Origin: a virus
Taxonomy: Duplodnaviria; Caudoviricetes
Virus record (IMG/VR): IMGVR_UViG_2870609773_000002
Location: 1 to 64,000 of that record
DNA: 64,000 bases
Direction: 5' to 3' (one strand)
Shown here: positions 1 through 64,000 of the stretch, piece after piece
Layout of the letters: each line of letters starts with the position of its first letter
Position numbering within the stretch: the first letter of the stretch is position 1
Position numbers and translations under genes: made by a program
Notes under the pieces: generated by a model
Told to the model about the DNA's origin: nothing
The model's database searches: none
Seen by the model: the letters and a program-made list of their open reading frames with translations, nothing else

Positions 1-1260
1 TCAGCGGCCATCGGGTTGCCGGAACTGCCGATCAATGGCTTCGCGGACCCGGTCGTGAGACGAAGGCAGCATATGGGCGTAGACACGCAGAGTAAGCGCT
101 GGATCGGCGTGACCCAAGTACTCGGACAGGTCCTTGATCGTCACACCACCTGCCAGGGTCACGCTGGCGAAGTAGTGACGGAGCTGGTGTGTGCCTTGCT
201 GCCGCGTGGTGAGGTAGCGTCGCCGGCCTTGTGTGTCCTTGACCGGCTCTGGAATGACTCCGGCCGCGACGAGCGCGGGTTTCCAGACGGTCTCGTCGTA
301 GTTGCGATGTCGAACGTGTAAATCGTCGGTCGCCCACCGGAACAGCAGGTCGTGAGTACGCGGCTTCCCAGCGGGTTTCTCCCAGGGCAGGGTGTATGGC
401 CGTGGCGTGTGGGCCTCGATGTGCGCACGCAGATGCTCTGCAACCCATCGAGACATGGGAATCGTGCGCTCCTTGTCCCTTTTCGGCAGGGCGAAAACGA
501 AGTCACTCCTCAGCTTCTTGACCTGGCGCCGCACATGAATGGTCATCTCCTCGAAATCCACGTCCTCGAGGGCGAGGCCGAACCACTCGCCTGCCCGCAT
601 GCCGCATCCAGCCCCGAGAACGGGCATGGCTCGCAGGTGCGCCGGATGGGCGGCGATGATCGCGAGAACCACCGAGTCCGCCCACGGGACCACCTTCTTG
701 TACGCGTGCGCAGGTGCCTTGACGATGTCGGCCTTTGCTGGGTTCTTCTTAATCTTCTCGTCGGCAACGGCGAGATCGAGGATGCCCTGCAGAACGAGGA
801 GTGCCGTAATCGGTGTTGAGGCCTCGTACCGCTCGCCGAGTTCAGCCAGGAACTCCTGGACTTCGGACGGCTTGATCGACCCAACCTTGCGTTTCCCGAA
901 CTTCGGGCCGATGTGAAGCCGGTACATCGACTCGTATCGGATGAGAGAGGCCGGGTCGATGCCGGTACGGGAGGATAGCCATCGCTGCCCGTAGGCGTCG
1001 AACTGGGCATTGCCAGCGGCGGGGTCGATGTACTCGCCTCGCTCCAGGTCCTCTTCCATCTTCCGGGCGTACTTCCTGGCGGCGTCCTTGACGCGCCGCG
1101 TGGCGGTCTTCTCCCTACCGTCCGGGCCGATCCACACGCCCTGCCACCGGTTCGCGTCCGGGTTGCCGCCGTTGTCGGGGTGCTTCGCGGTCTTCTTCCG
1201 GACGGGCTTGCCGTCAGGTCCTTTGACCGTCGTGAACCACAGGTCTCTGACACGGGCCAT
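1..1260 (-). CDS. int: Tyrosine integrase
   Basis: Catalytic motifs GMRAGE (R), HQLRHYF (HxxR), LGHADPALTLRVY (H...Y); N-terminal arm-binding region; 419 aa. Confidence 0.95.
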   Translation of the reverse strand: MARVRDLWFTTVKGPDGKPVRKKTAKHPDNGGNPDANRWQGVWIGPDGREKTATRRVKDAARKYARKMEEDLERGEYIDPAAGNAQFDAYGQRWLSSRTGIDPASLIRYESMYRLHIGPKFGKRKVGSIKPSEVQEFLAELGERYEASTPITALLVLQGILDLAVADEKIKKNPAKADIVKAPAHAYKKVVPWADSVVLAIIAAHPAHLRAMPVLGAGCGMRAGEWFGLALEDVDFEEMTIHVRRQVKKLRSDFVFALPKRDKERTIPMSRWVAEHLRAHIEAHTPRPYTLPWEKPAGKPRTHDLLFRWATDDLHVRHRNYDETVWKPALVAAGVIPEPVKDTQGRRRYLTTRQQGTHQLRHYFASVTLAGGVTIKDLSEYLGHADPALTLRVYAHMLPSSHDRVREAIDRQFRQPDGR

Positions 1261-1803
1261 CGTGCATCTCCTGAAGGGGTTGTGGCGATGCGCATCGAAC
1301 GGATCTACCGAGGTGTTTCGCCTGGTCCCGGACGTGCAGGCTCGCGGCGATCAGCAATTCGGAAGTCTCTCGTGATGCGTGTGGTGATCTTCGTAGACGC
1401 GTCTCGTGCAAGCGCACGCGTCGCGCTATGGTGTTTCTGACGCGTCTGACACGTCGAATAACGCTGTTTGTATCACACGATTCCGCCACGACAGGGCGAA
1501 AGCCCGCAACGGAGGCTTCGTCTTCAGGAGTAGCCCAGCCACACAACGAGAAAGGCGCCCCCCGCCGTAGCGGAGAGCGCCTCACCACATCACCAGCGAC
1601 ACCGCACCCCTGACCGGCTTCGAAGGTTGGTCGCCCAGACAAGCCGATCGGGTGGTGCCCCTAGATGCTTGGAGTCGAAGATATCACCTCGCCAAGCGTT
1701 CGCCCCGGCGCGCCAGGACCACCGGCGCCCGCCAGAGCCGAACGTCTTACAGCCCTCGCCCAAGCCGTCCCGCACGGCGGTCCTGTCGGCCGTGCCCGAG
1801 GGC

Positions 1804-2865
1804 ATGCGCCGCGCCCCCTCCCAACAGGCATTCATCCGCGCCGTCAAGCAGCACGCCGACGCGCTCACCCTGAAGTGCCACGCCTACCGCAACCTCACCG
1901 AGGTCGCGGGCAAGCTCGCCGACTGGGCCGACTGGACCACCCTGACCACCCGTCCCACCGAACAGCGCATCGCAGATGACCTCGACCTGGCGCTGTCCAC
2001 CGTGAAGCGCTGGATCCGGTGGCTGCGCGAACACGGCTTCCTCGGCGTCGTCGAGGAGGGCACGACCGTCCGCTTCCGCAGAGGCAACCGGTGCGGGCTC
2101 GACGACGACGGCCACGGGAACCGGGCGGCTGTCTGGGTGCTGTGCGTCCCGGCTCCCGAGCTGGACGACCACTATCTGCGTACCGACAAAACGACAACTG
2201 AACCCCCTTCTTGTACTTCCCGTAGGGGAGTACAAGAAGGTCCTACGCACGCGCGCGAGGAAAGATCAACTCCGCGCCGCCGAAACCGAATCTCGACGAC
2301 GACCGAGGCCACCGCCACGCCGGGGACTCGCAAGCACGCGCTCCAGATCGCCCAGAAGATCCACGACGCGAGCACCACGCTGCGGCGGCTGTCCCCCTGG
2401 TACATCCGGCACCTGACCAGGGTCTTCGTCGCTGCTGGGTGGACCGCTGGCGACGTGCTGCACGCCCTCGACCACCAGCCGGACGGCGCGGCCTGGACCT
2501 ACACCTGGACCAGTCGCGACCAGATCCGCAATGTTCCCGGCTGGGTGCGGTTCCGGCTGTCGATGTGGCTGGATGAGCACGGCCGGCCCCTGCCCGGCAA
2601 GTCGCAGCGGCTCGCGGCCGCGGCCGCCAAGCTCCGTGCTGAGCAGGCGGTCATGCGGGAGCAGTTCGAGGCGATGAACGCTCGTCGCGTTGGCGGGCCA
2701 GTCGAGCTGCCACCGAGACTGAGCAGGGCGGAAGCGCTCGCGCCGCCACCTGTGAGAGTCCGAGGAAGTGGCTCCGGTCCAAGCGCGGCTTACCGTGCGG
2801 CCCGGACGGCACTGGATGAGAAGCGGCTTGGGGAGGCTCACCGCGTTGCCGCTTCTACATCATGA
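1804..2865 (+). CDS. Replication-initiator-like protein (winged HTH; resembles actinobacterial plasmid Rep); start uncertain, ORF open from 1627
   Basis: HTH TEQRIADDLDLALSTVKRWIRWLREHGFL; C-terminal WTAGDVLHALDHQPDG...PGWVRFRLSMW recalled from actinobacterial plasmid Rep proteins. Confidence 0.55.
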   Translation: MRRAPSQQAFIRAVKQHADALTLKCHAYRNLTEVAGKLADWADWTTLTTRPTEQRIADDLDLALSTVKRWIRWLREHGFLGVVEEGTTVRFRRGNRCGLDDDGHGNRAAVWVLCVPAPELDDHYLRTDKTTTEPPSCTSRRGVQEGPTHAREERSTPRRRNRISTTTEATATPGTRKHALQIAQKIHDASTTLRRLSPWYIRHLTRVFVAAGWTAGDVLHALDHQPDGAAWTYTWTSRDQIRNVPGWVRFRLSMWLDEHGRPLPGKSQRLAAAAAKLRAEQAVMREQFEAMNARRVGGPVELPPRLSRAEALAPPPVRVRGSGSGPSAAYRAARTALDEKRLGEAHRVAASTS

Positions 2866-2892
2866 GGCGCTTGGTAGACAGGGCTTTCGCCC

Positions 2893-3465
2893 TTGGGCGT
2901 GCTGTGGTCAACTCGGGTTGTGCAGGCAGTCCTCACCAGCTTGGTCGCCATTCTCGGCACGGTCGTGGGATCCGTCATCACCTTCATCTTTCAGCGCAAG
3001 GCGGCTGAGCGAGCGGAGATATTTGCACGGAATGAGTGGCTTCTGCAGCAGCGGATGGAGACCTACAGTACCTTCAGCCAGCTTCTGATGGATCTTCGGG
3101 CTGCTCAGTACAACCGCTGGTATCGCCTTCGTGATGATCCTGACGGAGAAGGCGGAGCTTCATTCATTGCTGCCCGAGACGAGTCCTATCGCCTCCGGGC
3201 AGCCGCTGGCCATGCCTTGTTCCGAGTTCAGCTTCTCGCTCATGACCCGCGTCTTGTGAATCTGGCCAACGAGGCGGTCCGTCTGGCCGCTGAAATGCCT
3301 AAGTGTCGGGACAAGGGTGACTTGGAGGCCCGAGGTGACGAGGTCAAGCTTGCGCTGGAAGCGTTCGTAAAGGCGGCGGCAGGCATTGTCTCGCTGGCCG
3401 GGCAGGCGTCTCATCCCCCGCTTCCTGCGGTGACGATGGGGCACCGACAAAACGACAAATCCTGA
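2893..3465 (+). CDS. Hypothetical protein with N-terminal TM helix (moron-like)
   Basis: Hydrophobic VLTSLVAILGTVVGSVITFIF; more A/T-ending codons than neighbours. Confidence 0.65.
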   Translation: MGVLWSTRVVQAVLTSLVAILGTVVGSVITFIFQRKAAERAEIFARNEWLLQQRMETYSTFSQLLMDLRAAQYNRWYRLRDDPDGEGGASFIAARDESYRLRAAAGHALFRVQLLAHDPRLVNLANEAVRLAAEMPKCRDKGDLEARGDEVKLALEAFVKAAAGIVSLAGQASHPPLPAVTMGHRQNDKS

Positions 3466-3790
3466 TCTACGTAGTAAAGCCGGATGCTTAGGGCGGGCGA
3501 CTGGTCAGAATCAGCGCTGTACGCGCGTCAGATCGACGCAGACGCGCGCATAGTTCGTGTCTGGTGCATCTGACGCGTCATGTGCATGCAACCTCTTAGA
3601 ACGCGTCTGACGCGTTAACCAAATCGTTACATCGGGGGAGAGTCGTTGGACCCCCATATGTATAGGTATCCCCCCTGTATATGTTAGCGTCGAAGACGTA
3701 ACTCCACGAAACACCGCACCTGACCAGCCGAAACGCCGAAGAGGGTGCCGCACCCTGGCCCCGCCCGGCTGGACAGACCCGACACCATGT

Positions 3791-3811
3791 GCTGATAGCG
3801 GCACCGCAATC
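3791..3811 (+). promoter_or_regulatory. Motif A copy 1 (GCTGATAGCGGCACCGCAATC)
   Basis: Near match to consensus GCTAATAGCGGTACCGCAATC; upstream of early operon. Confidence 0.75.
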
Positions 3812-3878
3812 AACAAACAGGCTCCGGCCCCGCAACCGCCACGGTCGCGGGGTCGCGGCATGTCACAAGGGAAACGAC

Positions 3879-4937
3879 ATGACCACGATGATCACCCGAA
3901 CGCACGCCGAACTGCTCATCACAGTCAAGGCAATCCGCTACGCGGGCGGAACCACCAGCCAGATGCTCGCGACCATCGCCCGGATGCTGACCAACCCGGC
4001 CACCCCCGAGCAGTACGAGGACAACCTGCACACCGTCACCGCGACGGCCGCCCACCACTTCGCCTACGAGAAGGACACCGGCCCCACGTCGTACCCGGAG
4101 GACGCCACGTACGACGACCTCACCCCCGAAGGACAGATGGTCGTCATCCGGCACGTCATCTTCGACCTCGGCGAGCGCGACCAGCCGGCCGAGACGGCTG
4201 TCACCACGGCCCAAACGACAACCCCGACCACTCGCTACCTGGCCATCGCGATCGACGAGTCCGACACCTTCGCGCTCGGCCTCGACGGTGCTCCCCTCCC
4301 CGCGCACCACCTGGTGGCCATCGCCGAAGCGGAGGAGGACACCGAAGACGGCGAGACGACGCTGTTCCCCCTGCCGAAGATCGTCGCGATCCTCGACTCC
4401 GGCGTCCCCCTCGACAACGACGCCCCCGAGCTGGACGGCCTGCTCGACCGTCACGGCTGGAAGCTGATCGGCGAGAGCGACGGTTACCCCGACAACGACG
4501 AGCACGAGGTCACCCCGACCAACCCGACGACGACGCCACCCGCCATCGAGTACCACGACGGCCGCCCGATGCCGTACTACGTCGCCGGCCGGAAGAAGCT
4601 CGACGAGCGCGGCTCGCTGGTGGACGCGCTCCTCGTGACCACGTTCACCGCCGCCCAGGCCACCGACCCCGGCAAGTGGGGCCTCGACCACACCGGCGTC
4701 GAGCTGCTGCTGACCGGCGCCGTCCGCGCCGCCGTGGACGACCGGCTCGACTTCGAGCAAGTCGTCCGGGGCAACGCCGGGCATGACTGCAAGCGACGCC
4801 TGCTCATGGCCGCGTGCGCGGCGATCGACACCGCGCTCGAAGTGATCGGGGAGCGCGCCACCTGCCGCACCTGCGACGGCCCCGCCGTCTCCCGCACGAC
4901 GGACGGCAAGCCCGTCTGCGCCAACACCGGCCACTGA
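3879..4937 (+). CDS. Hypothetical early protein, C-terminal CxxC...C-H
   Basis: ORF with AAGGGA SD; strong C/G third-position bias. Confidence 0.75.
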   Translation: MTTMITRTHAELLITVKAIRYAGGTTSQMLATIARMLTNPATPEQYEDNLHTVTATAAHHFAYEKDTGPTSYPEDATYDDLTPEGQMVVIRHVIFDLGERDQPAETAVTTAQTTTPTTRYLAIAIDESDTFALGLDGAPLPAHHLVAIAEAEEDTEDGETTLFPLPKIVAILDSGVPLDNDAPELDGLLDRHGWKLIGESDGYPDNDEHEVTPTNPTTTPPAIEYHDGRPMPYYVAGRKKLDERGSLVDALLVTTFTAAQATDPGKWGLDHTGVELLLTGAVRAAVDDRLDFEQVVRGNAGHDCKRRLLMAACAAIDTALEVIGERATCRTCDGPAVSRTTDGKPVCANTGH

Positions 4938-4960
4938 GCCAGGACGAAAGGACCAGGAAC

Positions 4961-5110
4961 ATGCTGCGCGACCTGATCGACCTGCCCGAGGGCTGGGAGT
5001 GGAGCATCTACGGCGACACTCCTGTCTGCCCGGACGGCTACGAGATCGAGGTGGACGGCACCTGCCCGGACGGGCACGTCTCGCCCCTCCTTGACATGGG
5101 CCTCATCTGA
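4961..5110 (+). CDS. Small hypothetical protein (CPDGY...CPDGH, possible Zn binding)
   Basis: GAAAGGA SD upstream of ATG; 49 aa. Confidence 0.7.
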   Translation: MLRDLIDLPEGWEWSIYGDTPVCPDGYEIEVDGTCPDGHVSPLLDMGLI

Positions 5111-5131
5111 CCTTCGCTCCCGCCACCCCGA

Positions 5132-5710
5132 ATGGAGCCCACCATGGACACCACAACCCGCGGCATCGCCGAAGACCTGCTGCTCCTCATGCGCCGCCTC
5201 AACCAGGCCGATGACCAGAAGCTCGCCCGCGACCCCGGACCGTACGGGCACGCCCAGCGCGCGCTCATCGCGATCCTGGAGACCGCCGACTGGGGGCCCG
5301 CCCACGCCAGCGAAGCCATCCAGCACGCCATGCAGGAAGGCTGCACGCTGTTCGACGCGATGATGGCCACCCGCGCAGATGAATGCGGTACCGCAATCAA
5401 CGGCGCGAGCACAGTAAACGCGTCTATCGCCGAGATCAGTGACGAGCTGGCGCAGCAGATCGCTGACGCGATCGGTGAGCACTTCCACGGCGACCGCAAC
5501 TACTGGCCGAAGGTCATGGACGCTGACTGGGACGACGGCGACGGCCGCGTCATCGTCTGGGAGCACGGCGTGGACGAGTGGACGTTCCTCGTCTCCCACG
5601 GCGGCCGGCCGGACTATTCGCCGATCGAGTACGAGCCGGTCCCGCTGCCCGCGGGCGTGTGGGTCGAGGCGGTCAACCACTGCGCCCTGCGGGTCATGTC
5701 CCGCGAGTAG
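5132..5710 (+). CDS. Hypothetical protein
   Basis: 192-aa ORF with typical codon bias. Confidence 0.7.
   Translation: MEPTMDTTTRGIAEDLLLLMRRLNQADDQKLARDPGPYGHAQRALIAILETADWGPAHASEAIQHAMQEGCTLFDAMMATRADECGTAINGASTVNASIAEISDELAQQIADAIGEHFHGDRNYWPKVMDADWDDGDGRVIVWEHGVDEWTFLVSHGGRPDYSPIEYEPVPLPAGVWVEAVNHCALRVMSRE
5378..5398 (+). promoter_or_regulatory. Motif A copy 2 (GATGAATGCGGTACCGCAATC), inside CDS
   Basis: Perfect GCGGTACCGC core with AAT flanks. Confidence 0.65.
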
Positions 5711-5723
5711 GCCCGACAACGCC

Positions 5724-5754
5724 GATGGCCGGGCCCGCCACAGGCCCGGCCATC
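5724..5754 (+). terminator. GC-rich hairpin after 5132-5710
   Basis: GATGGCCGGGCC-7 nt-GGCCCGGCCATC. Confidence 0.55.
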
Positions 5755-5862
5755 CCAACACCACAAAAAGCCCCGGACCCTCGTCGCCACAACGAAGACC
5801 CGATGCGTTTCAGCGTAACGCACCCGCCCGGCCGCGACAGACCGCCCAGAAGGGGAGCAATC

Positions 5863-6027
5863 GTGACCCGTCCCGCCAACAGCCACCACGACGACCTTGA
5901 GCACGAGCCGGTGAGCATTACCGACGTCTTCCCCGTCGAGATCCACGACCAGTGCAACGACTGCCCGGCCCACGCCGACGCGCCCCCGGCGCAGCACAGC
6001 TACTCCTGCTCCACCAACTGGCGGTAG
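5863..6027 (+). CDS. Small hypothetical protein
   Basis: AAGGGGAG SD + GTG. Confidence 0.55.
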   Translation: MTRPANSHHDDLEHEPVSITDVFPVEIHDQCNDCPAHADAPPAQHSYSCSTNWR

Positions 6028-6033
6028 ATCGCC

Positions 6034-6288
6034 ATGCGTAACGACAACCTCGACCAGGAGCGCGGCTACGCCTACATGGCCGTCAGCCCGAACGGCGGCG
6101 GCAACATCTACGTCACCGGCCGCCCCTGCATCGCCTGCGCCCCTCCTCAGCCCGACCCCAACAACCGGCACCCCGTGCCCTGCGAGTGGGCGCGAGCACA
6201 CGCCTGGAACACCGTCCGCAACTGGGGCGCAGGCGCCCACGTTCGCCGCATCCCCATCACCGAGCTTCCGCCCGAGCTCCAACCCTGA
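6034..6288 (+). CDS. Small hypothetical protein (CxxC)
   Basis: Operon packing, codon bias. Confidence 0.65.
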   Translation: MRNDNLDQERGYAYMAVSPNGGGNIYVTGRPCIACAPPQPDPNNRHPVPCEWARAHAWNTVRNWGAGAHVRRIPITELPPELQP

Positions 6289-6301
6289 AGGGAACCGTCC
6301 C

Positions 6302-6580
6302 ATGCCCATGCAGCCCAACCGCAGCGCCTCCGGAATCATCCAGCGGCTGCGCAACGACGGATTCACCGTCAACGTCCCCGACAAGCCGTACCGCCGCATC
6401 TACCAGCTCCGGCTCAGCCGCGGCTGGTACTTCGGCACCCTCGACGTCTCCGCTGACAAGGGCCGCGCCCTGCGGATCTCCCTCACCTGGCAGCCCAACC
6501 GCAGCACCCGCAAGCGCGACGGCGCCACCCACATCATCGGCCTCCTCAACACCCTGCCTCAGCACGGCTGGGACAACTGA
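6302..6580 (+). CDS. Hypothetical protein
   Basis: AAGGGA SD; operon packing. Confidence 0.7.
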   Translation: MPMQPNRSASGIIQRLRNDGFTVNVPDKPYRRIYQLRLSRGWYFGTLDVSADKGRALRISLTWQPNRSTRKRDGATHIIGLLNTLPQHGWDN

Positions 6581-6591
6581 AAGGGAACCTC

Positions 6592-7320
6592 ATGCCCCTC
6601 ATGTACGTGCCAGGCATCGCCCGCGTCCACTACGACAGCATCCAGAATGGCCGCCACACCCAGGCCGACTACGTGGCCGTGCTCGACGGCGCGTGGGCGC
6701 TGGCCGTGGCGGTGTGCGACGGCGCTGGCGACGACTGCGACGCGGCCGACGCCGCCCAGATCAGCGCACAGATCGCCGCGGCGGTCACCGGCTCCACCAA
6801 CAGCGGCGTCCAGGGCCTGCACGCTGCTCGCACCTACCTGCAGCAGCGCAACGAGGACGCTCCGCCCGGACAGGAGGGCATCACCACGGCGGTCGTAGCC
6901 GCGATCACCCCGGGCTTCCTCGACATGGCGTGGGTCGGCGACTCACCCGCCTGGGCGGCGCGCCTGGACGGCAAGGTCGTCCCCCTGACCGTCCCGTCCT
7001 GCCATCCCTGCGGCACCCCGTGCAACGTCGAGGAGAAGCACGAGGCGGAAGGCCGCTGGCCGCACCGCCTGCTCACCGACACCGGCGACTACGCCCGCCT
7101 CATCATCGCGACGGACGGTCTGACCGCGCACCTGCCCCTCGCAGGCCGGGCCGACCACATGAACGCGATGCTCGACGACCTGGCGCGCCTCGCCTCGCCT
7201 GACCTGTCCGGCGAATATGTCGCGGCATCGCTGCTCGACATGGCCAGGCAGAGCCGCGACCCCGACAACACGACAGTCGCCGTGATCGACCTCCTGACGC
7301 ACGAGGGCGAGCCAGCGTGA
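6592..7320 (+). CDS. PP2C/PPM-family protein phosphatase
   Basis: Motifs in order: QAD, AVCDGAG, WVGDSPA, LIIATDGL, DNTTVAV. Confidence 0.85.
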   Translation: MPLMYVPGIARVHYDSIQNGRHTQADYVAVLDGAWALAVAVCDGAGDDCDAADAAQISAQIAAAVTGSTNSGVQGLHAARTYLQQRNEDAPPGQEGITTAVVAAITPGFLDMAWVGDSPAWAARLDGKVVPLTVPSCHPCGTPCNVEEKHEAEGRWPHRLLTDTGDYARLIIATDGLTAHLPLAGRADHMNAMLDDLARLASPDLSGEYVAASLLDMARQSRDPDNTTVAVIDLLTHEGEPA

Positions 7321-7721
7321 CGAGCACTCTCATCGGGCTGCTGCTCGCCGCGAGACCAGCCTGGGTCACCCGCGTGCAGCTCCGGACGGCCGAGGACGGT
7401 GACTGCTTCGACCTCCGGCACCTGACCGCCGCGCTGACCCTCGGCGATGGCGACAACGACGCCGAGATCTCCGAGGTCGAGGAGTACCCCGCCGCCCGCC
7501 TCATCGTCGGCCGGCTGTCGCACCCCGGCGACCGGCCCCGCAACGAGCTCGCCGCGGCGCTGCTCAGCCACTACTTCCCGCCCGCCGCCAACCGGTGGTG
7601 GCTCGACATCCGCGGCGGCGTCATCATCACCGGCCTGTGCCAGTGCGGCGCCCCCGCGGACCTTCCCAACCCCGTCTACGACACGGCACGCGTCGTGTCT
7701 GCACTGAGAGGAACGCGATGA
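7317..7721 (+). CDS. Hypothetical protein
   Basis: GTGA overlap with upstream stop. Confidence 0.7.
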   Translation: MTSTLIGLLLAARPAWVTRVQLRTAEDGDCFDLRHLTAALTLGDGDNDAEISEVEEYPAARLIVGRLSHPGDRPRNELAAALLSHYFPPAANRWWLDIRGGVIITGLCQCGAPADLPNPVYDTARVVSALRGTR

Positions 7722-8167
7722 GCAGGAGAACCAGGCCCGCCACCAACCCGAATACCAGCCACAGCGTCATCACTACGAAGGCGCGGGTCTGCGGGTGGGC
7801 CATCGAGCCCGGCGAGACCAGCGACGACGGCACGACGGAGCTGATCCTGACCCGCGACGACTGGAAGATCGTCGTGGCGTTCAAGGGGAGCACCGCGCTG
7901 GCGGCCGCCCTGCAGTACCCCGGCCGGTCGGAGCCCTCGGAGCTGATCGGAAGCGAGCAGTTGGCTCGCTTCCTGCGCGGCAACCGGGAGCAGATGGGGC
8001 GGTTCCGCATCGACCAGCGGGTCCTCGTCGGCGTCCAGGCCGGGACGGTGAAGGACATCAGGCCCGACGACGAGACGAAGGTTCGGCTCATCGTCCGCTA
8101 CGACGGCGGCACTACGGGCGACCCGTTCACCACGCACGTCCGCGCCGAGGTCAAGGCGGCGGTGTGA
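7718..8167 (+). CDS. Hypothetical protein
   Basis: ATGA overlap, GAGAGG SD. Confidence 0.7.
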   Translation: MSRRTRPATNPNTSHSVITTKARVCGWAIEPGETSDDGTTELILTRDDWKIVVAFKGSTALAAALQYPGRSEPSELIGSEQLARFLRGNREQMGRFRIDQRVLVGVQAGTVKDIRPDDETKVRLIVRYDGGTTGDPFTTHVRAEVKAAV

Positions 8168-8334
8168 CCTCGCGCGCAACACCCGTCAAGGCCGCGGACG
8201 TCGTCAAGGGCCGGGACGGCTCGTACGTCGTGCTGCGTGTCCGCGAGAACGGCGGCCTCATCAAGGCTCGCCACTCGGCCACCAACACCATCTGGCACCT
8301 GGAGGTGAGGGATGGAGCCTGGGCCCGGATCTGA
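8164..8334 (+). CDS. Small hypothetical protein
   Basis: GTGA overlap. Confidence 0.5.
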   Translation: MTSRATPVKAADVVKGRDGSYVVLRVRENGGLIKARHSATNTIWHLEVRDGAWARI

Positions 8335-8644
8335 ACTGGCCATCCCGTCCCAGGTGGTCGAGCCCGACACGATCGCACTCGAAGGCGTCCTGCTCAGCCC
8401 GGACGAGCCGAACGCCCTGGTGCGTGAGGGCGTGATGGTCTGCCCGTACCCCGACTGCGGCACGGCGGACCACATCGTCGAGCTTGACGTTGCCACCCGC
8501 ACCAACCAACTGCGGATCGTCGCGCCCGGCGAGGTCACGGCGGGCACGGGCGACGGCACGTACGAGACCGACGGCTACGAGTGCGAGGTGTGCTGCCGCC
8601 GGGTGAGCCTGCCGGACGGCTACGAGATCGTCTCCTGGGACTGA
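8312..8644 (+). CDS. Hypothetical Zn-ribbon protein (CPYPDC...CEVC)
   Basis: Two Cys pairs; GAGG SD. Confidence 0.65.
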   Translation: MEPGPGSELAIPSQVVEPDTIALEGVLLSPDEPNALVREGVMVCPYPDCGTADHIVELDVATRTNQLRIVAPGEVTAGTGDGTYETDGYECEVCCRRVSLPDGYEIVSWD

Positions 8645-8653
8645 TCTATCCAC

Positions 8654-8681
8654 GCTGGCCCTGCCATATGGCAGGGCCAGC
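8654..8681. repeat. Perfect 28-bp palindrome
   Basis: GCTGGCCCTGCCAT/ATGGCAGGGCCAGC with no spacer. Confidence 0.9.
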
Positions 8682-8686
8682 ACGTC

Positions 8687-8707
8687 AATAGCGCTACCGC
8701 AATTAGC
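8687..8707 (-). promoter_or_regulatory. Motif A copy 3 (reverse orientation)
   Basis: AATAGCGCTACCGCAATTAGC; intergenic. Confidence 0.75.
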
Positions 8708-8731
8708 CAACTGAACAGGGAGAATGCCACC

Positions 8732-9382
8732 ATGGCGACCACGAAGAGGGGCCGGCGCCGCCCCGTCACGCAGGCCATAAAGGACCGCAGCGCCGCCAGC
8801 CGTACGGCGGCGCGAGAGGCGCTGCACGCCTATGCCGTGCTGTGCCTGAACGACCCGGCCGAACTGGAGCGGTTCCGCGACATCGCGGCCAGCATCGGCT
8901 GGAAGCTCGACCCCGCCAGCGACGAGCCCGGCTACTCGCTGCAGAACGCGCTGCTCCTGGCCGCGCAGCGCCGACCGCTCACCCACTGCGGCGGCTTCGA
9001 CTACTGGCTCAGCCAGGGCCGTGCCGTGGCCGAGGGAGAGAAGTCGCTCGGCACCTTCCGGCACATCGGCCGGAAGAAGACCGACGAGGAGAAGGCCAAG
9101 GAGAAAGAGCTGGCCGACGACGGCTGGCAGTCCTCCAAGCGCGGGCCCCGCTACTACGTGAAGAAGGGCACGTTCGACGTCTCCCAGACCGTGCCGCGCG
9201 AGCGGTGCCCGCACTGCGGCACCATCCCGGCCAGCGAGGACGACCGCACCACGCAGTGCCCGCCGGACTGCGCCGCGTTCGCGCCCAGGCCCGGGTCCAA
9301 GCCGCCCCGCGTGATCGTCGTCGAGCTGCTGCAGGCCCAACTCCTCGACGCCGACGAGGCCGAGGGCGAGGCCAACCAGTGA
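8732..9382 (+). CDS. ArdC N-terminal-like ssDNA-binding (anti-restriction) domain protein
   Basis: YSLQNALLLAAQ...GFDYWLSQGRAVAEGEK fits the ArdC_N pattern YSxxNxLL..Q...GFxxW...GRxVxxGE; C-terminal CPHC. Confidence 0.7.
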   Translation: MATTKRGRRRPVTQAIKDRSAASRTAAREALHAYAVLCLNDPAELERFRDIAASIGWKLDPASDEPGYSLQNALLLAAQRRPLTHCGGFDYWLSQGRAVAEGEKSLGTFRHIGRKKTDEEKAKEKELADDGWQSSKRGPRYYVKKGTFDVSQTVPRERCPHCGTIPASEDDRTTQCPPDCAAFAPRPGSKPPRVIVVELLQAQLLDADEAEGEANQ

Positions 9383-18456: not shown

Positions 18457-19458
18457 TCACGCGGTGGGATCGGAAGCGATCACCAGAACACCACGACGCC
18501 GGACGGCCGACCGGCCCCCGGGCAAGTTCACGGCCTTCTGCCCGTGCCAGTGCGTCACCAACCGGTCCAGGGCCCGCACGTGAGTGGCCGACAGCACGCC
18601 GGACGGGGAGCCCGCGGCGATGGCCGCTCGCCGCAGTACCCGTCGTCTTACCGCGTCGGGAAGCTTCTCAAGCTCGGCCACGGCCAGCGTCACCGACTCG
18701 CCGAGGTCGCCTCGTACAGAGTGCTGGTAAGCCGAGTCGGCCCACTCGTCGAGCGCGTCGGCGTCTTCCCGCGCGAGCGCGGCGGTTCGAGCCAGCGCCT
18801 CGATCACCCCCGGCCCCAGCTCTTGCTCCAGGAGTGGAAGGATCTTGTGGCGCACTCGGACGCGTGTGTAGCGCGGGTCGGCGTTGTGTGGGTCGTCCCA
18901 CAGGTCGAGGTTCTGCGCCCGGCAGGCGGCCACGGTGGTAGCCCTGGGAAGGTGCAGGAGGGGGCGCCGGTAGCGTCCCGTCGTGGCCGCCATGCCGGAC
19001 AGGGACCGGGGTCCGCTGCCCCTGGCCAGCCCGAGAAGCACCGTTTCGGCCTGGTCGTCGCGGGTGTGTCCGAGCAGCACGGCCTCTGCGCCATGCCGGT
19101 CGGCTGCCTCGCTGAGCGCGGCATATCGGGCCTCTCGTGCTGCCGCCTCTGGGCCGCCCTCCCCGCCCACGGTAACGGTGAGGACTTCCGAGGGGGTGAG
19201 GCCGAGGTCCGTGCCCAGGGCTGCCACGGTTTCCGCCCTCTGGCGCGAGCCCTCTTGGAGTTGGTGATCCACGGTCAGCAGGCCGGCGCGCAAGCGGAGG
19301 CGGGGGGCGACGAAGGCCAGTGCTGCGGCCAGGGCCAGCGAGTCGGCCCCGCCGCTGCATGCGGTGAGAATGAGCGCGTCCTTCTGGACGTCGGCCAGGG
19401 CTTCGCGGACGGCTCGGCGGACGTCGGCTACGGCTGGATGCGGACCCACATGTGTCAT
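18457..19458 (-). CDS. tilS: tRNA(Ile)-lysidine synthetase
   Basis: [65 protein letters not shown]; 333 aa, no frameshift. Confidence 0.92.
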
Positions 19459-19479
19459 TGTCGTGGATCCGGGTGTCGA

Positions 19480-20013
19480 TCAGTGTGCCTGCGGCTGCTG
19501 GGCGTCGCTCTGCTCCAGGTCGAGCTCGTCCAGGTATGCCTCCATGGCGTCGTTGAGGACGGCCATGCCACCCATCTGCTCCTGGTGGCACGCGGCGACG
19601 AGCCGCGCTCGCGTGTTCCGCTTGAGCCGCACTACGGAGCCTGGTGCAACCGGACGGTCGCGGGGTGTGCCAGGCGGCGGCGGGTTGGGGTCACGGGGCA
19701 CTTTGAGATTGGCCTTGTCGATGGGCTCGGGGAACACGGCCGGGATGGGCGGCTGCAGTGCGTCGCAGTAGGTGTTGATCGCCAGTTCCCACGCTTCCTG
19801 CGGGCCCATGCCCATGTCGTCGAGGGCGGTGGTGAGGCGGTCGTCGATGTCGCTGTACAGGTAGATCGTGGTGGGGACGAGGTTTGTCCAGCGCACTGCG
19901 CGGAGGCGACGTGGCCCACCTCGGCGGGTCGATTGCGGTTCCGCTGGCGGCTGTTGTCCGGCTGCGGAGTCCTCGGATGGGTTGAGCTGAGGTGGCTTCG
20001 GGGCGCGCGGCAT
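19480..20013 (-). CDS. Hypothetical protein, possibly two ribbon-helix-helix-like units
   Basis: TTIYLYSDIDDRL...AWELAINTY and VVRLKRNTRARL...VLNDAMEAYL; co-oriented with tilS. Confidence 0.55.
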   Translation of the reverse strand: MPRAPKPPQLNPSEDSAAGQQPPAEPQSTRRGGPRRLRAVRWTNLVPTTIYLYSDIDDRLTTALDDMGMGPQEAWELAINTYCDALQPPIPAVFPEPIDKANLKVPRDPNPPPPGTPRDRPVAPGSVVRLKRNTRARLVAACHQEQMGGMAVLNDAMEAYLDELDLEQSDAQQPQAH

Positions 20014-20252
20014 ATGGGGCTTCCTGTGTGGTGCGTGGCGTGGTTCAACGGTACGGCGTTTCTGCCGCCGTGTCGTCTTCGACGTGTACTGTAGCGGCCC
20101 GATTACTTTACGTCATTATTGGTTCCCTGATTGTTTATATCGATTCCCTGTATGTACTATCGAAGTGATCGCAGAGCTTCACGATCAACCCTTCGCCACC
20201 TGGTGGCATGCCGCTACCAGCACCAACACCACAACCCGGAAGGGCTCACCGC

Positions 20253-20741
20253 ATGGAAACCCGGCTCTACACTCGCACCAACCCCGACAACGGGCAGATC
20301 GAGATCAAGCACTACGAGATCACTCCCGATGCCCAGCCTGACGAGCCCGGTCCGGTCTTCATGACTCACTTCTGGGGCACCGAAGCTCCGGCCGACTTCT
20401 TCACCGCCCACAGCGACTACGACGACGATGACGTGCTGTGCCTCATGGACCTCTACGGGCGCGAACTCGACGGACCGCTGGACGAATTCCTCGCGGCCAC
20501 CTGGAAAGAGCACGACGCCGAAGGCTGGGTCCTCCTGCCTTCGCTCCCCGAGCCGCACGAGTACACCTGCGCAGGCTCGCCCGTCGCTGTCCTCCGCGCA
20601 GATGGCAGCAACCACATCGAGATCGCTGCCCTGCCCGGCAGTCGCACTGTCGAAGGCAGCCTCGAAAGGATCACTCTCGAAGAGGCCATGGGGCTCATCA
20701 ACAGCCTCACCGACGCCATCGACGAGGAGAAATGGGCATGA
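20253..20741 (+). CDS. Hypothetical protein
   Basis: GGAAGGG SD; follows AT-rich divergent promoter region. Confidence 0.7.
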   Translation: METRLYTRTNPDNGQIEIKHYEITPDAQPDEPGPVFMTHFWGTEAPADFFTAHSDYDDDDVLCLMDLYGRELDGPLDEFLAATWKEHDAEGWVLLPSLPEPHEYTCAGSPVAVLRADGSNHIEIAALPGSRTVEGSLERITLEEAMGLINSLTDAIDEEKWA

Positions 20742-21112
20742 CCGCCCAGCAGTCCGAGCCGGCCCGGCGCCCGCGCGAGGTCTTCCGCTTCGGCTTCTAC
20801 GCGTGGAATATCAGCGCCGCCCTGCGCATCGTCGAGGGTCGCGAACCTGACCGCGTCAACGTCAAGGAGGCCGCCACTCTGCTGTGGCTGATCTACGTGA
20901 ACGAGTCCCACGCCGCCACCGTGGACCTCGCCCAGCCCGTGCTCCTCGCCCCCTTCGCGGGCACCGGCCACATCCCCATCGACGGCTGGCACCGCATCTG
21001 GAAGGCAAGACGTGAAGGCGTCGAGACGCTTCCCGCGCTCGCCCTCACGCCCGAGGAGGAATTCCGGGTCCGGATGCACGGAGGCGACAAAGGCCCTGGC
21101 TATCACCGCTAA
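20738..21112 (+). CDS. Hypothetical protein with ParB/Srx-like IDGWHR motif
   Basis: HIPIDGWHRIWKA. Confidence 0.55.
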   Translation: MTAQQSEPARRPREVFRFGFYAWNISAALRIVEGREPDRVNVKEAATLLWLIYVNESHAATVDLAQPVLLAPFAGTGHIPIDGWHRIWKARREGVETLPALALTPEEEFRVRMHGGDKGPGYHR

Positions 21113-21128
21113 TAGCGGTACCACAATC
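21108..21128 (+). promoter_or_regulatory. Motif A copy 5 (GCTAATAGCGGTACCACAATC)
   Basis: Overlaps TAA stop; upstream of exonuclease. Confidence 0.8.
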
Positions 21129-21180
21129 AGTTTCCCCGCCCGCCCGGGCGGGGAAGCTTCCCCCTCACCTGGAGAAGCAC

Positions 21181-21885
21181 ATGAAGAAGCTCGCCTTCCT
21201 CGACCTTGAGACGACCTCCCTCGACGAACGCCACGGCGACCTCTGGGAGATCGGCCTCATCATGCGAGACCTGCGCCAGCCGATCAGGACCGACGTCGAA
21301 CACTGGTGGCAGGTCCGCCCGGACCTGACGCTCGCCGACCCGAAGGCGCTGGAGGTCGGCCGCTACTACGAGCGGTGCCGGGTCAGGCGCTCGTCCATCG
21401 GTGCCGGCCGGAAGCTCTCACCCGCCATCAACCTCGGTAGCCCGTGGATCCACGAGTACACCGGCGAGCCCCCGGCCGAGGGCGACTGGTACATGAGCGC
21501 CACCGCCGGAAGCATCGCCGCCACGGTCGCCCGAGAGCTGGACGGCGCCACGATCGTCGCCAACAATCCGACCCACGACCGCAAGTTCCTGGCGAAGTTC
21601 CTGCGGGTCCACGGGCAGCTCCTCACCGCCCACCATCGCATGATCGACATCCGCGCCCTGCTGATCGGCTACGTTGACGGCCGGCTGTCCGCCTACGACG
21701 GCAAGGTGGACGAGGCGTTCGAGGCTGAGGCCGTCCCGTACGTCGATGACTGGCTGGCCGGCTACATGGACAGCCCGTCCTGGGAGATCGTCGGCATCGC
21801 CCAGGACCCGGGTACGAAGCACACCGCGCTCGGCGACGCCCGCCTCGACCGCGACGTGTACGACGCCATCCGGAGCAGCCGATGA
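21181..21885 (+). CDS. DEDDh 3'-5' exonuclease (DnaQ-like)
   Basis: FLDLETT, ANNPTHD, HTALGDA. Confidence 0.85.
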   Translation: MKKLAFLDLETTSLDERHGDLWEIGLIMRDLRQPIRTDVEHWWQVRPDLTLADPKALEVGRYYERCRVRRSSIGAGRKLSPAINLGSPWIHEYTGEPPAEGDWYMSATAGSIAATVARELDGATIVANNPTHDRKFLAKFLRVHGQLLTAHHRMIDIRALLIGYVDGRLSAYDGKVDEAFEAEAVPYVDDWLAGYMDSPSWEIVGIAQDPGTKHTALGDARLDRDVYDAIRSSR

Positions 21886-22190
21886 CCGCCACCGTGAGCG
21901 GCATCCTGACCGCCGCCGCGGACCGCATCGAGAGCAGCGGATGGGCCTCGCACTACCAGCAGCCAGGCGTTTCGATCTGCGACGCCATCGCGCTGGAGGT
22001 CCGTGACGTGCCTGGTCCCAACAAGCTGAAAGCAGCGCTCCTCAACGCGGCCTTCGCCGCACTCCAACACCACATCGAACCGGCAGGGATGTCCGACTGG
22101 CTTCGTGACCCCGACCGTACTCAGGCCGAGGTCGTTGCGGCTCTCCGGGAGGCCGCCGAGCGAGCCCCGGAGGAAGGACATACCCCGTGA
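21882..22190 (+). CDS. Hypothetical phage protein
   Basis: ATGA overlap; W..DPDRTQAEVVAALREAA. Confidence 0.7.
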   Translation: MTATVSGILTAAADRIESSGWASHYQQPGVSICDAIALEVRDVPGPNKLKAALLNAAFAALQHHIEPAGMSDWLRDPDRTQAEVVAALREAAERAPEEGHTP

Positions 22191-22516
22191 TCACAGGATG
22201 GGACGCTCTCTCCCTGATCTGGGCATGCGGCGTCGCCTACACCGCGCCGCGCATCCTCAAGCGGTGGTCGCTCATCACCACCTGCGACCCCATCGACCTG
22301 TGCCAGGGCTGCCGCGACGAGCGCAGACAGGTCATGCAGGACGCCATGGTCTACGACGTCATGGGGCCTGCGGGCGGCGCCCTGCAAGTCCTGATAGAGG
22401 CGTTCATCTGGTACCTCAAGCCGTTCGTCCCCGCCCTCCGCAAGCTCGCCGGGCGTGAGCCGCTTCCCACCTGCTCGAAGGGCCCATGCCTGGCTTACAC
22501 CCGCAGGCGGGCGTAA
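22187..22516 (+). CDS. Hypothetical protein
   Basis: GTGA overlap, GGAAGGA SD. Confidence 0.6.
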   Translation: MITGWDALSLIWACGVAYTAPRILKRWSLITTCDPIDLCQGCRDERRQVMQDAMVYDVMGPAGGALQVLIEAFIWYLKPFVPALRKLAGREPLPTCSKGPCLAYTRRRA

Positions 22517-22564
22517 GCCACAGCGTCACCCACTCCACCTCTCCCTACACCGAAAGGAATCATC

Positions 22565-22780
22565 ATGAAGCCCACCATCCGCGTCGTCGTCTGCCTGATG
22601 GCGCTGCTGCTCATGCTGGCAATGTGGCTGACCTTCGCCTATCTGATGAAGGACACCGGCCTGATCACCTGGATCCTTGGCCTCGGCCTGGTCGCGGTGC
22701 TCATCATGGGCAACTGGATCACCGACCTGGCGGCCGACCAGCCGGCCGCGCGCGAGCCCGCGCAGGACGGTGAGAAGTGA
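22565..22780 (+). CDS. Small 2-TM membrane protein
   Basis: GAAAGGA SD; two hydrophobic helices. Confidence 0.7.
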   Translation: MKPTIRVVVCLMALLLMLAMWLTFAYLMKDTGLITWILGLGLVAVLIMGNWITDLAADQPAAREPAQDGEK

Positions 22781-22885
22781 TGGCTGTTGACTTCAGCCCC
22801 CTCGGAGTCACCGACGACCAAGCGCGCGACCTCTTCAAGCTCGGCGCGGCGTAGGCTGGTCCCGCGTATCTGCACACATACGCGG

Positions 22886-22917
22886 AAAGCCCCGGCGCCT
22901 GCTGGCGCCGGGGCTTT
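22886..22917. terminator. Bidirectional intrinsic terminator-like hairpin
   Basis: AAAGCCCCGGCGCC-TGCT-GGCGCCGGGGCTTT. Confidence 0.8.
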
Positions 22918-22984
22918 CTTCTCTCCGGGCGGCTCGTTGAGTCCCCATGTGTCTATAAAGGTTCCCAACATGTATGCTTCGGCC

Positions 22985-23470
22985 ATGACGAAACGAGGCC
23001 CCCGCGGGCCGGTGCCGATCTACCAGGTGATCATCAAGGCCATCAAGGACGACATCGCCGCCGGCACGCTGAGGCCCGGTCAAGCCCTGCCCACAGAGGC
23101 CGAGATGTGCACCATTCACCAGGCGTCGCGACTGACGGTGCGCAGAGCCCTGGAGGTCCTGCGCGAGGAAGACGTCATCTACACCGTTCGCGCCGAAGGG
23201 TCCTACGTGGGGCCCCGCGACGCCCCGCAGATCCGCGAGCCGTGGGAGTTCGAGAAGATCGCGTCCGAGTTCGCCGACCGCATCAAGCGGGGCGACCTCA
23301 AGCCGGATGAGGTGCTCCCCTCGCAGTCGGAGCTAATCGAGCAGTACGGCGTGGCCAAGAAGACCGCCCGTGCCGCCATGGCCTTGCTGCGAGATCAGGG
23401 GTGGGTGTACACGGTGCCCACGATCGGAACGTTCGTTGCAAGCCGCGATAAATGGCCTACGGAGAGTTGA
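22985..23470 (+). CDS. Tandem GntR winged-HTH regulator
   Basis: LPTEAEM...SRLTVRRAL...GSYV and LPSQSEL...AKKTARAAM...GTFV; no effector domain. Confidence 0.85.
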   Translation: MTKRGPRGPVPIYQVIIKAIKDDIAAGTLRPGQALPTEAEMCTIHQASRLTVRRALEVLREEDVIYTVRAEGSYVGPRDAPQIREPWEFEKIASEFADRIKRGDLKPDEVLPSQSELIEQYGVAKKTARAAMALLRDQGWVYTVPTIGTFVASRDKWPTES

Positions 23471-23550
23471 CCTTAGCGATTGCTGAGAATGGCCTCGGCG
23501 CGCGATGTAGCCAATAGGTAGACACGGCTGCGTCGCGTGCCACTTTTATG

Positions 23551-23799
23551 TCAGCGACCGGAGCTGACCTGCTCTAACGCTGCGGCATATATATGCGCAG
23601 GGGTCGTGACGCCATTGACACGCGGCCGCCGGCGAGCGATCAGGGCCATCGCCGCGCAGGCCGCCAGGCAAGCGCCTGCCATGACGACGATGTCGATACC
23701 GCCGAGCCTGTCGGTGAGGACGACGTGGACAACGGCTGCGCCAAACACCAGGTTGCCGACGACGAAGGCCGCCACGAGGGCCGCCACCGCTCGGTTCAT
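23551..23799 (-). CDS. Small membrane protein
   Basis: Two hydrophobic helices; divergent from peptide gene. Confidence 0.5.
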   Translation of the reverse strand: MNRAVAALVAAFVVGNLVFGAAVVHVVLTDRLGGIDIVVMAGACLAACAAMALIARRRPRVNGVTTPAHIYAAALEQVSSGR

Positions 23800-24095
23800 G
23801 TTTCCGCCTTTCTCTCGTGATTGATTGCCAGAGCGTTCTATCATCCCCGTCCGACAAGTGCGCACATCACCCGGGGTGCCCGCCCGGCCGACGCGTCGGT
23901 AACACATCCGTAATCTGGCAAGCTCCCGTGTCATAGAAGTGCCATGTCGCCAAGATGCTGCCCGAAAATGTAGACAATCCCGCGAGAAAGGACTTTTATG
24001 GTCACTCCATGACGTGACGCCTCGGAGTGACAAAAAGTCAACTGGGCGTCCGTATCCCTTGCGTTCGTATCGTTCCAACCCCTGGGGGTTCCACC

Positions 24096-24287
24096 ATGTC
24101 CAAGCTCATGGGAGCGCTCACGCGCCTGACCACGTACGCCATTGCCGTCGCCGCGGCCGGCCTGTTCCTGTCGGCGCCCAGCGTCGCCTACGCCGACGAG
24201 GCCATCCCGGCCGACACTCCGTCCAGCCCTCTCGTAAGCGAGACGCCCGCTGAGTCGGTGCAGTCCATCCACTTCGGCGGCATGTAG
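24096..24287 (+). CDS. Small secreted peptide precursor (63 aa)
   Basis: GGGGGT SD; Sec-type signal ending AYA, then 30-aa acidic tail DEAIPADTPSSPLVSETPAESVQSIHFGGM. Confidence 0.7.
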   Translation: MSKLMGALTRLTTYAIAVAAAGLFLSAPSVAYADEAIPADTPSSPLVSETPAESVQSIHFGGM

Positions 24288-24337
24288 TCGCAGCACACGG
24301 CCAGGATGACGGTAAGGACCAGCCAGTACGGAGACTC

Positions 24338-24625
24338 ATGATCTGCCACGCCATCCGCATGTGGCTTCTGAACCTGACAGCGATGTCAGTCACGGCCTGG
24401 GCAATGACCGCCTTCGCGTTGTTCATTCTGTACGCGGATAGAGCAAGCGCCGCCGTGTACGCCCTGGTGGGCCTGTGGGCAGCCGCAGTGCCCATCCCCG
24501 TCACCATCACGCTCATCCGATGGTGGCAGCGGGTGCGTGTGGCCCGCAGGGTGCACCGCCTCGCCGAAGAACACAAACGTTTGTTCGAGACCATGTGTGG
24601 GGAGATCAGCTCAGGCGTGCGCTGA
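24338..24625 (+). CDS. Small 2-TM membrane protein
   Basis: GGAG SD; two hydrophobic stretches and basic C-tail. Confidence 0.6.
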   Translation: MICHAIRMWLLNLTAMSVTAWAMTAFALFILYADRASAAVYALVGLWAAAVPIPVTITLIRWWQRVRVARRVHRLAEEHKRLFETMCGEISSGVR

Positions 24626-24663
24626 CTACTCACAGCCGCGCCATCATCGGGGAAGGAAACGAC

Positions 24664-25617
24664 GTGCCACACCGGATCGCCGGCCTCAGCCTTGAGCAGG
24701 AGCGCCTCTACCGGCACCTGCTCGCCACCGGGCCCACCAGCATCCACGTGTTGGAGGGGCAGTTCGGGCGCGAGGTCTACGCGAGCCTGTACGAACTGAC
24801 CGTCCGAGGCCTCGTGCACGGCAACCCCTTGATGGCGCGGCGCCCCTCGGTCGCCATGAACGGCGTCCTCATGGCGCAGGCCGCAGAGCTTCAGCGGATC
24901 CAGTCGTACGTGGAAGAACTTGATCACATCTACGAGACGGGGCACCCGCCCGAGGGGGGTGACGCGGTAACCCCGCTGGTGAGCCGTGAGCAGATCCAGC
25001 ACTGGTTCGAGACGCTGACCGTCACGGCCGAACACGAGATCCAGCAGTTCATCACTCACCCGTTCCTCCCGCTCGCGCCGTCTGGGAGGACCGATTCAAA
25101 TTCTCGTTTGGATCTTGTAAACCATCCGGCGAAGTGTCGCGTCATCGTTGAGTGGAAGACCTTCCAGAGCCAGCCCGCCATCAACGGCCTGCATCACTCC
25201 CTCGACCGAGGGTGCGAAATCAGGCTTGCCGACAGGCTGCCGCACAAGCTGCTGATCGGAGACCGACGCATGGCCATGACGCCCCGCTATCCGCGGGACC
25301 ACACCGTCAGGCAGATGCTGCTCGTGCACCCGGGCACGCTGGTGGACTTCCTCGTCGAGGTCTTCGAGGCCGAATGGGAGCGGGCTCTCCCGCTCACGCC
25401 GGACCCTGCCAAATTCTCCGGCCTCGGCAAGCTGGAGCCCAGTGAGATGGTCATCGTGGAAATGCTGGTCGGCGGCGCACACGTCGATCGCATCGCCAGC
25501 GCTCTTGGAGTGCATCCCCGCACGGTCAATCGCAGGCTCGAAGACCTGAAGCGCAAGGCCAACGCCACCACCCTGTTCCAGCTCGGCGCCTACGCGTCGC
25601 GTCACTGGCTGAACTGA
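24664..25617 (+). CDS. TrmB-N / PLD-like / LuxR-HTH transcriptional regulator
   Basis: N-terminal wHTH, LPHKLLIGD, C-terminal IASALGVHPRTVNRRLEDLKRK; GGAAGGA SD + GTG. Confidence 0.8.
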   Translation: MPHRIAGLSLEQERLYRHLLATGPTSIHVLEGQFGREVYASLYELTVRGLVHGNPLMARRPSVAMNGVLMAQAAELQRIQSYVEELDHIYETGHPPEGGDAVTPLVSREQIQHWFETLTVTAEHEIQQFITHPFLPLAPSGRTDSNSRLDLVNHPAKCRVIVEWKTFQSQPAINGLHHSLDRGCEIRLADRLPHKLLIGDRRMAMTPRYPRDHTVRQMLLVHPGTLVDFLVEVFEAEWERALPLTPDPAKFSGLGKLEPSEMVIVEMLVGGAHVDRIASALGVHPRTVNRRLEDLKRKANATTLFQLGAYASRHWLN

Positions 25618-25620
25618 GCG

Positions 25621-26145
25621 CTACTCCGGCCGGAAGATCCGAAGCTGAGCTTCTGTCGCGTTCAGGGTCGCCTCGATCTGGGCCAGCATGATCGTCTCTA
25701 TCTGGCGGCGCTGGTCGCCTGGAACGCCCTTCAGGCCGCGTATCTGTTGCAGCATCGCCTGAAGTCTTTGCTGCACATGTTCAGGAGTTACGTCTGCGTC
25801 GATCGCCGCCAGTGCGGGGTCCGTCTTGGTCCGCTCGCGGATCCAATCGCGGAACAGTGCGGCCGCCCCAGGCCGGCCGCGCTCGTACAGGTCGTCCGGG
25901 GTGATGGTGGCTTCGTGTGCCAGGTCGGTGATGGCGGCGGCCATGAGTACGAGTTCGCGGTCTTCCGGGACCTTCTCGCCGGACTCGATGCGTCGCCATG
26001 TCGGCTCGGACAACGCGTCGCCGGCCAACTCCTTCGCGCGTGCGGCGGCGGCGCGAGTGGAGATGCGCTTCTTGAGCCCTCCCGGGTTGTTGCGACGTTC
26101 AATGAGGAACTGAACCACTTCTGAAGGCTTGTTGAGGTCGGCCAC
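25621..26145 (-). CDS. XRE-family immunity repressor candidate
   Basis: ISTRAAAARA...LSEPTWRRIESG HTH; divergent from recombination operon. Confidence 0.7.
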   Translation of the reverse strand: MADLNKPSEVVQFLIERRNNPGGLKKRISTRAAAARAKELAGDALSEPTWRRIESGEKVPEDRELVLMAAAITDLAHEATITPDDLYERGRPGAAALFRDWIRERTKTDPALAAIDADVTPEHVQQRLQAMLQQIRGLKGVPGDQRRQIETIMLAQIEATLNATEAQLRIFRPE

Positions 26146-26429
26146 GGCGAGTCAGAGGTCCTTTCGCGGCGTTTGATGCGTCATACGAGTCTGGCGCAAC
26201 GGTATCAACTGAAGCGTCGGCTTGGGTTATGTCAGCGCAAAGACGTTGATTACGCTCCGTGACATATGCGAGGTAGCTGCGATGACGCAGAAGACGCGTC
26301 AGACGTTGCATGATGCGTCACGAAGCGATAGTGTCGGTTATGTCGGTCCGATTGTGCACACCCGAAAGGGAAACGCACTGACAAAACGCCCGACAAACCA
26401 AACCCCAAGCCACGGAGCGTCATATCGCC
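26146..26429. promoter_or_regulatory. Divergent promoter / genetic switch region with motif B
   Basis: TGATGCGTCA at 26174 and 26311, AAGACGCGTCAGACG at 26291, GGTTATGTC at 26225 and 26336. Confidence 0.65.
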
Positions 26430-26735
26430 ATGCCCAACGGCATCCTCCGCTGGGAAGACCCAGCGCCCGTCAGAACTCGCACCAACAAGGAGTACGAGCC
26501 TGTAGCCGCCGAACTGCAAGCCCGCCCCAACGAGTGGGCGGTCATCGCAGAGAACCCCGACACCCCCGAAGGCAGGCGTGACGCCAACCGCCTGTTCAAC
26601 GCCGTCAAGAACGGCTACCGAGGCTGGAACAACGACGACGGCGGCACGTTCGAGGCCACCACCCGCACCGTCACCAAGAACGGCGGAGCCAAGGTCATCC
26701 TCGTTCACGTGCAGTACGTCCCCGCCAGCTCATAG
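26430..26735 (+). CDS. Hypothetical phage protein
   Basis: First gene of rightward operon. Confidence 0.7.
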   Translation: MPNGILRWEDPAPVRTRTNKEYEPVAAELQARPNEWAVIAENPDTPEGRRDANRLFNAVKNGYRGWNNDDGGTFEATTRTVTKNGGAKVILVHVQYVPASS

Positions 26736-26748
26736 CGGTACCGCAGTC
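26728..26748 (+). promoter_or_regulatory. Motif A copy 6 (GCTCATAGCGGTACCGCAGTC)
   Basis: Overlaps TAG stop. Confidence 0.75.
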
Positions 26749-26751
26749 AGC

Positions 26752-26958
26752 ATGACCAACACCACGCAAGCGCCGACTCTCGACGACCTGGTGCAGCTCA
26801 TCGCCACAAGAGCTGCCGCGCACTGGAACTCCGATGCCAAGTCCGCGCTCACCCGTCTGCTCGCCGACGTCCTCGGCGACTACGACGCCGCTTACCAGCT
26901 CGTCGAGGAGACCGGCCGAAAGCTCCTGGCCGCCGAATACGAAGAGGACCCCCAATGA
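26752..26958 (+). CDS. Small hypothetical protein
   Basis: Overlaps next start. Confidence 0.6.
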   Translation: MTNTTQAPTLDDLVQLIATRAAAHWNSDAKSALTRLLADVLGDYDAAYQLVEETGRKLLAAEYEEDPQ

Positions 26959-27158
26959 CCCCACCGAGCCCCGCGCTCCCAACCGAAGCGGAGCTGACCG
27001 ACTACCTCGTCGCTCTCAAGACCGACAACCCTCAGTCCACGCCGAGCCGGCCAAGCTACCGCGGCGGGCCCGTGCTCGACCCGATGACCGAGGACGAGTA
27101 CCGGTTCGGCTGGTTCGGCCAGGCCGACTATGACGGGCACCTCGGCGGTGGCGCGTGA
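26955..27158 (+). CDS. Small hypothetical protein
   Basis: GAGGA SD; overlaps. Confidence 0.6.
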   Translation: MTPPSPALPTEAELTDYLVALKTDNPQSTPSRPSYRGGPVLDPMTEDEYRFGWFGQADYDGHLGGGA

Positions 27159-28132
27159 GCATCACGATTCGCGAGGACGAGCGCGACGAGTACGACCCGA
27201 GCCACGCCGTACCGACCAGCGCGGGCCGCTACTACTGCGACCCCATGCTGGGCCCGGACGACCCGCACCGGATGAAGATCTCCGTCACCAACGCCATCGA
27301 CCAGCACATGATCGAGGCGCTGGCCCCGGCCGCCGCGCGGGACACCGCGATCTGGCTGATGGACAACCTCCCCGACGCGATCCGCGCGGCCGGCGACCCA
27401 GACGACATGGAAGCGTTCATCAAGCTGGCCAAGGCGCAGTACCGGGTCCAGTGGGACAAGAAGGCCGACCTCGGAAGCCGTGTCCATAACATCGGCGAAG
27501 CGATCAACCTCGGCAAGGCGTACATCCCCGACGAGGAAGCCGAACCGTTCGTCGAGTCCTACCGACAGTTCCTGGCCGACTTCGGGGTGGACATCCGCCG
27601 CGACATCATGACGGCGGAGTGCACGGTGCTCAACCGCACGATCCCGTACGGCGGGACGAGCGACATCTGGGTCCGCTTGCAATTCCCCGGCCCGACGTCG
27701 CCGATCATGCCGAAGTTCAAGCCTCGCGCGGTTCCGGCCGCCCCGCTTCCGACGCCGTCCGGGCTGTGGCTCGTGGACATCAAGACGAGCCTCACCAAGC
27801 CGGCCAGCGCCGTCTACGAGGACCACGTGATGCAGCTCGCCGCTCTGCGGCACGCGGAAGTCGCGCTCATCTGCCCGCCCGAGTGCAGGTACGGCGAGAG
27901 CGACAACCACGACGCCAGCCACGAGTTCCCCGTCCCGGAGTTCGTCGGCACGGCGATTCTCAACCTCCGCACGAACGGCTACGGGTTCGTGCCGCTCCCG
28001 GCCGACCAGGACGCGTTCACCGCGTTCTGCGGGCTGCTCCCGCTCGCGCACTACGTCCACGGGCTCGAAATGCGCGGCTTCAAGCCCATCCAGCCCCCGA
28101 GCAAGACCACCACCAGGAAGGACGCCGCCTGA
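27155..28132 (+). CDS. PD-(D/E)XK exonuclease (RecE/Cas4-like)
   Basis: GSRVH, E, YGGTSD, LVDIKT, QLAAL. Confidence 0.8.
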   Translation: MSITIREDERDEYDPSHAVPTSAGRYYCDPMLGPDDPHRMKISVTNAIDQHMIEALAPAAARDTAIWLMDNLPDAIRAAGDPDDMEAFIKLAKAQYRVQWDKKADLGSRVHNIGEAINLGKAYIPDEEAEPFVESYRQFLADFGVDIRRDIMTAECTVLNRTIPYGGTSDIWVRLQFPGPTSPIMPKFKPRAVPAAPLPTPSGLWLVDIKTSLTKPASAVYEDHVMQLAALRHAEVALICPPECRYGESDNHDASHEFPVPEFVGTAILNLRTNGYGFVPLPADQDAFTAFCGLLPLAHYVHGLEMRGFKPIQPPSKTTTRKDAA

Positions 28133-29811
28133 TGCCCATCGACCCCTCCGTACTGCAGCGCCGCCACTGGCAGGACGGCCGGATCCGTCTCGGCATCAAG
28201 AAGATGAGCCGGAACGGCAAGGAGTACCCCAGCAAGATCGACACCTTCCGGTTCACGTCGCCGTCCGAGGACATGATCCGAGGCGTCGCCGAGAAGTACG
28301 GCGGCGAGGTCAAACCGTGGAAGTCGCCGCAGGGCCCGCAGTTCGAGGTCATCACCAACGCGCAGCGCATCCCCGTCATCGTCCCGCCCAACGGCCTGAG
28401 CCAGAACATGGAGCTCTGGGACGGCAAGCTCTGCATCCGTCGCTGCACCGGCATCGCGATGCAGGCCCCGTTCGTCGGCCCGTGCCTGTGTGGGGCGGAC
28501 GTCGAGCTCAAGAAGCGGCCGTGCAAGCCGCACACCCGACTCGGTGTCTTTCTAAAGGAAGTGCCCAGCTTGGGCCTGTGGCGGCTCGACAGCAAGGGCG
28601 GCAACGCCGCGGCCGAGCTGCCCAACGCCGCCGAGTTCCTGGCCCACGCGGGGACGTACGTGGACGCCTGGCTGTACGTGGCCGAACGCACCGGCTCGTT
28701 CCTCGACCCGAAGGACAACGTGGTCAAGGCCACCACGTACATGGTGCCCGGCCTGACGATCGAAGGCATCGGCTTCGACGAGCTGATGTCGGGCGAAGTC
28801 GCCCGCCGCGCCGAGCTGGGCCGCGGCGGTGAGAGCCAGCGGGCGATCGAGGCCGCGCCCGCGACCGACTACCTCGCGATGATCGAGGCGGCCCCAGACC
28901 GAGACGCGGTCGTGGCCATCTGGAGGACGTCCAAGCTCGACCCCGCTTGGCAAGGGCGGGGCGAGGAAGTGGAGGCGGCGGCCAAGGCACGCGTTGCGAA
29001 GTTCCCCCCGGAGCAGGGCAAGGGCGCACCGCAGGGCCAGTCCGCCCCGGAGGGCACGCAGCCCAACGAGCACACGCACGAGGACGCCCCTTCGGACACC
29101 CCGCCGCCGGGCGACCCCGAAGCGGATCGGATCCGGCAGCACATCATGACCGCGTGGTCCGGCACGACGAGCCAGCTCCACACCGCGTTCCGCGACCGCA
29201 CCAGCACCACCATGAAGGCCGCGACCCTGCAGCAGCTCCAAGAGTTCGCCGACCAGCTCGGCCAGCCCGCCGCAGGCGCCATCGCGGACGAACCCCGCAA
29301 GGCGTCCGAGCGCGCCGAAGCGCTCCTCGAGGCCGCCCGCGCGCAGAACACCGCGGCGGCGGCCGACGACGACATCGTGGACGGGGAGGTCGTCGAGGAC
29401 GAGGAGCAGCCGAAGCCCACCGCCAAGGCGCTGCGCGACCTCGGAGTGTGGTTCGGCGAGGCCGGCGTCACCATCCACACCGGCAAGGGTTCGGCCGCGA
29501 AGAACGACGAGGCGCGGTTCGCCTGGATTGTCGAGCACCTGGGTGTCGATGTGACCTCGACGAAGGACCTCAGCGCCGAGCGGGTGGACACCGGGGTCAA
29601 GCTGCTCATGCAGCAGGCCGCCGCCCGCCGGAAGGACCTGCAGCAGCGCATCGTCAACGTCTGGTCCGACCTGGACGGCAACAACCAGCAGCTCTCCGCC
29701 GCGTTCGAGCAGCACATGGAGAAGCCGGTCGGCGAGGCCACCAACGCCGACCTCGCCGCGTTCCTGCAGAAGCTCAGCAACAGCGAGGTCACCCCTGGCG
29801 GTGGTCAGTGA
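28132..29811 (+). CDS. phiC31 gp3-like (RDF-like) protein with long C-terminal extension
   Basis: GRIRLG...PSKIDTFRFTS, CKPHTRL, GLWRLDSKGGNAAAEL; coupled to exonuclease. Confidence 0.65.
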   Translation: MPIDPSVLQRRHWQDGRIRLGIKKMSRNGKEYPSKIDTFRFTSPSEDMIRGVAEKYGGEVKPWKSPQGPQFEVITNAQRIPVIVPPNGLSQNMELWDGKLCIRRCTGIAMQAPFVGPCLCGADVELKKRPCKPHTRLGVFLKEVPSLGLWRLDSKGGNAAAELPNAAEFLAHAGTYVDAWLYVAERTGSFLDPKDNVVKATTYMVPGLTIEGIGFDELMSGEVARRAELGRGGESQRAIEAAPATDYLAMIEAAPDRDAVVAIWRTSKLDPAWQGRGEEVEAAAKARVAKFPPEQGKGAPQGQSAPEGTQPNEHTHEDAPSDTPPPGDPEADRIRQHIMTAWSGTTSQLHTAFRDRTSTTMKAATLQQLQEFADQLGQPAAGAIADEPRKASERAEALLEAARAQNTAAAADDDIVDGEVVEDEEQPKPTAKALRDLGVWFGEAGVTIHTGKGSAAKNDEARFAWIVEHLGVDVTSTKDLSAERVDTGVKLLMQQAAARRKDLQQRIVNVWSDLDGNNQQLSAAFEQHMEKPVGEATNADLAAFLQKLSNSEVTPGGGQ

Positions 29812-30230
29812 TGCCGCTGACGAACGAGCAACGGGCGGCACTGCGCGCTGATCGACTCGCGCGGGTCAAGCGCGAACGCGAGCGCCGCACCGCCCTGTTC
29901 GCAGAGATCGCGCGCCACGCAGGAGGGTGTGCAGACCGTCACCACTGCCTGCTCTGCAAGGCGTTCCGGCTGCTCGTCGAGTACGTGCCCGACCCCACGG
30001 TCCACGAGGAGTACGAGCGACTCCGCCACCGGCTCGACGACCTCGCGGAGCGCCTGGAGCGTATCCGCGACGTGCACCAGGACTTGTCCGAGAACGCTCG
30101 CTTCGGCGCGCCGCTGGCCCGCACGGTCCACGACGCCGCATGGGTTGTCATCGTCCGCCTCGCCAACGCCTGGCACGGCGAGGAGGTCGAAGACCCCTAC
30201 GCCCCGCTGCCTCCCGACTACCACATCTAG
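29811..30230 (+). CDS. Hypothetical protein
   Basis: TGATG overlap. Confidence 0.6.
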   Translation: MPLTNEQRAALRADRLARVKRERERRTALFAEIARHAGGCADRHHCLLCKAFRLLVEYVPDPTVHEEYERLRHRLDDLAERLERIRDVHQDLSENARFGAPLARTVHDAAWVVIVRLANAWHGEEVEDPYAPLPPDYHI

Positions 30231-30288
30231 CCGCACTGCCCGGTGCTCGTGCACCGCGCGCCGGGCTCGCCCCCCTCAAGGAGTTCCG

Positions 30289-30543
30289 ATGAAGTCCATC
30301 ACCGTCGAGTACGACGACGTCACCCCCGCCACGATCGAGCACCGGCTGGCCGCCGAGGAGACCGTCCTCGCGATGGGCAGCCGCCGCTACCCCGCCGCCC
30401 TGAACGACCGGGCCGCCCTGCTGGAGGCCCTCCAGATCGCTGACCGGCTGTCCGCCGCCGTCGTCGGCTGGCGCGGCGACATCGTGGCCGCGCTGCAGAA
30501 GCTCGACAACGACCAGTACGCCCGCGAGAACGCCACCACCTGA
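30289..30543 (+). CDS. Hypothetical protein
   Basis: AAGGAG SD. Confidence 0.65.
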   Translation: MKSITVEYDDVTPATIEHRLAAEETVLAMGSRRYPAALNDRAALLEALQIADRLSAAVVGWRGDIVAALQKLDNDQYARENATT

Positions 30544-30555
30544 CTCCTCGCACCC

Positions 30556-30825
30556 ATGACCGGCACCACCGCCCCGGGAGTTCGCATGCACAGCGACCCG
30601 CACATCACCCCTGAGATCGCCGCTCACGTCCTGTTCCACCTCGGCCGGGGCGGCTGGCCCGGCTCCACGTTCGTGCAGAAGCTCCTCGCCGCGTTCGAGG
30701 CCGCCGATGCCCCCAACCGTCTCCAGCTTGCCGCGGGGTTCGCTGGCTACGCCGCCGCGTTCGAGCTGGCCAAGTCCACTGACGGCGTCGTGGTCCTCCA
30801 GGCCCACGCCGCCGCTGACCAGTAA
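30556..30825 (+). CDS. Hypothetical protein (start may be 30586)
   Basis: GGGAG SD before internal Met. Confidence 0.6.
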   Translation: MTGTTAPGVRMHSDPHITPEIAAHVLFHLGRGGWPGSTFVQKLLAAFEAADAPNRLQLAAGFAGYAAAFELAKSTDGVVVLQAHAAADQ

Positions 30826-30832
30826 GGAAATC

Positions 30833-31216
30833 ATGAGCCGCTACACCATCCCCAACGCCCCTGGCGCGCCCGACAAGCGGGTGACCACGGTCGGCTGGGA
30901 CGCACCCCTCAACACCTACTGGGCCACGGCGTTCGACCCTCCCGCCTCCATCGACGGGGAGGACGTCGAGGTCTTCTGGATCGGATACACCCCATGCGCG
31001 CTGCCCGACGTCGAATCCCTCGCCACCGCGCTCCGCGAGCACGGCGTCGAGATCCCGCCCTTCACCTTGGACGCGCTCCTCGGGGACAAGCCGAGGGAGG
31101 GGGAGAGCTTCGCGGGTCGGCCCGCGACCAAGCTCATCGCCGAGATGACCCGGACGCGCGTCCCCGCCGACCAGCAGGCGCGCATCGACGCCGCCCTCCG
31201 GGACGGTGGCCGATGA
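30833..31216 (+). CDS. Hypothetical protein
   Basis: TAAGGA SD. Confidence 0.7.
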   Translation: MSRYTIPNAPGAPDKRVTTVGWDAPLNTYWATAFDPPASIDGEDVEVFWIGYTPCALPDVESLATALREHGVEIPPFTLDALLGDKPREGESFAGRPATKLIAEMTRTRVPADQQARIDAALRDGGR

Positions 31217-31566
31217 GGCGCGGTGACGGTGAGCTCATCGCCGGGCTCGTCTTCTTCGCGATCATCCTCGTGATCGTCGTCGGCGTCGCGGTCGTCAAGA
31301 CCAGCACGGGCCGCGTCGAGACGGCCACGGTGGAGTCGAAGGAGCGGGTCTGCGACAGCCGCCGCTCGTGCAGGTACCTGATCTTCACCGACCGGGGCGT
31401 CTACGAGAACACCGATGCCTGGCTGAGCTTGAAGTTCAACAGCTCCGACATCTACGGCGCGCTCAAGGTCGGCCGCACCTACCGGCTCAAGGTCAACGGG
31501 TGGCGCGTCGAAGTCACTTCGTCCTACCCGAACATCCTCGGCATCGAGGGCGAGGTTGCGAAGTGA
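31213..31566 (+). CDS. Membrane-anchored OB-fold-like phage protein
   Basis: N-terminal TM; FNSSDIYGALKVGRTY...GWR...YPNI. Confidence 0.7.
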   Translation: MRRGDGELIAGLVFFAIILVIVVGVAVVKTSTGRVETATVESKERVCDSRRSCRYLIFTDRGVYENTDAWLSLKFNSSDIYGALKVGRTYRLKVNGWRVEVTSSYPNILGIEGEVAK

Positions 31567-31946
31567 AGACCAGGTTCGAGGTTGCCGTCAAGAAGATCGA
31601 GCCGTACCAGACGTACTTCGTGCTCGGCGTGGCCATCGCGTTCTTCGGGGGGTTGATCATTTTCGGCGGGGTGTGGGCGCTCGTCATCGCCGTCGTCTGC
31701 ATGTTCGTCGGCATCCTGCTCGGGCTGATCGTCGGCGCCGAGATGATGCGGCGCGACATCGACGTCGAGATGACCGCGCTGCGTGCCCAGTACGAAGCCG
31801 CGTCCGAGCTGGCGTACAAGCTGAACCTGGAGCTAACCGAGCAGGTGCAGCGCGCCGAATCGGCCGAGCGTGACCTGCTCGCCACCGCCGCTGAGAAGAC
31901 CGCGCTGCGCGCCCAGCTTGAGGGCCGCGCGGGCAACCCCGCGTGA
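31563..31946 (+). CDS. 2-TM + coiled-coil protein
   Basis: GTGA overlap. Confidence 0.65.
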   Translation: MKTRFEVAVKKIEPYQTYFVLGVAIAFFGGLIIFGGVWALVIAVVCMFVGILLGLIVGAEMMRRDIDVEMTALRAQYEAASELAYKLNLELTEQVQRAESAERDLLATAAEKTALRAQLEGRAGNPA

Positions 31947-32176
31947 AGGACATCCTGGCGGCGATCGGCGCGCTCACCGTGCTGGCCGCCGCCGGGGTCG
32001 TCGTCCTCTCACTGCTCGCGCACCGCGCTGAGCGGCGACGCAGCCGAGGCAACCGCGACCAGCGGGCCGCCCGGCCGGCCGAGCAGGTCGCCGCCAATCC
32101 GGCCCTGTGGTCCGACTTCTTCCTTGACCACGATCTGCACAAGGTCCTCAAAACCCCAAAGGAATGGCAACAGTGA
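31943..32176 (+). CDS. Small membrane protein
   Basis: GTGA overlap. Confidence 0.55.
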   Translation: MKDILAAIGALTVLAAAGVVVLSLLAHRAERRRSRGNRDQRAARPAEQVAANPALWSDFFLDHDLHKVLKTPKEWQQ

Positions 32177-32724
32177 TCCCCTTCCACGTCGTCGGCCTCG
32201 ACATTTCCCTCACCAGCACCGGCATGGCGACCGGCCTCGGCTGGTGCGAGAAGACCGGACGCGACGGCATCACAAAGCTGCCCCTGCAGAGCAAGTACCG
32301 CGCGCTCAACCGGCTGGCCAGCGACATCATCGTGCTCACCAACGCTGAGAAGGCTCACCTCGTCCTGGTGGAGAAGCTGGTGTTCAACCGGCAGGACGGT
32401 GGCCGCGGCGGCGCCGGTGAGCGTTCGTACCTCTACTACCGGACGATGGGCATCATCGCGGACGCCGGGGTTCCCATCGTCGAGGTGCCGCAGGCGACGT
32501 TGAAGACGTACGCGCTCGGCAAGGGCAGCGGTGAGAAGAACGAGATCGTCGATTCGGTCGCCCGCCGCCTCCCGATGTTCCACACCGGCGGCAAGCACGA
32601 CATGGCCGACGCCGCAGTGCTCGCCGCGCTGGGAGCCGACTACCTCGGGCACCCGCTCGCGGACATGCCGAAGGCGCACCGCGCTGCGATCGACAAGCTG
32701 ACGTGGCCGGAGGTGGCCAAGTGA
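32164..32724 (+). CDS. RuvC-like Holliday junction resolvase
   Basis: VGLDISLTSTG, LVE, TLKTYALGKG, HDMADA. Confidence 0.85.
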   Translation: MATVIPFHVVGLDISLTSTGMATGLGWCEKTGRDGITKLPLQSKYRALNRLASDIIVLTNAEKAHLVLVEKLVFNRQDGGRGGAGERSYLYYRTMGIIADAGVPIVEVPQATLKTYALGKGSGEKNEIVDSVARRLPMFHTGGKHDMADAAVLAALGADYLGHPLADMPKAHRAAIDKLTWPEVAK

Positions 32725-33647
32725 CACGAGACCCCTACGCCGAAGCCCGACGCCGCTACTGGCAGAAACGCGACAAGGAGAAGAGAGCGGGCACCTGGCA
32801 GGGCCTCGTCGATGCCGAAGAAGCGCGCCAGCACGTGCGGGAGTTGCATCGAATTTGGCTGGTCAGCTACGAGGCAATCGCCGAACTCGCAGGGATCTCG
32901 CACACGACAGTAAGGCACCTCGCTGTAGGCAGTGCGACTCGGCAGCTACCGCCACCGGCTCGGGTCGGGGCGTACACAGCCGAAGTGCTTCTCACGGTCA
33001 CCGTGGACGACCTGCCGGACAACTGCCTGGTCAACGCGACCGGGTCAATGCGGCGGATGCGCGCGCTATCGGTCGAGGGGTGGCCCGTGCGGTACATCGC
33101 CAACCAGATGGACGCCGCCTGGGACGGTCTCAAGCAGCTTCGGCGCGGCGAGAGAACCACGGTCGTCCTACGAACTGCCCGCCTGCTCCGGCGGACGTAC
33201 GACGAACTGATCCTCCTCGACCCGTACGCGCACTGCCGCAAGACCGTCGTGACGACCCTGCGCAAGCAGGCCGCCGCCAGCGGCTGGTATCCAGCGGCAG
33301 CGTGGGCCGACGCCATCGACGACCCCGCCGCCAAACCATGGCATGTCGTCCGCTGCTCCTACCAGACCTGCATCAACGGGTCCAAGGACGAGCGCCTGCT
33401 GTGCGACACCCACCTGAAGCTGCTCAAGAAGCGGGGCACCCTCGAAGGGGCCCGCCTGATGCGGAACACCCAGGCCCTGCTGGAAGACGCCCGGTTCATC
33501 CTCGCGACGGACCCGCCGATCAACCCGCGCACGCAGGAGATCGACAAGGAGCGGCTCGCCGAACGGCTCGGCACCAACTGGGAAGCGCTGGAGCGCGTCC
33601 TGCTCCGAGCGAACATCAACCTCGGCAAGCTGCGCGAATCCGCATGA
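32721..33647 (+). CDS. Multi-HTH DNA-binding protein
   Basis: SYEAIAELAGISHTTVRHL; further HTH-like segments. Confidence 0.6.
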   Translation: MTRDPYAEARRRYWQKRDKEKRAGTWQGLVDAEEARQHVRELHRIWLVSYEAIAELAGISHTTVRHLAVGSATRQLPPPARVGAYTAEVLLTVTVDDLPDNCLVNATGSMRRMRALSVEGWPVRYIANQMDAAWDGLKQLRRGERTTVVLRTARLLRRTYDELILLDPYAHCRKTVVTTLRKQAAASGWYPAAAWADAIDDPAAKPWHVVRCSYQTCINGSKDERLLCDTHLKLLKKRGTLEGARLMRNTQALLEDARFILATDPPINPRTQEIDKERLAERLGTNWEALERVLLRANINLGKLRESA

Positions 33648-33693
33648 GCCAGAAGCGGAACCGCAATCAGGTAGTCGAGCAGGAGCAACGCCC

Positions 33694-33990
33694 ATGAGCA
33701 ACACGGCGACCGAGGTCATCTCCGACGCCCTTACGTCCACCTCACCCAGCGCCGACGACATCCTCGACGCCCTCGGCAACGCGGGCTACCACGTCATCCG
33801 ACCCGAGGACGGGCCGGCCTGGATCCCCGTCACGCCGAGAAGCCTCGCCAAGGCGCAACGCATCGCAGCGCTGATCAACGACGGCAAGACGCTGCAGCAG
33901 ATCGCCGCTGAGACGCGGATGTCGCTGCGCCAGGTCGAACGGTACAGCGCCGCCGCCCGCGACATGGGACTCATCGAGCGGAGGCGCTGA
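33694..33990 (+). CDS. HTH DNA-binding protein
   Basis: GKTLQQIAAETRMSLRQVERY. Confidence 0.7.
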   Translation: MSNTATEVISDALTSTSPSADDILDALGNAGYHVIRPEDGPAWIPVTPRSLAKAQRIAALINDGKTLQQIAAETRMSLRQVERYSAAARDMGLIERRR

Positions 33991-34283
33991 TGCCCGGCCG
34001 CAAGGGGTGGCGGAACCGCGCCGCCTGCCGAGGACAGGACCTGGTCCTGTTCTTCGGACCCGGTGAGGGCGAGCCCCGCGAGAGCCCAAAGCAGAAGGAG
34101 AACCGCATCGAGCGGGCCAAGCACTTCTGCCGCACCTGCTCCGCCCAGGCCGAGTGCCTGGACTTCCATCTGCAGGCCAGCGCGGCGCAGTACGGCGTCG
34201 CCGGAGGCCTCGACGAGGACGAGCGCACGGCCTACCGGCGGCGCCTGCAACGCAAAGCAGCACGAGAAAGGAGAACCCCGTGA
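33990..34283 (+). CDS. whiB: WhiB family Fe-S transcription factor
   Basis: C, CRTC, EC and YGVAGG (variant of GVWGG); basic C-tail. Confidence 0.88.
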   Translation: MPGRKGWRNRAACRGQDLVLFFGPGEGEPRESPKQKENRIERAKHFCRTCSAQAECLDFHLQASAAQYGVAGGLDEDERTAYRRRLQRKAARERRTP

Positions 34284-34549
34284 CAAGCCTCGCCCGCGAG
34301 AACGCTATCAAGGGACTCGCGCACCGCGCCTACGACCGCGACCACACCGACGCCGGGGAACGGCCCAGCACCACGGACTTCGCGTTCGAGTACGTCACCT
34401 GGCTTCTCGCCCAGGGCTGGAGTGAGCCGCCAGAGGCTCAACCGGCACCCGCTCCCGCGTCTCCGACGCCCCCGAACGGGCTGCGTGGGGCGGCCATCGC
34501 TCGTCACGCCCTGGCCCAGATCGGCAAGGGAGGCAGCGATGACCGCTGA
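34280..34549 (+). CDS. Hypothetical protein
   Basis: GAAAGGAG SD + GTG. Confidence 0.7.
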   Translation: MTSLARENAIKGLAHRAYDRDHTDAGERPSTTDFAFEYVTWLLAQGWSEPPEAQPAPAPASPTPPNGLRGAAIARHALAQIGKGGSDDR

Positions 34550-34904
34550 CCTCGACGACGACAAGGCGTTGGTGCCGTACGACGAGTTCGGCAACCTGCT
34601 GCGCGCCGCATGGACACCCGAAGGAGAGATCGTGTGGCGCGCACCGGAGCCGTTCAGCGCGCGACTCCAGCTCGGCCAGTTCGCCCGCGGCCGCGCCGCC
34701 GGCTACGTCGTGTGGCTCAACGACGAAAGCCGCATGTTCCCCATGTCGATGACGGAGTTCGTCGAGACCGTACGCACGGTCGGCGTCGAGCCCGGCGGCT
34801 ACGTCGAAGCGGAGTGGATCGCGCACCGCCGCGGTGGCGCGTACGGCATACAGCTGTACATGTCGCGGCGCGAGCGGCGCCAGGTACGGCGCGGCCATGA
34901 CTGA
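34539..34904 (+). CDS. Hypothetical protein (paralog of C-terminal half of next gene)
   Basis: AAGGGAGG SD. Confidence 0.7.
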   Translation: MTADLDDDKALVPYDEFGNLLRAAWTPEGEIVWRAPEPFSARLQLGQFARGRAAGYVVWLNDESRMFPMSMTEFVETVRTVGVEPGGYVEAEWIAHRRGGAYGIQLYMSRRERRQVRRGHD

Positions 34905-35487
34905 GCGCCTGGTCGCGCAGGTCAACGGGTGCCGCTACTGCGGCCTTCCTCAACGCGGCAGCCGCAGGCAGCTCCCGCACGCCAGCCGGTGGACTCCCAC
35001 GGCCGGCTGGCACGTCTGGACGCCGCCCACGCAAGACCAGATCAAGCAGCGCATGAAGGCCCGCCGGACCATGCAGGGCCAGCGCGCCTCTCACGTGATC
35101 ATCGACGAGGCCACGAAGTGGCCCGCCCTCGAAAGGACCGACATGCCCGTCACTGAAGCCCCCTACGACGAGCGGGGCGACCTCATGCACTACCCGAAGC
35201 GCAACGCCGAGTGGCGACCCAATGAGCCGTTCACCGCCACGCTGCGCATCACCGGGTGGGAGCGCGGCCGGTCGGCAGCACGGTTCTTCCTCGCCGACCA
35301 GGACGACCACGAGTTCCCCATGTTCCTCAAGGACCTCTGCGCGATGCTCAACGCCGCCACCGTCAGCCGGGGCACGGTCACCGGCCGCTGGCACGTGGTG
35401 AAGCGAGGCGAGAACTACGGGCTGAGCTTCCTCGGGCCGGCCGACGACGATCAGGCGCCGACCACCGGACGGGAGGCTCAGGTCTGA
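34897..35487 (+). CDS. Hypothetical protein with internal in-frame start at 35143
   Basis: GAAAGGA SD before ATG 35143. Confidence 0.65.
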   Translation: MTERLVAQVNGCRYCGLPQRGSRRQLPHASRWTPTAGWHVWTPPTQDQIKQRMKARRTMQGQRASHVIIDEATKWPALERTDMPVTEAPYDERGDLMHYPKRNAEWRPNEPFTATLRITGWERGRSAARFFLADQDDHEFPMFLKDLCAMLNAATVSRGTVTGRWHVVKRGENYGLSFLGPADDDQAPTTGREAQV

Positions 35488-36089
35488 TGGCCATCGGAGT
35501 GGACTTCGACGGCGTGATCCACGCCTACAGCCGAGGCTGGTTCGACGGGACGGCCTATGACGAGTCGGTGCCCGGCGCGATCGAGGGGCTGCGCGCCCTC
35601 ATGGACAAGCACGCGGTGTTCGTCCACACCAGCCGTGACGTTCGCCAGGTAGCCGGGTGGCTGGCCACGCACGGCTTCGAGACCACGACCTTCACTCCGC
35701 CGAAATTCTGGAACGAACGCGGCCGGCTGCTCGTCACGAACTGGAAGGTCCCGGCCACGGCATACCTCGACGACCGCGCTGTCCGCTTCACCACCTGGAC
35801 GGCGGCGCTCGACGAGCTGCTGCACGGTGGCCGGAAGACCACGGACCTGCGGGCCGCGTTCGACCGCATCGACGCCCGCCACCAGCCCACGACGACGGAG
35901 ACGTGGGTCTCCTGCAGCGACCACTGCGGGCAGTGGGTGACCGGCGTCCTGATCATGTGCGCGATGTGCGCGCCCCGGCCCGTCACCGTCTGCACCAACG
36001 ACGACTGCCCCACCTGGCCCTGCCCCGACCACCTCGCCCTCCACGGAGAGACCGCCGACACCTGCACCCACAAGGGAGACAGCCGATGA
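35487..36089 (+). CDS. HAD-superfamily phosphatase with C-terminal Cys-rich domain
   Basis: GVDFDGVIH (DxD), HTSR, YLDDRA. Confidence 0.8.
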   Translation: MAIGVDFDGVIHAYSRGWFDGTAYDESVPGAIEGLRALMDKHAVFVHTSRDVRQVAGWLATHGFETTTFTPPKFWNERGRLLVTNWKVPATAYLDDRAVRFTTWTAALDELLHGGRKTTDLRAAFDRIDARHQPTTTETWVSCSDHCGQWVTGVLIMCAMCAPRPVTVCTNDDCPTWPCPDHLALHGETADTCTHKGDSR

Positions 36090-36508
36090 CCGAGCAGCAG
36101 CCGATGACGCTCACCGACTGGCGGGGCAACCCCTACACGGTCGGGACGACGATCTTCTACCCGCGCATGTCCGGCCGGTCGTGCGAGATCCAAGAAGGCG
36201 TCGTCATCGACATCTGGGACGCCGTGTACGACCGCGACGTGTACAGGTGGGTTCGGCTCAACCCGAAGAAGGCCAGCCACCAGGACGCCACCGGGAACGA
36301 CCGTCAGACACGCGTCAAGGTGCAGCCGAACGGGCGCGGTTCCCGCAACTTCTACCGCAGTGACGAGCGTCTGGTCACCGATGAGCAAGGCGAGTGGGTC
36401 CGAGACGAGCAGGGCAGCCCCGTGTGGGAGTCCGTGGGCATCAAACCCGTCACCCTGATGATCACCGAGAACATCACCGTCGCCACCTGCACCCACAAGG
36501 ACGGCTGA
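36086..36508 (+). CDS. Hypothetical protein
   Basis: ATGA overlap, AAGGGAG SD. Confidence 0.7.
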   Translation: MTEQQPMTLTDWRGNPYTVGTTIFYPRMSGRSCEIQEGVVIDIWDAVYDRDVYRWVRLNPKKASHQDATGNDRQTRVKVQPNGRGSRNFYRSDERLVTDEQGEWVRDEQGSPVWESVGIKPVTLMITENITVATCTHKDG

Positions 36509-37053
36509 TGCTCGAACACCTCAGCCCGAGCGAGCGGGCCGTCCTCCTCATCATGCTGAACCGCAGCCTCGACGACCACCGCGTACCGCCCGAAGCTGCT
36601 GACCACGTCCGGCAGCACTTCCGGGACCAGCTCGAAGCCTTCGTCAGCCCGCGCCCCGCCACCCTGGTCTACACCGGGTGGCGGGGCGCCGCCCGTCAAC
36701 GCGTCCGCGCCGACCTCGAGACCACGCTGGCGCGAGCCCGCGGCCGTCTCCACGTGATCGTCGGCTACAACCCCGACACCGACGAACCCTCGGGCGGGGA
36801 TCGGTGGACGTACGAATGGGCGATCCACACGCCGGGCGTGACCGTCGAGACGCACCCCGCGCCGTGGCACATCCCCGCCCTGTCGAGGTCAGCGGGGCCG
36901 TACCGGAACGGATTCATGCTCGGCGTCGCCGCCGGCCGCGGGGGCGCCTTCGAGGTCCTGGCCCACCTGCACCCGTCCAGCAGAGGCGCATCCGGTACCG
37001 CCGCGTACGCCGACCACCTTGGCCTACGCATCCGGAAGGAGCCCGCCTTATGA
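36508..37053 (+). CDS. SLOG-family (YspA/DUF2493-like) protein
   Basis: TGWRG, GGDRWTYEWA, HPAPW...SAGPYRNGFML. Confidence 0.65.
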   Translation: MLEHLSPSERAVLLIMLNRSLDDHRVPPEAADHVRQHFRDQLEAFVSPRPATLVYTGWRGAARQRVRADLETTLARARGRLHVIVGYNPDTDEPSGGDRWTYEWAIHTPGVTVETHPAPWHIPALSRSAGPYRNGFMLGVAAGRGGAFEVLAHLHPSSRGASGTAAYADHLGLRIRKEPAL

Positions 37054-38198
37054 CCAACAAGTCCGACGTCAAGAAGCTCGTCGAGACCGAGACGGAACGC
37101 CTCGGCTTCACGATGCAGCTTGCCAACGGCAAGTTCCTCATCACCAACCCGGAGAACGGCCGCACCGGCGAGATCCCGCTCCAGGCCATGGGCCGTGGCC
37201 TCGACAACTACAAGACCAAGATCCGATCCCTGCTGAACGACCACCCCACGAAACCCTCCCCCATGGTCGCCGCCACCGACCCCGCCCCCGAGAAAGCCGA
37301 CACCATGCCCCGTGACACCTGGTGGAGCGTTGACGAGCTCGTCGGCGCAGCCCTCGCGAACGGCATCAAGCCGTACGTGTCAGGAGGACTCCTCCACACC
37401 CCCGGCCCCGTCGAGTCCAAGTCGTACGCGGACATGCTGCACGCCCGCGAAACCGAGGTCATCGCCTACCTCACCAAGAACACCACCACCGCCACCACCG
37501 AAGGAGACACCGACGTGCCGAAGATCGGCGACACCGCGACCGTCGTCCGGAGCAAGCCCCGCGACATCTTCGCCGACGCCGAAGCGCTCTGGGGGCTGCT
37601 CCGCGACGCCGCCCGCGACCAGGGAGACAAGCCGCTGACCAACGGCAACGTCCCGGGCGTCCAGTGGGTCGGCGCCCTCGCCGACATCATCAAGGCCACC
37701 TGCCCCGACTGGGACTCCGAGCACGAGAAGGACGTCCGCCAGTACCTGAACCGGACCGAGCACACCCGCTGCCACCGGCCCCGCGCCAACCCGCCCGTCT
37801 GGTGGATCGCGCTGGAGTGGAACGACGGCGGACTCACCGTCACCAAGACCACCCCGAAGCCCGATCCCAGGACCGTCGCAGCCGCCGCCGCGAAGGCCTC
37901 GACGAAGAAGACACCCACACCCGTCCCGGCCTCGGCCGACACCGCGCCGCCGGCCACAGCAGGCCCTGCGCTCCGGGCGCTCCTCGGGTTCGAGCAGGCC
38001 ATTCAGCGGACCGAGGCCGAGCGGGACCAGGCCATCCGCGAACGCGACGACGCCCGCACCGCGCTGGAGGAGATGCGCGCCGACCGGGACAACCTCCTCG
38101 TCGAGCTGGACGAGATGAAGGCCGAACGCGACCAGGTGAAGACGGAGCTGGACGCCATCAACGCCGTGTTCGCCCGGTACAACGGAGGCACCGCGTGA
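37050..38198 (+). CDS. Multi-module hypothetical protein with C-terminal coiled coil
   Basis: GAAGGAG SD; heptad repeats at C-terminus. Confidence 0.7.
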   Translation: MTNKSDVKKLVETETERLGFTMQLANGKFLITNPENGRTGEIPLQAMGRGLDNYKTKIRSLLNDHPTKPSPMVAATDPAPEKADTMPRDTWWSVDELVGAALANGIKPYVSGGLLHTPGPVESKSYADMLHARETEVIAYLTKNTTTATTEGDTDVPKIGDTATVVRSKPRDIFADAEALWGLLRDAARDQGDKPLTNGNVPGVQWVGALADIIKATCPDWDSEHEKDVRQYLNRTEHTRCHRPRANPPVWWIALEWNDGGLTVTKTTPKPDPRTVAAAAAKASTKKTPTPVPASADTAPPATAGPALRALLGFEQAIQRTEAERDQAIRERDDARTALEEMRADRDNLLVELDEMKAERDQVKTELDAINAVFARYNGGTA

Positions 38199-38231
38199 TC
38201 GAACTGTCCGGATCGGACATGGGGGAGTGGC

Positions 38232-38765
38232 GTGTTCTCTCGCGCTGACGTGAAGCCGTGCAAGGGCAGCAAGGACAAGATGCCGTGCGGGCGGTTCGTC
38301 CGCTGGACTCGCACCGTGGCCGGCGTCCCCTACGCGGTTGACCTGGCCCCGCACGAGGACGGCAACACCGCCGTCTGGAGGGACGTCCACGGGATCCTCC
38401 GGTCCCGCCGCATCACCGAGGACCTGCCGCTCGTTCCGCCGGAGAAGCGGATGATGCCGCACGCTGCGACCTGTCCCGGCAAACCGCGGGTCCAGACCCC
38501 GCCACCGCCACCGCGGCCGCCACGCAGGCCCGCACCACCACCGGCCGGACGGCTGTACGACCTGCTCGGCGTCACCAGCACCGCGCATCCGGACGACATC
38601 AGGAAGGCGTACCGCAGGCTGGCCCGCCAGCTCCACCCCGACGTCAACCCCGACCCGAAGGTGGCGGCGCGATTCCAGGAGATCGGGGAGGCATACCACG
38701 TCCTGTCCGATCCCGGCCGGCGGCGGACGTACGACCTGACGGGTCGGCCACCACGAGCCGGATGA
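38232..38765 (+). CDS. J-domain (DnaJ) protein with N-terminal Cys/His domain and Pro linker
   Basis: LYDLLGV...[18 protein letters not shown]...[19 protein letters not shown]. Confidence 0.88.
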
Positions 38766-38767
38766 AC

Positions 38768-38788
38768 GCTAATAGCGGTACCGCTATC
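38768..38788 (+). promoter_or_regulatory. Motif A copy 7 (GCTAATAGCGGTACCGCTATC)
   Basis: Contains perfect 16-bp palindrome ATAGCGGTACCGCTAT; upstream of initiator gene. Confidence 0.85.
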
Positions 38789-38811
38789 GTTGCGGGACGC
38801 CTCTTCCCTCG

Positions 38812-39849
38812 GTGGCTCCCTTGGAATACCAGCACGTAAGGGGCCTGATGGGTTACAAGTTGGCCGACGAGGTGGCGATCAACGCGCCTAAGAGCACGCC
38901 TCCGAGGGACCTGCTCGCGTTGATCGCCATCGCTCGCAGGATCAACGACGCGACTCGCACCGGCTGGCTGACCCGCGAGGAGATCGCGCACTGGGCGAGG
39001 ATCGACGTGCGGTCGGTGAAGGCGATGCGGGAGCGGCTGGTCGAGGCTGGGCTGCTCGTCGTGCTCGAATCGGGGGGCGGCCGCCGGAAGGCGACCGTGT
39101 TCTACATCCCTCCGATGCCTGGGTATCTGCCCGGGGAGCCGCCGCGTCCGCTCGACCTGGAGCTCGAAGCGGGCCCCTCGGACTTCCCCGTTTCGGGGCC
39201 GGACGGGTCCACGGGGGACCGGAAAGGGGGAAGTCCAGACTTCCCCGTTTCTCCTGTGGATGACGCTGTGGACGACCGGGAGACCGGTGGAAAAGGGGGA
39301 AGTCCAGGCTTCCCCGTTTCCGCGACCGAAAGGGGGAAGTCTGGACCGCAAAAGGGGAAGTTTGGGGCGAAAAAGGGGAAGTTTGGGGCGAAAAAGGGGA
39401 AGTCTGGACTTCCCCCCAATCCTCTCTCCACTCCTCAACTTCAATCCTCTTCTTCTCCGTACGGGGTCGAGGAGGAACCAAGCGCCCAAGCCGCCGACCA
39501 CCACCCGGAAGACGAAGACAAGATCAGCAAGGAGGAGAAGAACACCCCGGCGGCCAGCCGCGCCGCCCGGGTCATCACCAAGCGCATCGGAGTGCCGCTC
39601 GACGAAGCCGAGCGCATCGCCCAGACCATCGCCCACGAAAACCGCGTCCGCCGAGCCCTGCACGTGTACGTCGCGGGTATCCCCGCAGCGGACCTGCGCA
39701 CCTGGCGCGAGACCGCCCGCAACCACGAAGCCCGCGAACAGGCCAAGGCCACACGGACCAACCGCCCCGCCGGCCGGTGCGACCTGCACTGGCAGCCCAT
39801 CCCCTGCATCGGGTGCGCGGCCGACGCCAAGGCTATGCCCGACGCGTGA
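38812..39849 (+). CDS. Phage replication initiator (N-terminal wHTH, internal repeats)
   Basis: TREEIAHWARIDVRSVKAMRERLVEAGLL; lambda-O-like internal DNA repeats. Confidence 0.7.
   Translation: MAPLEYQHVRGLMGYKLADEVAINAPKSTPPRDLLALIAIARRINDATRTGWLTREEIAHWARIDVRSVKAMRERLVEAGLLVVLESGGGRRKATVFYIPPMPGYLPGEPPRPLDLELEAGPSDFPVSGPDGSTGDRKGGSPDFPVSPVDDAVDDRETGGKGGSPGFPVSATERGKSGPQKGKFGAKKGKFGAKKGKSGLPPNPLSTPQLQSSSSPYGVEEEPSAQAADHHPEDEDKISKEEKNTPAASRAARVITKRIGVPLDEAERIAQTIAHENRVRRALHVYVAGIPAADLRTWRETARNHEAREQAKATRTNRPAGRCDLHWQPIPCIGCAADAKAMPDA
39180..39415. repeat. Iteron-like repeats (probable origin)
   Basis: Four 21-nt units NAAAxGGGGAAGTyTGG.. at 39328-39411; palindromes GGGGAAGTC-N2-GACTTCCCC near 39227 and 39396. 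Confidence 0.8.
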
Positions 39850-40418
39850 CCCGCAGGTTGGCGGATAGAGCGACACCCCGCAAGCCTGCTACCAGCGCAA
39901 ACGCGGAACGCGCCCGCAAGGCGGACCGCCGGAATCACGCGAAAACAGGCCAAAGAGCGGCCGAACCGGGCCGGAAACCCATCAGAACGAGGCTGGGCCA
40001 CCTCCTCGTCGCTGATGGGTTTTCGCATGCCCGGAGACGCTTCATGACGCATCTGACGCACCATGAGAGACGCGACGCACCCCGCAGAACGCTCTGAGAT
40101 GGATGCAGGGGGACGAACACCGGTCCTCCGGCATAGAGGAGTACCCCCGGGACAGAGAAGCGCTCTGCGTCGATCTGGGAGCGTTCAATCAAGATCAAGA
40201 GTTGGAAATTCGAGCCGGGGCTGGATGGCGCGTCGGCGGTCGGCGGTTCGGGTGATTCGGTGCCAACGTAGACGATCAGCCTCACTGACTATCTATCGAA
40301 CGCGCGTTCGATTTGCCTTCAGGCCGGCCCGTTTTGTGACCTAACCGTTATAAATCCGCCGGAAAACCGTTACAAAAATTGGGCCCCCAAAGATCCTTAC
40401 TGGTCTACCGTTTGTCAT

Positions 40419-41324
40419 GTGCAGATACGAACAAGCGAACGGCTCGCGTGGCTCACCGCAGTTGCGGCGCTCGCGTTCCTAGTAGCCAACACGCAGGCAG
40501 GAGGGGATGTGACCACGGCAACGCTGGTAGCGGACGAACCAACCGCGACCGTCACTGTCAGCGGTCCCCCCGGCCCGCCCGGACCCCAGGGCCCCCAGGG
40601 CGACCCCGGACCGATGGGCCCCCAGGGACCGCAAGGCGAACCCGGCGCGTCCGGCCCGCCCGGACCGCAGGGCAACGCCGGACCGATGGGAACCCCCGGA
40701 CCTTCCGGCCCGCCCGGTCCCCAGGGCGACCCCGGACCTACGGCAACCGTCACCGCCGTACCGGTCCCCGGGCCCAAGGGCGACAAGGGCGACAAGGGCG
40801 ACGCCGGACCCCAGGGCGAGCAAGGGCCCGCCGGACCGTCCGGCCCTCCGGGACCATCCGGCCCACCCGGACCCCAGGGCGACCAGGGCGACACCGGCCC
40901 CAAGGGCGACCCCGGACCGACCGGACCGCAGGGCGACCCCGGACCCACCGGAAGCGCCGGGCCATCCGGCCCGCCCGGCACCGGCGACCCCGGACCGACT
41001 GGAGCCGCAGGGCCCGCCGGACGGGACGGCACCGCAGGGAGCCCCGGACCGTCCGGCAAGCCCCGATCGCCCGGACCCAAGGGCGACCAGGGCGACCCCG
41101 GAACGGCGGACACGCCGGAACCCGGCGAGATCGACGCGGCGAACACGGCCAACGGCGACCCCGTGACCGTGTGGGCCGCGTGGCTTGCCGCCCTGCTGGC
41201 AGTCGGAGCCGCCACGCTCGGACTGCTGATCAGGCGGCGACGCCGCAACCGCAGACCGGCCAGCGAAACCGCTGGTCAACCTGCTAACAGCGGTACCGCT
41301 ATCGACGACACACAGCAGCTCTAA
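40419..41324 (+). CDS. Collagen-like surface protein
   Basis: Signal-like N-terminus, 20 consecutive G-X-Y triplets, linker, second longer interrupted G-X-Y tract, C-terminal TM + RRRRR. Confidence 0.85.
41283..41303 (+). promoter_or_regulatory. Motif A copy 8 (GCTAACAGCGGTACCGCTATC)
   Basis: Inside 3' end of collagen gene, upstream of 41383 gene. Confidence 0.8.
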
Positions 41325-41331
41325 CCAACCC

Positions 41332-41356
41332 GCCCGCCCGGACCGTCCGGGCGGGC
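41332..41356 (+). terminator. Hairpin after collagen gene
   Basis: GCCCGCCCGGAC-C-GTCCGGGCGGGC. Confidence 0.55.
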
Positions 41357-41382
41357 ACCCAACACCACGAAAGGCACGACCC

Positions 41383-42021
41383 ATGCAGATCACCATCAAC
41401 CCCGCCGAGATCTTCGACGCCATCGAGCGCGTCACCGTCGCCCACAAGGCCACGTTCTCCCGTCAGGGCATCTCCCGCCCGACCGGCAACGTCGTGATCG
41501 GTCTGGCCGCTTCCGGCCGCCTTGACGAGCTGGCGAACGCCGACTCTGAGGGCAGCGTCGCAGACCGCATCATCACCGGCGACGAGCTGAAGGACCTGCC
41601 CGCCGAGTACATCGCCACTCTCGGCACCGGCAAGAACGCGCCCAAGTTCACGACGTACGCCCTGATCGGCATGCGCGTCGCCGCACAGCTCGGGTTCGGA
41701 CAGGCGACCCTCGCGGAGCTGGGCAAGGTGCCCGGCACCAGCGCCACCAAGGTGCAGAACTTCCTTGCTGAGCTTCCCGAGATGGCCGAGTACCGCAAGG
41801 AGATCGAGGCCCGTAAGAAGGCCGCCGCGAAGGTCGCCGCCGACACGGCCGCCGTCCGCCTCGTGTGGAAGTTCGCCGAGAAGTTCAAGGCCCCGCACAG
41901 CGAAGAGACGTACGCGGAGGTCATGGAGGAGCGCGGCATGTCGTTCGACCGCGTGCAGGAGATCATCCGGCTTCTGACCGCTGAGGCCGACGTCAAGGCC
42001 GCCGAGAAGGCCGACGCCTAA
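41383..42021 (+). CDS. Hypothetical protein
   Basis: GAAAGG SD. Confidence 0.75.
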   Translation: MQITINPAEIFDAIERVTVAHKATFSRQGISRPTGNVVIGLAASGRLDELANADSEGSVADRIITGDELKDLPAEYIATLGTGKNAPKFTTYALIGMRVAAQLGFGQATLAELGKVPGTSATKVQNFLAELPEMAEYRKEIEARKKAAAKVAADTAAVRLVWKFAEKFKAPHSEETYAEVMEERGMSFDRVQEIIRLLTAEADVKAAEKADA

Positions 42022-42029
42022 CCCCCACC

Positions 42030-42062
42030 GGGCGCGCCCGTGTCGCCACCACGGGCGCGCCC
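42030..42062 (+). terminator. Hairpin
   Basis: GGGCGCGCCCGTG-7 nt-CACGGGCGCGCCC. Confidence 0.6.
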
Positions 42063-42111
42063 GCCCCACCCCTCACTCACCAACGCCACAACGCCGCAGG
42101 AGGCCCCCAAC

Positions 42112-42798
42112 ATGATCCGCCGTGAGCAGGTAGAAGTGACCCGAGAGCACGCGCTGAACGCGCACCGGTCCGTCAGGGACCACATGAGCCGATGCCGCCC
42201 ATGCACCAAGGAGCCCATCCCGTGCGAGCTGGGCAGCATGTTGCAGCGTGGCGCGGGCAAGATCTCCCGCGAGGCAGCCGACGCCCTAGCCGCCTACCTC
42301 CCGCCCGGCACCGAGGTCACCTACCAGGGCGACCGGCCCGAGTATCGGGGTAGGACGTTCGTTGTCGTGGGGCTTGCCCCGCGAACCCCGTGGATCGGCT
42401 ACGTCCTCCGTGGGAGCGGCATTCGCCCGTTCTTCGCGACGCTGCCGAACGTCCAACCGAGCAGCCGCGAGGCTCAGCAGCGGAACCGGCTCGAAGCCGT
42501 CAAGCGCACGGTGGCCGTGTGCTGCGCCGTGCTGGCTCAGCACATGGTGTATCTCGACGTGAAGACGGAGCGGAGCGACACCGGCGTTATCTGTGTGACC
42601 TGGAGTAGCGCGGAGTTCGTAGGCGCGGAGAACCGCGCGACGAGCGAGAGCGGCAAGCAGTCCGGGCAGTACATCGCCGGAGCGCTCTACCTGTTGCAGG
42701 CGCTACGCGCGCACACGCAGCGCCGTTCGTGGGATGACGTGGCGCGCGTCGCCCACAACGCCCAGAAGCTAGCCGACCATGCGGGCGTTCGCGTGTAG
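42112..42798 (+). CDS. Hypothetical protein (H/C Zn motif)
   Basis: CAGGAGG SD. Confidence 0.7.
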   Translation: MIRREQVEVTREHALNAHRSVRDHMSRCRPCTKEPIPCELGSMLQRGAGKISREAADALAAYLPPGTEVTYQGDRPEYRGRTFVVVGLAPRTPWIGYVLRGSGIRPFFATLPNVQPSSREAQQRNRLEAVKRTVAVCCAVLAQHMVYLDVKTERSDTGVICVTWSSAEFVGAENRATSESGKQSGQYIAGALYLLQALRAHTQRRSWDDVARVAHNAQKLADHAGVRV

Positions 42799-42965
42799 CG
42801 CGACGCGCGACCAGCGCCGGACCGCATCGCGCGGTTCGGCGCTTCCGCATGCCCCCCGAGGGTACCCCGTTCGGGGCCGGCCAGGGCTGCATTCGGCTTG
42901 GTACCTGCGAAAAGATTTTGATCTTGTAGCCTTGTGGGCGTTTCGTCTCGGGGTCAGGGGGTGCC

Positions 42966-43718
42966 GTGTCTGGTCTTGCTTCTGGGGTGTCGGTGGTGTC
43001 GGGCGCGTGTGTGGGTCCGTGTAATGGCAGGTCGCGGCGGGCGTGGGCTGCTTTCGAGGCGGCTCGTGACGTGCATGCGGATCTGGTGGATGAGTGGGTG
43101 CGGGCGGGGGAGGTGGGGGAGCCGCCTGTGGAGCCGGAGGTTCCGGAGGTTCGGTGGCGTCCGGGGGAGCCGCTGGTGTGCGGTCGGTGTACGGCGTCGG
43201 TGCGGGCGGCGCTGTTGGAGGTGGATGGGTTTGCTGCGCAGCTCGCGAGGGAGGCTGATGGGTTCCGGCCGCCGTCGAAGTGGTCGAGGGTGTCGGGGTC
43301 GCGGCCGAAGCCTGCGGTGTCGCCGGTGGGGGAGCTGCTGGAGAAGCTGACGGGCGGTCTGCTCGACTTCGAGGGGCGGGCGCGGGTGTGGCTGGGCGCG
43401 GGGGCGCGTCTGGGTGGTGTCCGGTCGGCGGTTGCTCGGTCGCGGGCGGTGGGCTGGCTGACGGAGTCGGGCCGGCTGGAGAGCGTCCTGGTGCGTGAGG
43501 AGCTGGTGGGCCTCGTGGACTTCGCTCTGTCGTGGCGGCTGGTGTTGGAGCGGCTGGTCGGGGATGAGCCGCCTGCGTGGTCGCCGGCGCGGTGCCGGTG
43601 TGGTGAGCGGTCGTTCCGCTGGGACGTGAAGGCGGGCTTCTACGTGTGCGCCGCGTGTGGGACGCACGTTTCTGAGGGGGAGGCGTCGGCGCGGGTGGAG
43701 GAGGAGGCCGCACGCTGA
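42966..43718 (+). CDS. Hypothetical phage protein with Zn-ribbon ends (start uncertain)
   Basis: CGRC; CRCG...CAACG. Confidence 0.6.
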   Translation: MSGLASGVSVVSGACVGPCNGRSRRAWAAFEAARDVHADLVDEWVRAGEVGEPPVEPEVPEVRWRPGEPLVCGRCTASVRAALLEVDGFAAQLAREADGFRPPSKWSRVSGSRPKPAVSPVGELLEKLTGGLLDFEGRARVWLGAGARLGGVRSAVARSRAVGWLTESGRLESVLVREELVGLVDFALSWRLVLERLVGDEPPAWSPARCRCGERSFRWDVKAGFYVCAACGTHVSEGEASARVEEEAAR

Positions 43719-43742
43719 GGCCAATGTAGAGCTGGGCGAGCG

Positions 43743-44492
43743 TTACGTACAGGGCGTGATCCCACGTCGAGCCACCTTGAGGGGAAGTGAATGGATGGTG
43801 AAGGCGACGTCGTCAGGCCATGTGTCTAACCCGATCCAGTCATCGAAGACGGGTATGGGCTCAGGTGGTGATGTCCGCGTGGGTCTCGTCCACGTCTGTC
43901 CCTCCGTCCATATGACGGATGCATTGGCGATGGTCAATTCTTGACTGCCGCCAGTGTCGTCCAGCTTGCTCGCCGATTCCTGGAGCACGATTTGGCCTTC
44001 GCTGCACGGTTCGACGATGACTTCCCAGAGCTCAGTCGGCAGCTTGGTGGGGCGATGCAGGACGTATACGTATGCCCGCCGAGAGTTGGCGTTGCGCACG
44101 TTCCAGGACCAGGCGTCAGGGACGGTTCCGTAGGCCTCGTCGGCGATATGGATACGGCTAGGAAACGCGATCTTGGCGATGGCGTCCGCTTCGGCCTTGG
44201 CCTGTGCTTCCCTTTTCTTGTCCTCTGCCCGCTGGGCGAGAGCGTCCGCACGCTGTTGCTGGCCGAGTTCGAGAGCGTTCAAAGAGATGATGAGCGCGGG
44301 AACGGACATGAGGCCAGCGACAACGCTGGTGAGGGCGGCCCACCATTGGACGGACCAGCGGACATCGCGGAGTCTCCGGCGCTGGCGCGGCTTGAGCCGT
44401 TGGCGTTCGGCGATCACTCTTGTGGTGCGAGCTGAGGAACGCGATGCGAGACCGCGATCTATGGACGGTCGGGGGCGTCGGCGTGCGCTCAC
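43743..44492 (-). CDS. Membrane-anchored hypothetical protein (moron-like)
   Basis: TM WWAALTSVVAGLMSVPALIISL; opposite strand; atypical codons. Confidence 0.55.
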   Translation of the reverse strand: MSARRRPRPSIDRGLASRSSARTTRVIAERQRLKPRQRRRLRDVRWSVQWWAALTSVVAGLMSVPALIISLNALELGQQQRADALAQRAEDKKREAQAKAEADAIAKIAFPSRIHIADEAYGTVPDAWSWNVRNANSRRAYVYVLHRPTKLPTELWEVIVEPCSEGQIVLQESASKLDDTGGSQELTIANASVIWTEGQTWTRPTRTSPPEPIPVFDDWIGLDTWPDDVAFTIHSLPLKVARRGITPCT

Positions 44493-44569
44493 GACTGAAT
44501 ATCGTGCGCGGGCGAAGCGACGTTAGGCTGCGCGGTTTCGCGGCGGACACGAGCGGAGGAGGCGGATCG

Positions 44570-44929
44570 TTGATTGCGGTGCCGCTGTTGGCTTGCGCCT
44601 GGCGGGGTGGGTGTGTAACACTTCCGGGCGACGGAGAGACTTGTGCCCTCGGACCGATCATGGTTCGAGGGCTTTCCGCTGTTCGGGGGGTGTTGGTGTT
44701 CCCTGCGACGGCGAAGACTGCTGCTGTCCGGCTGGGCCGGGAGGCGGTGACGATCCGGCAGTGGGCGCGCCGGTATGGCGTGCGTGTGCTGGGGCGAGCC
44801 AGCCGCGAGGTCGTGTACGACTTCGCTGATCTGGCGACGATCGAGGGCTGTATCTGGCGGGGCGACGACGTGCCTGATTCGCCGGAGGGCCGGGATGCGT
44901 TGCGGGCTCGGCTGGCGGCGGCTGCGTAG
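44570..44929 (+). CDS. HTH-containing hypothetical protein
   Basis: GGAGGAGG SD + TTG; AAVRLGREAVTIRQWARRYG. Confidence 0.55.
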   Translation: MIAVPLLACAWRGGCVTLPGDGETCALGPIMVRGLSAVRGVLVFPATAKTAAVRLGREAVTIRQWARRYGVRVLGRASREVVYDFADLATIEGCIWRGDDVPDSPEGRDALRARLAAAA

Positions 44930-44954
44930 GAGCAATCAGACAGGGGTGGCTGTG

Positions 44955-45182
44955 ATGGTTCGGAAGTATCAGCGGGTGGCGGGCGCGGAGCGCGAGGCGC
45001 TGAAGGCGGAGCTGAAGCGCCGGTACATGGACGGGGAGTCGATCCGGCGGCTGTCGATCTCGACGGGCCGCTCGTACGGGTTCGTTCACCGGCTGCTGGA
45101 GGAGGCGGGGGCGCCGCTGCGGCCGCGGGGCGGCAACCAGCGGCCGGCTCCTGTGGTTGTAGACGGGCGACCATCTAGCTGA
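44955..45182 (+). CDS. Small HTH transcriptional regulator
   Basis: YMDGESIRRLSISTGRSYGFVHRLLEEAG..LRPRGG, a common actinobacterial HTH. Confidence 0.8.
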   Translation: MVRKYQRVAGAEREALKAELKRRYMDGESIRRLSISTGRSYGFVHRLLEEAGAPLRPRGGNQRPAPVVVDGRPSS

Positions 45183-45615
45183 TGCTGTTCACCCAGATGC
45201 CGATTGGGATCGAAAGGATTGCGGATACAAGAACGCCCGCGAGGAAGTAGGCGAGTTGCTGTCGCCGCTCGGCGCGGATGGTGGCCTTCGTTTCGTGGGT
45301 GAGGATGCTGCGGATCTTCTCGGCCTGTTCCTCGTTCACGGCCAGCAACTCTTGCTGTCGTTTCGCCTCTTCGATCAGTGCTGTGCGGGTTGCCTGCTGG
45401 GCTTCAAGATCTTTCTGCAACTCCTGCAGCAGCATGCCCGCCTCCGAGAAGGCAGCGTTGACTAGTTCGATACGGCGCTGGAGCCGTTTCCCGGGATCTT
45501 CCTCAGCCTCCCTGATGCGTCTACGTCTCAGGAGGCTCACCAGTTCGTTCGCCGCCACGCCGATCAACGAACTGCCCAAGACTACGAAGAGGCTTCCCAG
45601 AAGATCCATGTGCAT
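45175..45615 (-). CDS. TM-coiled coil-TM hypothetical protein (moron-like)
   Basis: Hydrophobic N- and C-termini around a heptad region. Confidence 0.65.
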   Translation of the reverse strand: MHMDLLGSLFVVLGSSLIGVAANELVSLLRRRRIREAEEDPGKRLQRRIELVNAAFSEAGMLLQELQKDLEAQQATRTALIEEAKRQQELLAVNEEQAEKIRSILTHETKATIRAERRQQLAYFLAGVLVSAILSIPIGIWVNSIS

Positions 45616-45705
45616 ATTCGATCGTGTCGGCTCTGTGCGTGTATCGGAAGTGCCCCAATCGAAACCCTGGGCCGCCCATGATCAGAGCAATCAAGATCGA
45701 TAGAA

Positions 45706-45733
45706 GAGGAACATAATTCAGGTTATGTTCCTC
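45706..45733. other. dif-like tyrosine recombinase core site
   Basis: GAGGAACATAA-TTCAGG-TTATGTTCCTC: perfect 11-bp arms, 6-bp spacer. Confidence 0.7.
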
Positions 45734-45784
45734 TCTCCGGTGTTACGCTCGAAGTGATCACCCCTTCCACGAAAGAAGATCATC

Positions 45785-45988
45785 ATGAGCGTGCGAAAGT
45801 TCCCGCTGACTCTGCGCGTCGCCGTGACCGGAGCAACACCGGATGAGATCAGAGAAGCGGCCGTGGCGCAGGCCCTCGCGTTCTTCGGGTCGAGCACCGA
45901 GCTGGACGTCATCAGCGCCGAAGCCGAGCCGGAGGGGGAGCATCACAGCCGCTACCGCGCGGTCGTCGTGTTCCGGAAAGTCGCCTGA
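45785..45988 (+). CDS. Small hypothetical protein
   Basis: Clean 67-aa ORF upstream of recombinase. Confidence 0.6.
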   Translation: MSVRKFPLTLRVAVTGATPDEIREAAVAQALAFFGSSTELDVISAEAEPEGEHHSRYRAVVVFRKVA

Positions 45989-46060
45989 TGCGCCGCGCCA
46001 GCGATAAGGCCGGGGATGCCGTCGCCGGCTTCCCGCTGCCGTTCGGCGCAGGGGACGATC

Positions 46061-47029
46061 GTGAACGCTGAGCTGATCGTCGTCCGGAGCGAAGACGTCG
46101 CGCTGCCGCTGGACCTGCCGCCGATCATTCTCGACCTGACCCGGGCGTGGCTGTGGTCGTTCGACTCGAAGAACACGCGGGACACGTACGAGCGGTACAT
46201 TCGGCGATGGTTCGAGTTCTGCAACGAGACCGGCCTCGATCCGCTGGAGGCCCGCAAGCCGCACGGCGACGTGTTCTCCCGCTGGTTCCAGGAGACGGCC
46301 CGCCGACCACCGAAGCCGAAGACAGTGGCATTAGTCCTGTCCACGGTGTCGTCCTGGTACGAGTACCTGCACGAGACCGAAGCCCTCGACGCCAACCGGT
46401 TCAAGAAGACGCGACGACCGAAGATCCCCCGCAAGCACTCCGAGACGGTCGCGCTCACCAAGGGCGAGGCGCGGGACCTCCTCCGGGCGGCCGACGCCGA
46501 CCATGGCCGGGAACGGCTGCGCACCGCGGCGCTGCTCCGGCTGCTGCTGCAGACCGGCGTCCGCATCTCCGAGGCGGTGAACGCGCAGATCGACGACCTC
46601 GGGTTCGCCCGTGGGTATCGGACGCTGCGCATCACGGTGAAGGGCGGCGACACGATTACCCGGCGGCTGCCGGTGGAGGCGACGCACGCGCTGGATGTCT
46701 ACCTCGCTGAGCGGGCGCACCGCGAAGGGGTCGAGCTGCAGGACCTGCGGGGCCCGCTATTCGCGACCTCGACGGGCCAGAGCTGGAGCAGGTCGAAGGC
46801 GTTCGAGCTGGTGCGGCGCATTGCCGCCCAGGCGGGCATCACGTCGAAGGTGGGGCCGCACTCCCTGCGGCACACCTACGCATCGCTGGCGCAGGAGGCC
46901 GGCGTCGCGATGCGGCAGATCCAGCTCGACCTCAACCACGCCGACGTGTCCACGACGGAGATCTACTTGCACAGCCGGGACCGGCTGGAGAAGGACGCCT
47001 CTCAGGTGGTGGCGTCGCTGCTGGAGTAG
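46061..47029 (+). CDS. XerC/D-like tyrosine recombinase
   Basis: SAM-like N-domain; TGVRISE, VKGG, HSLRHTY, LNHADVSTTEIY; no arm-binding domain. Confidence 0.9.
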   Translation: MNAELIVVRSEDVALPLDLPPIILDLTRAWLWSFDSKNTRDTYERYIRRWFEFCNETGLDPLEARKPHGDVFSRWFQETARRPPKPKTVALVLSTVSSWYEYLHETEALDANRFKKTRRPKIPRKHSETVALTKGEARDLLRAADADHGRERLRTAALLRLLLQTGVRISEAVNAQIDDLGFARGYRTLRITVKGGDTITRRLPVEATHALDVYLAERAHREGVELQDLRGPLFATSTGQSWSRSKAFELVRRIAAQAGITSKVGPHSLRHTYASLAQEAGVAMRQIQLDLNHADVSTTEIYLHSRDRLEKDASQVVASLLE

Positions 47030-47451
47030 GAGGAGCACGTGCCCAGGTCGAGAACGAGCGCGCTGGACAAGTCGGCATGGACGCACCACTGCGGCGCGAT
47101 CAACCTGGGCACGTGGACCGACCGCGCGGTGTGCGGCGGCTGCCGGTACTCGGTGGGTCACGCCGAGGATGTCGAGCAGTACCGGCTTGTGCGTGTCTGG
47201 TGACGCAGCAACGCGCAATCTTCGCATTGGTCGCGTTTCTGGACATTAGAAACGTCGATCACCCGAGATGTGTGCGTCTCAGCTGCACGCTGATGCGTAA
47301 TTGGGGCTGTCTGAAGGCCATTTGGATGCGTCTGAATGTCGATCTTGTTAGCGTTGCTCTGAGACGTTTTCGCGGGTCACCGACATAACGGCAAGTGCAA
47401 AGGCTGGTGACCCTCGCAAATAGGTCACCGGCGGGCGGATGGTCGAGTCAA

Positions 47452-48327
47452 TCAACCGGTAGGGGGAAACTCCTCATCGTCCTCTTGATTGCCACTGATC
47501 ACTGTGATGTCCAGCTTCGTGCGCAGCCAGCAGGCGCCTCGATGGAAGACCCAGGCGGTAGGAACCGCGAGTAGAGCTGAACCCCACCCCTGTTCCATCA
47601 CAACGTCAATCAAGGCTGACAGGGTCACAGTACCGATGACCAGCCAGGTGCGGATCTCGGAGGAGAGTGCCCAGCAGGTGGCACGGATAAGCGGTTCCAG
47701 CGGGTGTGCGGCAGGGTTCGCCAAGGTGCGACGCAGCGCCCAGATGCGGCTGAGTTGGCGAAGCGCGTAGTAAATCTGCATGCTTCCGGTGGCCTTCGCC
47801 TTAGCAAGCTCGTGAAGCTCGCTAAGGATCTCTTCTCCGTAACGGCTTCGGTGCCTAGCGGGCAGAACGTGCATAGTGAGATTGACGATGGTGCTGGCCT
47901 TGCGAGCAACGGGACTCGTCTTGTCCCGTTGTCTCAGAGCGTCCAGGTGGGCCGCTGCGGATGCCCTCACTAGACTCCTGGTCTCGAATATGACCTCGGT
48001 AGCCAGATCCAAGGCTGCGATCAGCTCAAGGCGAGACGGCTCATAGGAAGACTCGAATGCGGCTTGCAGCTGATCGAGGACGGAGAGGCGCGTTTCCAAA
48101 ATGTCGGAGGCGTGAATATCTGCCCTGGTAAGGGCGACATGAAGATCAAAATGATGATCGCTGATAGTCGACAGGGTCAGCCTGACTTCGGAATCGGTGC
48201 CACTCAGCGCGGGCTTGTGCTGAAGTACTTTTCGCAGGTGCACGATGGCGTCGGTCAGCTTGCCGAGGAGGGCGTGAGCATGGCCTAGGGCCTCGCTTCG
48301 CGAGGATTCTTCGGCGGTTTGGATCAC
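47452..48327 (-). CDS. Membrane protein, PadR-partner type
   Basis: LPARHRSRYGEEILSEL motif then two TM helices. Confidence 0.6.
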   Translation of the reverse strand: MIQTAEESSRSEALGHAHALLGKLTDAIVHLRKVLQHKPALSGTDSEVRLTLSTISDHHFDLHVALTRADIHASDILETRLSVLDQLQAAFESSYEPSRLELIAALDLATEVIFETRSLVRASAAAHLDALRQRDKTSPVARKASTIVNLTMHVLPARHRSRYGEEILSELHELAKAKATGSMQIYYALRQLSRIWALRRTLANPAAHPLEPLIRATCWALSSEIRTWLVIGTVTLSALIDVVMEQGWGSALLAVPTAWVFHRGACWLRTKLDITVISGNQEDDEEFPPTG

Positions 48328-48641
48328 GCCGTTCCTCCGGACAATCCCCGGGAGAGGCCGGATAGACGGCTGCGCTTGGCTTCCGCATGAGCGAGCGATT
48401 GCCTTGCCTGCTCGATCCCGTCTCGCGTCAGGCGATAGTAGCGGCGCCGAGGTCGGCCCTGCTGATGGGGGTCTGTTTCTTCCCAGCGCGACTCCAGCCA
48501 GCCGAGGCCCTCGAAGCGGGCGAGAATGGGATGAATCGTCCCCGTGGGGAGACTAGCGGCGGCGCAAATCTCCAGACCATACATCTCTTGTGTGGGGTCT
48601 TCGAGCAGTGCTCGAAGCACGAGTTGCGTGGGCAGCGTCAT
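48324..48641 (-). CDS. PadR family transcriptional regulator
   Basis: MYGLEI...GTIHPILARFE..GWLESRWE...GRPRRRYYRLT. Confidence 0.9.
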   Translation of the reverse strand: MTLPTQLVLRALLEDPTQEMYGLEICAAASLPTGTIHPILARFEGLGWLESRWEETDPHQQGRPRRRYYRLTRDGIEQARQSLAHAEAKRSRLSGLSRGLSGGTA

Positions 48642-48734
48642 GCGCGGCCTGGACTGCTCGTACACGGTCGTATTCTACCTAGCCCCTAGGTAGAGAACGG
48701 CCAACCTCGCCATTTCCATCGAGCTGGAGGTGCT

Positions 48735-49364
48735 GTGCCCGCTATCGTGTCGCAGACCTATCGAATGGTCTCGGTCGCCGACCTCGAACCGCACCCCGAC
48801 AACCCTCACCAGGGCGACGTGGACGTGATCGCCGAGTCGATCAAGAAGAACGGCTTCTACGGCACGGTCCTGGTCCAGAAGTCGCAGATGCGGATCATCG
48901 CTGGTGAGCACCGCTGGCGCGGCGCGAAGGCCAACCACTTGCGGCAGGTGCCGGCCCTGATCATCGACGTTGACGACGACACCGCCACCCGGATCATGCT
49001 CGCCGACAACCGGACCGCCGAGTTCGGCGCGTACGACGACCACGCCCTTGCCGACCTGCTGCACGGCCTGGACGACCTCGACGGCACCGGCTGGACGGAG
49101 CAGGACCTCGACGACCTGGCCGACGCCATCGCCGCCGACAACGCGGTAGCCCTCGGCCCCGAACGCGCTCCGGTCCCGGGCGGTGGCCGCGCCGACCAGG
49201 CCGGCGCCGACGACGAAGAAGAGCTGCCGGAACCGGGCGACGCTGAGACGCATACGCGGCCCGTTGTCTGGGGCGTCGTGGTCACCTGCGACAGCGAGGC
49301 CGAGCAGGTGCAGCTCCTCAACCAGCTCACGGGCCAGGGCTGGAACGTCCGCGCCCTGATGTAG
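48735..49364 (+). CDS. ParB/Srx N-terminal domain protein
   Basis: LEPHPDNP...IIAGEHRWRGA...LADNRT. Confidence 0.85.
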   Translation: MPAIVSQTYRMVSVADLEPHPDNPHQGDVDVIAESIKKNGFYGTVLVQKSQMRIIAGEHRWRGAKANHLRQVPALIIDVDDDTATRIMLADNRTAEFGAYDDHALADLLHGLDDLDGTGWTEQDLDDLADAIAADNAVALGPERAPVPGGGRADQAGADDEEELPEPGDAETHTRPVVWGVVVTCDSEAEQVQLLNQLTGQGWNVRALM

Positions 49365-49393
49365 CCCCTGCTACCCCCTCGAAAGGTCGTGTT

Positions 49394-50479
49394 GTGCGAG
49401 CCGAGATCACCGTATCGGCACCGGTCCACAGGACTGCCCGAGTGCTGCAGCTCCAGGGCCTGTTCGACGTGCCCGTGGAGGAGCGGCTGAGCAACACCTG
49501 GGCCATGGACCTGCCGATCGAGGACCAGCCGTGGAGCGTAGGGCTGATCGTCGGCCCCTCCGGGGCTGGCAAGACGACCATCGCGCGGCACCTGTGGCCC
49601 GACCACGTCACCGGCCCGCACACCTGGTCCGAGGACCGGTCGCTCGTGGACGACTTCCCGGCCGACATGTCCATCAAGGACATCGTGGCCCTGCTGGGCG
49701 CGGTCGGACTGTCCTCGCCGCCGGCCTGGCTCCGGCCGCACCGAACGCTGAGCACCGGGGAGGCGTTCCGCGCATCCATCGCACGGGCCCTGGCCGAGTC
49801 CGGCGACCTGGTCGTCATCGACGAGTTCACGTCGGTCGTGGACCGCCAGGTCGCGCGGGTCGCCAGCCACACGATCCAGAAGACCGTACGGCGCGGTGGC
49901 CGCCAGTTCGTCGCCGTGACCTGCCATTACGACGTGCTGGAGTGGCTGCAGCCGGATTGGGTGCTGGACGTCTCGACAGGCTCGTTCGAGTGGAGGTCGG
50001 TTCAACCCCGCCCCCAGCTCCAGCTCGAAATCCGGCCGGTCGATGGACAGCTCTGGCCTGTCTTCGCACGTCATCACTATCTGAGCTCGGACCTCCACCG
50101 CTCCAGCAAGAAGTTCGCCGGGTTCATCAACGGTGAGCCGGTCGCGTTCCTGGCCTACCGGCACTTCCAGCACCCGGCGACGCGGAACCTGAAGATGGAG
50201 CACCGGCTGGTGGTTCTGCCGGACTATCAGGGGCTCGGCATCGGGAGCCGCTTCTCCGAGTGGATGGGGCAGCGGCTGTACGAGCAGGGGTTCCGCTACC
50301 GGTCGGTGTCGTCACATCCGGCGCTGATCGCCTACCGAAGCGCGTCGCCGCGGTGGCGGATGATCCAGGGCCAGAAGAAGCTCGGCACCCGGTCCAAGCA
50401 CCAGTGGATGCACGCGCAGACGCTCGACCCGCGCCGTCTCGGTGTCGTGTCGTTCGAGTACGTGGCACCGCGAATCTAG
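49394..50479 (+). CDS. ABC-type ATPase fused to GNAT (Mom-like) acetyltransferase
   Basis: GPSGAGKT, LSTGE, IDEFTSVVD, TCH; RLVVLPDYQGLGIG. Confidence 0.85.
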   Translation: MRAEITVSAPVHRTARVLQLQGLFDVPVEERLSNTWAMDLPIEDQPWSVGLIVGPSGAGKTTIARHLWPDHVTGPHTWSEDRSLVDDFPADMSIKDIVALLGAVGLSSPPAWLRPHRTLSTGEAFRASIARALAESGDLVVIDEFTSVVDRQVARVASHTIQKTVRRGGRQFVAVTCHYDVLEWLQPDWVLDVSTGSFEWRSVQPRPQLQLEIRPVDGQLWPVFARHHYLSSDLHRSSKKFAGFINGEPVAFLAYRHFQHPATRNLKMEHRLVVLPDYQGLGIGSRFSEWMGQRLYEQGFRYRSVSSHPALIAYRSASPRWRMIQGQKKLGTRSKHQWMHAQTLDPRRLGVVSFEYVAPRI

Positions 50480-50850
50480 GCGGCGAACGCCTTTGTCCAC
50501 CCGGCCGGAGCTGGCCGTAGCCCCAGCGCCCCAGCCGCGGGCATTGGCGTGACGGCCGGTCGGGCGTCGGTGACCAGCCAGTGATTCACCCCGGCGCGGG
50601 CCCACAGCGAGCTGCTGTCCTGGCGGATGTCCACGAGGTTCACCGACCCGAGGATCATGCCGCGCAGCATCGGCCCGTCGAGGACGATCCCTAGTTGATC
50701 CATGAGCTCGAACCCCTCGGCGTCGATCTTGAGGCCCGAATGGATCAGGAGCCTGCCCCGATACGGCGTGCCCCAGCTCCGGTTCTCCACGTCCTTGATG
50801 CCCGCGACGAGCAACGCCGCCCATGGCTGCCGGACGGTCAGCATCCGCAC
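50476..50850 (-). CDS. ASCH domain protein
   Basis: LTVRQPWAALLVAGIKDVENRSW...RGRLLIHSG. Confidence 0.88.
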   Translation of the reverse strand: MRMLTVRQPWAALLVAGIKDVENRSWGTPYRGRLLIHSGLKIDAEGFELMDQLGIVLDGPMLRGMILGSVNLVDIRQDSSSLWARAGVNHWLVTDARPAVTPMPAAGALGLRPAPAGWTKAFAA

Positions 50851-50882
50851 CCGAGAAGCGTAGTAGATCAGGAGCTGCCCTC

Positions 50883-51368
50883 ATGGTCGTCAGCAAGGCC
50901 CGTCAGGTCGAGATCTCCCAGCGGCGCTACCAGGCGGTCCAGATGCGGATCGCTGGAGTGTCGCCCACGGTCATCGCCGAGCGGCTGGGCTACTCGGGCG
51001 CGGCCTCGGTGTCGAAGGACATCGACAGGGCGCTGCAGAAGGCCGCCAAGCAGGAGCAGATGGCGAGCGAGCAGCTTCTCAAGCTGGAGATCGACCGGCT
51101 CGACCGCATCATGGCCTCGCTGTGGCCGAAGGTCGTCAAGGGCGAGGTTCAGGCCTGCGAGACGGCGCTGAAGTGCATCAACCGGCGGTCGGCTCTGCTG
51201 GGCCTGGACCTGATCAACAGGAACGGCATCGCGGACGGCGACATGGCGTCTCTGCTGGGCAACCTGCTGCTCCAGATCCAGCAACGGCACACCATCCCCG
51301 ACCCCGACACGGACACCATCCTCGAGGCCGAGGTGATCGGTGAGATCGAGTCGGGGGACGGCCTGTGA
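50883..51368 (+). CDS. Terminase small subunit candidate (HTH)
   Basis: AGVSPTVIAERLGYS; overlaps TerL start. Confidence 0.7.
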   Translation: MVVSKARQVEISQRRYQAVQMRIAGVSPTVIAERLGYSGAASVSKDIDRALQKAAKQEQMASEQLLKLEIDRLDRIMASLWPKVVKGEVQACETALKCINRRSALLGLDLINRNGIADGDMASLLGNLLLQIQQRHTIPDPDTDTILEAEVIGEIESGDGL

Positions 51369-52651
51369 GCACGCCGGCGCCGACGCCGCTGAACCTGTCG
51401 CCCAAGCAGCTCCGGTCGATCGGCGAGTCCACAGCTCGCCTGAACATCTGGTCGGGCGCGATCCGGTCGGGCAAGACGATCGCCTCGCTGCTGCGGTGGG
51501 TTATGTACGTCGCGAACGCGCCGCGCGGGGGCTCGTTGGTGATCGTGGGCAAGACATCGGACACGATCGCCCGGAACGTCTTTGACGTGCTGCAAGACCC
51601 GGCGATCACCGGCCCGATCGCGCGGCGGATCATCTACACCCGTGGCGCTCCCACGGCGAACATCCTCGGGCGACGCATTGAGATCATCTCGTCGAACGAC
51701 GCCCGGTCGGAGAACCGGCTGCGAGGCATGACCTGTGCTGGTGCTTACGTCGATGAGATCACGCTGATCGAGCGGGAGTTCTGGGACCAGCTCTTGGCCC
51801 GGCTCAGCGTCACGGGCGCCAAACTGTTCGGGACCACGAATCCCGATGCTCCGAACCACTGGTTGAAGCGCCAGTTCCTTGACCGCAAGTACGAGCTTGA
51901 CCTGCGGCATTGGCACTTCAGGTTGGACGACAACACCGCGTTGGACCCGGCGTACGTCAAGGCGCTCAAGGCTGAGTACACCGGGCTCTGGTTCAAGAGA
52001 TTCATCTTGGGCCAGTGGGTCATGGCCGAGGGCGCGATCTACGACATGTTCGACCCGGACCGGCACGTCGTGGACATCCTGCCGCCCATGGAGCGATGGC
52101 TGGCCTGCGGCGTTGACTATGGCACCGTCAATCCGTTCGATGCCATCCTCATCGGCGTATCCACTCCGGACGACACTGGCCAGCGGCGCATCTATCTCGC
52201 CAGCGAGTTCCGCTGGGACTCCCGCGCCGAGCGGAAGCAACTCACCGACGCCGAGTACAGCCTGAAGCTCGGGGCGTGGCTGGACAACATCCCCGACACC
52301 TACGGCCCCGGCACCCGCGGGGTACGGCCGCAGTGGGTCGTGGTGGATCCATCCGCCGCGTCGTTCATCACGCAACTCCAGCGCGACGGCTTCACCCCGA
52401 CCATGGGCGACAACTCCGTCAACGACGGCATCCGCACCGTCAGCAATCTGCTCGGCGCTGACCACCTGCGGATCCACCGCTCGGTGTCCGGGTTCCTCGA
52501 CGAGGTCGGCTCGTACGCGTGGGACGACAAGAAGGCCGAGAAAGGCGACGACGTGCCCGTGAAGGTGGATGACCACGCGTTGGACGCTGTCCGGTACGGC
52601 CTGCACACCACGCAAGCGGCCTGGCTGCCGCTGCTGCAGCCGGTCTACTGA
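51365..52651 (+). CDS. terL: Terminase large subunit (PBSX-like)
   Basis: GAIRSGKT, YVDE, TTNP, GVDYG, DHALDAVRY. Confidence 0.95.
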   Translation: MSTPAPTPLNLSPKQLRSIGESTARLNIWSGAIRSGKTIASLLRWVMYVANAPRGGSLVIVGKTSDTIARNVFDVLQDPAITGPIARRIIYTRGAPTANILGRRIEIISSNDARSENRLRGMTCAGAYVDEITLIEREFWDQLLARLSVTGAKLFGTTNPDAPNHWLKRQFLDRKYELDLRHWHFRLDDNTALDPAYVKALKAEYTGLWFKRFILGQWVMAEGAIYDMFDPDRHVVDILPPMERWLACGVDYGTVNPFDAILIGVSTPDDTGQRRIYLASEFRWDSRAERKQLTDAEYSLKLGAWLDNIPDTYGPGTRGVRPQWVVVDPSAASFITQLQRDGFTPTMGDNSVNDGIRTVSNLLGADHLRIHRSVSGFLDEVGSYAWDDKKAEKGDDVPVKVDDHALDAVRYGLHTTQAAWLPLLQPVY

Positions 52652-52855
52652 CCATGAACGCGCACCCCCGTTCTGTGGCGGGCTGAGGGGTGCGTTGCTC
52701 CGCACGTCCACCCGCGTGTGTCGAGCACCTGGCGCGGTCCCGGTCCCGTAGTTGAGGGGCTACCAGGCTGGGGCCGCGCCTACGCCACACCGTGTGTTTC
52801 ACCACGTCAGGGCCATCCGCACCGGGTGGCCCTTCTGCATGTCCGGGAGGGCATC

Positions 52856-53407
52856 ATGCGGGAGACCGCGCGACTGACCGAGGGAAGCCACCTGGCGGCC
52901 GGCCTGGGCCGCCACGACACCGCGCGGTGGCGCTGCACCTGGCGACTGGAGAAGTTCCACGGCGACGACACCGGCCCGGACGCCGTGCCGTTCGAGGTGA
53001 TCGAGCGTGAGGGCAACGCGCTGATGTACGGCGGGGTGTCCGCGCTGTGGCACCGTCTCACCGGCGGCAGCGCGGTGGCCGCGTTCGACGCGACCAACGC
53101 GAGGATCGGTGTGGGCGACGGCACCGCCGCGGCGGACCCGCTGCAGACCGACCTGCAGGGCCCGAACAAGGTCCGCAAGGGCATGGACGCCGGCTACCCG
53201 CAGCACACGGACAGCACCGGCGCCGCCGCCAACACGGTCACCTTCAGGGCGACGTTCTCCACGGCCGAAGCGAACTTCGCCTGGGCCGAGTGGGGCGTGT
53301 TCAACGGCGCGTCCGGCGGGCGGATGCTCAACCGCAAGGTGGAGGCCCTCGGCACGAAGACGTCCGCCGCGTCCTGGGTGTTCACGGTGCAGCTCTCCCT
53401 GACCTGA
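52856..53407 (+). CDS. Virion-associated (tail/baseplate-type) protein
   Basis: GGGAGG SD; IGVGDG...TFRATF...ANFAWAEWGVFN...MLNRKV. Confidence 0.65.
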   Translation: MRETARLTEGSHLAAGLGRHDTARWRCTWRLEKFHGDDTGPDAVPFEVIEREGNALMYGGVSALWHRLTGGSAVAAFDATNARIGVGDGTAAADPLQTDLQGPNKVRKGMDAGYPQHTDSTGAAANTVTFRATFSTAEANFAWAEWGVFNGASGGRMLNRKVEALGTKTSAASWVFTVQLSLT

Positions 53408-53439
53408 GCCACGCGACTGCCTGACGGGGAGGGGGCGCG

Positions 53440-55431
53440 GTGGCGACCATCCTGGAGGACTTCGAGGACGACACCTTCGCCCTCACCATCGAGGGCGATT
53501 GGGCGCGGGACAACGAGTTCGCTGCCCTCGGCACGTCGTGGTCTTTGAAAAGCGCCGACATCGGCGGAGAAGCCACGACGGAGGTCGTTGTCACCGTCCC
53601 GGGTGGGGCGACATCCCTGAGCTTCTACTACAAGGTGTCGTCCGAGCTCGACTACGACGAGTTCCACGTCTTGATCGACGACGTGGAAGTGCTCCTCAAC
53701 TCCGGCGAGGTGGACTGGACTGAGGCCACGTTCACCCTGACCGGCGCGTCGCAGGTGACCTTCCTCTACACCAAGGACGACTCGGTAGACAGAGGGCGGG
53801 ACGCTGCCTGGATCGACCAAATCCAGTTCACTGTCCCCGGCGAGACCAAGAGCGCCACCGACATCGGCGCGGTGCTGACCGAGACGGCTGCGGTCGCCCA
53901 CGTGCCGGAGGTCGCCAAGGCCAGCAGTGACAGCGGGCGTTTGGTCGAGGCGCGCTGGGTGGGTGAGCCGCCAGCGGCCGGTACACCGCCGACGATCCGC
54001 TCAACCTCAACGGGCACGTCGGGCTCGTCGAGCTACAACGTCACTGCGCCGGCCGGGGTCGCAGCGAATGATGTGCTGATCGGGATCCAAGCGGCGGACC
54101 GGGGGTCCACCGCAAACATGACGACCCCGAGCGGCGGCAGCGCGTGGCAACCGCTGGACTCGCTGGACGGGACCAGCGAACTCGGCGTCATTCAGGCGAT
54201 CCGAGTGTGGTGGAAGCGTGCGGGGTCGTCCGAACCGACCGCGTACGTCTTCTCCCAGGGCAGTGGCTCGGACGGCACCTGCCTGATCGTGGCCATCAAG
54301 GACGCATCGCTGACGGCGACACCCAAGATCGTCCGCTCGACGGACGGCACCGGGCTGAACATCACAACGCCAGGCATCACCCCGGACTCGGGAAGCAACG
54401 TTGAGGTCCGGCTGGTTGCGGCCTACGCGCTCGGCGCTGCCATGACCTTCACGACGCCGAATGGGCTGACACCGCTGACTCGCGTCCAGTCGCGGACCTA
54501 CACCGTCTTGGCGGCGGCGGCTCGTGCGCTGCAGTCGAACGCGGCCACGTCGCCTGCTGACTTCGTGGCTTCGGTAGATGCGGTGGAGTGGCGGGCCGGC
54601 TACACCCTGGCCATCGCTCCGGCTGTCACCGGGCCTCCGCAGGTGACCAAGTCAGCGGCCGATGCGGGAGTGGTGGCGGAGTCGTCTGCGGTCACCGTCC
54701 TGCCGGACGGCATTCCCAAGGCGGCCAGCGACACCGGAACCCTGGCCGAGATGGCAGTGGCCACGGCCGGCATCACCTCGTTGGACGCGGCGACGCTGGC
54801 AGAAGCCGCCGTTCTTGCCACCGAGCAGGCCGGTGCTGATCAAGCGTCGCTGATCGAGTCGTCGATGCTGACGGTCGGCTGGTCCGGCACGGACCAAGCA
54901 GTATCAGCTGAAACTGCCCAGGTGGACGTCCAGGTGACGACCAGCGACAGCGGCACGCTGGCCGAGTCGGTAGCCATCGCCGAGACGATCGGCCCGATCT
55001 CCAGCGACCACGCAGTGCTGAACGAAGCTGCCGCGCTGGCGGTAGGGACGACAGCCGAGGACACCGGCGCGCTGACCGAGGTCTCAGACGTTGCCGTCCT
55101 CAAGCAGGCCAGCGACTTCGCGCAGCTCGTCGAGTCGGTCGAGGTGGGCCTGACATCGGCCGACAGCGCAACGCTCGTCGAGACGATGCAGGGCGCAGCG
55201 GGCATCGCTGCCAGCGACAGCGCCGTCATCGACGACGAGGCCGTGGTCGAGGCGCCGCGTGCCGCAACGGACTCGGCAGCTCTCGTTGAGACGGCCACGG
55301 TGACAAGCCTGGGCCGGGATATCACCGGGCTTGGCCCGATCTACCGCCGCTGGTCGGCGGGTTCCCCGTACCGCAGGTACACCGCTGGTGAGCCGCGCCG
55401 CGACTGGGGCGCGGGCTCACCGCGAACGTAG
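53440..55431 (+). CDS. Tail-fibre/adhesin-like protein with D-x-[AG]-x-L-x-E repeats
   Basis: Beta-rich N-domain, APAGVAANDVLI-type domain, about 14 repeats such as SDSGTLAE and ADSATLVE. Confidence 0.6.
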   Translation: MATILEDFEDDTFALTIEGDWARDNEFAALGTSWSLKSADIGGEATTEVVVTVPGGATSLSFYYKVSSELDYDEFHVLIDDVEVLLNSGEVDWTEATFTLTGASQVTFLYTKDDSVDRGRDAAWIDQIQFTVPGETKSATDIGAVLTETAAVAHVPEVAKASSDSGRLVEARWVGEPPAAGTPPTIRSTSTGTSGSSSYNVTAPAGVAANDVLIGIQAADRGSTANMTTPSGGSAWQPLDSLDGTSELGVIQAIRVWWKRAGSSEPTAYVFSQGSGSDGTCLIVAIKDASLTATPKIVRSTDGTGLNITTPGITPDSGSNVEVRLVAAYALGAAMTFTTPNGLTPLTRVQSRTYTVLAAAARALQSNAATSPADFVASVDAVEWRAGYTLAIAPAVTGPPQVTKSAADAGVVAESSAVTVLPDGIPKAASDTGTLAEMAVATAGITSLDAATLAEAAVLATEQAGADQASLIESSMLTVGWSGTDQAVSAETAQVDVQVTTSDSGTLAESVAIAETIGPISSDHAVLNEAAALAVGTTAEDTGALTEVSDVAVLKQASDFAQLVESVEVGLTSADSATLVETMQGAAGIAASDSAVIDDEAVVEAPRAATDSAALVETATVTSLGRDITGLGPIYRRWSAGSPYRRYTAGEPRRDWGAGSPRT

Positions 55432-55444
55432 GGAGGACCGCCCC

Positions 55445-55741
55445 ATGGAACCAATTTCCTCCCTTAGTCGGGAGTTCCTGTACATCCCCGTCAAGGGCCC
55501 GTCCGGCGGTGAAGGCGTCGAAGTCGCCTTCACCAAGGAGGACGGCAAGCCAGCCGAGACGGACTGGCACGCCGCGATGTGGGACAACCACAGCGCCGCC
55601 GGGGCTGACGCGAAGATCCTCGTCGGCCCCGGCGGTGACGGCGCGGTCGAGCTGCCTGAAGGCACCTACCGGGCGTGGGTCCGGGTGTCCGCCCTCGTCG
55701 AACAGCCAGTCCTACCCGGCGGCCTTGTCCCCGTCATCTGA
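55445..55741 (+). CDS. Small Ig-like virion protein
   Basis: GGGAGG SD; GTYRAWVRV. Confidence 0.65.
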   Translation: MEPISSLSREFLYIPVKGPSGGEGVEVAFTKEDGKPAETDWHAAMWDNHSAAGADAKILVGPGGDGAVELPEGTYRAWVRVSALVEQPVLPGGLVPVI

Positions 55742-55750
55742 GGAGACCCC

Positions 55751-56014
55751 ATGCTTCGCAACCCAGCCACCGGCGACATTGTCCGCTACCGAGGCAAGCA
55801 GGGCCTCCACGCCGTGCGCGCCGCGATCGTTACGGCGGACACGATGACGCTCGACCCCGAGGGCGTCAGGATCGGTGCGCTGCCGCCGCTGGACGACGCA
55901 TCCCACGTCCACCTGTGGGTGTTCACGCCCGGTCAGGTGGGCGGATTCCACGAGTACAACGTCGCGCCAGGCGACGCGCCAGGCACCTGGCACTGGCCGG
56001 TGACGGCCGGATGA
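55751..56014 (+). CDS. Hypothetical phage protein
   Basis: GAGGAG SD; GTWHWP. Confidence 0.7.
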   Translation: MLRNPATGDIVRYRGKQGLHAVRAAIVTADTMTLDPEGVRIGALPPLDDASHVHLWVFTPGQVGGFHEYNVAPGDAPGTWHWPVTAG

Positions 56015-56175
56015 CCAGTCAGACGATCACCTGGCGACAAGCCGCGGCCCACGCCGCCGCAGTCCTGGAGCGCGCCGACTGCGAGCCCAACCCGGACATG
56101 GTCGAGGCCAAGGTCTCTATCGCGGAGGGCTGGACCAGCCTGGCCCTCGCCCTGTCGGAGATCGAACAGACATGA
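56011..56175 (+). CDS. Small hypothetical protein
   Basis: ATGA overlap. Confidence 0.55.
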   Translation: MTSQTITWRQAAAHAAAVLERADCEPNPDMVEAKVSIAEGWTSLALALSEIEQT

Positions 56176-56190
56176 ACAGGAGGGTGGCTG

Positions 56191-57765
56191 ATGCCGCTTC
56201 CCGAGCGTAATCAGGAGTGGCCGCCGCCAGCGATCCGACAGGAGATGCGGCTCTACGACACTCACGGCGCCTGGTACGCCGGCGACCCGGACAAGCTGGC
56301 GCAGGTGTACGGCGGCAACCGGGCAGCGCCGATGGTGGGGATGGACCCGAAGGGCTGGGACCGGCCGATCAGCCGCATGGGCGGATACCTCGGGCGTGCA
56401 GTCCGCTACTTCTGGGGAACGCCCACACCGGCCGCGCAGTCACGAGCGACGAAGCTTCACATCCCGCTCGCCGCCGATATCGCCGCCACCAGCGCCGACC
56501 TGCTGTTCAGCGAGCCACCGACACTCAAGCTGAAGGGCAAGAAGGGGCAGCAGCGGCTCGACAGCGTGCTGCACGAGGCCGGCGTCTACGGCAGCCTCCT
56601 GGAGGCCGCAGAGCTGGCCGCCGCATACGGGGGCGTCTACCTGCGGGTCGGCTGGGACACGACGATGGCTGACCACCCGGTCGTGGACGCGTTGCCGCCG
56701 GACGCCGCCGTGCCCGAGTTCCACAACGGCCGGCTGAAGGCGGTGACGTTCTGGCGGGTCGTCTACGAGGACGACCGGTCGGGCGAGGTGTGGCGGCACC
56801 TGGAGAAGCACGAGAAGGGCCGCGTCTTCCATGGCTTGTACCTGGGCGATGAGGATCACCTGGGCAGGCAGATGCCGTTGGAGGATCACCCGGCGACCGC
56901 CGAGTTCGCCGAGCTGGTGGACGAGGATGGCGGGTTCGACAGCGGGTTCGATCGTGGCCTGCTGGTTGAGTACATCCCGAACATGCGCCCGCACAGGATG
57001 ATCCGGGGTACGGCGGTCGGCCGCAGTGACTATGCGGGCGTTGAGCCGTTGCTGGACGCGTTGGATGAGACGTGGACGTCTTGGATGCGGGACCTGCGGC
57101 TCGGTAAGGCGAGGATCATCGTCCCGGAGATCTACCTGACGACGGCCGGGCGCGGCCAGGCAGCGTCGTGGGATCCGGATCGGGAGATCTACAGTCCGTT
57201 GGGCGGCATGCTGCCGTCGCCGCAGAACCCCGGCAGCATGATCACCCTGAGCCAGTTCAAGATCCGGGTGCAAGAGCATGCGGAGACGTCGAAGCACCTG
57301 GTGGAGCAGATCGTTCGCGGTGCCGGGTATGCGCTGCAGTCGTTCGCTGAGGGTGGCAATGGCCAGGCCAAGACGGCGACCGAGATCCACATGGAGAAGC
57401 ACCGGTCGTACTCGACGCGCGGCCGGAAAATCGGCTACTGGACACCGCGACTCGCGTGGCTGTCGGAGGCGATGCTGGCCGTCGATCACGCGGTGTTCGG
57501 GACGAAGGTCGTGGCTGAGCGGGCGACCGTGGAATGGCCGGACGGCGTCATGCCCGACCCCGAGAGCATGGGCCGCACGCTGGACATGCTGAACCGGGCG
57601 CAAGCCGTCAGCCTGGACACGAAGATCCGTTGGGTTCACCCCGACTGGGACGACGTCCAGGTCCAAGCTGAGAAGGAGCGGCTGCGCGACGAGCTCGGGC
57701 TGAACGTGCCGGACCCGGCAGCCCTGGGCGAGACGTGGATCCCTGACGCGAGCGGCGACGACTGA
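56191..57765 (+). CDS. Portal protein (SPP1 gp6-like)
   Basis: 524 aa; IAATSADLLFSEPP, GRSDY, TATE; position before head genes. Confidence 0.9.
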   Translation: MPLPERNQEWPPPAIRQEMRLYDTHGAWYAGDPDKLAQVYGGNRAAPMVGMDPKGWDRPISRMGGYLGRAVRYFWGTPTPAAQSRATKLHIPLAADIAATSADLLFSEPPTLKLKGKKGQQRLDSVLHEAGVYGSLLEAAELAAAYGGVYLRVGWDTTMADHPVVDALPPDAAVPEFHNGRLKAVTFWRVVYEDDRSGEVWRHLEKHEKGRVFHGLYLGDEDHLGRQMPLEDHPATAEFAELVDEDGGFDSGFDRGLLVEYIPNMRPHRMIRGTAVGRSDYAGVEPLLDALDETWTSWMRDLRLGKARIIVPEIYLTTAGRGQAASWDPDREIYSPLGGMLPSPQNPGSMITLSQFKIRVQEHAETSKHLVEQIVRGAGYALQSFAEGGNGQAKTATEIHMEKHRSYSTRGRKIGYWTPRLAWLSEAMLAVDHAVFGTKVVAERATVEWPDGVMPDPESMGRTLDMLNRAQAVSLDTKIRWVHPDWDDVQVQAEKERLRDELGLNVPDPAALGETWIPDASGDD

Positions 57766-59741
57766 TGACCATCACTCCAGCCGCTGCCATCGAGGAGGGT
57801 CTGGAGCAGGCGCGCAAGGTCGCCGCCATGTACGCCGACGCGGAGACGGCGCTGCTGGAGCGCATCGCCGCGCGGGTCGGCAAGGACCTTGACAACGACG
57901 ATGGCGACGACTGGGCGGACAAGCGGCTCTCCGAGGTGACGCAGCTCCGGAAGGAAGCCGAAGCGATCGTCCGCCGGTTGCAGGCCGCGTCGAGAGCTGC
58001 CGCTGAGGCGGCGGTGCTGGAAACGTGGGCCGAAGGCATGGACGCCGCGGTGCGCGGTGCCGTGTTGCAGGTCCACGACCGGAAGGTCCGGAAGCGGCTG
58101 GCCAAGGTGCTGGAGGACGCGAAGAACCTCGGCGCGAGCCGGGGCATCAACGCCGGCCAGGGCGTTGCCGAGCTGGCCGCGCAGACCGTTCGTATGGTCA
58201 CGTCGGTCCATGAGGGCGCGCTGCGGGCGGTGGACGACATCTTCCGCAACGTCGTCGCCGAGACTGCCAGCCGAGCGCTGATCGGCGCGGAGACTCGGCG
58301 GGAGGCGGCGCAGCGTGCGCTCGACCGGTTCACGGCCGAGGGCATCAAGGGGTTCACTGACTCGGCCAACCCGCCCCGGACCTGGAGCATGGCCAGCTAC
58401 GCCGAGATGGCTATGCGGACGGCCGTCGCTCGGGCGGCGGTGGACGGTCATCTGTCCACGCTGCGCGAGGCCGGGATCAACCTGGTCAGCGTGTCGCGGC
58501 TGCCGTACACGTGCGACCGATGCGCCCGCTGGGAGGGTGAGGTACTGGCCCTGTCCGGATCGGCGGGCACGCGCGTGGAGGAGAACCCAGCCACGGGCGT
58601 GCAGGTGTTCGTGCAGGTCGCGGGGACGGTCGCGGAGGCCCGGTTGGCGGGCCTGCTGCACCCGAACTGCGGGCACAGCCTGAACGCCTACCTGCCTGGA
58701 GTGTCGAGGCCGGCGCCCGTTGTGCAGTCGAAGACCACCTACAAGGAGTCGCAGCGGCAGCGCTACCTGGAGCGGAAGGTCCGCGAGACCAAGCGGCGCG
58801 CGGCGGTTGCGCTCGACGACGACGCCCGCGCGAAGGCGGATGCGAAGACGGCCGCCTACCAGCAGCAGCTCAAGGAGCTGACGAAGGCGACAGGGCTGCG
58901 ACGCAGAACCGATCGGGAGAGGGCCGACGCCCCGTCTGCGGACCTGGATGAGCTGACCGACCGGGAACTCGCCGACCTGGCCAGCAAGTTCAGCCACGAC
59001 GAGCAGGCGCTGGCCCGGCTTGAGCAGGAGATGAGCCGCCGCGACGAGGCCGACGCGGCGGCTGCGCGGGCAGCCGGCCCGGCTGCGCAGGACGACCCGA
59101 TCGCCGCGTTGTCGGAGATCAACGACCTGGGCGACCTGACCGACGACCACGTGTTGGCGCTGATGGAGCGGTACCGCGACGACGAGCAGGGCATGGCCCG
59201 CGCGCTCGACGAGCTGGACCGCATCGAGAGGCAGACTCGCGCGCGTGAGAACTGGTCGTGGAACTGGCGCGAGGAGGAGACCGACGCCGACCGGGCGATT
59301 TCGGACCTCATCGCGTCGGGCCGCTACTCCTACATGGACGCGTACGCCGAGGTGCACGGGCTGGACCCGGCCGAGCTGGACCGTCAGGAGCGGCGGGCCC
59401 TGCTGGAGGCGGACCGCCGGCCGGGCGAGGACATCGATCAGACGGTGCGCCGCCTGTACGCCGAATGGCTCGACCAGGCGTACGAGCGGGCCGAGGCCGA
59501 CACGAACGGCTTCCTGCTGAACGCCGAAGGGCGTGCGGCCGGGATCAACGAGCGGTCGCTGTTCTCCGGGCCGGCCGCGCGCGCCAGGAAGTACGCCAGC
59601 GAGGAGCTGCTGCGCTGGTGGGCGAACAACGCGCGGCTCACCCTCACAGAGTTCCGCGCGCAGTGGCTCGGGCGGGAGTCCGACCGGCGGGCGGCCGAGC
59701 AGATCCGAGCGGGCGGCGCCGGGAGGGAGTTCGGAGTATGA
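57765..59741 (+). CDS. Minor capsid / MuF-like head protein with long C-terminal extension
   Basis: SYAEMAMRT, CDRCARWEG, GLLHPNCGH, QRYLERKVR in first ~380 aa. Confidence 0.85.
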   Translation: MTITPAAAIEEGLEQARKVAAMYADAETALLERIAARVGKDLDNDDGDDWADKRLSEVTQLRKEAEAIVRRLQAASRAAAEAAVLETWAEGMDAAVRGAVLQVHDRKVRKRLAKVLEDAKNLGASRGINAGQGVAELAAQTVRMVTSVHEGALRAVDDIFRNVVAETASRALIGAETRREAAQRALDRFTAEGIKGFTDSANPPRTWSMASYAEMAMRTAVARAAVDGHLSTLREAGINLVSVSRLPYTCDRCARWEGEVLALSGSAGTRVEENPATGVQVFVQVAGTVAEARLAGLLHPNCGHSLNAYLPGVSRPAPVVQSKTTYKESQRQRYLERKVRETKRRAAVALDDDARAKADAKTAAYQQQLKELTKATGLRRRTDRERADAPSADLDELTDRELADLASKFSHDEQALARLEQEMSRRDEADAAAARAAGPAAQDDPIAALSEINDLGDLTDDHVLALMERYRDDEQGMARALDELDRIERQTRARENWSWNWREEETDADRAISDLIASGRYSYMDAYAEVHGLDPAELDRQERRALLEADRRPGEDIDQTVRRLYAEWLDQAYERAEADTNGFLLNAEGRAAGINERSLFSGPAARARKYASEELLRWWANNARLTLTEFRAQWLGRESDRRAAEQIRAGGAGREFGV

Positions 59742-59908
59742 CCATTTCCGAGACTGACCGCAGAGCGGCCGTGACGTTCGGTCGTCTGGCTGGCGAGCGC
59801 GGCATGCCGGTCACCGTCTGCCCGTACCCGGTGCGGGGCGATGACCGGGCGCGTGCGCTGCGGCTGCTGTGGATGCGCACGTACGCGCGGCACACCTCGG
59901 GCGCATAG
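59738..59908 (+). CDS. Small protein, Rmf/CrpP-like motif
   Basis: GRLAGERG...CPY...W; ATGA overlap. Confidence 0.5.
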   Translation: MTISETDRRAAVTFGRLAGERGMPVTVCPYPVRGDDRARALRLLWMRTYARHTSGA

Positions 59909-59984
59909 ACGCGCCCTTCTTCGGTCCGCCAGGCGCGGGCCTTTCCCATGTTCCGACGACACGCTCCAGGAGGGCGATCTCGTC

Positions 59985-60746
59985 ATGCCTGAAAACACTG
60001 TGCCGACCACCGACGACAGCGGCGAAGGCCAGCCGCAGCAGGAGCAGAACCCTCCGGCTGGGGCCGGGGTCACGCCGTCCGAGCCGCCGGCGGCGGACGA
60101 GGCGGGGGTCAACCCCGACGCCAAGCGCGTGGACCAGCTCCCGACGTGGGCGCAGAAGCTCATCAAGGACACCCGCGCGGAGGCGGCCGACTGGCGGTCC
60201 AAGCTGAAGGACGCGCAGAAGACCGCCGACGAGGCGACCGCCAAGCAGGGGCCGTCTCCGGAGGAGATCACCGAGAAGGTGAAGACGGATTTCGCTCAGC
60301 AGATCGCCAAGGCGTTGGGCCTGGCGGCTGAGGAGGAGACGCCGATCGACCCGCAGAAGGTGATCGAGACTCTGACGGCCGAGCGGGACACCACGGCGAA
60401 GGAGCGCGACTCGGAGAGGGAACGGCACCGCCGTGCCTTGATCGAGCTGGCGGTGCACCGCGCCAGTCAGAAGGTCGGTGCGGACCCGGACGCCCTGCTC
60501 GATTCCAGGTCGTTTCTCAAGGCGGTCCGGGACATGGACCCGGACGCCGACGACTTCTCCACCAGCCTGACGGAGACGATCCAGACGGCGGTGGAGAACA
60601 ACCCGAAGTTCAAGGCGGCCACCCAGGCGGGGCCGCCCGCGCGCTCGGGGGGCGAGTTCACCGGCGGGCCTGGTGAGCGAGCGCCGAGTTCCGAGCCCTC
60701 CATTGACGAGTTCCGCGCCAGGCGTAAGAAGCGCGCCTCGTCCTAG
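59985..60746 (+). CDS. Capsid scaffolding protein
   Basis: AGGAGG SD; IKDTRAEAADWRSK, AVENNPKF, GGEF; precedes capsid. Confidence 0.8.
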   Translation: MPENTVPTTDDSGEGQPQQEQNPPAGAGVTPSEPPAADEAGVNPDAKRVDQLPTWAQKLIKDTRAEAADWRSKLKDAQKTADEATAKQGPSPEEITEKVKTDFAQQIAKALGLAAEEETPIDPQKVIETLTAERDTTAKERDSERERHRRALIELAVHRASQKVGADPDALLDSRSFLKAVRDMDPDADDFSTSLTETIQTAVENNPKFKAATQAGPPARSGGEFTGGPGERAPSSEPSIDEFRARRKKRASS

Positions 60747-60751
60747 TCGCT

Positions 60752-60772
60752 GATTGCGGGACCGCAATTAGC
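60752..60772 (-). promoter_or_regulatory. Motif A copy 9 (reverse; GATTGCGGGACCGCAATTAGC)
   Basis: Between scaffold and major capsid genes. Confidence 0.75.
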
Positions 60773-60796
60773 TCTCCAAAGAGGTGAAAGGCCCGA

Positions 60797-61735
60797 ATGG
60801 CTAACACTTTCCTGACCCCGAGCATTATCGCCAAGGCGGCGCTGGCCACGCTGTACGAGACCTGCGTCATGGCCCAGCTTGTCCACCGCGATTATGAGCA
60901 GGAGTTCGTCTCCCGCGTGGGCGACACGATCTCCGTGCGGAAGCCCGCCGTGTTCCAGGCGAACGAGTTCGACCGGGCGACCGGCATCCAGATCCAGAAC
61001 GCGTCCGAGGGCAGCGTGCCGATCACGCTGAACCACTTCGCCGACGTGAGCTTCAGCGTCACCGCCGAGGAGCTGACGCTGGAGATCGAGGACTTCGGCA
61101 CGCAGCTCCTCAACCCCGCGATGGAGGCGATCTCGCAGAAGATCGACAGGGACATTCTGAGCCTCAGGAACGACATCGTGCAGCGCGTGGGCGTCCCGGG
61201 CACGACTCCCACGGGCCTCACCGGCGAGGTGATCCACCCGTACGACGACCCGAAGACGGCGATCGACGCCAGGCGCGTGCTCAACCAGCGGAACGTCCCG
61301 GCGGCGGATAGGCATCTGGTGATCGGCCCGGAGATCGAGGCGCTCTGGCTGTCGGATCCGCTGTTCCACCAGGCCGACGTCAGGGGCGACACGGACGGTC
61401 TCCGCGAGGCTTCGCTGGGCAGGCGAGTCTTCGGTCACGATGCCTACCAGACCCAGAACATCGACGCGCCCACGGGCACGCCGACGACTGGCCAGCCGAA
61501 CACCGAGATCGGAGTGGCTTTCCATAGGACCGCTTTCGCGTTGGTGACTAGGCCCTTGGTCCTTCCGCAGGGCGCGGCCAACGCCGCCGTGGAGAGCTAC
61601 AAGGGCTTCGGCGTCCGCGTGGTGATGGACTACGACATCTCGAAGAAGCAGGACATCGTGTCGGTGGACTGCCTCTACGGCGTCAAGACTCTCGACGCCA
61701 ACAGGGCTGTGCTGATCCACGGGGTCGCGGCGTGA
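60797..61735 (+). CDS. Major capsid protein (P22 coat-like)
   Basis: MANTFLTPSII, GDTISVRKP, VDCLYGVK; 312 aa. Confidence 0.9.
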   Translation: MANTFLTPSIIAKAALATLYETCVMAQLVHRDYEQEFVSRVGDTISVRKPAVFQANEFDRATGIQIQNASEGSVPITLNHFADVSFSVTAEELTLEIEDFGTQLLNPAMEAISQKIDRDILSLRNDIVQRVGVPGTTPTGLTGEVIHPYDDPKTAIDARRVLNQRNVPAADRHLVIGPEIEALWLSDPLFHQADVRGDTDGLREASLGRRVFGHDAYQTQNIDAPTGTPTTGQPNTEIGVAFHRTAFALVTRPLVLPQGAANAAVESYKGFGVRVVMDYDISKKQDIVSVDCLYGVKTLDANRAVLIHGVAA

Positions 61736-61950
61736 CCGGCTGGGCCCGATTCGGTGACGTCATCTTCCCGCTGTCGTCCGTGACCAGTATCTCGGTCAAG
61801 CCCACGACCGGCGGCAAGTACTACGTCGAGGTGGACCGCTACGTGGGCAACTACCTGGTCACGAACCAGACTCCCGCGATCGACACCAAGGCGGAGGCCA
61901 CTCAGACGGCCGAGCGGATCGCGCACGGTCTCTACTGGGAGGCCGCGTGA
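61732..61950 (+). CDS. Small hypothetical protein
   Basis: GTGA overlaps. Confidence 0.55.
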   Translation: MTGWARFGDVIFPLSSVTSISVKPTTGGKYYVEVDRYVGNYLVTNQTPAIDTKAEATQTAERIAHGLYWEAA

Positions 61951-62231
61951 CGTTCATCTACCGCAACGCCAACACTGGGCAGGTGGTCCCGCTTGAACAG
62001 CGAGACCCCTGCCTGGACATGTTGGACAACTGGCGGATCGTCGGCGGGCCCGAGCCCGCCGACGCGTCCGGTCCGGCTTCGGCCGGGCCGGTCCGCCCGT
62101 CCGAGCACGACAACAAGGCGGCATGGGTCGAGTACGCGGTCGCGCGCGGCATGTCCGAGAGCGACGCCAAGGCGCTGAGTAAGGCGGCCTTGATCGAGGA
62201 GTTCGGGGAGGACGACGATGGCGAGGACTGA
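61947..62231 (+). CDS. Small head-associated protein
   Basis: KAAWVEYA...SKAALIEEF (HeH/LEM-like). Confidence 0.6.
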   Translation: MTFIYRNANTGQVVPLEQRDPCLDMLDNWRIVGGPEPADASGPASAGPVRPSEHDNKAAWVEYAVARGMSESDAKALSKAALIEEFGEDDDGED

Positions 62232-62559
62232 TCTGGCCGTCCGGCCCATGCCGCGCATCGGCGTTGCGCTCGGCGTCGGCCTGGTCGCGGCCAACGTGGA
62301 CGGCAACGCCTTCGACCACACCGACCGGCGCATGCTGCTGATCAAGAACAGCAACGGCGCGCCCGCGACGGTGACCGTGCAGATCCCGGCGACGGTCGAG
62401 GGCCAGGACGTGGAGGACCTGCCGGTCACCATCCCGGCCAACGACAGCGTGCTGCTGCCGCCGTTCAGCGCGGTGTACCGGCAGGAGAACGGCAAGGTGT
62501 ACATCGACTACGCGGCCCCGGCTGGCCTCACGGTCGGCGTGCTCGAACAGCCGGTGTAG
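62218..62559 (+). CDS. Virion structural protein
   Basis: Beta-rich; LLIKNSNG...VTVQIP. Confidence 0.65.
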   Translation: MARTDLAVRPMPRIGVALGVGLVAANVDGNAFDHTDRRMLLIKNSNGAPATVTVQIPATVEGQDVEDLPVTIPANDSVLLPPFSAVYRQENGKVYIDYAAPAGLTVGVLEQPV

Positions 62560-62561
62560 CC

Positions 62562-62954
62562 ATGGCGTACGCAACCGCTGCCGACTACACGGCATACAGC
62601 GGCCAGGCCGCGCCGCCCGACGACATCGACCGGAGGTTGGAGCGCGCGTCCGAGCGCATCGACGAGATGCTGTTCGCCTCGATCTACCCGACCGACGACG
62701 CTGGCCTGCCCACCCGGCCGGAAGACGTCGAGGCGATGAAACGGGCGACGTGCGCGCAGGTCGCGTGGACGATCGCCACGGGCGATGAGTTCGGCGTGGC
62801 TGCGGCGTTCAAGTCGGTGTCGATCGGCTCGGTCCGGCTGGACCGTGGAGGCTCCGGAGACGCGCCGCCCCCGCGGTACTCACCGGACGCCTCCTCGATC
62901 CTGCAGCGGGCCGGCCTGCTGCCCGGCTACATCCTCGACGGGAGCGTGTGGTGA
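62562..62954 (+). CDS. Head-tail connector (adaptor)
   Basis: MAYATAADY, LERASERID, ATCAQV. Confidence 0.8.
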   Translation: MAYATAADYTAYSGQAAPPDDIDRRLERASERIDEMLFASIYPTDDAGLPTRPEDVEAMKRATCAQVAWTIATGDEFGVAAAFKSVSIGSVRLDRGGSGDAPPPRYSPDASSILQRAGLLPGYILDGSVW

Positions 62955-63262
62955 TGCTGCCCGAATGGCTGCTGCGCCACAAGGCGACCATCGAGCCGTT
63001 CCAAGGCGACGGCGCGTACGGCCCCGTGTTCGGGGACGCGTTCGAGGCCCGCTGTCTCGTGGACGACGAGCGGCGCCTGGTGCGCGACGCCCAGGGCGCC
63101 GAGGTCGTCTCCGACACGACCGTGTTCTTCCCTCCGGGCACCACCTGCCCGGAGGGCAGCAGGGTCACCGTCAACGGGCGGCAGACCACCGTCATCACGT
63201 CCTTCGCCCGCGACGGTGGCGGGCTGCCGACCCCGGATCACGTTGAGGTGGTGTGTCGCTGA
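62948..63262 (+). CDS. Head closure / stopper protein
   Basis: GAYGPVFG, RRLVRDAQGAEVVS, GSRVTV. Confidence 0.75.
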   Translation: MVMLPEWLLRHKATIEPFQGDGAYGPVFGDAFEARCLVDDERRLVRDAQGAEVVSDTTVFFPPGTTCPEGSRVTVNGRQTTVITSFARDGGGLPTPDHVEVVCR

Positions 63263-63615
63263 TGGTCAACGCCAAGTTCAACGCGAAGATCAACGGTGAG
63301 GAGATCACCGCAGAGATGCGGCGCGCGGCCGCGCGCGGTCTGCGCCTCGCGACCGAGCACGTGCTGTCAGTGTCCAATCAGCGGGTGCCGCACGACGTGG
63401 GCGACCTGGAGCGATCGGGCGCGGCTGTCGTTGACCGAGAGGACCTGGTCGGCGTCATCTCGTACGACACCCCATACGCGCGTACCCAGCACGAGAACCT
63501 GGACTACCAGCACAAGCCGGGGCGCACAGCGAAGTTCCTGGAGCTCGCGCTCCGCGAGGAAGCCGAGACGGTCAAGCTGATGCTCGCCCGGCAGCTCCAG
63601 CAGGTGTTCAAGTGA
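63253..63615 (+). CDS. Neck / minor capsid protein (HK97 gp10-like position)
   Basis: VPHDVGDLERS, YDTPYARTQHE, KFLE. Confidence 0.75.
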   Translation: MSLMVNAKFNAKINGEEITAEMRRAAARGLRLATEHVLSVSNQRVPHDVGDLERSGAAVVDREDLVGVISYDTPYARTQHENLDYQHKPGRTAKFLELALREEAETVKLMLARQLQQVFK

Positions 63616-64000
63616 GCGGCTGGACGCGCGACCTGCTGACAGGGTTCGCGGTCCTGCTCGGCGAAGCCGACGTGGCGACCTGGAACCCGAACGGCATCTA
63701 CACCGACAACCAGACGGCCCTCACGATCGGTGGCCTCCCGGCCAAGCCAGACACAGCGATTGCGCTCGCCGTGTACGGCGTAGGCCAGGCCGGCGACGAC
63801 GTTGAACAGCCGGACTCGGCCGTGCAGATGCAGGCCCGATTCCGGGCCAAGACGGACCCCCGGGTTGTGGACGACCTGGCGGACGGCGTGTTCGACGCGA
63901 TTCATGGCCTGGCCAACGTGACGCTCTCGACAGGCGTGCACGTGCTGCTCGCTCGGCGGACGCTCGTCGCCCCGCTCGGCCGCGACTCCAGCGGCCGGTG
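63612..64000 (+). CDS. Tail terminator-like protein (truncated by window end)
   Basis: GTG at 63612 overlapping upstream stop; frame open to end. Confidence 0.65.
   Translation, partial: MSGWTRDLLTGFAVLLGEADVATWNPNGIYTDNQTALTIGGLPAKPDTAIALAVYGVGQAGDDVEQPDSAVQMQARFRAKTDPRVVDDLADGVFDAIHGLANVTLSTGVHVLLARRTLVAPLGRDSSGR

Follow-up and report, generated by a model that had tools for sequence, protein, structure and literature searches.

TilS is essential and present in a single copy, and one tRNA owes to it both its codon and its amino-acid identity. In viruses, to our knowledge, the enzyme is on record from jumbo phages and giant viruses only, with no explanation for any of these copies. TilS homologues, their function stated as unknown, are present in the jumbo Pseudomonas phages vB_PaeM_MIJ3 and PA5oct, and the literature also mentions a lysidine synthase in the jumbo Ralstonia phage RsoM2USA and in giant viruses (PMC6892783, PMC8504454, PMC13191261). 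Phages and prophages carrying tRNA-Ile2(CAU) genes (ileZ-type) target the same AUA step via k2C34, and as phage cargo this substrate tRNA is far more frequent than the enzyme (PMC10688831).

The tilS gene described here is carried by a phage of the soil actinomycete genus Nonomuraea. Searching INPHARED (50,697 phage records) with its product returned 14 weak matches, all below 60% identity, one of which covers at least 80% of the query; a single-protein query of the IMG/VR viral contigs did not find the same TilS, and PHROGs holds no family matching it. Phage TilS is thus already known, but rare, and what sets the present case apart is a copy derived from the host genus in a mid-sized temperate phage that has no tRNA genes.

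Results

The phage

The window, by which we mean the whole stretch of 64,000 nucleotides that was analysed, corresponds to bases 138-64137 of contig C2 (96,733 bp, 67.9% GC). The assembly has one further contig, C1, which is the Nonomuraea chromosome (12.78 Mb, 71.5% GC). The gene content of C2 includes large terminase, portal, minor and major head proteins, two tyrosine recombinases, DNA methylases and an amidase endolysin; the phage landmarks within the window are:

1-1260, minus strand: tyrosine integrase, beside the attP-like site where the contig ends meet (Pfam Phage_integrase, plus SAM-like and central domains)
51365-52651, plus strand: terminase large subunit (phrog_2, 3e-45)
56191-57765, plus strand: portal protein (phrog_533, 2.5e-99)
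60797-61735, plus strand: major head protein (phrog_283, 1e-72)

Put together, the last 57 and the first ~30 bases of C2 read as a copy of the 3' end of an acyl-CoA dehydrogenase gene on the chromosome, and we therefore take C2 to be a circle that was opened within an attP-like site. An additional copy of C2 integrated in the same genome was ruled out, the matches on C1 being short, gene-sized pieces only. Close relatives of C2 are integrated in other genomes; the genome G024, assigned to N. gerenzanensis through an identical protein, carries a collinear relative over about 97.8 kb at 84-97% nucleotide identity, and the equivalent site is empty in the genome from which the window comes (G000). 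By its gene content, its ends and its relatives the element is a temperate phage, recovered here in an excised or episomal state. The earlier note on this DNA had called it a prophage, which holds as far as the temperate nature is concerned; in this assembly the element is a separate circular contig, and it is the relatives that are integrated, elsewhere. Screening with aragorn detected no tRNA genes on C2. Other host-like cargo on the phage comprises genes for SHMT, a PhyH dioxygenase, a PP2C phosphatase and a DnaJ-domain protein.

The tilS gene and its product

18457-19458, minus strand: phage-borne tilS, 333 aa, short actinobacterial form (Pfam and NCBIfam matches, structure alignment)

That this stretch encodes a 333-aa TilS with the canonical motifs on the minus strand had been read from the letters alone, and the open reading frame, the family models and the structure alignments all agree with it. 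The protein consists of an N-terminal PP-loop ATP-pyrophosphatase domain and a C-terminal substrate-binding domain, and is without CTD2. The former matches PF01171 (PP-loop, ATP_bind_3) at 5e-38 and the latter, over residues 258-325, PF09179 (TilS substrate-binding, CTD1) at 2.5e-11 (44.1 bits, cutoff 21), while the NCBIfam equivalog-domain model TIGR02432 (lysidine_TilS_N) is matched with 148.6 bits at a cutoff of 93.6. Against the E. coli-type full-length model that includes CTD2 (NF007942) the protein scores 110 bits, short of the cutoff of 606. As the TilS matches in Nonomuraea and its family are similarly ~330 aa long and miss the second C-terminal domain in the same way, this failure reflects the short actinobacterial subtype and does not mean that the phage gene is defective.

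The solved TilS of Geobacillus kaustophilus (3A2K) can be aligned to residues 25-321 of the phage protein, which aligns also to the solved TilS structures 1NI5 and 1WY5, and the SGGxDS PP-loop (CSGGADS in the phage protein, residues 34-40), DDQAET (DDQxET), RPLL and DPxN motifs match these structures. When 50 chromosomal TilS sequences were aligned, 130 columns were invariant among the hosts; both phage copies, that of the window and that of N. gerenzanensis, leave 128 of these unchanged, and the copy of the window alone retains 129. Among the columns that are at least 90% conserved in chromosomal TilS, 10 of 77 are altered in the phage, nine of the ten at position 219 or beyond. No obvious Shine-Dalgarno sequence precedes either of the two candidate starts. 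Judging by domains, motifs and invariant residues, the gene would encode a catalytically competent tRNA(Ile)-lysidine synthetase.

Origin and age of the phage copy

The chromosome has a tilS of its own (C1:12748090-12749085, 333 aa), whose product is 81% identical to that of the phage and which lies in the order Zincin_2-tilS-Pribosyltran(hpt)-FtsH. The phage copy is therefore not the only copy of its host, one of the objections that had been foreseen. A recent passive capture had been another; similarity between phage and chromosome is limited to the tilS open reading frame and amounts to just 78.7% at the nucleotide level, and GC3 of the phage tilS is 0.81 as compared to 0.89 in the chromosomal copies, a shift that is in line with the lower GC of the phage. 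Nor is the arrangement an assembly chimera, since it recurs in N. gerenzanensis, N. rubra and further assemblies, where tilS occupies the identical slot in the same gene order. The 90% cluster that contains the phage TilS comprises four sequences, namely that of the window, those of N. gerenzanensis and N. rubra and one that is found on seven contigs; two of the assemblies in this cluster carry a phage identical to C2 across the compared genes.

Among 110 Nonomuraea species each genome has one chromosomal tilS, and a second full-length copy is present only in the genome of the window and in that of N. gerenzanensis, where it is 97% identical to the copy of the window. At the protein level the phage TilS is 79-82% identical to the chromosomal TilS of Nonomuraea and at most 73% identical to that of other genera of the family. 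The phylogeny that had been suggested as a check groups the phage copies with the tilS of Nonomuraea: in a maximum-likelihood tree of 52 sequences the two phage copies pair with a support of 100 on a stem of 0.19 substitutions/site, several nodes deep within the Nonomuraea radiation and sister to neither current host. As a position outside the genus is not formally rejected by the AU test (p = 0.089), we give the donor as a Nonomuraea-like lineage, and from identity and tree together we conclude that the phage tilS originated in such a host.

Gene neighbourhood and the upstream RHH-like gene

The elements surrounding tilS are:

17865-18446, plus strand: convergent neighbour gene whose match to CxxCxxCC zinc/iron-chelating proteins is weak (20.8 bits, E 6.5e-4; Pfam cutoff 23 bits)
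19459-19479, minus strand: 21-nt spacer between the RHH-like gene and tilS, in which no terminator-like or promoter-like site was found
19480-20013, minus strand: tandem RHH-like protein of 177 aa whose N-terminal tail is rich in Pro and Arg; its gene is conserved in the backbone of the phage group (homologues, model, fold matches)
20014-20207, no strand assigned: divergent intergenic region with a sigma-70-like site (promoter-like scan; conserved in the related prophage L063)

The ATG of tilS begins 21 nt past the end of the RHH-like open reading frame, and on its other side tilS converges with the CxxCxxCC-like open reading frame across a gap of 10 nt. The flank continues with genes for an HU-like and a Mom-like protein, and the opposite side is a plus-strand early operon. 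Neither hpt nor ftsH is among the neighbours of the phage tilS, as the earlier note had correctly stated; both follow the chromosomal copy instead.

The same note had placed a small RHH-like gene 21 bp upstream of tilS. The spacing is right, "small" does not strictly apply to 177 aa, and the RHH-like assignment is plausible although unproven. Homologues of this protein form twenty clusters in Nonomuraea, Streptosporangium, Microbispora and Thermocatellispora at 54-75% identity, and their alignment shows two strand-helix-helix repeats separated by a Pro-rich linker and preceded by a conserved basic N-terminal tail. Some assemblies annotate the protein with 138 aa, and yet the N-terminus is conserved among the homologues. 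No match was found in Pfam or PHROG. The AlphaFold model (mean pLDDT 63) contains two helix pairs with no strands assigned and a disordered N-terminal tail, and the top Foldseek matches of this model in the PDB are chains of the F-plasmid relaxosome, at a probability of 0.99 but with an E value of 0.14, which is not significant. These chains we take to be TraY, a tandem RHH protein. Like TraY-type proteins, the upstream protein would have two strand-helix-helix modules per chain; unlike them it matches no sequence family, its N-terminal tail is long and disordered, and its linker is rich in Pro. Alignment and model thus make an RHH-like fold plausible, if weakly so.

A single sigma-70-like site was found in the scanned stretch, at 20143-20115 on the minus strand, upstream of the RHH gene. 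There were no terminator-like sites anywhere in that stretch and no promoter-like sites between the RHH gene and tilS. The intergenic region that holds the site is ~76% conserved at the nucleotide level in L063, a relative that has no tilS. The site is likely to be the promoter of an RHH-tilS transcript, and co-transcription of the two genes would be the simplest interpretation, making tilS a candidate for expression by read-through.

tilS as a cargo insertion

18452-19515, minus strand: stretch that differs from the tilS-less L063, comprising tilS, the spacer and ~12 codons at the end of the RHH gene (homology to L063 ends at 19515 and resumes at 18452)

These limits, about 19515 and 18452, are taken from the alignment with L063 and are approximate. 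Four related prophages (L063, L067, L068 and L069) carry the RHH gene without tilS, at the same place and in the same orientation. In three of them, L063, L068 and L069, the slot of tilS is empty and the RHH gene is directly followed by a convergent gene of 190-195 aa, which sits where the window has the CxxCxxCC-like gene; in L067 the slot is taken by a different gene, of 182 aa and of no known family. The earlier note had spoken of tilS and the RHH gene as a two-gene unit. Because related prophages have the RHH gene alone, we regard tilS as a cargo insertion and not as half of an obligate pair. The comparison argues firmly that tilS is a gene-sized insertion in a variable slot, and that the RHH gene belongs to the phage backbone and is no dedicated or obligate partner of tilS.

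Selection on the phage copies

The three tilS-bearing phages differ from one another by 3-13% at the nucleotide level. The ratio dN/dS between the tilS of C2 and that of the N. gerenzanensis phage is 0.26 (P of neutrality 3e-4, from 18 synonymous and 12 non-synonymous differences), and between C2 and N. rubra it is 0.25 (P of neutrality 4e-3). Flanking backbone genes range from 0.09 to 0.68 and chromosomal tilS pairs from 0.10 to 0.31, the phage tilS lying within both ranges. The dN/dS that had been called for is about 0.25 between phage copies, similar to pairs of hosts. Such ratios argue strongly that tilS has been conserved by purifying selection in three diverged phages, and from a dN/dS of ~0.25 together with the 128 of 130 retained invariant residues we conclude that it probably encodes a working protein of importance to the phage.

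The same data bear on the thought that tilS is a functionless passenger, picked up by illegitimate recombination and simply yet to decay. Close relatives manage without tilS, no plausible benefit can be named, and the phage carries other host-like cargo (the SHMT, PhyH dioxygenase, PP2C phosphatase and DnaJ-domain genes), all of which would suit a passenger. However, a gene that is ~21% diverged at the nucleotide level from any host copy has kept its frame open and its invariant residues, its GC3 has ameliorated, and its retention in three phages at a dN/dS significantly under neutral is not what is expected of a decaying gene; we consider a passenger to be improbable.

Substitutions in the C-terminal part

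Twenty-one residues are phage-specific, that is, they are common to the phage copies and occur in at most one of 44 Nonomuraea chromosomal copies. Seventeen of them fall among the 118 residues of the C-terminal part (216-333) and four among the 215 N-terminal residues (Fisher p = 1.4e-5), host conservation being equal in the two parts. The motif (C/F)ALSDI, conserved in all sampled genera, reads SVRGDL in the phage TilS, and new arginines appear as L249R, L295R, L316R and Y322R. A compensated frameshift behind the cluster at residues 246-252 was ruled out, the DNA carrying multiple in-frame point changes. Between phage and hosts the C-terminal dN is 0.162, which is 2.4 times the host-to-host value of 0.068. 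Between the phage copies the C-terminal omega is 0.11, indicating strong constraint, and between phage and host it is 0.22.

The C-terminal changes could mean that substrate recognition has shifted. In a neofunctionalised TilS catalysis would be kept and a more basic C-terminal domain would redirect the enzyme to another tRNA with a CAU anticodon (elongator or initiator tRNA-Met) or to another RNA, so that the phage would rewire or stop translation in its host, or keep superinfecting phages out. The concentration of phage-specific residues in one part of a protein that the hosts conserve evenly, the exchange of an otherwise invariant motif, the charge added by four arginines and the raised C-terminal dN followed by constraint between phages are what such a history would leave behind. 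Nevertheless, the C-terminal omega between phage and host is still low, a chromosomal copy (L011) likewise has a C-terminal excess of unique residues, and an unsampled donor lineage may have had these residues already, and we hold neofunctionalisation to be rather unlikely. The pattern fits either an unsampled donor or a retuning of tRNA recognition after capture, the latter being, in our estimate, unlikely. We attach a similarly small likelihood to the fuller version, according to which the tRNA-binding domain was remodelled after capture and then frozen by purifying selection, and may take a substrate other than, or besides, tRNA-Ile2. If this were true, and tRNA-Met(CAU) for example became a lysidine tRNA, the phage would hold a switch for translation in its host, or a means of exclusion governed by the RHH-like regulator.

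Codon supply, defence and DNA modification

Codons were counted in the high-confidence gene calls of C2 and of 3 Mb of chromosomal sequence, relaxed gene calling being inflated by spurious antisense open reading frames and not used. Per 1000 codons, phage genes contain 0.44 ATA and host genes 0.41, in agreement with the earlier note, which had judged AUA codon supply to explain little. Four of 10 ATA positions are common to the sister phage, as compared to 12 of 35 for ATT, which gives no signal of conservation, and there are no ATA codons in the terminase, portal and capsid genes. One "ATA codon", in a GntR open reading frame, is probably upstream of the true start. AUA codon supply as the benefit of tilS was rejected, as the phage shows no ATA excess, no conserved ATA positions and no tRNA-Ile2 gene, and for the same reasons the logic of translation supply yields no clear benefit.

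Phage tRNAs and tRNA-repair enzymes counter anticodon nucleases. By analogy, and it is this analogy that speaks for it, the phage TilS might restore lysidine or the function of tRNA-Ile2 after damage or depletion by the host or a competitor, or might replace a host TilS that has been inhibited. A literature search returned no defence system that acts on lysidine, tRNA-Ile2 or TilS, and a cleaved tRNA would be beyond repair by TilS. RNA ligase, kinase/phosphatase (PNK) and CCA-adding enzyme were not found among the scanned open reading frames, and the contig has no tRNA genes that could accompany tilS. The earlier suggestion that tilS restores lysidine after a tRNA-targeting defence finds no partner genes here, and a counter-defence role appears to us very unlikely.

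A modification cluster lies near tilS, consisting of a Mom-like gene (two genes off), a PAPS-reductase-like gene, phrog_15826 and two DNA methylases, and a repurposing of TilS next to this cluster had been suggested. The two are uncoupled across relatives: in the N. rubra prophage tilS is present but, within 5 kb on that side, the Mom-like and TGT-like neighbours are not, and L063 and L069 have the cluster and no tilS. A tie between tilS and the cluster was ruled out by this independent occurrence. More generally, a role away from tRNA would make the phage TilS part of the neighbouring DNA-modification pathway or, in the manner of the TilS-HprT complex that activates ftsH in B. subtilis (cited in PMC6892783), a regulator of the host ftsH. 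Proximity to the cluster and the Bacillus precedent point in this direction; against it, tilS is oriented oppositely to the cluster with two genes in between, the two occur independently in relatives, no hpt partner adjoins the phage tilS, and at 81% identity to the housekeeping enzyme there is not much scope for a new nucleic-acid substrate. We consider a role of this kind to be extremely unlikely.

Discussion

With codon supply, tRNA repair and DNA modification unsupported, an accessory bona fide lysidine synthetase is the best explanation of the phage tilS. We propose that tilS was taken up as a bare open reading frame from a Nonomuraea-like host by an ancestral member of this ~97-kb temperate phage group, and that the gene settled in a cargo slot directly downstream of the conserved gene for a putative tandem-RHH regulator. 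Having no promoter of its own, tilS would most likely be expressed by read-through from the RHH promoter. The phage enzyme would adenylate C34 of the host tRNA-Ile2(CAU) and then attach lysine, adding lysidine capacity independently of the host tilS-hpt-ftsH operon, presumably in lysogeny or early after induction or infection. Taken as a whole, from a competent TilS of host origin captured as a bare open reading frame to read-through from the RHH gene and extra lysidine capacity, we consider this account to be moderately probable. Points against it are the missing Shine-Dalgarno sequence, the unremarkable AUA usage, the substitutions in the C-terminal third and the AU test. As to the benefit, our best guess is that tRNA-Ile2 is kept fully modified while the host TilS is limiting, and it is a weak guess because the phage has no special AUA demand.

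Should the phage TilS be merely redundant, it would make a modest extra entry among phage auxiliary genes. The locus could also reveal whether the C-terminal domain can retune the specificity of TilS.

Compared with the chromosomal TilS of Nonomuraea, the phage copy has the same length (333 aa), the same short two-domain form and the same catalytic motifs, at 79-82% amino-acid identity, and differs from it in residing on a phage behind an RHH-like gene, in its surroundings without hpt and ftsH, in its lower GC3 and in the loss of ALSDI. The ileZ-type phages bring the tRNA, depend on the host TilS and use more AUA codons, whereas the present phage brings the enzyme and no tRNA, and its use of AUA is no higher than that of its host. 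Jumbo phages and giant viruses likewise encode a lysidine synthetase homologue. However, MIJ3, PA5oct and RsoM2USA are jumbo phages, lytic and larger than 280 kb, and the phage described here is temperate and of 97 kb; MIJ3 has 12 tRNA genes and a TilS reported as just distantly related to that of its host, whereas here there are no tRNA genes and the TilS is that of the host genus; and the RsoM2USA match covers 28% of the TilS of the window at 32% identity. The system is cleaner: its host genus can be cultivated, its phage is temperate, moderate in size and free of tRNA genes, the origin of tilS in the host genus is traceable, sister phages with and without tilS occur naturally, and purifying selection is clear. 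Because of these features it is a tractable one in which to ask what a phage gains from a tRNA-modifying enzyme beyond codon supply.

Candidate integration site of the phage and locus of its sister prophage

The C2 contig (the circular phage contig containing the window) carries, just beyond the window, a junction of C2 96677-96733 joined to C2 1-~35. The joined sequence imperfectly duplicates about 90 bp from the 3' end of an acyl-CoA dehydrogenase gene in the chromosome (C1:7753929-7755218 of the same genome, G000). These two sites are likely an attP/attB pair, and the candidate attB is empty in this assembly. The sister prophage of N. gerenzanensis (G024:C1:~3512778-3610549; loci L037, L032, L033 and L038-L041) resides at an integration locus that differs from this candidate attB and is syntenic to G000 C1:8554940-8555231. 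As the left end and integrase region are divergent, a swap of the integration module is suggested. In the phage of the window, a second tyrosine recombinase lies mid-genome, distant from the integrase adjoining attP:

window 46016-47029 (+), second tyrosine recombinase

Cargo and modification-type genes

The slot after the RHH-like gene, occupied in the window by tilS, behaves as a cargo hot spot. In L067, a related prophage, it holds a different gene, whose 182-aa product had no Pfam match:

L067:4127-4675 (+), 182-aa protein

A DNA-modification-type gene cluster spans window positions 11039-17414 and includes:

two PAPS-reductase-like PP-loop proteins (phrog_424)
a phrog_15826 protein, labelled TGT/DpdA-like when the sequence alone was first read
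a Mom-like protein (phrog_1384)
a C5 methylase
a DUF3560-methyltransferase fusion

Further host-like metabolic cargo of the phage is a full-length serine hydroxymethyltransferase (PF00464, 4.7e-123) together with a PhyH-type dioxygenase. Nucleotide or DNA modification is a possible context for this pair. The genes of the two enzymes adjoin each other on C2. The host-like genes (L034 being part of C2) and the unusual cargo of the window are:

C2 79383-80828 (-), L034:15246-16691
C2 81255-82253 (-), L034:17118-18116
6592-7320 (+), PP2C-type phosphatase
38232-38765 (+), DnaJ-domain protein
27619-29811 (+), 730-aa protein with a Gp3-like recombination-directionality-factor domain

Variation in a host TilS

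In the chromosomal Nonomuraea TilS of genome G059 (L011), many residues are unique and the boundary between linker and CTD contains an insertion, indicating that this region of TilS can vary in hosts as well as in phage.

Follow-up and report, generated by a model that had tools for sequence, protein, structure and literature searches.

A temperate actinophage carries, in the order of the window, genes for a candidate secreted propeptide, a protein with two transmembrane segments (2-TM) and a regulator, all on the plus strand, followed by a convergent gene for a helix-turn-helix (HTH) protein, and this gene arrangement is beyond chance (Table 1). We propose that the module may be a peptide-signalling input to the lysis-lysogeny switch, of a non-RRNPP kind and analogous to arbitrium with unrelated parts, a reading to which we give a little less than even confidence. 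The window, the whole 64,000-nucleotide stretch of DNA that was analysed, lies on a separate 96.7-kb phage replicon, and the host of this 97-kb temperate phage is a Nonomuraea-like actinobacterium. Terminase, portal and head genes are present in the phage, and an integrative conjugative element (AICE) in its place was rejected on this ground.

Table 1. Features of the module and its surroundings (positions in the window)
Feature	Coordinates	Strand	Remarks
Small 2-TM protein gene	23551..23799	-	82 aa from internal ATG; divergent from peptide operon; conserved neighbour
Putative promoter/operator-like region of peptide operon	23920..24095	+	Conserved blocks in alignment of 20 upstream regions
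Candidate secreted propeptide gene	24096..24287	+	63 aa; signal peptide 1-33, variable acidic linker of 23 aa, conserved tail S-I-H-F-G-G-M
2-TM membrane protein	24338..24625	+	95 aa; N and C termini predicted cytoplasmic; outer loop short, variable
Regulator	24664..25617	+	317 aa; TrmB-type wHTH 1-60; long helix 61-98; PLD-like 99-245; LuxR/GerE-type HTH 259-317
All-helical HTH protein, probable phage repressor	25621..26145	-	174 aa; convergent with regulator gene
Divergent switch region	26146..26429	.	Between HTH gene and early rightward operon

Conservation of the gene set and anatomy of the propeptide

An earlier sequence-only reading of this DNA had picked out these four ORFs, including a 2-TM protein between propeptide and regulator and convergent stop codons 3 bp apart, and all of them are found as it described. 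In relatives, the stops of these two convergent genes, regulator and HTH, are adjacent or share 0-24 bp; in the window, a search of the space between the two gave no terminator. The module is flanked by a GntR gene on one side and by the repressor/early-operon switch on the other. The same reading had expected regulator homologs to be linked to an upstream signal-peptide ORF. This linkage was observed in all four clades of our sample, drawn from Streptosporangiales genomes and metagenomes: wherever an intact locus has a close or intermediate regulator homolog (33 of 33), it is accompanied by a signal-peptide ORF, a 2-TM protein and a homolog of the HTH protein. One clade is rearranged (HTH-peptide-regulator-2TM), yet it keeps the full set, its HTH homolog being recognised by hhalign (99.1%). 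Among frames of 30-200 codons in the whole 12.9-Mb genome, two end in GG[M/W] and have a signal-like N-terminus, one of which is the propeptide ORF. It is because such frames are this rare genome-wide, and because an equivalent ORF occurs at every intact locus, that the arrangement is beyond chance.

Of 401 sampled Streptosporangiales genomes, about 6% carry a module. Chromosomal paralogs of the regulator (22-30% identity; L119-L125) are not accompanied by such a peptide ORF. Searches of INPHARED with megablast and tblastn gave no match, IMG/VR contained no relative of the close family, PLSDB yielded only paralogs at 27-29% identity, and a metagenome scan returned two distant loci. An IMG/VR phage contig encodes a predicted secreted peptide with three copies of DTAWG, divergent from a distant regulator homolog that aligns with the window regulator over 304 columns (hhalign 98.3%, E 1e-14). 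This pair resembles the module in its homologous regulator and in a Sec-signal peptide that closes with a short conserved motif; it differs in having 3x DTAWG rather than a single ...GG[M/W] tail and in its divergent orientation.

The 63-aa ORF had been described as having a Sec-type signal, an AYA cleavage site and an acidic stretch ending in SIHFGGM, and each of these sequence features is present. Its ATG has GGGGG upstream, and the signal comprises a basic n-region, an 18-residue hydrophobic core and a predicted cut between A-Y-A and D, after which an acidic P/S/T-rich stretch of 30 aa runs to the SIHFGGM end. The SD, the n/h/c regions and AxA occur in every copy at all loci, and the tail follows the form [H/N/D/T]-x-G-G-[M/W]-stop, with HF, HM, HT, HV and HA, D/N-x-GGW and TTGGM as natural variants. 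The linker is hypervariable across the 33 intact loci (30-115 aa, sequence unconstrained), and ORF length ranges three-fold. Conservation is confined to the signal peptide and the final 5-7 residues, with synonymous variation in the Gly, Thr, Ala and Phe codons of the tail; judged by these features, this is the pattern of a signalling propeptide. Pfam and NCBIfam scans gave no family match for the mature part. A Sec-dependent class II bacteriocin with an immunity protein was rejected, the mature part being acidic, P/S/T-rich, 30-115 aa long and conserved at the tail only. The GG-x ending would suit a Pup-like tag, a reading that was rejected because the ORF encodes a signal peptide.

Alignment of the 20 upstream regions revealed conserved blocks in flanking sequence that is not conserved: an upstream element (23937-23961), TAGACA (23971-23976), TATGGT (23997-24002) and a TGAC-N5-GTCA dyad (24028-24040). 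The upstream element, 25 nt long, occurs only once in the window (0 expected by chance), and a generic scan of the region found no sigma-70 promoter. On the divergent side, relatives have a minus-strand gene of 74-84 aa called at the position matching the small 2-TM gene of the window, and a 2-TM sequence was seen in L090 and L098.

Regulator, HTH protein and their correspondence with the tail

The regulator starts at a GTG preceded by GGGAAGGAAA. The sequence-only reading had called it a wHTH-PLD-like-LuxR protein of non-TPR, LuxR-type character, and both descriptions are upheld: its AF2 model (pLDDT 89.5) matched TrmBL2 (5bpd, E 5e-11), TrmB (3qph, E 2e-7), 2f5t and the PLD-fold proteins Nuc/Zucchini in Foldseek, and Pfam found no TPR domain in this TrmB/PLD-like fold. 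Residues 259-317 form a four-helix LuxR-type HTH in the model, with weak Foldseek matches to the C-termini of RhlR, TraR and phage VqmA. Family scores lie below threshold for the window protein itself, that is, 15.8 bits against a cut-off of 25.6 for Pfam TrmB, where relatives carry PF01978 or score near the cut-off, and 19.7 bits against 23.5 for PF00196, where the homologs P0036, P0037, P0038, P0028 and P0030 score above it. An AHL-type LuxR receptor was rejected, as there is no PF03472 autoinducer-binding domain and residues 1-245 are TrmB/PLD-like.

The PLD-like domain carries the motif GCEIRLADRLPHKLLIGD. A catalytic PLD was also rejected: the HxK(x)4D signature is degenerate (L-P-H-K-L-L-I-G-D), with K-x4-D kept and the His two before the Lys replaced by Pro, and the domain is likely non-catalytic, as in TrmB. 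In archaeal TrmB, the fold of this middle domain forms part of the sugar sensor. Thirty-seven residues are invariant in the phage subfamily yet different in the wider family, 25 of them in the PLD-like domain. The regulator has about 2,800 relatives at E <= 1e-3, across which the PLD-like core motif is conserved. Because this motif is family-wide and the examined chromosomal paralogs have no peptide partner, the pocket is not peptide-specific as such.

The convergent gene had been labelled an XRE repressor, a label that is weakly supported. In the divergent switch region, TGAYGCGTCA-type sites are repeated (26174-26183, 26282-26289, 26293-26302 and 26311-26320), and across 20 loci this gap is more conserved than coding DNA. 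The position of the gene and the repeated sites are consistent with the 174-aa protein acting as a repressor. Neither sequence nor fold searches identified this protein significantly, and the XRE assignment is weak: its Pfam HTH_31 score is 17.3 bits, with the cut-off at 27, and the best Foldseek matches, the XRE-type HTH proteins EspR, Stl, lambda cI and C.AhdI, all have E >= 0.07. Its atlas look-alikes carry HTH_3/HTH_31.

Where the sequence-only reading had envisaged co-variation between the peptide C-terminus and the middle domain of the regulator, a correspondence was seen at the level of clades and not within the main one. Tail type differs from one regulator clade to the next, and each type goes with particular residues in the PLD-like domain (positions 158, 179, 184, 206, 218 and 237). 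The His-type tail arose once on the tree together with Cys158/Cys184/Ser179, His-tails and Cys158/Cys184 being one clade. Column-wise mutual information within the main clade revealed no regulator, 2-TM or HTH column that tracks tail positions -4, -6 or -7, and none that divides with tail class in independent lineages. When the four clades were split into His and non-His tails, 18 disjoint columns were found, coincident with the tree; the split into M and W tails gave 7 disjoint columns compared to 9 for a control split. Invariant residues occurred only in the tail-defined splits (T206, M218 and E237; C158, S179 and C184), a pattern that can be explained by the long branches of L090 and L118. 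The co-variation of tail and regulator is not separable from phylogeny.

Proposed mechanism and rival explanations

We infer export, processing, sensing, the DNA target and the phenotype as follows. The four genes would work together as a signalling unit within the immunity region of the phage. Sec would export the 63-aa product, the signal peptide would be removed, and the disordered linker would be trimmed extracellularly to leave a short C-terminal oligopeptide of about 5-7 residues (...H-F-G-G-M), whose level may rise with the number of infected or lysogenic cells. As our first choice for sensing, the peptide would be taken up and bind the PLD-like middle domain of the regulator; alternatively, the signal might be relayed via the co-conserved 2-TM protein, with its cytoplasmic tail holding or releasing the regulator. 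The regulator would then alter transcription of its own operon. As this operon and the repressor gene point at each other and abut, the activity of the operon would determine how much repressor is made and, through it, the choice between lysis and lysogeny. Universal retention of the 2-TM protein argues against a simple import-and-bind model, which does not account for it. The arbitrium-like reading made earlier is partly supported: the linkage, the propeptide anatomy and the non-TPR, LuxR-type regulator speak for it, and the missing tail co-variation within the main clade speaks against it. Our proposal also draws on the lack of a peptide ORF beside the chromosomal paralogs, the separate DTAWG pairing, a middle domain of ligand-binding type, the match of tail type and regulator residues by clade, and the site next to the repressor switch; counting against it are the dependence of that match on phylogeny and the core motif shared by the wider family. 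The fuller proposal, an independently evolved actinophage quorum-sensing system in which a peptide ending in ...x-G-G-[M/W] is read by a TrmB/PLD-like/LuxR receptor with the 2-TM protein and the repressor is set by convergent transcription, is put forward more tentatively, as a possibility.

The 2-TM protein has no family match in Pfam, PHROG, NCBIfam or PADLOC and no informative look-alike. Its best-conserved part is the cytoplasmic helix, a basic C-terminal segment (RRVRxARR...LGxxHARLFE), and a W in TM1 and an L-W in TM2 are nearly invariant. This conservation, together with retention of the protein in four clades despite changed gene order, would suit a purely extracellular mode of sensing, in which the peptide stays outside. 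The 2-TM protein would detect it, or its tail, at the membrane and use its basic cytoplasmic helix to capture the regulator or let it go, tethering it much as in anti-sigma or Mlc/PtsG-type control. We consider this unlikely. The outer loop is only about 8-10 residues long and does not follow tail type, being near-identical in L083 (HF tail) and L003 (HM tail). In addition, homology of the 2-TM protein of the rearranged clade (clade D) to that of the other clades is not demonstrable (hhalign E 0.047), and at the DTAWG-type locus the peptide-regulator pair has no immediate 2-TM neighbour.

The peptide could also act away from the phage switch. In actinophages, genes for small secreted and membrane proteins beside the repressor are typically where prophage exclusion functions lie. 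The module might be a lysogen-expressed "moron" cassette, serving superinfection exclusion via a receptor or transporter, or modulation of the host or its neighbours, with the 2-TM protein as the peptide's partner or immunity factor and the regulator merely controlling cassette expression. This reading would also accommodate a peptide-regulator link drawn from sequence and the absence of within-clade co-variation. We find it doubtful: PADLOC defence models gave only generic HTH hits, and an acidic P/S/T-rich mature part that varies everywhere except in its last 5-7 residues resembles neither bacteriocins nor folded exclusion proteins. That the peptide is inherited strictly along with a single regulator clade, and that a second, independent peptide-regulator pairing exists at the DTAWG locus, argue for a receptor-ligand relation. 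It is most improbable that the small ORF acts in cis, as a leader or attenuator, or as a reporter of envelope stress, with the 2-TM protein monitoring its export. It is first in the operon and downstream of a conserved 5' region, as such a role would have it, but it is at the protein level that the signal peptide and the precise C-terminal residues are constrained, with codons changing synonymously, which would be unexpected in a leader ORF, and three-fold length variation also counts against it.

Relation to known systems

In the literature searched, we found no published description of the module and no actinophage or actinobacterial peptide system; peptide-steered lysis-lysogeny in phages was reported there only for Bacillus-group phages with RRNPP receptors. 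To our knowledge, Actinomycetota have so far been known for small-molecule signals. If our proposal is true, phage "small talk" would have evolved more than once, the peptide would be the first ribosomal peptide signal in filamentous actinobacteria, and a large uncharacterised regulator family would gain a ligand class. Taken with the DTAWG-type pairing, the regulators of this class would then be peptide receptors quite generally in Actinomycetota. Being compact and naturally variable in its tail, the module lends itself to direct tests of cross-talk and specificity with synthetic peptides.

The closest functional parallel is arbitrium (AimP-AimR-AimX) of the Bacillus SPbeta-like phages. Like it, the module has a phage-encoded short propeptide with a Sec signal and a conserved C-terminal oligopeptide ending in small residues, and its peptide gene adjoins the gene for a cytoplasmic HTH regulator at the lysis-lysogeny control region. 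Family and fold scans gave no homology between the parts of the two systems, and the likeness of the propeptides is one of analogy. In contrast to AimR, which combines an HTH with TPR/RRNPP, the regulator here is of the TrmB-wHTH/PLD-like/LuxR-HTH type. The module also differs in its extra obligatory 2-TM protein and its hosts, the Actinomycetota, and in place of a small co-directional aimX-like ORF downstream it has the convergent HTH gene 3 bp away.

In pCF10 prgQ/prgX of Enterococcus, a peptide-controlled regulator is coupled to facing, overlapping transcription units, and interference or antisense can set the switch. The convergent, abutting regulator and HTH genes of the module recall this layout. 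pCF10 differs in that plasmid conjugation is controlled, the PrgX receptor has the RRNPP fold and the peptide is imported by Opp/PrgZ, parts that are absent in the module. The regulator itself shares its N-terminal wHTH, long dimerisation helix and PLD-like middle domain with archaeal TrmB/TrmBL2; unlike archaeal TrmB, it is bacterial and phage-borne, and a LuxR/GerE HTH stands where TrmB has a C-terminal sugar-binding subdomain. As in the LuxR- and VqmA-type receptors with which phages eavesdrop on host autoinducers, a regulator with a LuxR-type HTH would make the phage life cycle responsive to a diffusible signal. Unlike those receptors, the module regulator is built without an autoinducer-binding or PAS domain, and its candidate signal is ribosomal and encoded by the phage.

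A conserved four-gene module

The sequence-only reading had proposed a candidate peptide-signalling locus beside the phage repressor, and its four ORFs were present as it described them (table). The peptide product starts with a basic n-region and continues through an 18-residue hydrophobic core to a predicted cleavage site (A-Y-A before D); the 30 residues after this site are acidic and P/S/T-rich, with S-I-H-F-G-G-M at the C-terminal end. All four module products missed the curated cut-off of every Pfam family, none had a match in PHROGs, and NCBIfam and PADLOC returned generic HTH matches and nothing else.

Coordinates of the module genes and of two further genes in the window
Feature	Position	Strand	Remarks
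GntR-family gene	22787-23470	+	Pfam GntR, 1.6e-27, two matched stretches (two wHTH-like stretches)
Peptide gene	24096-24287		ATG start preceded by GGGGG
2-TM gene	24338-24625		50 bp after peptide gene
Regulator gene	24664-25617		GTG start preceded by GGGAAGGAAA
174-aa HTH gene	25621-26145		convergent with regulator gene; stops 3 bp apart
Tyrosine recombinase gene	46016-47029	+	mid-genome; the window's only recombinase

A protein search with the regulator gave about 25 close homologs, which share 50-98% identity and all come from Streptosporangiaceae; below them, identity fell across a gap to 27-36%. Beyond the window, 17 loci from the close family were fetched together with two of intermediate type (35-37% identity), and all share one gene order: GntR, a small minus-strand 2-TM gene, peptide, 2-TM, regulator, convergent HTH and early operon. 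A profile search with the intermediate proteins across 401 Streptosporangiales genomes added 13 intact loci and three more clades, bringing the intact modules to 33. The GntR-family gene at the left edge is kept in most loci; in some relatives an HTH_31/DUF5753 gene together with a DUF397 gene separates it from the module. We conclude that this is a genuine, conserved module carried by phage.

The 2-TM protein, found in all four clades, is a core part of it. In the clade with T-T-G-G-M peptide ends, a 2-TM gene follows the regulator gene instead of preceding it; its product has the layout seen elsewhere (W in TM1, L-L-W in TM2, A-Y-x-L-G-x-E/H after TM2), and profile comparison did not prove it homologous. 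A decayed copy of this type (L113, G169:C119:7099-11025) keeps the end T-S-T-G-G-M in its peptide ORF, where the signal-peptide frame is lost, and its regulator is in frame for the C-terminal half only. In Nonomuraea sp. NPDC050202, a relative at 98% identity, a frameshift in the 2-TM gene (L001:5674-5960) makes its start read into the regulator frame. The rest of the module is intact, and the frameshift is a sequencing error or else a natural knock-out of the 2-TM component.

Peptide tails and the regulator

All peptide copies encode a signal peptide with an AxA-type site, and an SD precedes each start. The linker (30 to ~115 residues) is not alignable and the C-terminal end is fixed, as H-[F/M/T/V/A]-[G/A]-G-M (19 loci), H-x-G-G-W (2), [D/N]-x-G-G-W (7) or T-T-G-G-M (5). 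The 12.9-Mb host genome holds one other signal-peptide-bearing frame with a GG[M/W] end, a G/P-rich secreted ORF of ~85 aa ending V-N-G-G-G-M (contig C1, minus strand, ending at ~10,821,975, outside the window); it lies >5 kb from each of six chromosomal regulator paralogs.

An AF2 model of the regulator, built on a 144-sequence alignment, reached a pLDDT of 89.5. Foldseek matched the first 250 residues to TrmBL2 and TrmB, the middle domain to PLD-fold nucleases and the C-terminal end to LuxR-type HTHs. The HKD motif is degenerate (P-H-K-x4-D), making catalysis by the PLD-like domain unlikely. The wider family comprises 2,797 representatives at E <= 1e-3, and no peptide gene was found near the chromosomal members inspected; the host's own six paralogs are located elsewhere. 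Eight peptide-less chromosomal paralogs (L009, L010, L015, L017, L024, L039, L045 and L064; 27-32% identity) are divergent from a gene whose conserved, secreted product of ~1,400 aa ends ...QLDPATRTGW...QQF-x-Y, a regulator-target pair that recurs in Pseudonocardiaceae, Amycolatopsis, Catenulispora and Kribbella. Of the residues invariant in the phage subfamily and different in the wider family, 25/37 fall in the PLD-like domain, among them H154, C158, H178, C184 and H194.

Tail types and regulator residues match cleanly between clades, which may reflect phylogeny. His-type tails pair with C158/S179/C184 and M-ending tails with T206/M218/E237, and peptide-less paralogs have Y/F/Y at 158/179/184. 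All His-type regulators form one group on the tree, so that the C158/S179/C184 correspondence counts as a single event. The M/W pattern requires two changes on the tree; it fares no better than a control split in raw counts, and the long branches of the two H-x-G-G-W loci can account for it. In the main clade, the regulator, 2-TM and HTH proteins have no column that varies with tail position -4, -6 or -7.

The phage element and its control regions

The genome consists of two contigs, and the window is bases 138-64137 of the separate 96.7-kb one (C2). This contig carries genes for large terminase, portal and head morphogenesis, a ParB-like gene near the terminase, and a recombination exonuclease and Gp3-like gene directly right of the switch; it has one copy of the module and no terminal repeat. 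Relatives lie on 84-96 kb contigs (one labelled plasmid) or within 9-12 Mb chromosomes, showing that the element is a temperate phage occurring free as well as integrated. In this strain the phage may persist as a plasmid; its relatives are chromosomal.

The 180 bp 5' of the peptide gene hold blocks kept across loci, namely a 25-nt element found once in the window and TAGACA and TATGGT boxes, with TGTCA/TGACA dyads downstream of the boxes. Between the HTH gene and the early operon lies a gap that is better conserved than coding DNA and dense in TGAYGCGTCA-type sites, a pattern that fits a set of operators for the HTH protein. No common motif was found between the two regions, which makes a separate regulator for the peptide operon probable. 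In relatives the ends of the regulator and HTH genes touch or share up to 24 bp, and in the window a scan detected no terminator between the two. Overlapping transcripts must follow from this arrangement, and the predicted overlap is likely the module's output route.

Possible modes of action and known systems

A cis-acting role of the peptide ORF appears very improbable, since different loci use different synonymous codons for its tail (GGC/GGT/GGA/GGG, ACC/ACG/ACA/ACT, TTC/TTT) and the constraint thus acts on the protein. Sensing through the 2-TM protein would involve a component found throughout the module's clades, with a short outer loop that shows no match to tail type; we regard it as unlikely. 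An accessory cassette without a signalling role is doubtful to the same degree. Signalling in which the peptide would be imported and bound is given somewhat less than an even chance.

A second pairing occurs on an IMG/VR phage contig (L093), where a secreted ORF with three DTAWG units, the last at the stop, is divergent from a gene for a regulator homolog (hhalign 98.3%, E 1e-14, over 304 columns). Two distant branches of the regulator family are thus each tied, on phage DNA, to a secreted peptide with a conserved tail. Two genes downstream of this peptide, a 146-aa protein (L093:2488-2928) has two N-terminal transmembrane helices with a W in each and may correspond to the 2-TM component.

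Actinobacteria go unmentioned in a 2026 review of phage communication, and literature searches on actinophage peptide communication and on TrmB/LuxR/PLD regulators yielded the Bacillus arbitrium and RRNPP work and nothing else. Judged from its sequence, the anatomy of the present module is that of a propeptide-receptor system.

Follow-up and report, generated by a model that had tools for sequence, protein, structure and literature searches.

It is well known that phages and plasmids can carry a recombinase gene with a palindromic site next to it. Cre/loxP (of the phage-plasmid P1), Dre/rox, and VCre/VloxP each comprise a phage-encoded arm-less tyrosine recombinase beside a single palindromic site with an asymmetric spacer, and such a pair, acting on sister copies, resolves dimers or circularizes the episomal prophage. 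In other cases (TnpI/IRS of Tn4430, ResD/rfsF of F, and MrpA of SCP2*), the resolution site directly precedes the gene of a small arm-less tyrosine recombinase and overlaps its promoter. XerS/difSL (streptococci and lactococci), XerH/difH, and archaeal XerA/dif are systems in which one Xer-type recombinase is paired with a dif-like site; in XerS, gene and site are genetically linked (PMC5357621). An adjacent perfect 11-6-11 inverted repeat with a 6-bp core, of untested function, was described for gp50 of Tyrovirus, a Bacillus phage (PMC9703825). The tyroviruses are large temperate phages with several tyrosine recombinases, and a mixed integrated/plasmid lifestyle has been proposed for them (PMC9703825).

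Here we compare with these systems a dif-like palindrome and the Xer-like recombinase gene downstream from it, in a ~97-kb tailed temperate phage of a Nonomuraea-type actinomycete that was assembled as a free circle. The window (the whole 64,000-nt stretch that was analyzed) corresponds to positions 138-64137 of the source contig (C2; 96,733 bp, 67.9% G+C), which is the second contig of a 12.9-Mb genome; the host chromosome (C1) has 12.78 Mb and 71.5% G+C. A literature search found no description of this Streptosporangiaceae phage family, and among isolated phages, near or distant, there are no DNA matches except for a ParB segment. The comparison ties an uncharacterized second recombinase of a large actinomycete phage family to a specific, directly testable DNA site.

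The palindrome and the recombinase gene

The site is a perfect 12-6-12 inverted repeat, with arms at 45705-45716 and 45723-45734 and an asymmetric spacer at 45717-45722 (Table 1). The first-pass annotation had described it as an 11-6-11 repeat (45706-45733) extendable to 12-bp arms. The sequence given there is exact and the longer arms are indeed perfect in this phage, but the symmetry that holds across the family is only that of the inner 9 bp (45708-45716 and 45723-45731), the outer two to three positions being symmetric in this phage alone. Judging from the alignment of 17 sites described below, the functional arm would be 9 bp. The other elements of that description were also borne out: both the geometry and the inner core of dif are present, the GTG start of an arm-less tyrosine recombinase (46061) lies 327 bp downstream (about 330 bp had been noted), and the phage has a separate, arm-type integrase.

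The palindrome is the sole match in the window at three or fewer mismatches (shuffled sequences give an expectation of 0), and no other copy exists anywhere in the 12.9-Mb genome. For perfect 10-6-10 palindromes, whatever their sequence, the expectation is 0.18 per simulated window; the four others found in the window are G+C-rich hairpins, and that at 45705-45734 is the only A+T-rich one. TTATGTT occurs twice in the 96.7-kb replicon, both times inside the palindrome. The 170-bp interval that contains the site is bordered by a minus-strand ORF (45175-45615) and by a plus-strand operon made up of the 67-aa ORF, the recombinase gene, and the 54-aa ORF.

Table 1. Coordinates in the window of the palindrome, the two recombinase genes, and neighboring features
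Feature	Coordinates	Strand	Basis and remarks
Arm-type tyrosine integrase, 419 aa	1..1260	-	Pfam Phage_integrase, SAM_3, Phage_int_M; adjoins attP; the phage's first recombinase
Divergent ORF, 146 aa, putative hydrophobic N-terminal stretch	45175..45615	-	Weakly conserved in some relatives; no family match
Conserved left flank, CAAGATCG(C)TA(A)GA-type block	45692..45704	+	Fixed 8 bp from the 9-bp arm; invariant while arms change
Dif-like palindrome AGAGGAACATAA-TTCAGG-TTATGTTCCTCT, proposed core recombination site	45705..45734	+	Sequence; kept at 17 loci
TGTTACGCT, putative extended -10-like TGnTAnnnT	45741..45749	+	Locus alignment
First operon ORF, 67 aa	45785..45988	+	No family match; other small ORFs replace it at related loci
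Xer-like arm-less tyrosine recombinase, 322 aa from GTG	46061..47029	+	Pfam, NCBIfam, alignment to XerD
Cys-rich ORF, 54 aa, 9 nt past the recombinase stop, GAGGAG ahead	47039..47203	+	No family match

The GTG start of the recombinase agrees with homologs of 322 aa; an alternative ATG at 46016 would give a protein of 337 aa. Pfam matches are Phage_integrase (PF00589, at 4e-27) and SAM_1, with no arm-binding domain, and PF02899 covers residues 51-119 (337-aa numbering). Residues 9-281 of Escherichia coli XerD (1a0p) align to residues 25-306 of the 322-aa protein, leaving only ~24 extra N-terminal residues. The catalytic residues (R168, K194, H267, R270, H293, and Y302) match the E. coli XerD motifs and are invariant in 17/17 homologs. 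Full-length matches (about 1e-40 to 1e-43) were obtained with the XerA, XerD, and XerC models of NCBIfam, yet all scores are below the equivalog cut-offs (147.8 bits vs. 220 for XerA, 145.1 vs. 329.6 for XerD, 136.6 vs. 335 for XerC, and, for XerS, 77 vs. 267), and thus the protein is classified as an Xer-like arm-less recombinase, not as an ortholog of XerC, XerD, XerA, or XerS. Scores on the XerD model are 323 bits for the XerD of the host and 275 bits for its XerC. Homologs on actinobacterial plasmids have 35-38% identity, with none closer among plasmids, and Cre is absent among the PDB sequence matches. Downstream, the 54-aa Cys-rich ORF, which is possibly an accessory factor, recurs at seven of the related loci checked, directly after the recombinase gene in six (L002, L004, L005, L006, L008, and L051) and ~1.2 kb farther on in L009.

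Both sides of the palindrome carry conserved elements. Conservation among the loci begins abruptly at CAAGATCGC, 8 bp from the 9-bp arm, and continues through the palindrome; the left-flank motif has no other intergenic copy on the replicon. Because this block stays constant when the arms change, it is not read by the determinants of arm specificity, and it could be an accessory or promoter element. To the right, TGnTAnnnT follows at a distance of 6 nt from the 12-bp palindrome, or of 8-10 nt when counted from the conserved 9-bp arm. Its N positions vary among close relatives and its T, G, and A positions are kept, and it is followed in the locus alignment by GTGATC, a ribosome-binding site, and the first ATG. 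It may be an extended -10, which would put the right arm on top of the -35 and spacer region. A strict sigma-70 and terminator scan of 45100-47500 found nothing, so that it is conservation that carries the promoter reading. It should be noted that the left arm contains another -10-like hexamer, CATAAT. A regulatory role of the site beside recombination is likely, and the conservation of the site may be partly regulatory, given its overlap with these promoter-like elements.

Related loci and the physical state of the phage

Relatives were gathered by a scan of a genome collection with the recombinase (nine loci, in Nonomuraea, Planotetraspora, and Sphaerisporangium), by protein searches, and by a family-wide genome search. 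The first-pass annotation had raised the question of whether homologs carry a similar site, and they do: a CATAA-N6-TTATG palindrome is found 106-1480 bp upstream, on the same strand, in 17/17 homologs with at least 52% identity, which come from several Streptosporangiaceae genera. It is found upstream in none of 19 homologs at 40-50% identity, and those at 43-50% have no palindrome within 1.5 kb. Four of the latter were searched over ~10 kb on either side; three are without a site, and L041 (~46% identity) has only one at its 3' end, an asymmetric site that overlaps the recombinase stop codon and does not fit the simple picture. The site-bearing recombinases form one clade (support 95/88).

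The arms of the sites fall into classes that track the recombinase subclades: GGAACATAA (with the variants GGGACATAA and GTAACATAA), GGTCATAA, and CCCCCATAA. Across the 17 aligned sites, neither arm varies at its five inner positions, the four that follow show changes on both sides in 13 cells as against three unpaired cells (with no one-sided changes), and the outermost two or three are not symmetric. The spacers comprise 12 different sequences, none of them palindromic; the first base is always T and the last is either G or C. Of the genes around the site, only the recombinase gene is constant: the divergent gene and the ORFs lying between palindrome and recombinase change from locus to locus. 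Other CATAA-N6-TTATG sites, in one of the related genomes (G272) and in C1, were set aside, as they lie in unrelated contexts.

By its gene content, C2 is a tailed temperate phage: genes for the large terminase, portal, MuF-like head protein, scaffold-like protein, and major capsid protein lie at 51-62 kb, and an O-like replication initiator and a C5 methylase are also encoded. A gene with a ParB-N domain adjoins the terminase. Searches with PF13614 and PF01656 found no ParA match anywhere on the replicon, and with a ParA-type partition ATPase absent, stable plasmid-like maintenance is at most presumptive.

The end of C2 continues into its start through 89 bp that share 94% identity with C1:7753925-7754012, which, read from its translation, appears to be the 3' end of an acyl-CoA-dehydrogenase-like host gene. 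Thus, attP spans the contig ends and the molecule is circular; the chromosomal attB is present in one copy and is unoccupied. The contig with the module in N. maritima (94,716 bp) has phage-like content from end to end, and its termini overlap by 38 bp; that in Planotetraspora (95,476 bp) shows the phage map in circularly permuted form, with the attP junction internal. The phage is therefore a free circle in three assemblies, and it is integrated in one (N. thailandensis). A stable plasmid-prophage state would be a conclusion from the assemblies only, and the free circles could instead come from spontaneous induction.

Integration, regulation, and host Xer recombination as alternatives

Perhaps the best of the alternatives, which we nonetheless consider rather unlikely, is that the module is a second integration system, with a recombinase of the type found in Brujita and in Arthrobacter and Gordonia phages and the palindrome as a simple attP whose attB is absent from the sampled hosts. 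Among isolated phages, the nearest proteins (32-34% identity) come from Arthrobacter and Gordonia phages, in which they are the only "tyrosine integrases"; the recombinase matches PDB 5vfz (Gp33), which we take to be the Brujita integrase, and the asymmetric site of the distant homolog L041 looks like a hybrid. However, the N. thailandensis relative (~87% nucleotide identity), which is integrated at 6.451-6.552 Mb of its chromosome and is collinear with the whole of C2, has the palindrome and the recombinase intact in its interior; the site is single in that genome, with none at the prophage ends, and the palindrome is thus ruled out as the attP of that integration. The integrase used is the one at the prophage end. 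This end gives no blastn match to that of C2, which points to a different integrase and a different attB, and the flanks of the prophage match C1 at 8.555 and 8.566 Mb. A second copy of the site, as attL and attR would provide, was sought in nine related genomes: eight have one strong copy, and the ninth (G007) has another with one mismatch, on a different contig. Furthermore, the host chromosome offers no similar site (the best match is 18/24 positions, and there is none at three or fewer mismatches), and nothing in the fully symmetric arms suggests that they were once exchanged with a different attB.

It is also conceivable, but unlikely, that the palindrome is an operator or hairpin only, through which another dimeric phage regulator (or a conserved hairpin as such) controls divergent promoters, with the adjacent recombinase incidental. 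The site does occupy a divergent intergenic position, between the conserved left block and the -10-like motif, and HTH_58 and PadR regulators are encoded within 3 kb. Moreover, a stem would show compensatory changes too, and co-variation of arms and recombinase would also arise for any co-inherited phage regulator. Against this, the inner CATAA-N6-TTATG is the Xer/dif core, there is one site per phage with no further operators, G-U-type one-sided changes number 0 in 204 cells, and the catalytic residues are strictly conserved. Neither HTH_58 nor the 54-aa ORF was detected in the 3-kb flanks of L003 and L010, and the repeats of the candidate immunity region are of a different motif, TGATGCGTCA. 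The first-pass annotation had itself offered an operator as the alternative, citing related half-sites at 26225, 26336, and 47380, and this is not supported: they share only 7-8 nt (GTTATGT(C)), are not palindromic, and lie in other contexts, that at 47380 in the loop of a conserved hairpin.

A third possibility is that the host XerC/XerD act on the site, as on cer/psi or with an IMEX, and that the phage recombinase modulates or replaces one partner. The dif of the Nonomuraea chromosome was located as a by-product. The 12.78-Mb chromosome has a single ACATAA-N6-TTAT, at 6.04 Mb, and we identify C1:6042867 as the host dif. The corresponding 24-mer, TTGACATAATGTTCATTATCGAGC, is present in a single copy in 15/15 genomes of the genus. 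With the dif of Frankia alni, as given by Kono et al. (PMC3025954), for reference, the reverse complement of the host site agrees at 22/28 positions, including 11/11 of the XerD-side arm (TTATGTCAAGT).

The comparison with host dif that the first-pass annotation had suggested thus gives a divided result. The phage site and host dif share the ACATAA-N6-TTAT core, and the phage arms (TTATGTTCC) share the inner TTATGT with the XerD-side arm of the host, but then they diverge: the outer five of 11 arm positions differ, as do the spacers (TTCAGG in the phage, TGTTCA in the host). The phage site looks like two inverted XerD-type half-sites with outer specificity positions of their own. Mimicry of host dif was rejected on these differences, together with the best chromosomal match of 18/24. 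The host does encode both XerD and XerC, and TTATGT is common to both sites; however, both phage arms are XerD-like and neither is XerC-like, and the arms vary among the phages whereas those of host dif are constant across the genus. No element of this phage family was found at dif, and an IMEX there was rejected, given that the integrated relative sits at the equivalent of C1 8.555 Mb. Altogether, we regard a host XerC/XerD substrate as quite improbable. Very improbable is a switch by DNA inversion or excision with a second, diverged site as partner: there is an ACATAA half-site at 47382, ~350 bp downstream from the recombinase, and L005 has ACATAA-N6-TTAT at the corresponding place, but in the window the second half is absent, the spacer differs, and the block lies in the loop of the conserved hairpin, and there are no inverted or deleted arrangements among the 17 loci.

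Probable role of the module and comparison with known systems

The explanation that we favor, with confidence a little above even, is that the palindrome and the Xer-like recombinase are a self-contained module that resolves multimers or circularizes the episomal phage, with the site overlapping the operon promoter. It is held at this level given the absence of a partition system and the promoter overlap. That the recombinase binds the palindrome is, taken by itself, quite probable, because a dif core and an Xer-like enzyme are strictly linked, the arms co-vary symmetrically, and the catalytic residues are conserved. The single intact site, never at prophage ends, argues for recombination between sister copies as the natural reaction (multimer resolution or circularization of redundant ends), and the free-circle state in three assemblies would give such recombination a purpose. 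Binding, catalysis, biological role, and autoregulation are all inferred.

The first-pass annotation had proposed a self-encoded dimer-resolution system of the kind used by plasmid prophages. Dimer resolution by the phage's own enzyme fits the linkage at 17/17 loci, the symmetric arm changes, the finding that the site is not the integration attP in the integrated relative, the free circles, and the empty attB; the plasmid-prophage part is weakened by the absence of a ParA-type gene from the replicon.

As we envisage the reaction, two identical recombinase monomers would bind the inverted 9-bp arms, and two copies of the site would synapse, whether they lie on a circular phage genome that has become dimeric or multimeric or in the terminal redundancy of incoming DNA. 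Strand exchange across the asymmetric 6-bp spacer would then yield monomeric circles. The module would serve the episomal circular state, and the arm-type integrase would handle chromosomal integration. Bound recombinase would probably also repress its own transcription, because the site is just upstream of, and partly over, the promoter-like block. In this way, the module suggests how a temperate phage that has an integrase can persist as a free circle.

A broader picture can be offered tentatively, as a possibility that we consider doubtful at present: ~95-kb Streptosporangiaceae phages might be facultatively episomal, either integrated via an exchangeable arm-type integrase or maintained as a free circle without ParA/ParB, with the module keeping the circle monomeric and heritable and repressing its own operon, and the three arm classes with their co-diverged enzymes might be naturally orthogonal pairs. 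If active, the GGAACATAA, GGTCATAA, and CCCCCATAA enzyme/site classes (at least three, from high-G+C hosts) would be candidates for orthogonal tools of the Cre/lox type in Streptomyces and related producers.

Among the described systems, the module most likely works like Cre/loxP of phage P1, by analogy: the site is an inverted repeat with an asymmetric spacer and is linked to a recombinase gene at 17/17 loci. There are differences, in that the site here is 9-6-9 with a dif core rather than 13-8-13 and the protein is Xer-like, and, unlike P1, this phage has a normal integrase and no ParA/ParB pair. With XerS/difSL, XerH/difH, and archaeal XerA/dif it shares the pairing of one Xer-type recombinase with a dif-like site. 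However, those systems are chromosomal and lie at the replication terminus, whereas the module is on a 96.7-kb phage replicon and coexists with the host XerC/XerD and a separate dif. The gp50 repeat of tyroviruses, likened here by description only, is in phages from another host phylum and lies downstream from its gene, in the structural module. In contrast to TnpI/IRS, ResD/rfsF, and MrpA, no repeated accessory motifs for recombinase binding were recognized here, and there is instead one short conserved flank that is unlike the arms. No homolog of the recombinase exceeds 34% identity among isolated phages or 38% among plasmids.

Genes and repeats around the recombinase

Upstream of the Xer-like recombinase gene, the HTH_58 open reading frame is overlapped by a longer one on the opposite strand (44158-45174, -). 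Because conservation of the two is about equal by tblastn, caution is needed as to the true coding strand at 43.7-45.2 kb. On the other side, the 54-aa Cys-rich frame lies 3' of the recombinase gene in seven of the related loci checked, directly adjoining it in six. A family search with it gave no match; its product may serve as an accessory or directionality factor.

Features of the phage window and host chromosome (window positions unless a genome is named)
Feature	Position	Strand	Details
TGATGCGTCA or GATGCGT repeats	26174-26183, 26311-26320, 47293-47299, 47326-47334		
HTH_58 ORF	44775-45182	+	Pfam HTH_58, 7e-26 (strong)
54-aa Cys-rich ORF	47039-47203		9 nt past recombinase stop; GAGGAG in front
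Conserved block CTGAGACGTTTTCGCNGGTCACCGACATAACG	47355-47420		inside inverted repeat, 47367-47381 + 47406-47420
Host chromosomal dif	G000:C1:6042867-6042890 (locus L058:4861-4899)		ACTTGACATAA-TGTTCA-TTATCGAGCAA

The CTGAGACGTTTTCGCNGGTCACCGACATAACG block, which the window has in common with four loci (L004, L005, L008, and L009), sits between convergent units, namely the recombinase operon and a gene at 47452-48327 (-). Its inverted repeat is terminator-like but has no T tract, and in L005 the loop is a full ACATAA-N6-TTAT. Unrelated to the dif-like palindrome, the TGATGCGTCA/GATGCGT repeats are candidate phage repressor operators; they occur both in the gap beside a protein with a weak HTH_31 match (25621-26145, -) and again 3' of the recombinase operon.

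Unusual sites at other loci

A recombinase homolog with ∼46% identity (L041/L044, on G018:C22 near 100.2 kb) is accompanied by an asymmetric site, CCATACATAA-TCCTCG-TTATGACCCG. The usual CAAGATCGCT flank is present; the unit has the inverted orientation, and the stop codon of the recombinase gene falls within it. There is no second site within 10 kb. This one could be rearranged or hybrid. Elsewhere (L054, at G272:C1:4309446), a perfect 11-6-11 palindrome, TTGCTGCATAA-GTGCGA-TTATGCAGCAA, shares the geometry of the phage site; no recombinase homolog was found within 3 kb of it.

Integration of the phage and a relative

The ends of the circular phage contig, which meet just left of window position 1, lie inside attP of the arm-type integrase, the phage's other tyrosine recombinase. 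This attP has 89 bp in common (94% identity) with the host chromosome at C1:7753925-7754012, an attB that is empty in the G000 assembly. Judged by sequence, the host gene whose 3' end matches reads as acyl-CoA-dehydrogenase-like. In Nonomuraea thailandensis, a relative of ∼100 kb (∼87% nucleotide identity) is integrated at G001:C2:6451200-6552200 (loci L012-L018), within which the integrase end of the phage contig has no blastn match. The equivalent host locus (C1, 8.555-8.566 Mb) holds ∼11 kb of other DNA and may therefore be an insertion hot spot.

The host dif

The host dif has another tyrosine recombinase gene only 8 kb away, at C1:6050642-6051523, with an XerD-model score of 124 bits; this gene could be the sign of an element that has integrated next to dif. 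Each of 15 genomes of the genus has the dif once, and its sequence agrees with the published Frankia alni dif (PMC3025954) at 22 of 28 positions.
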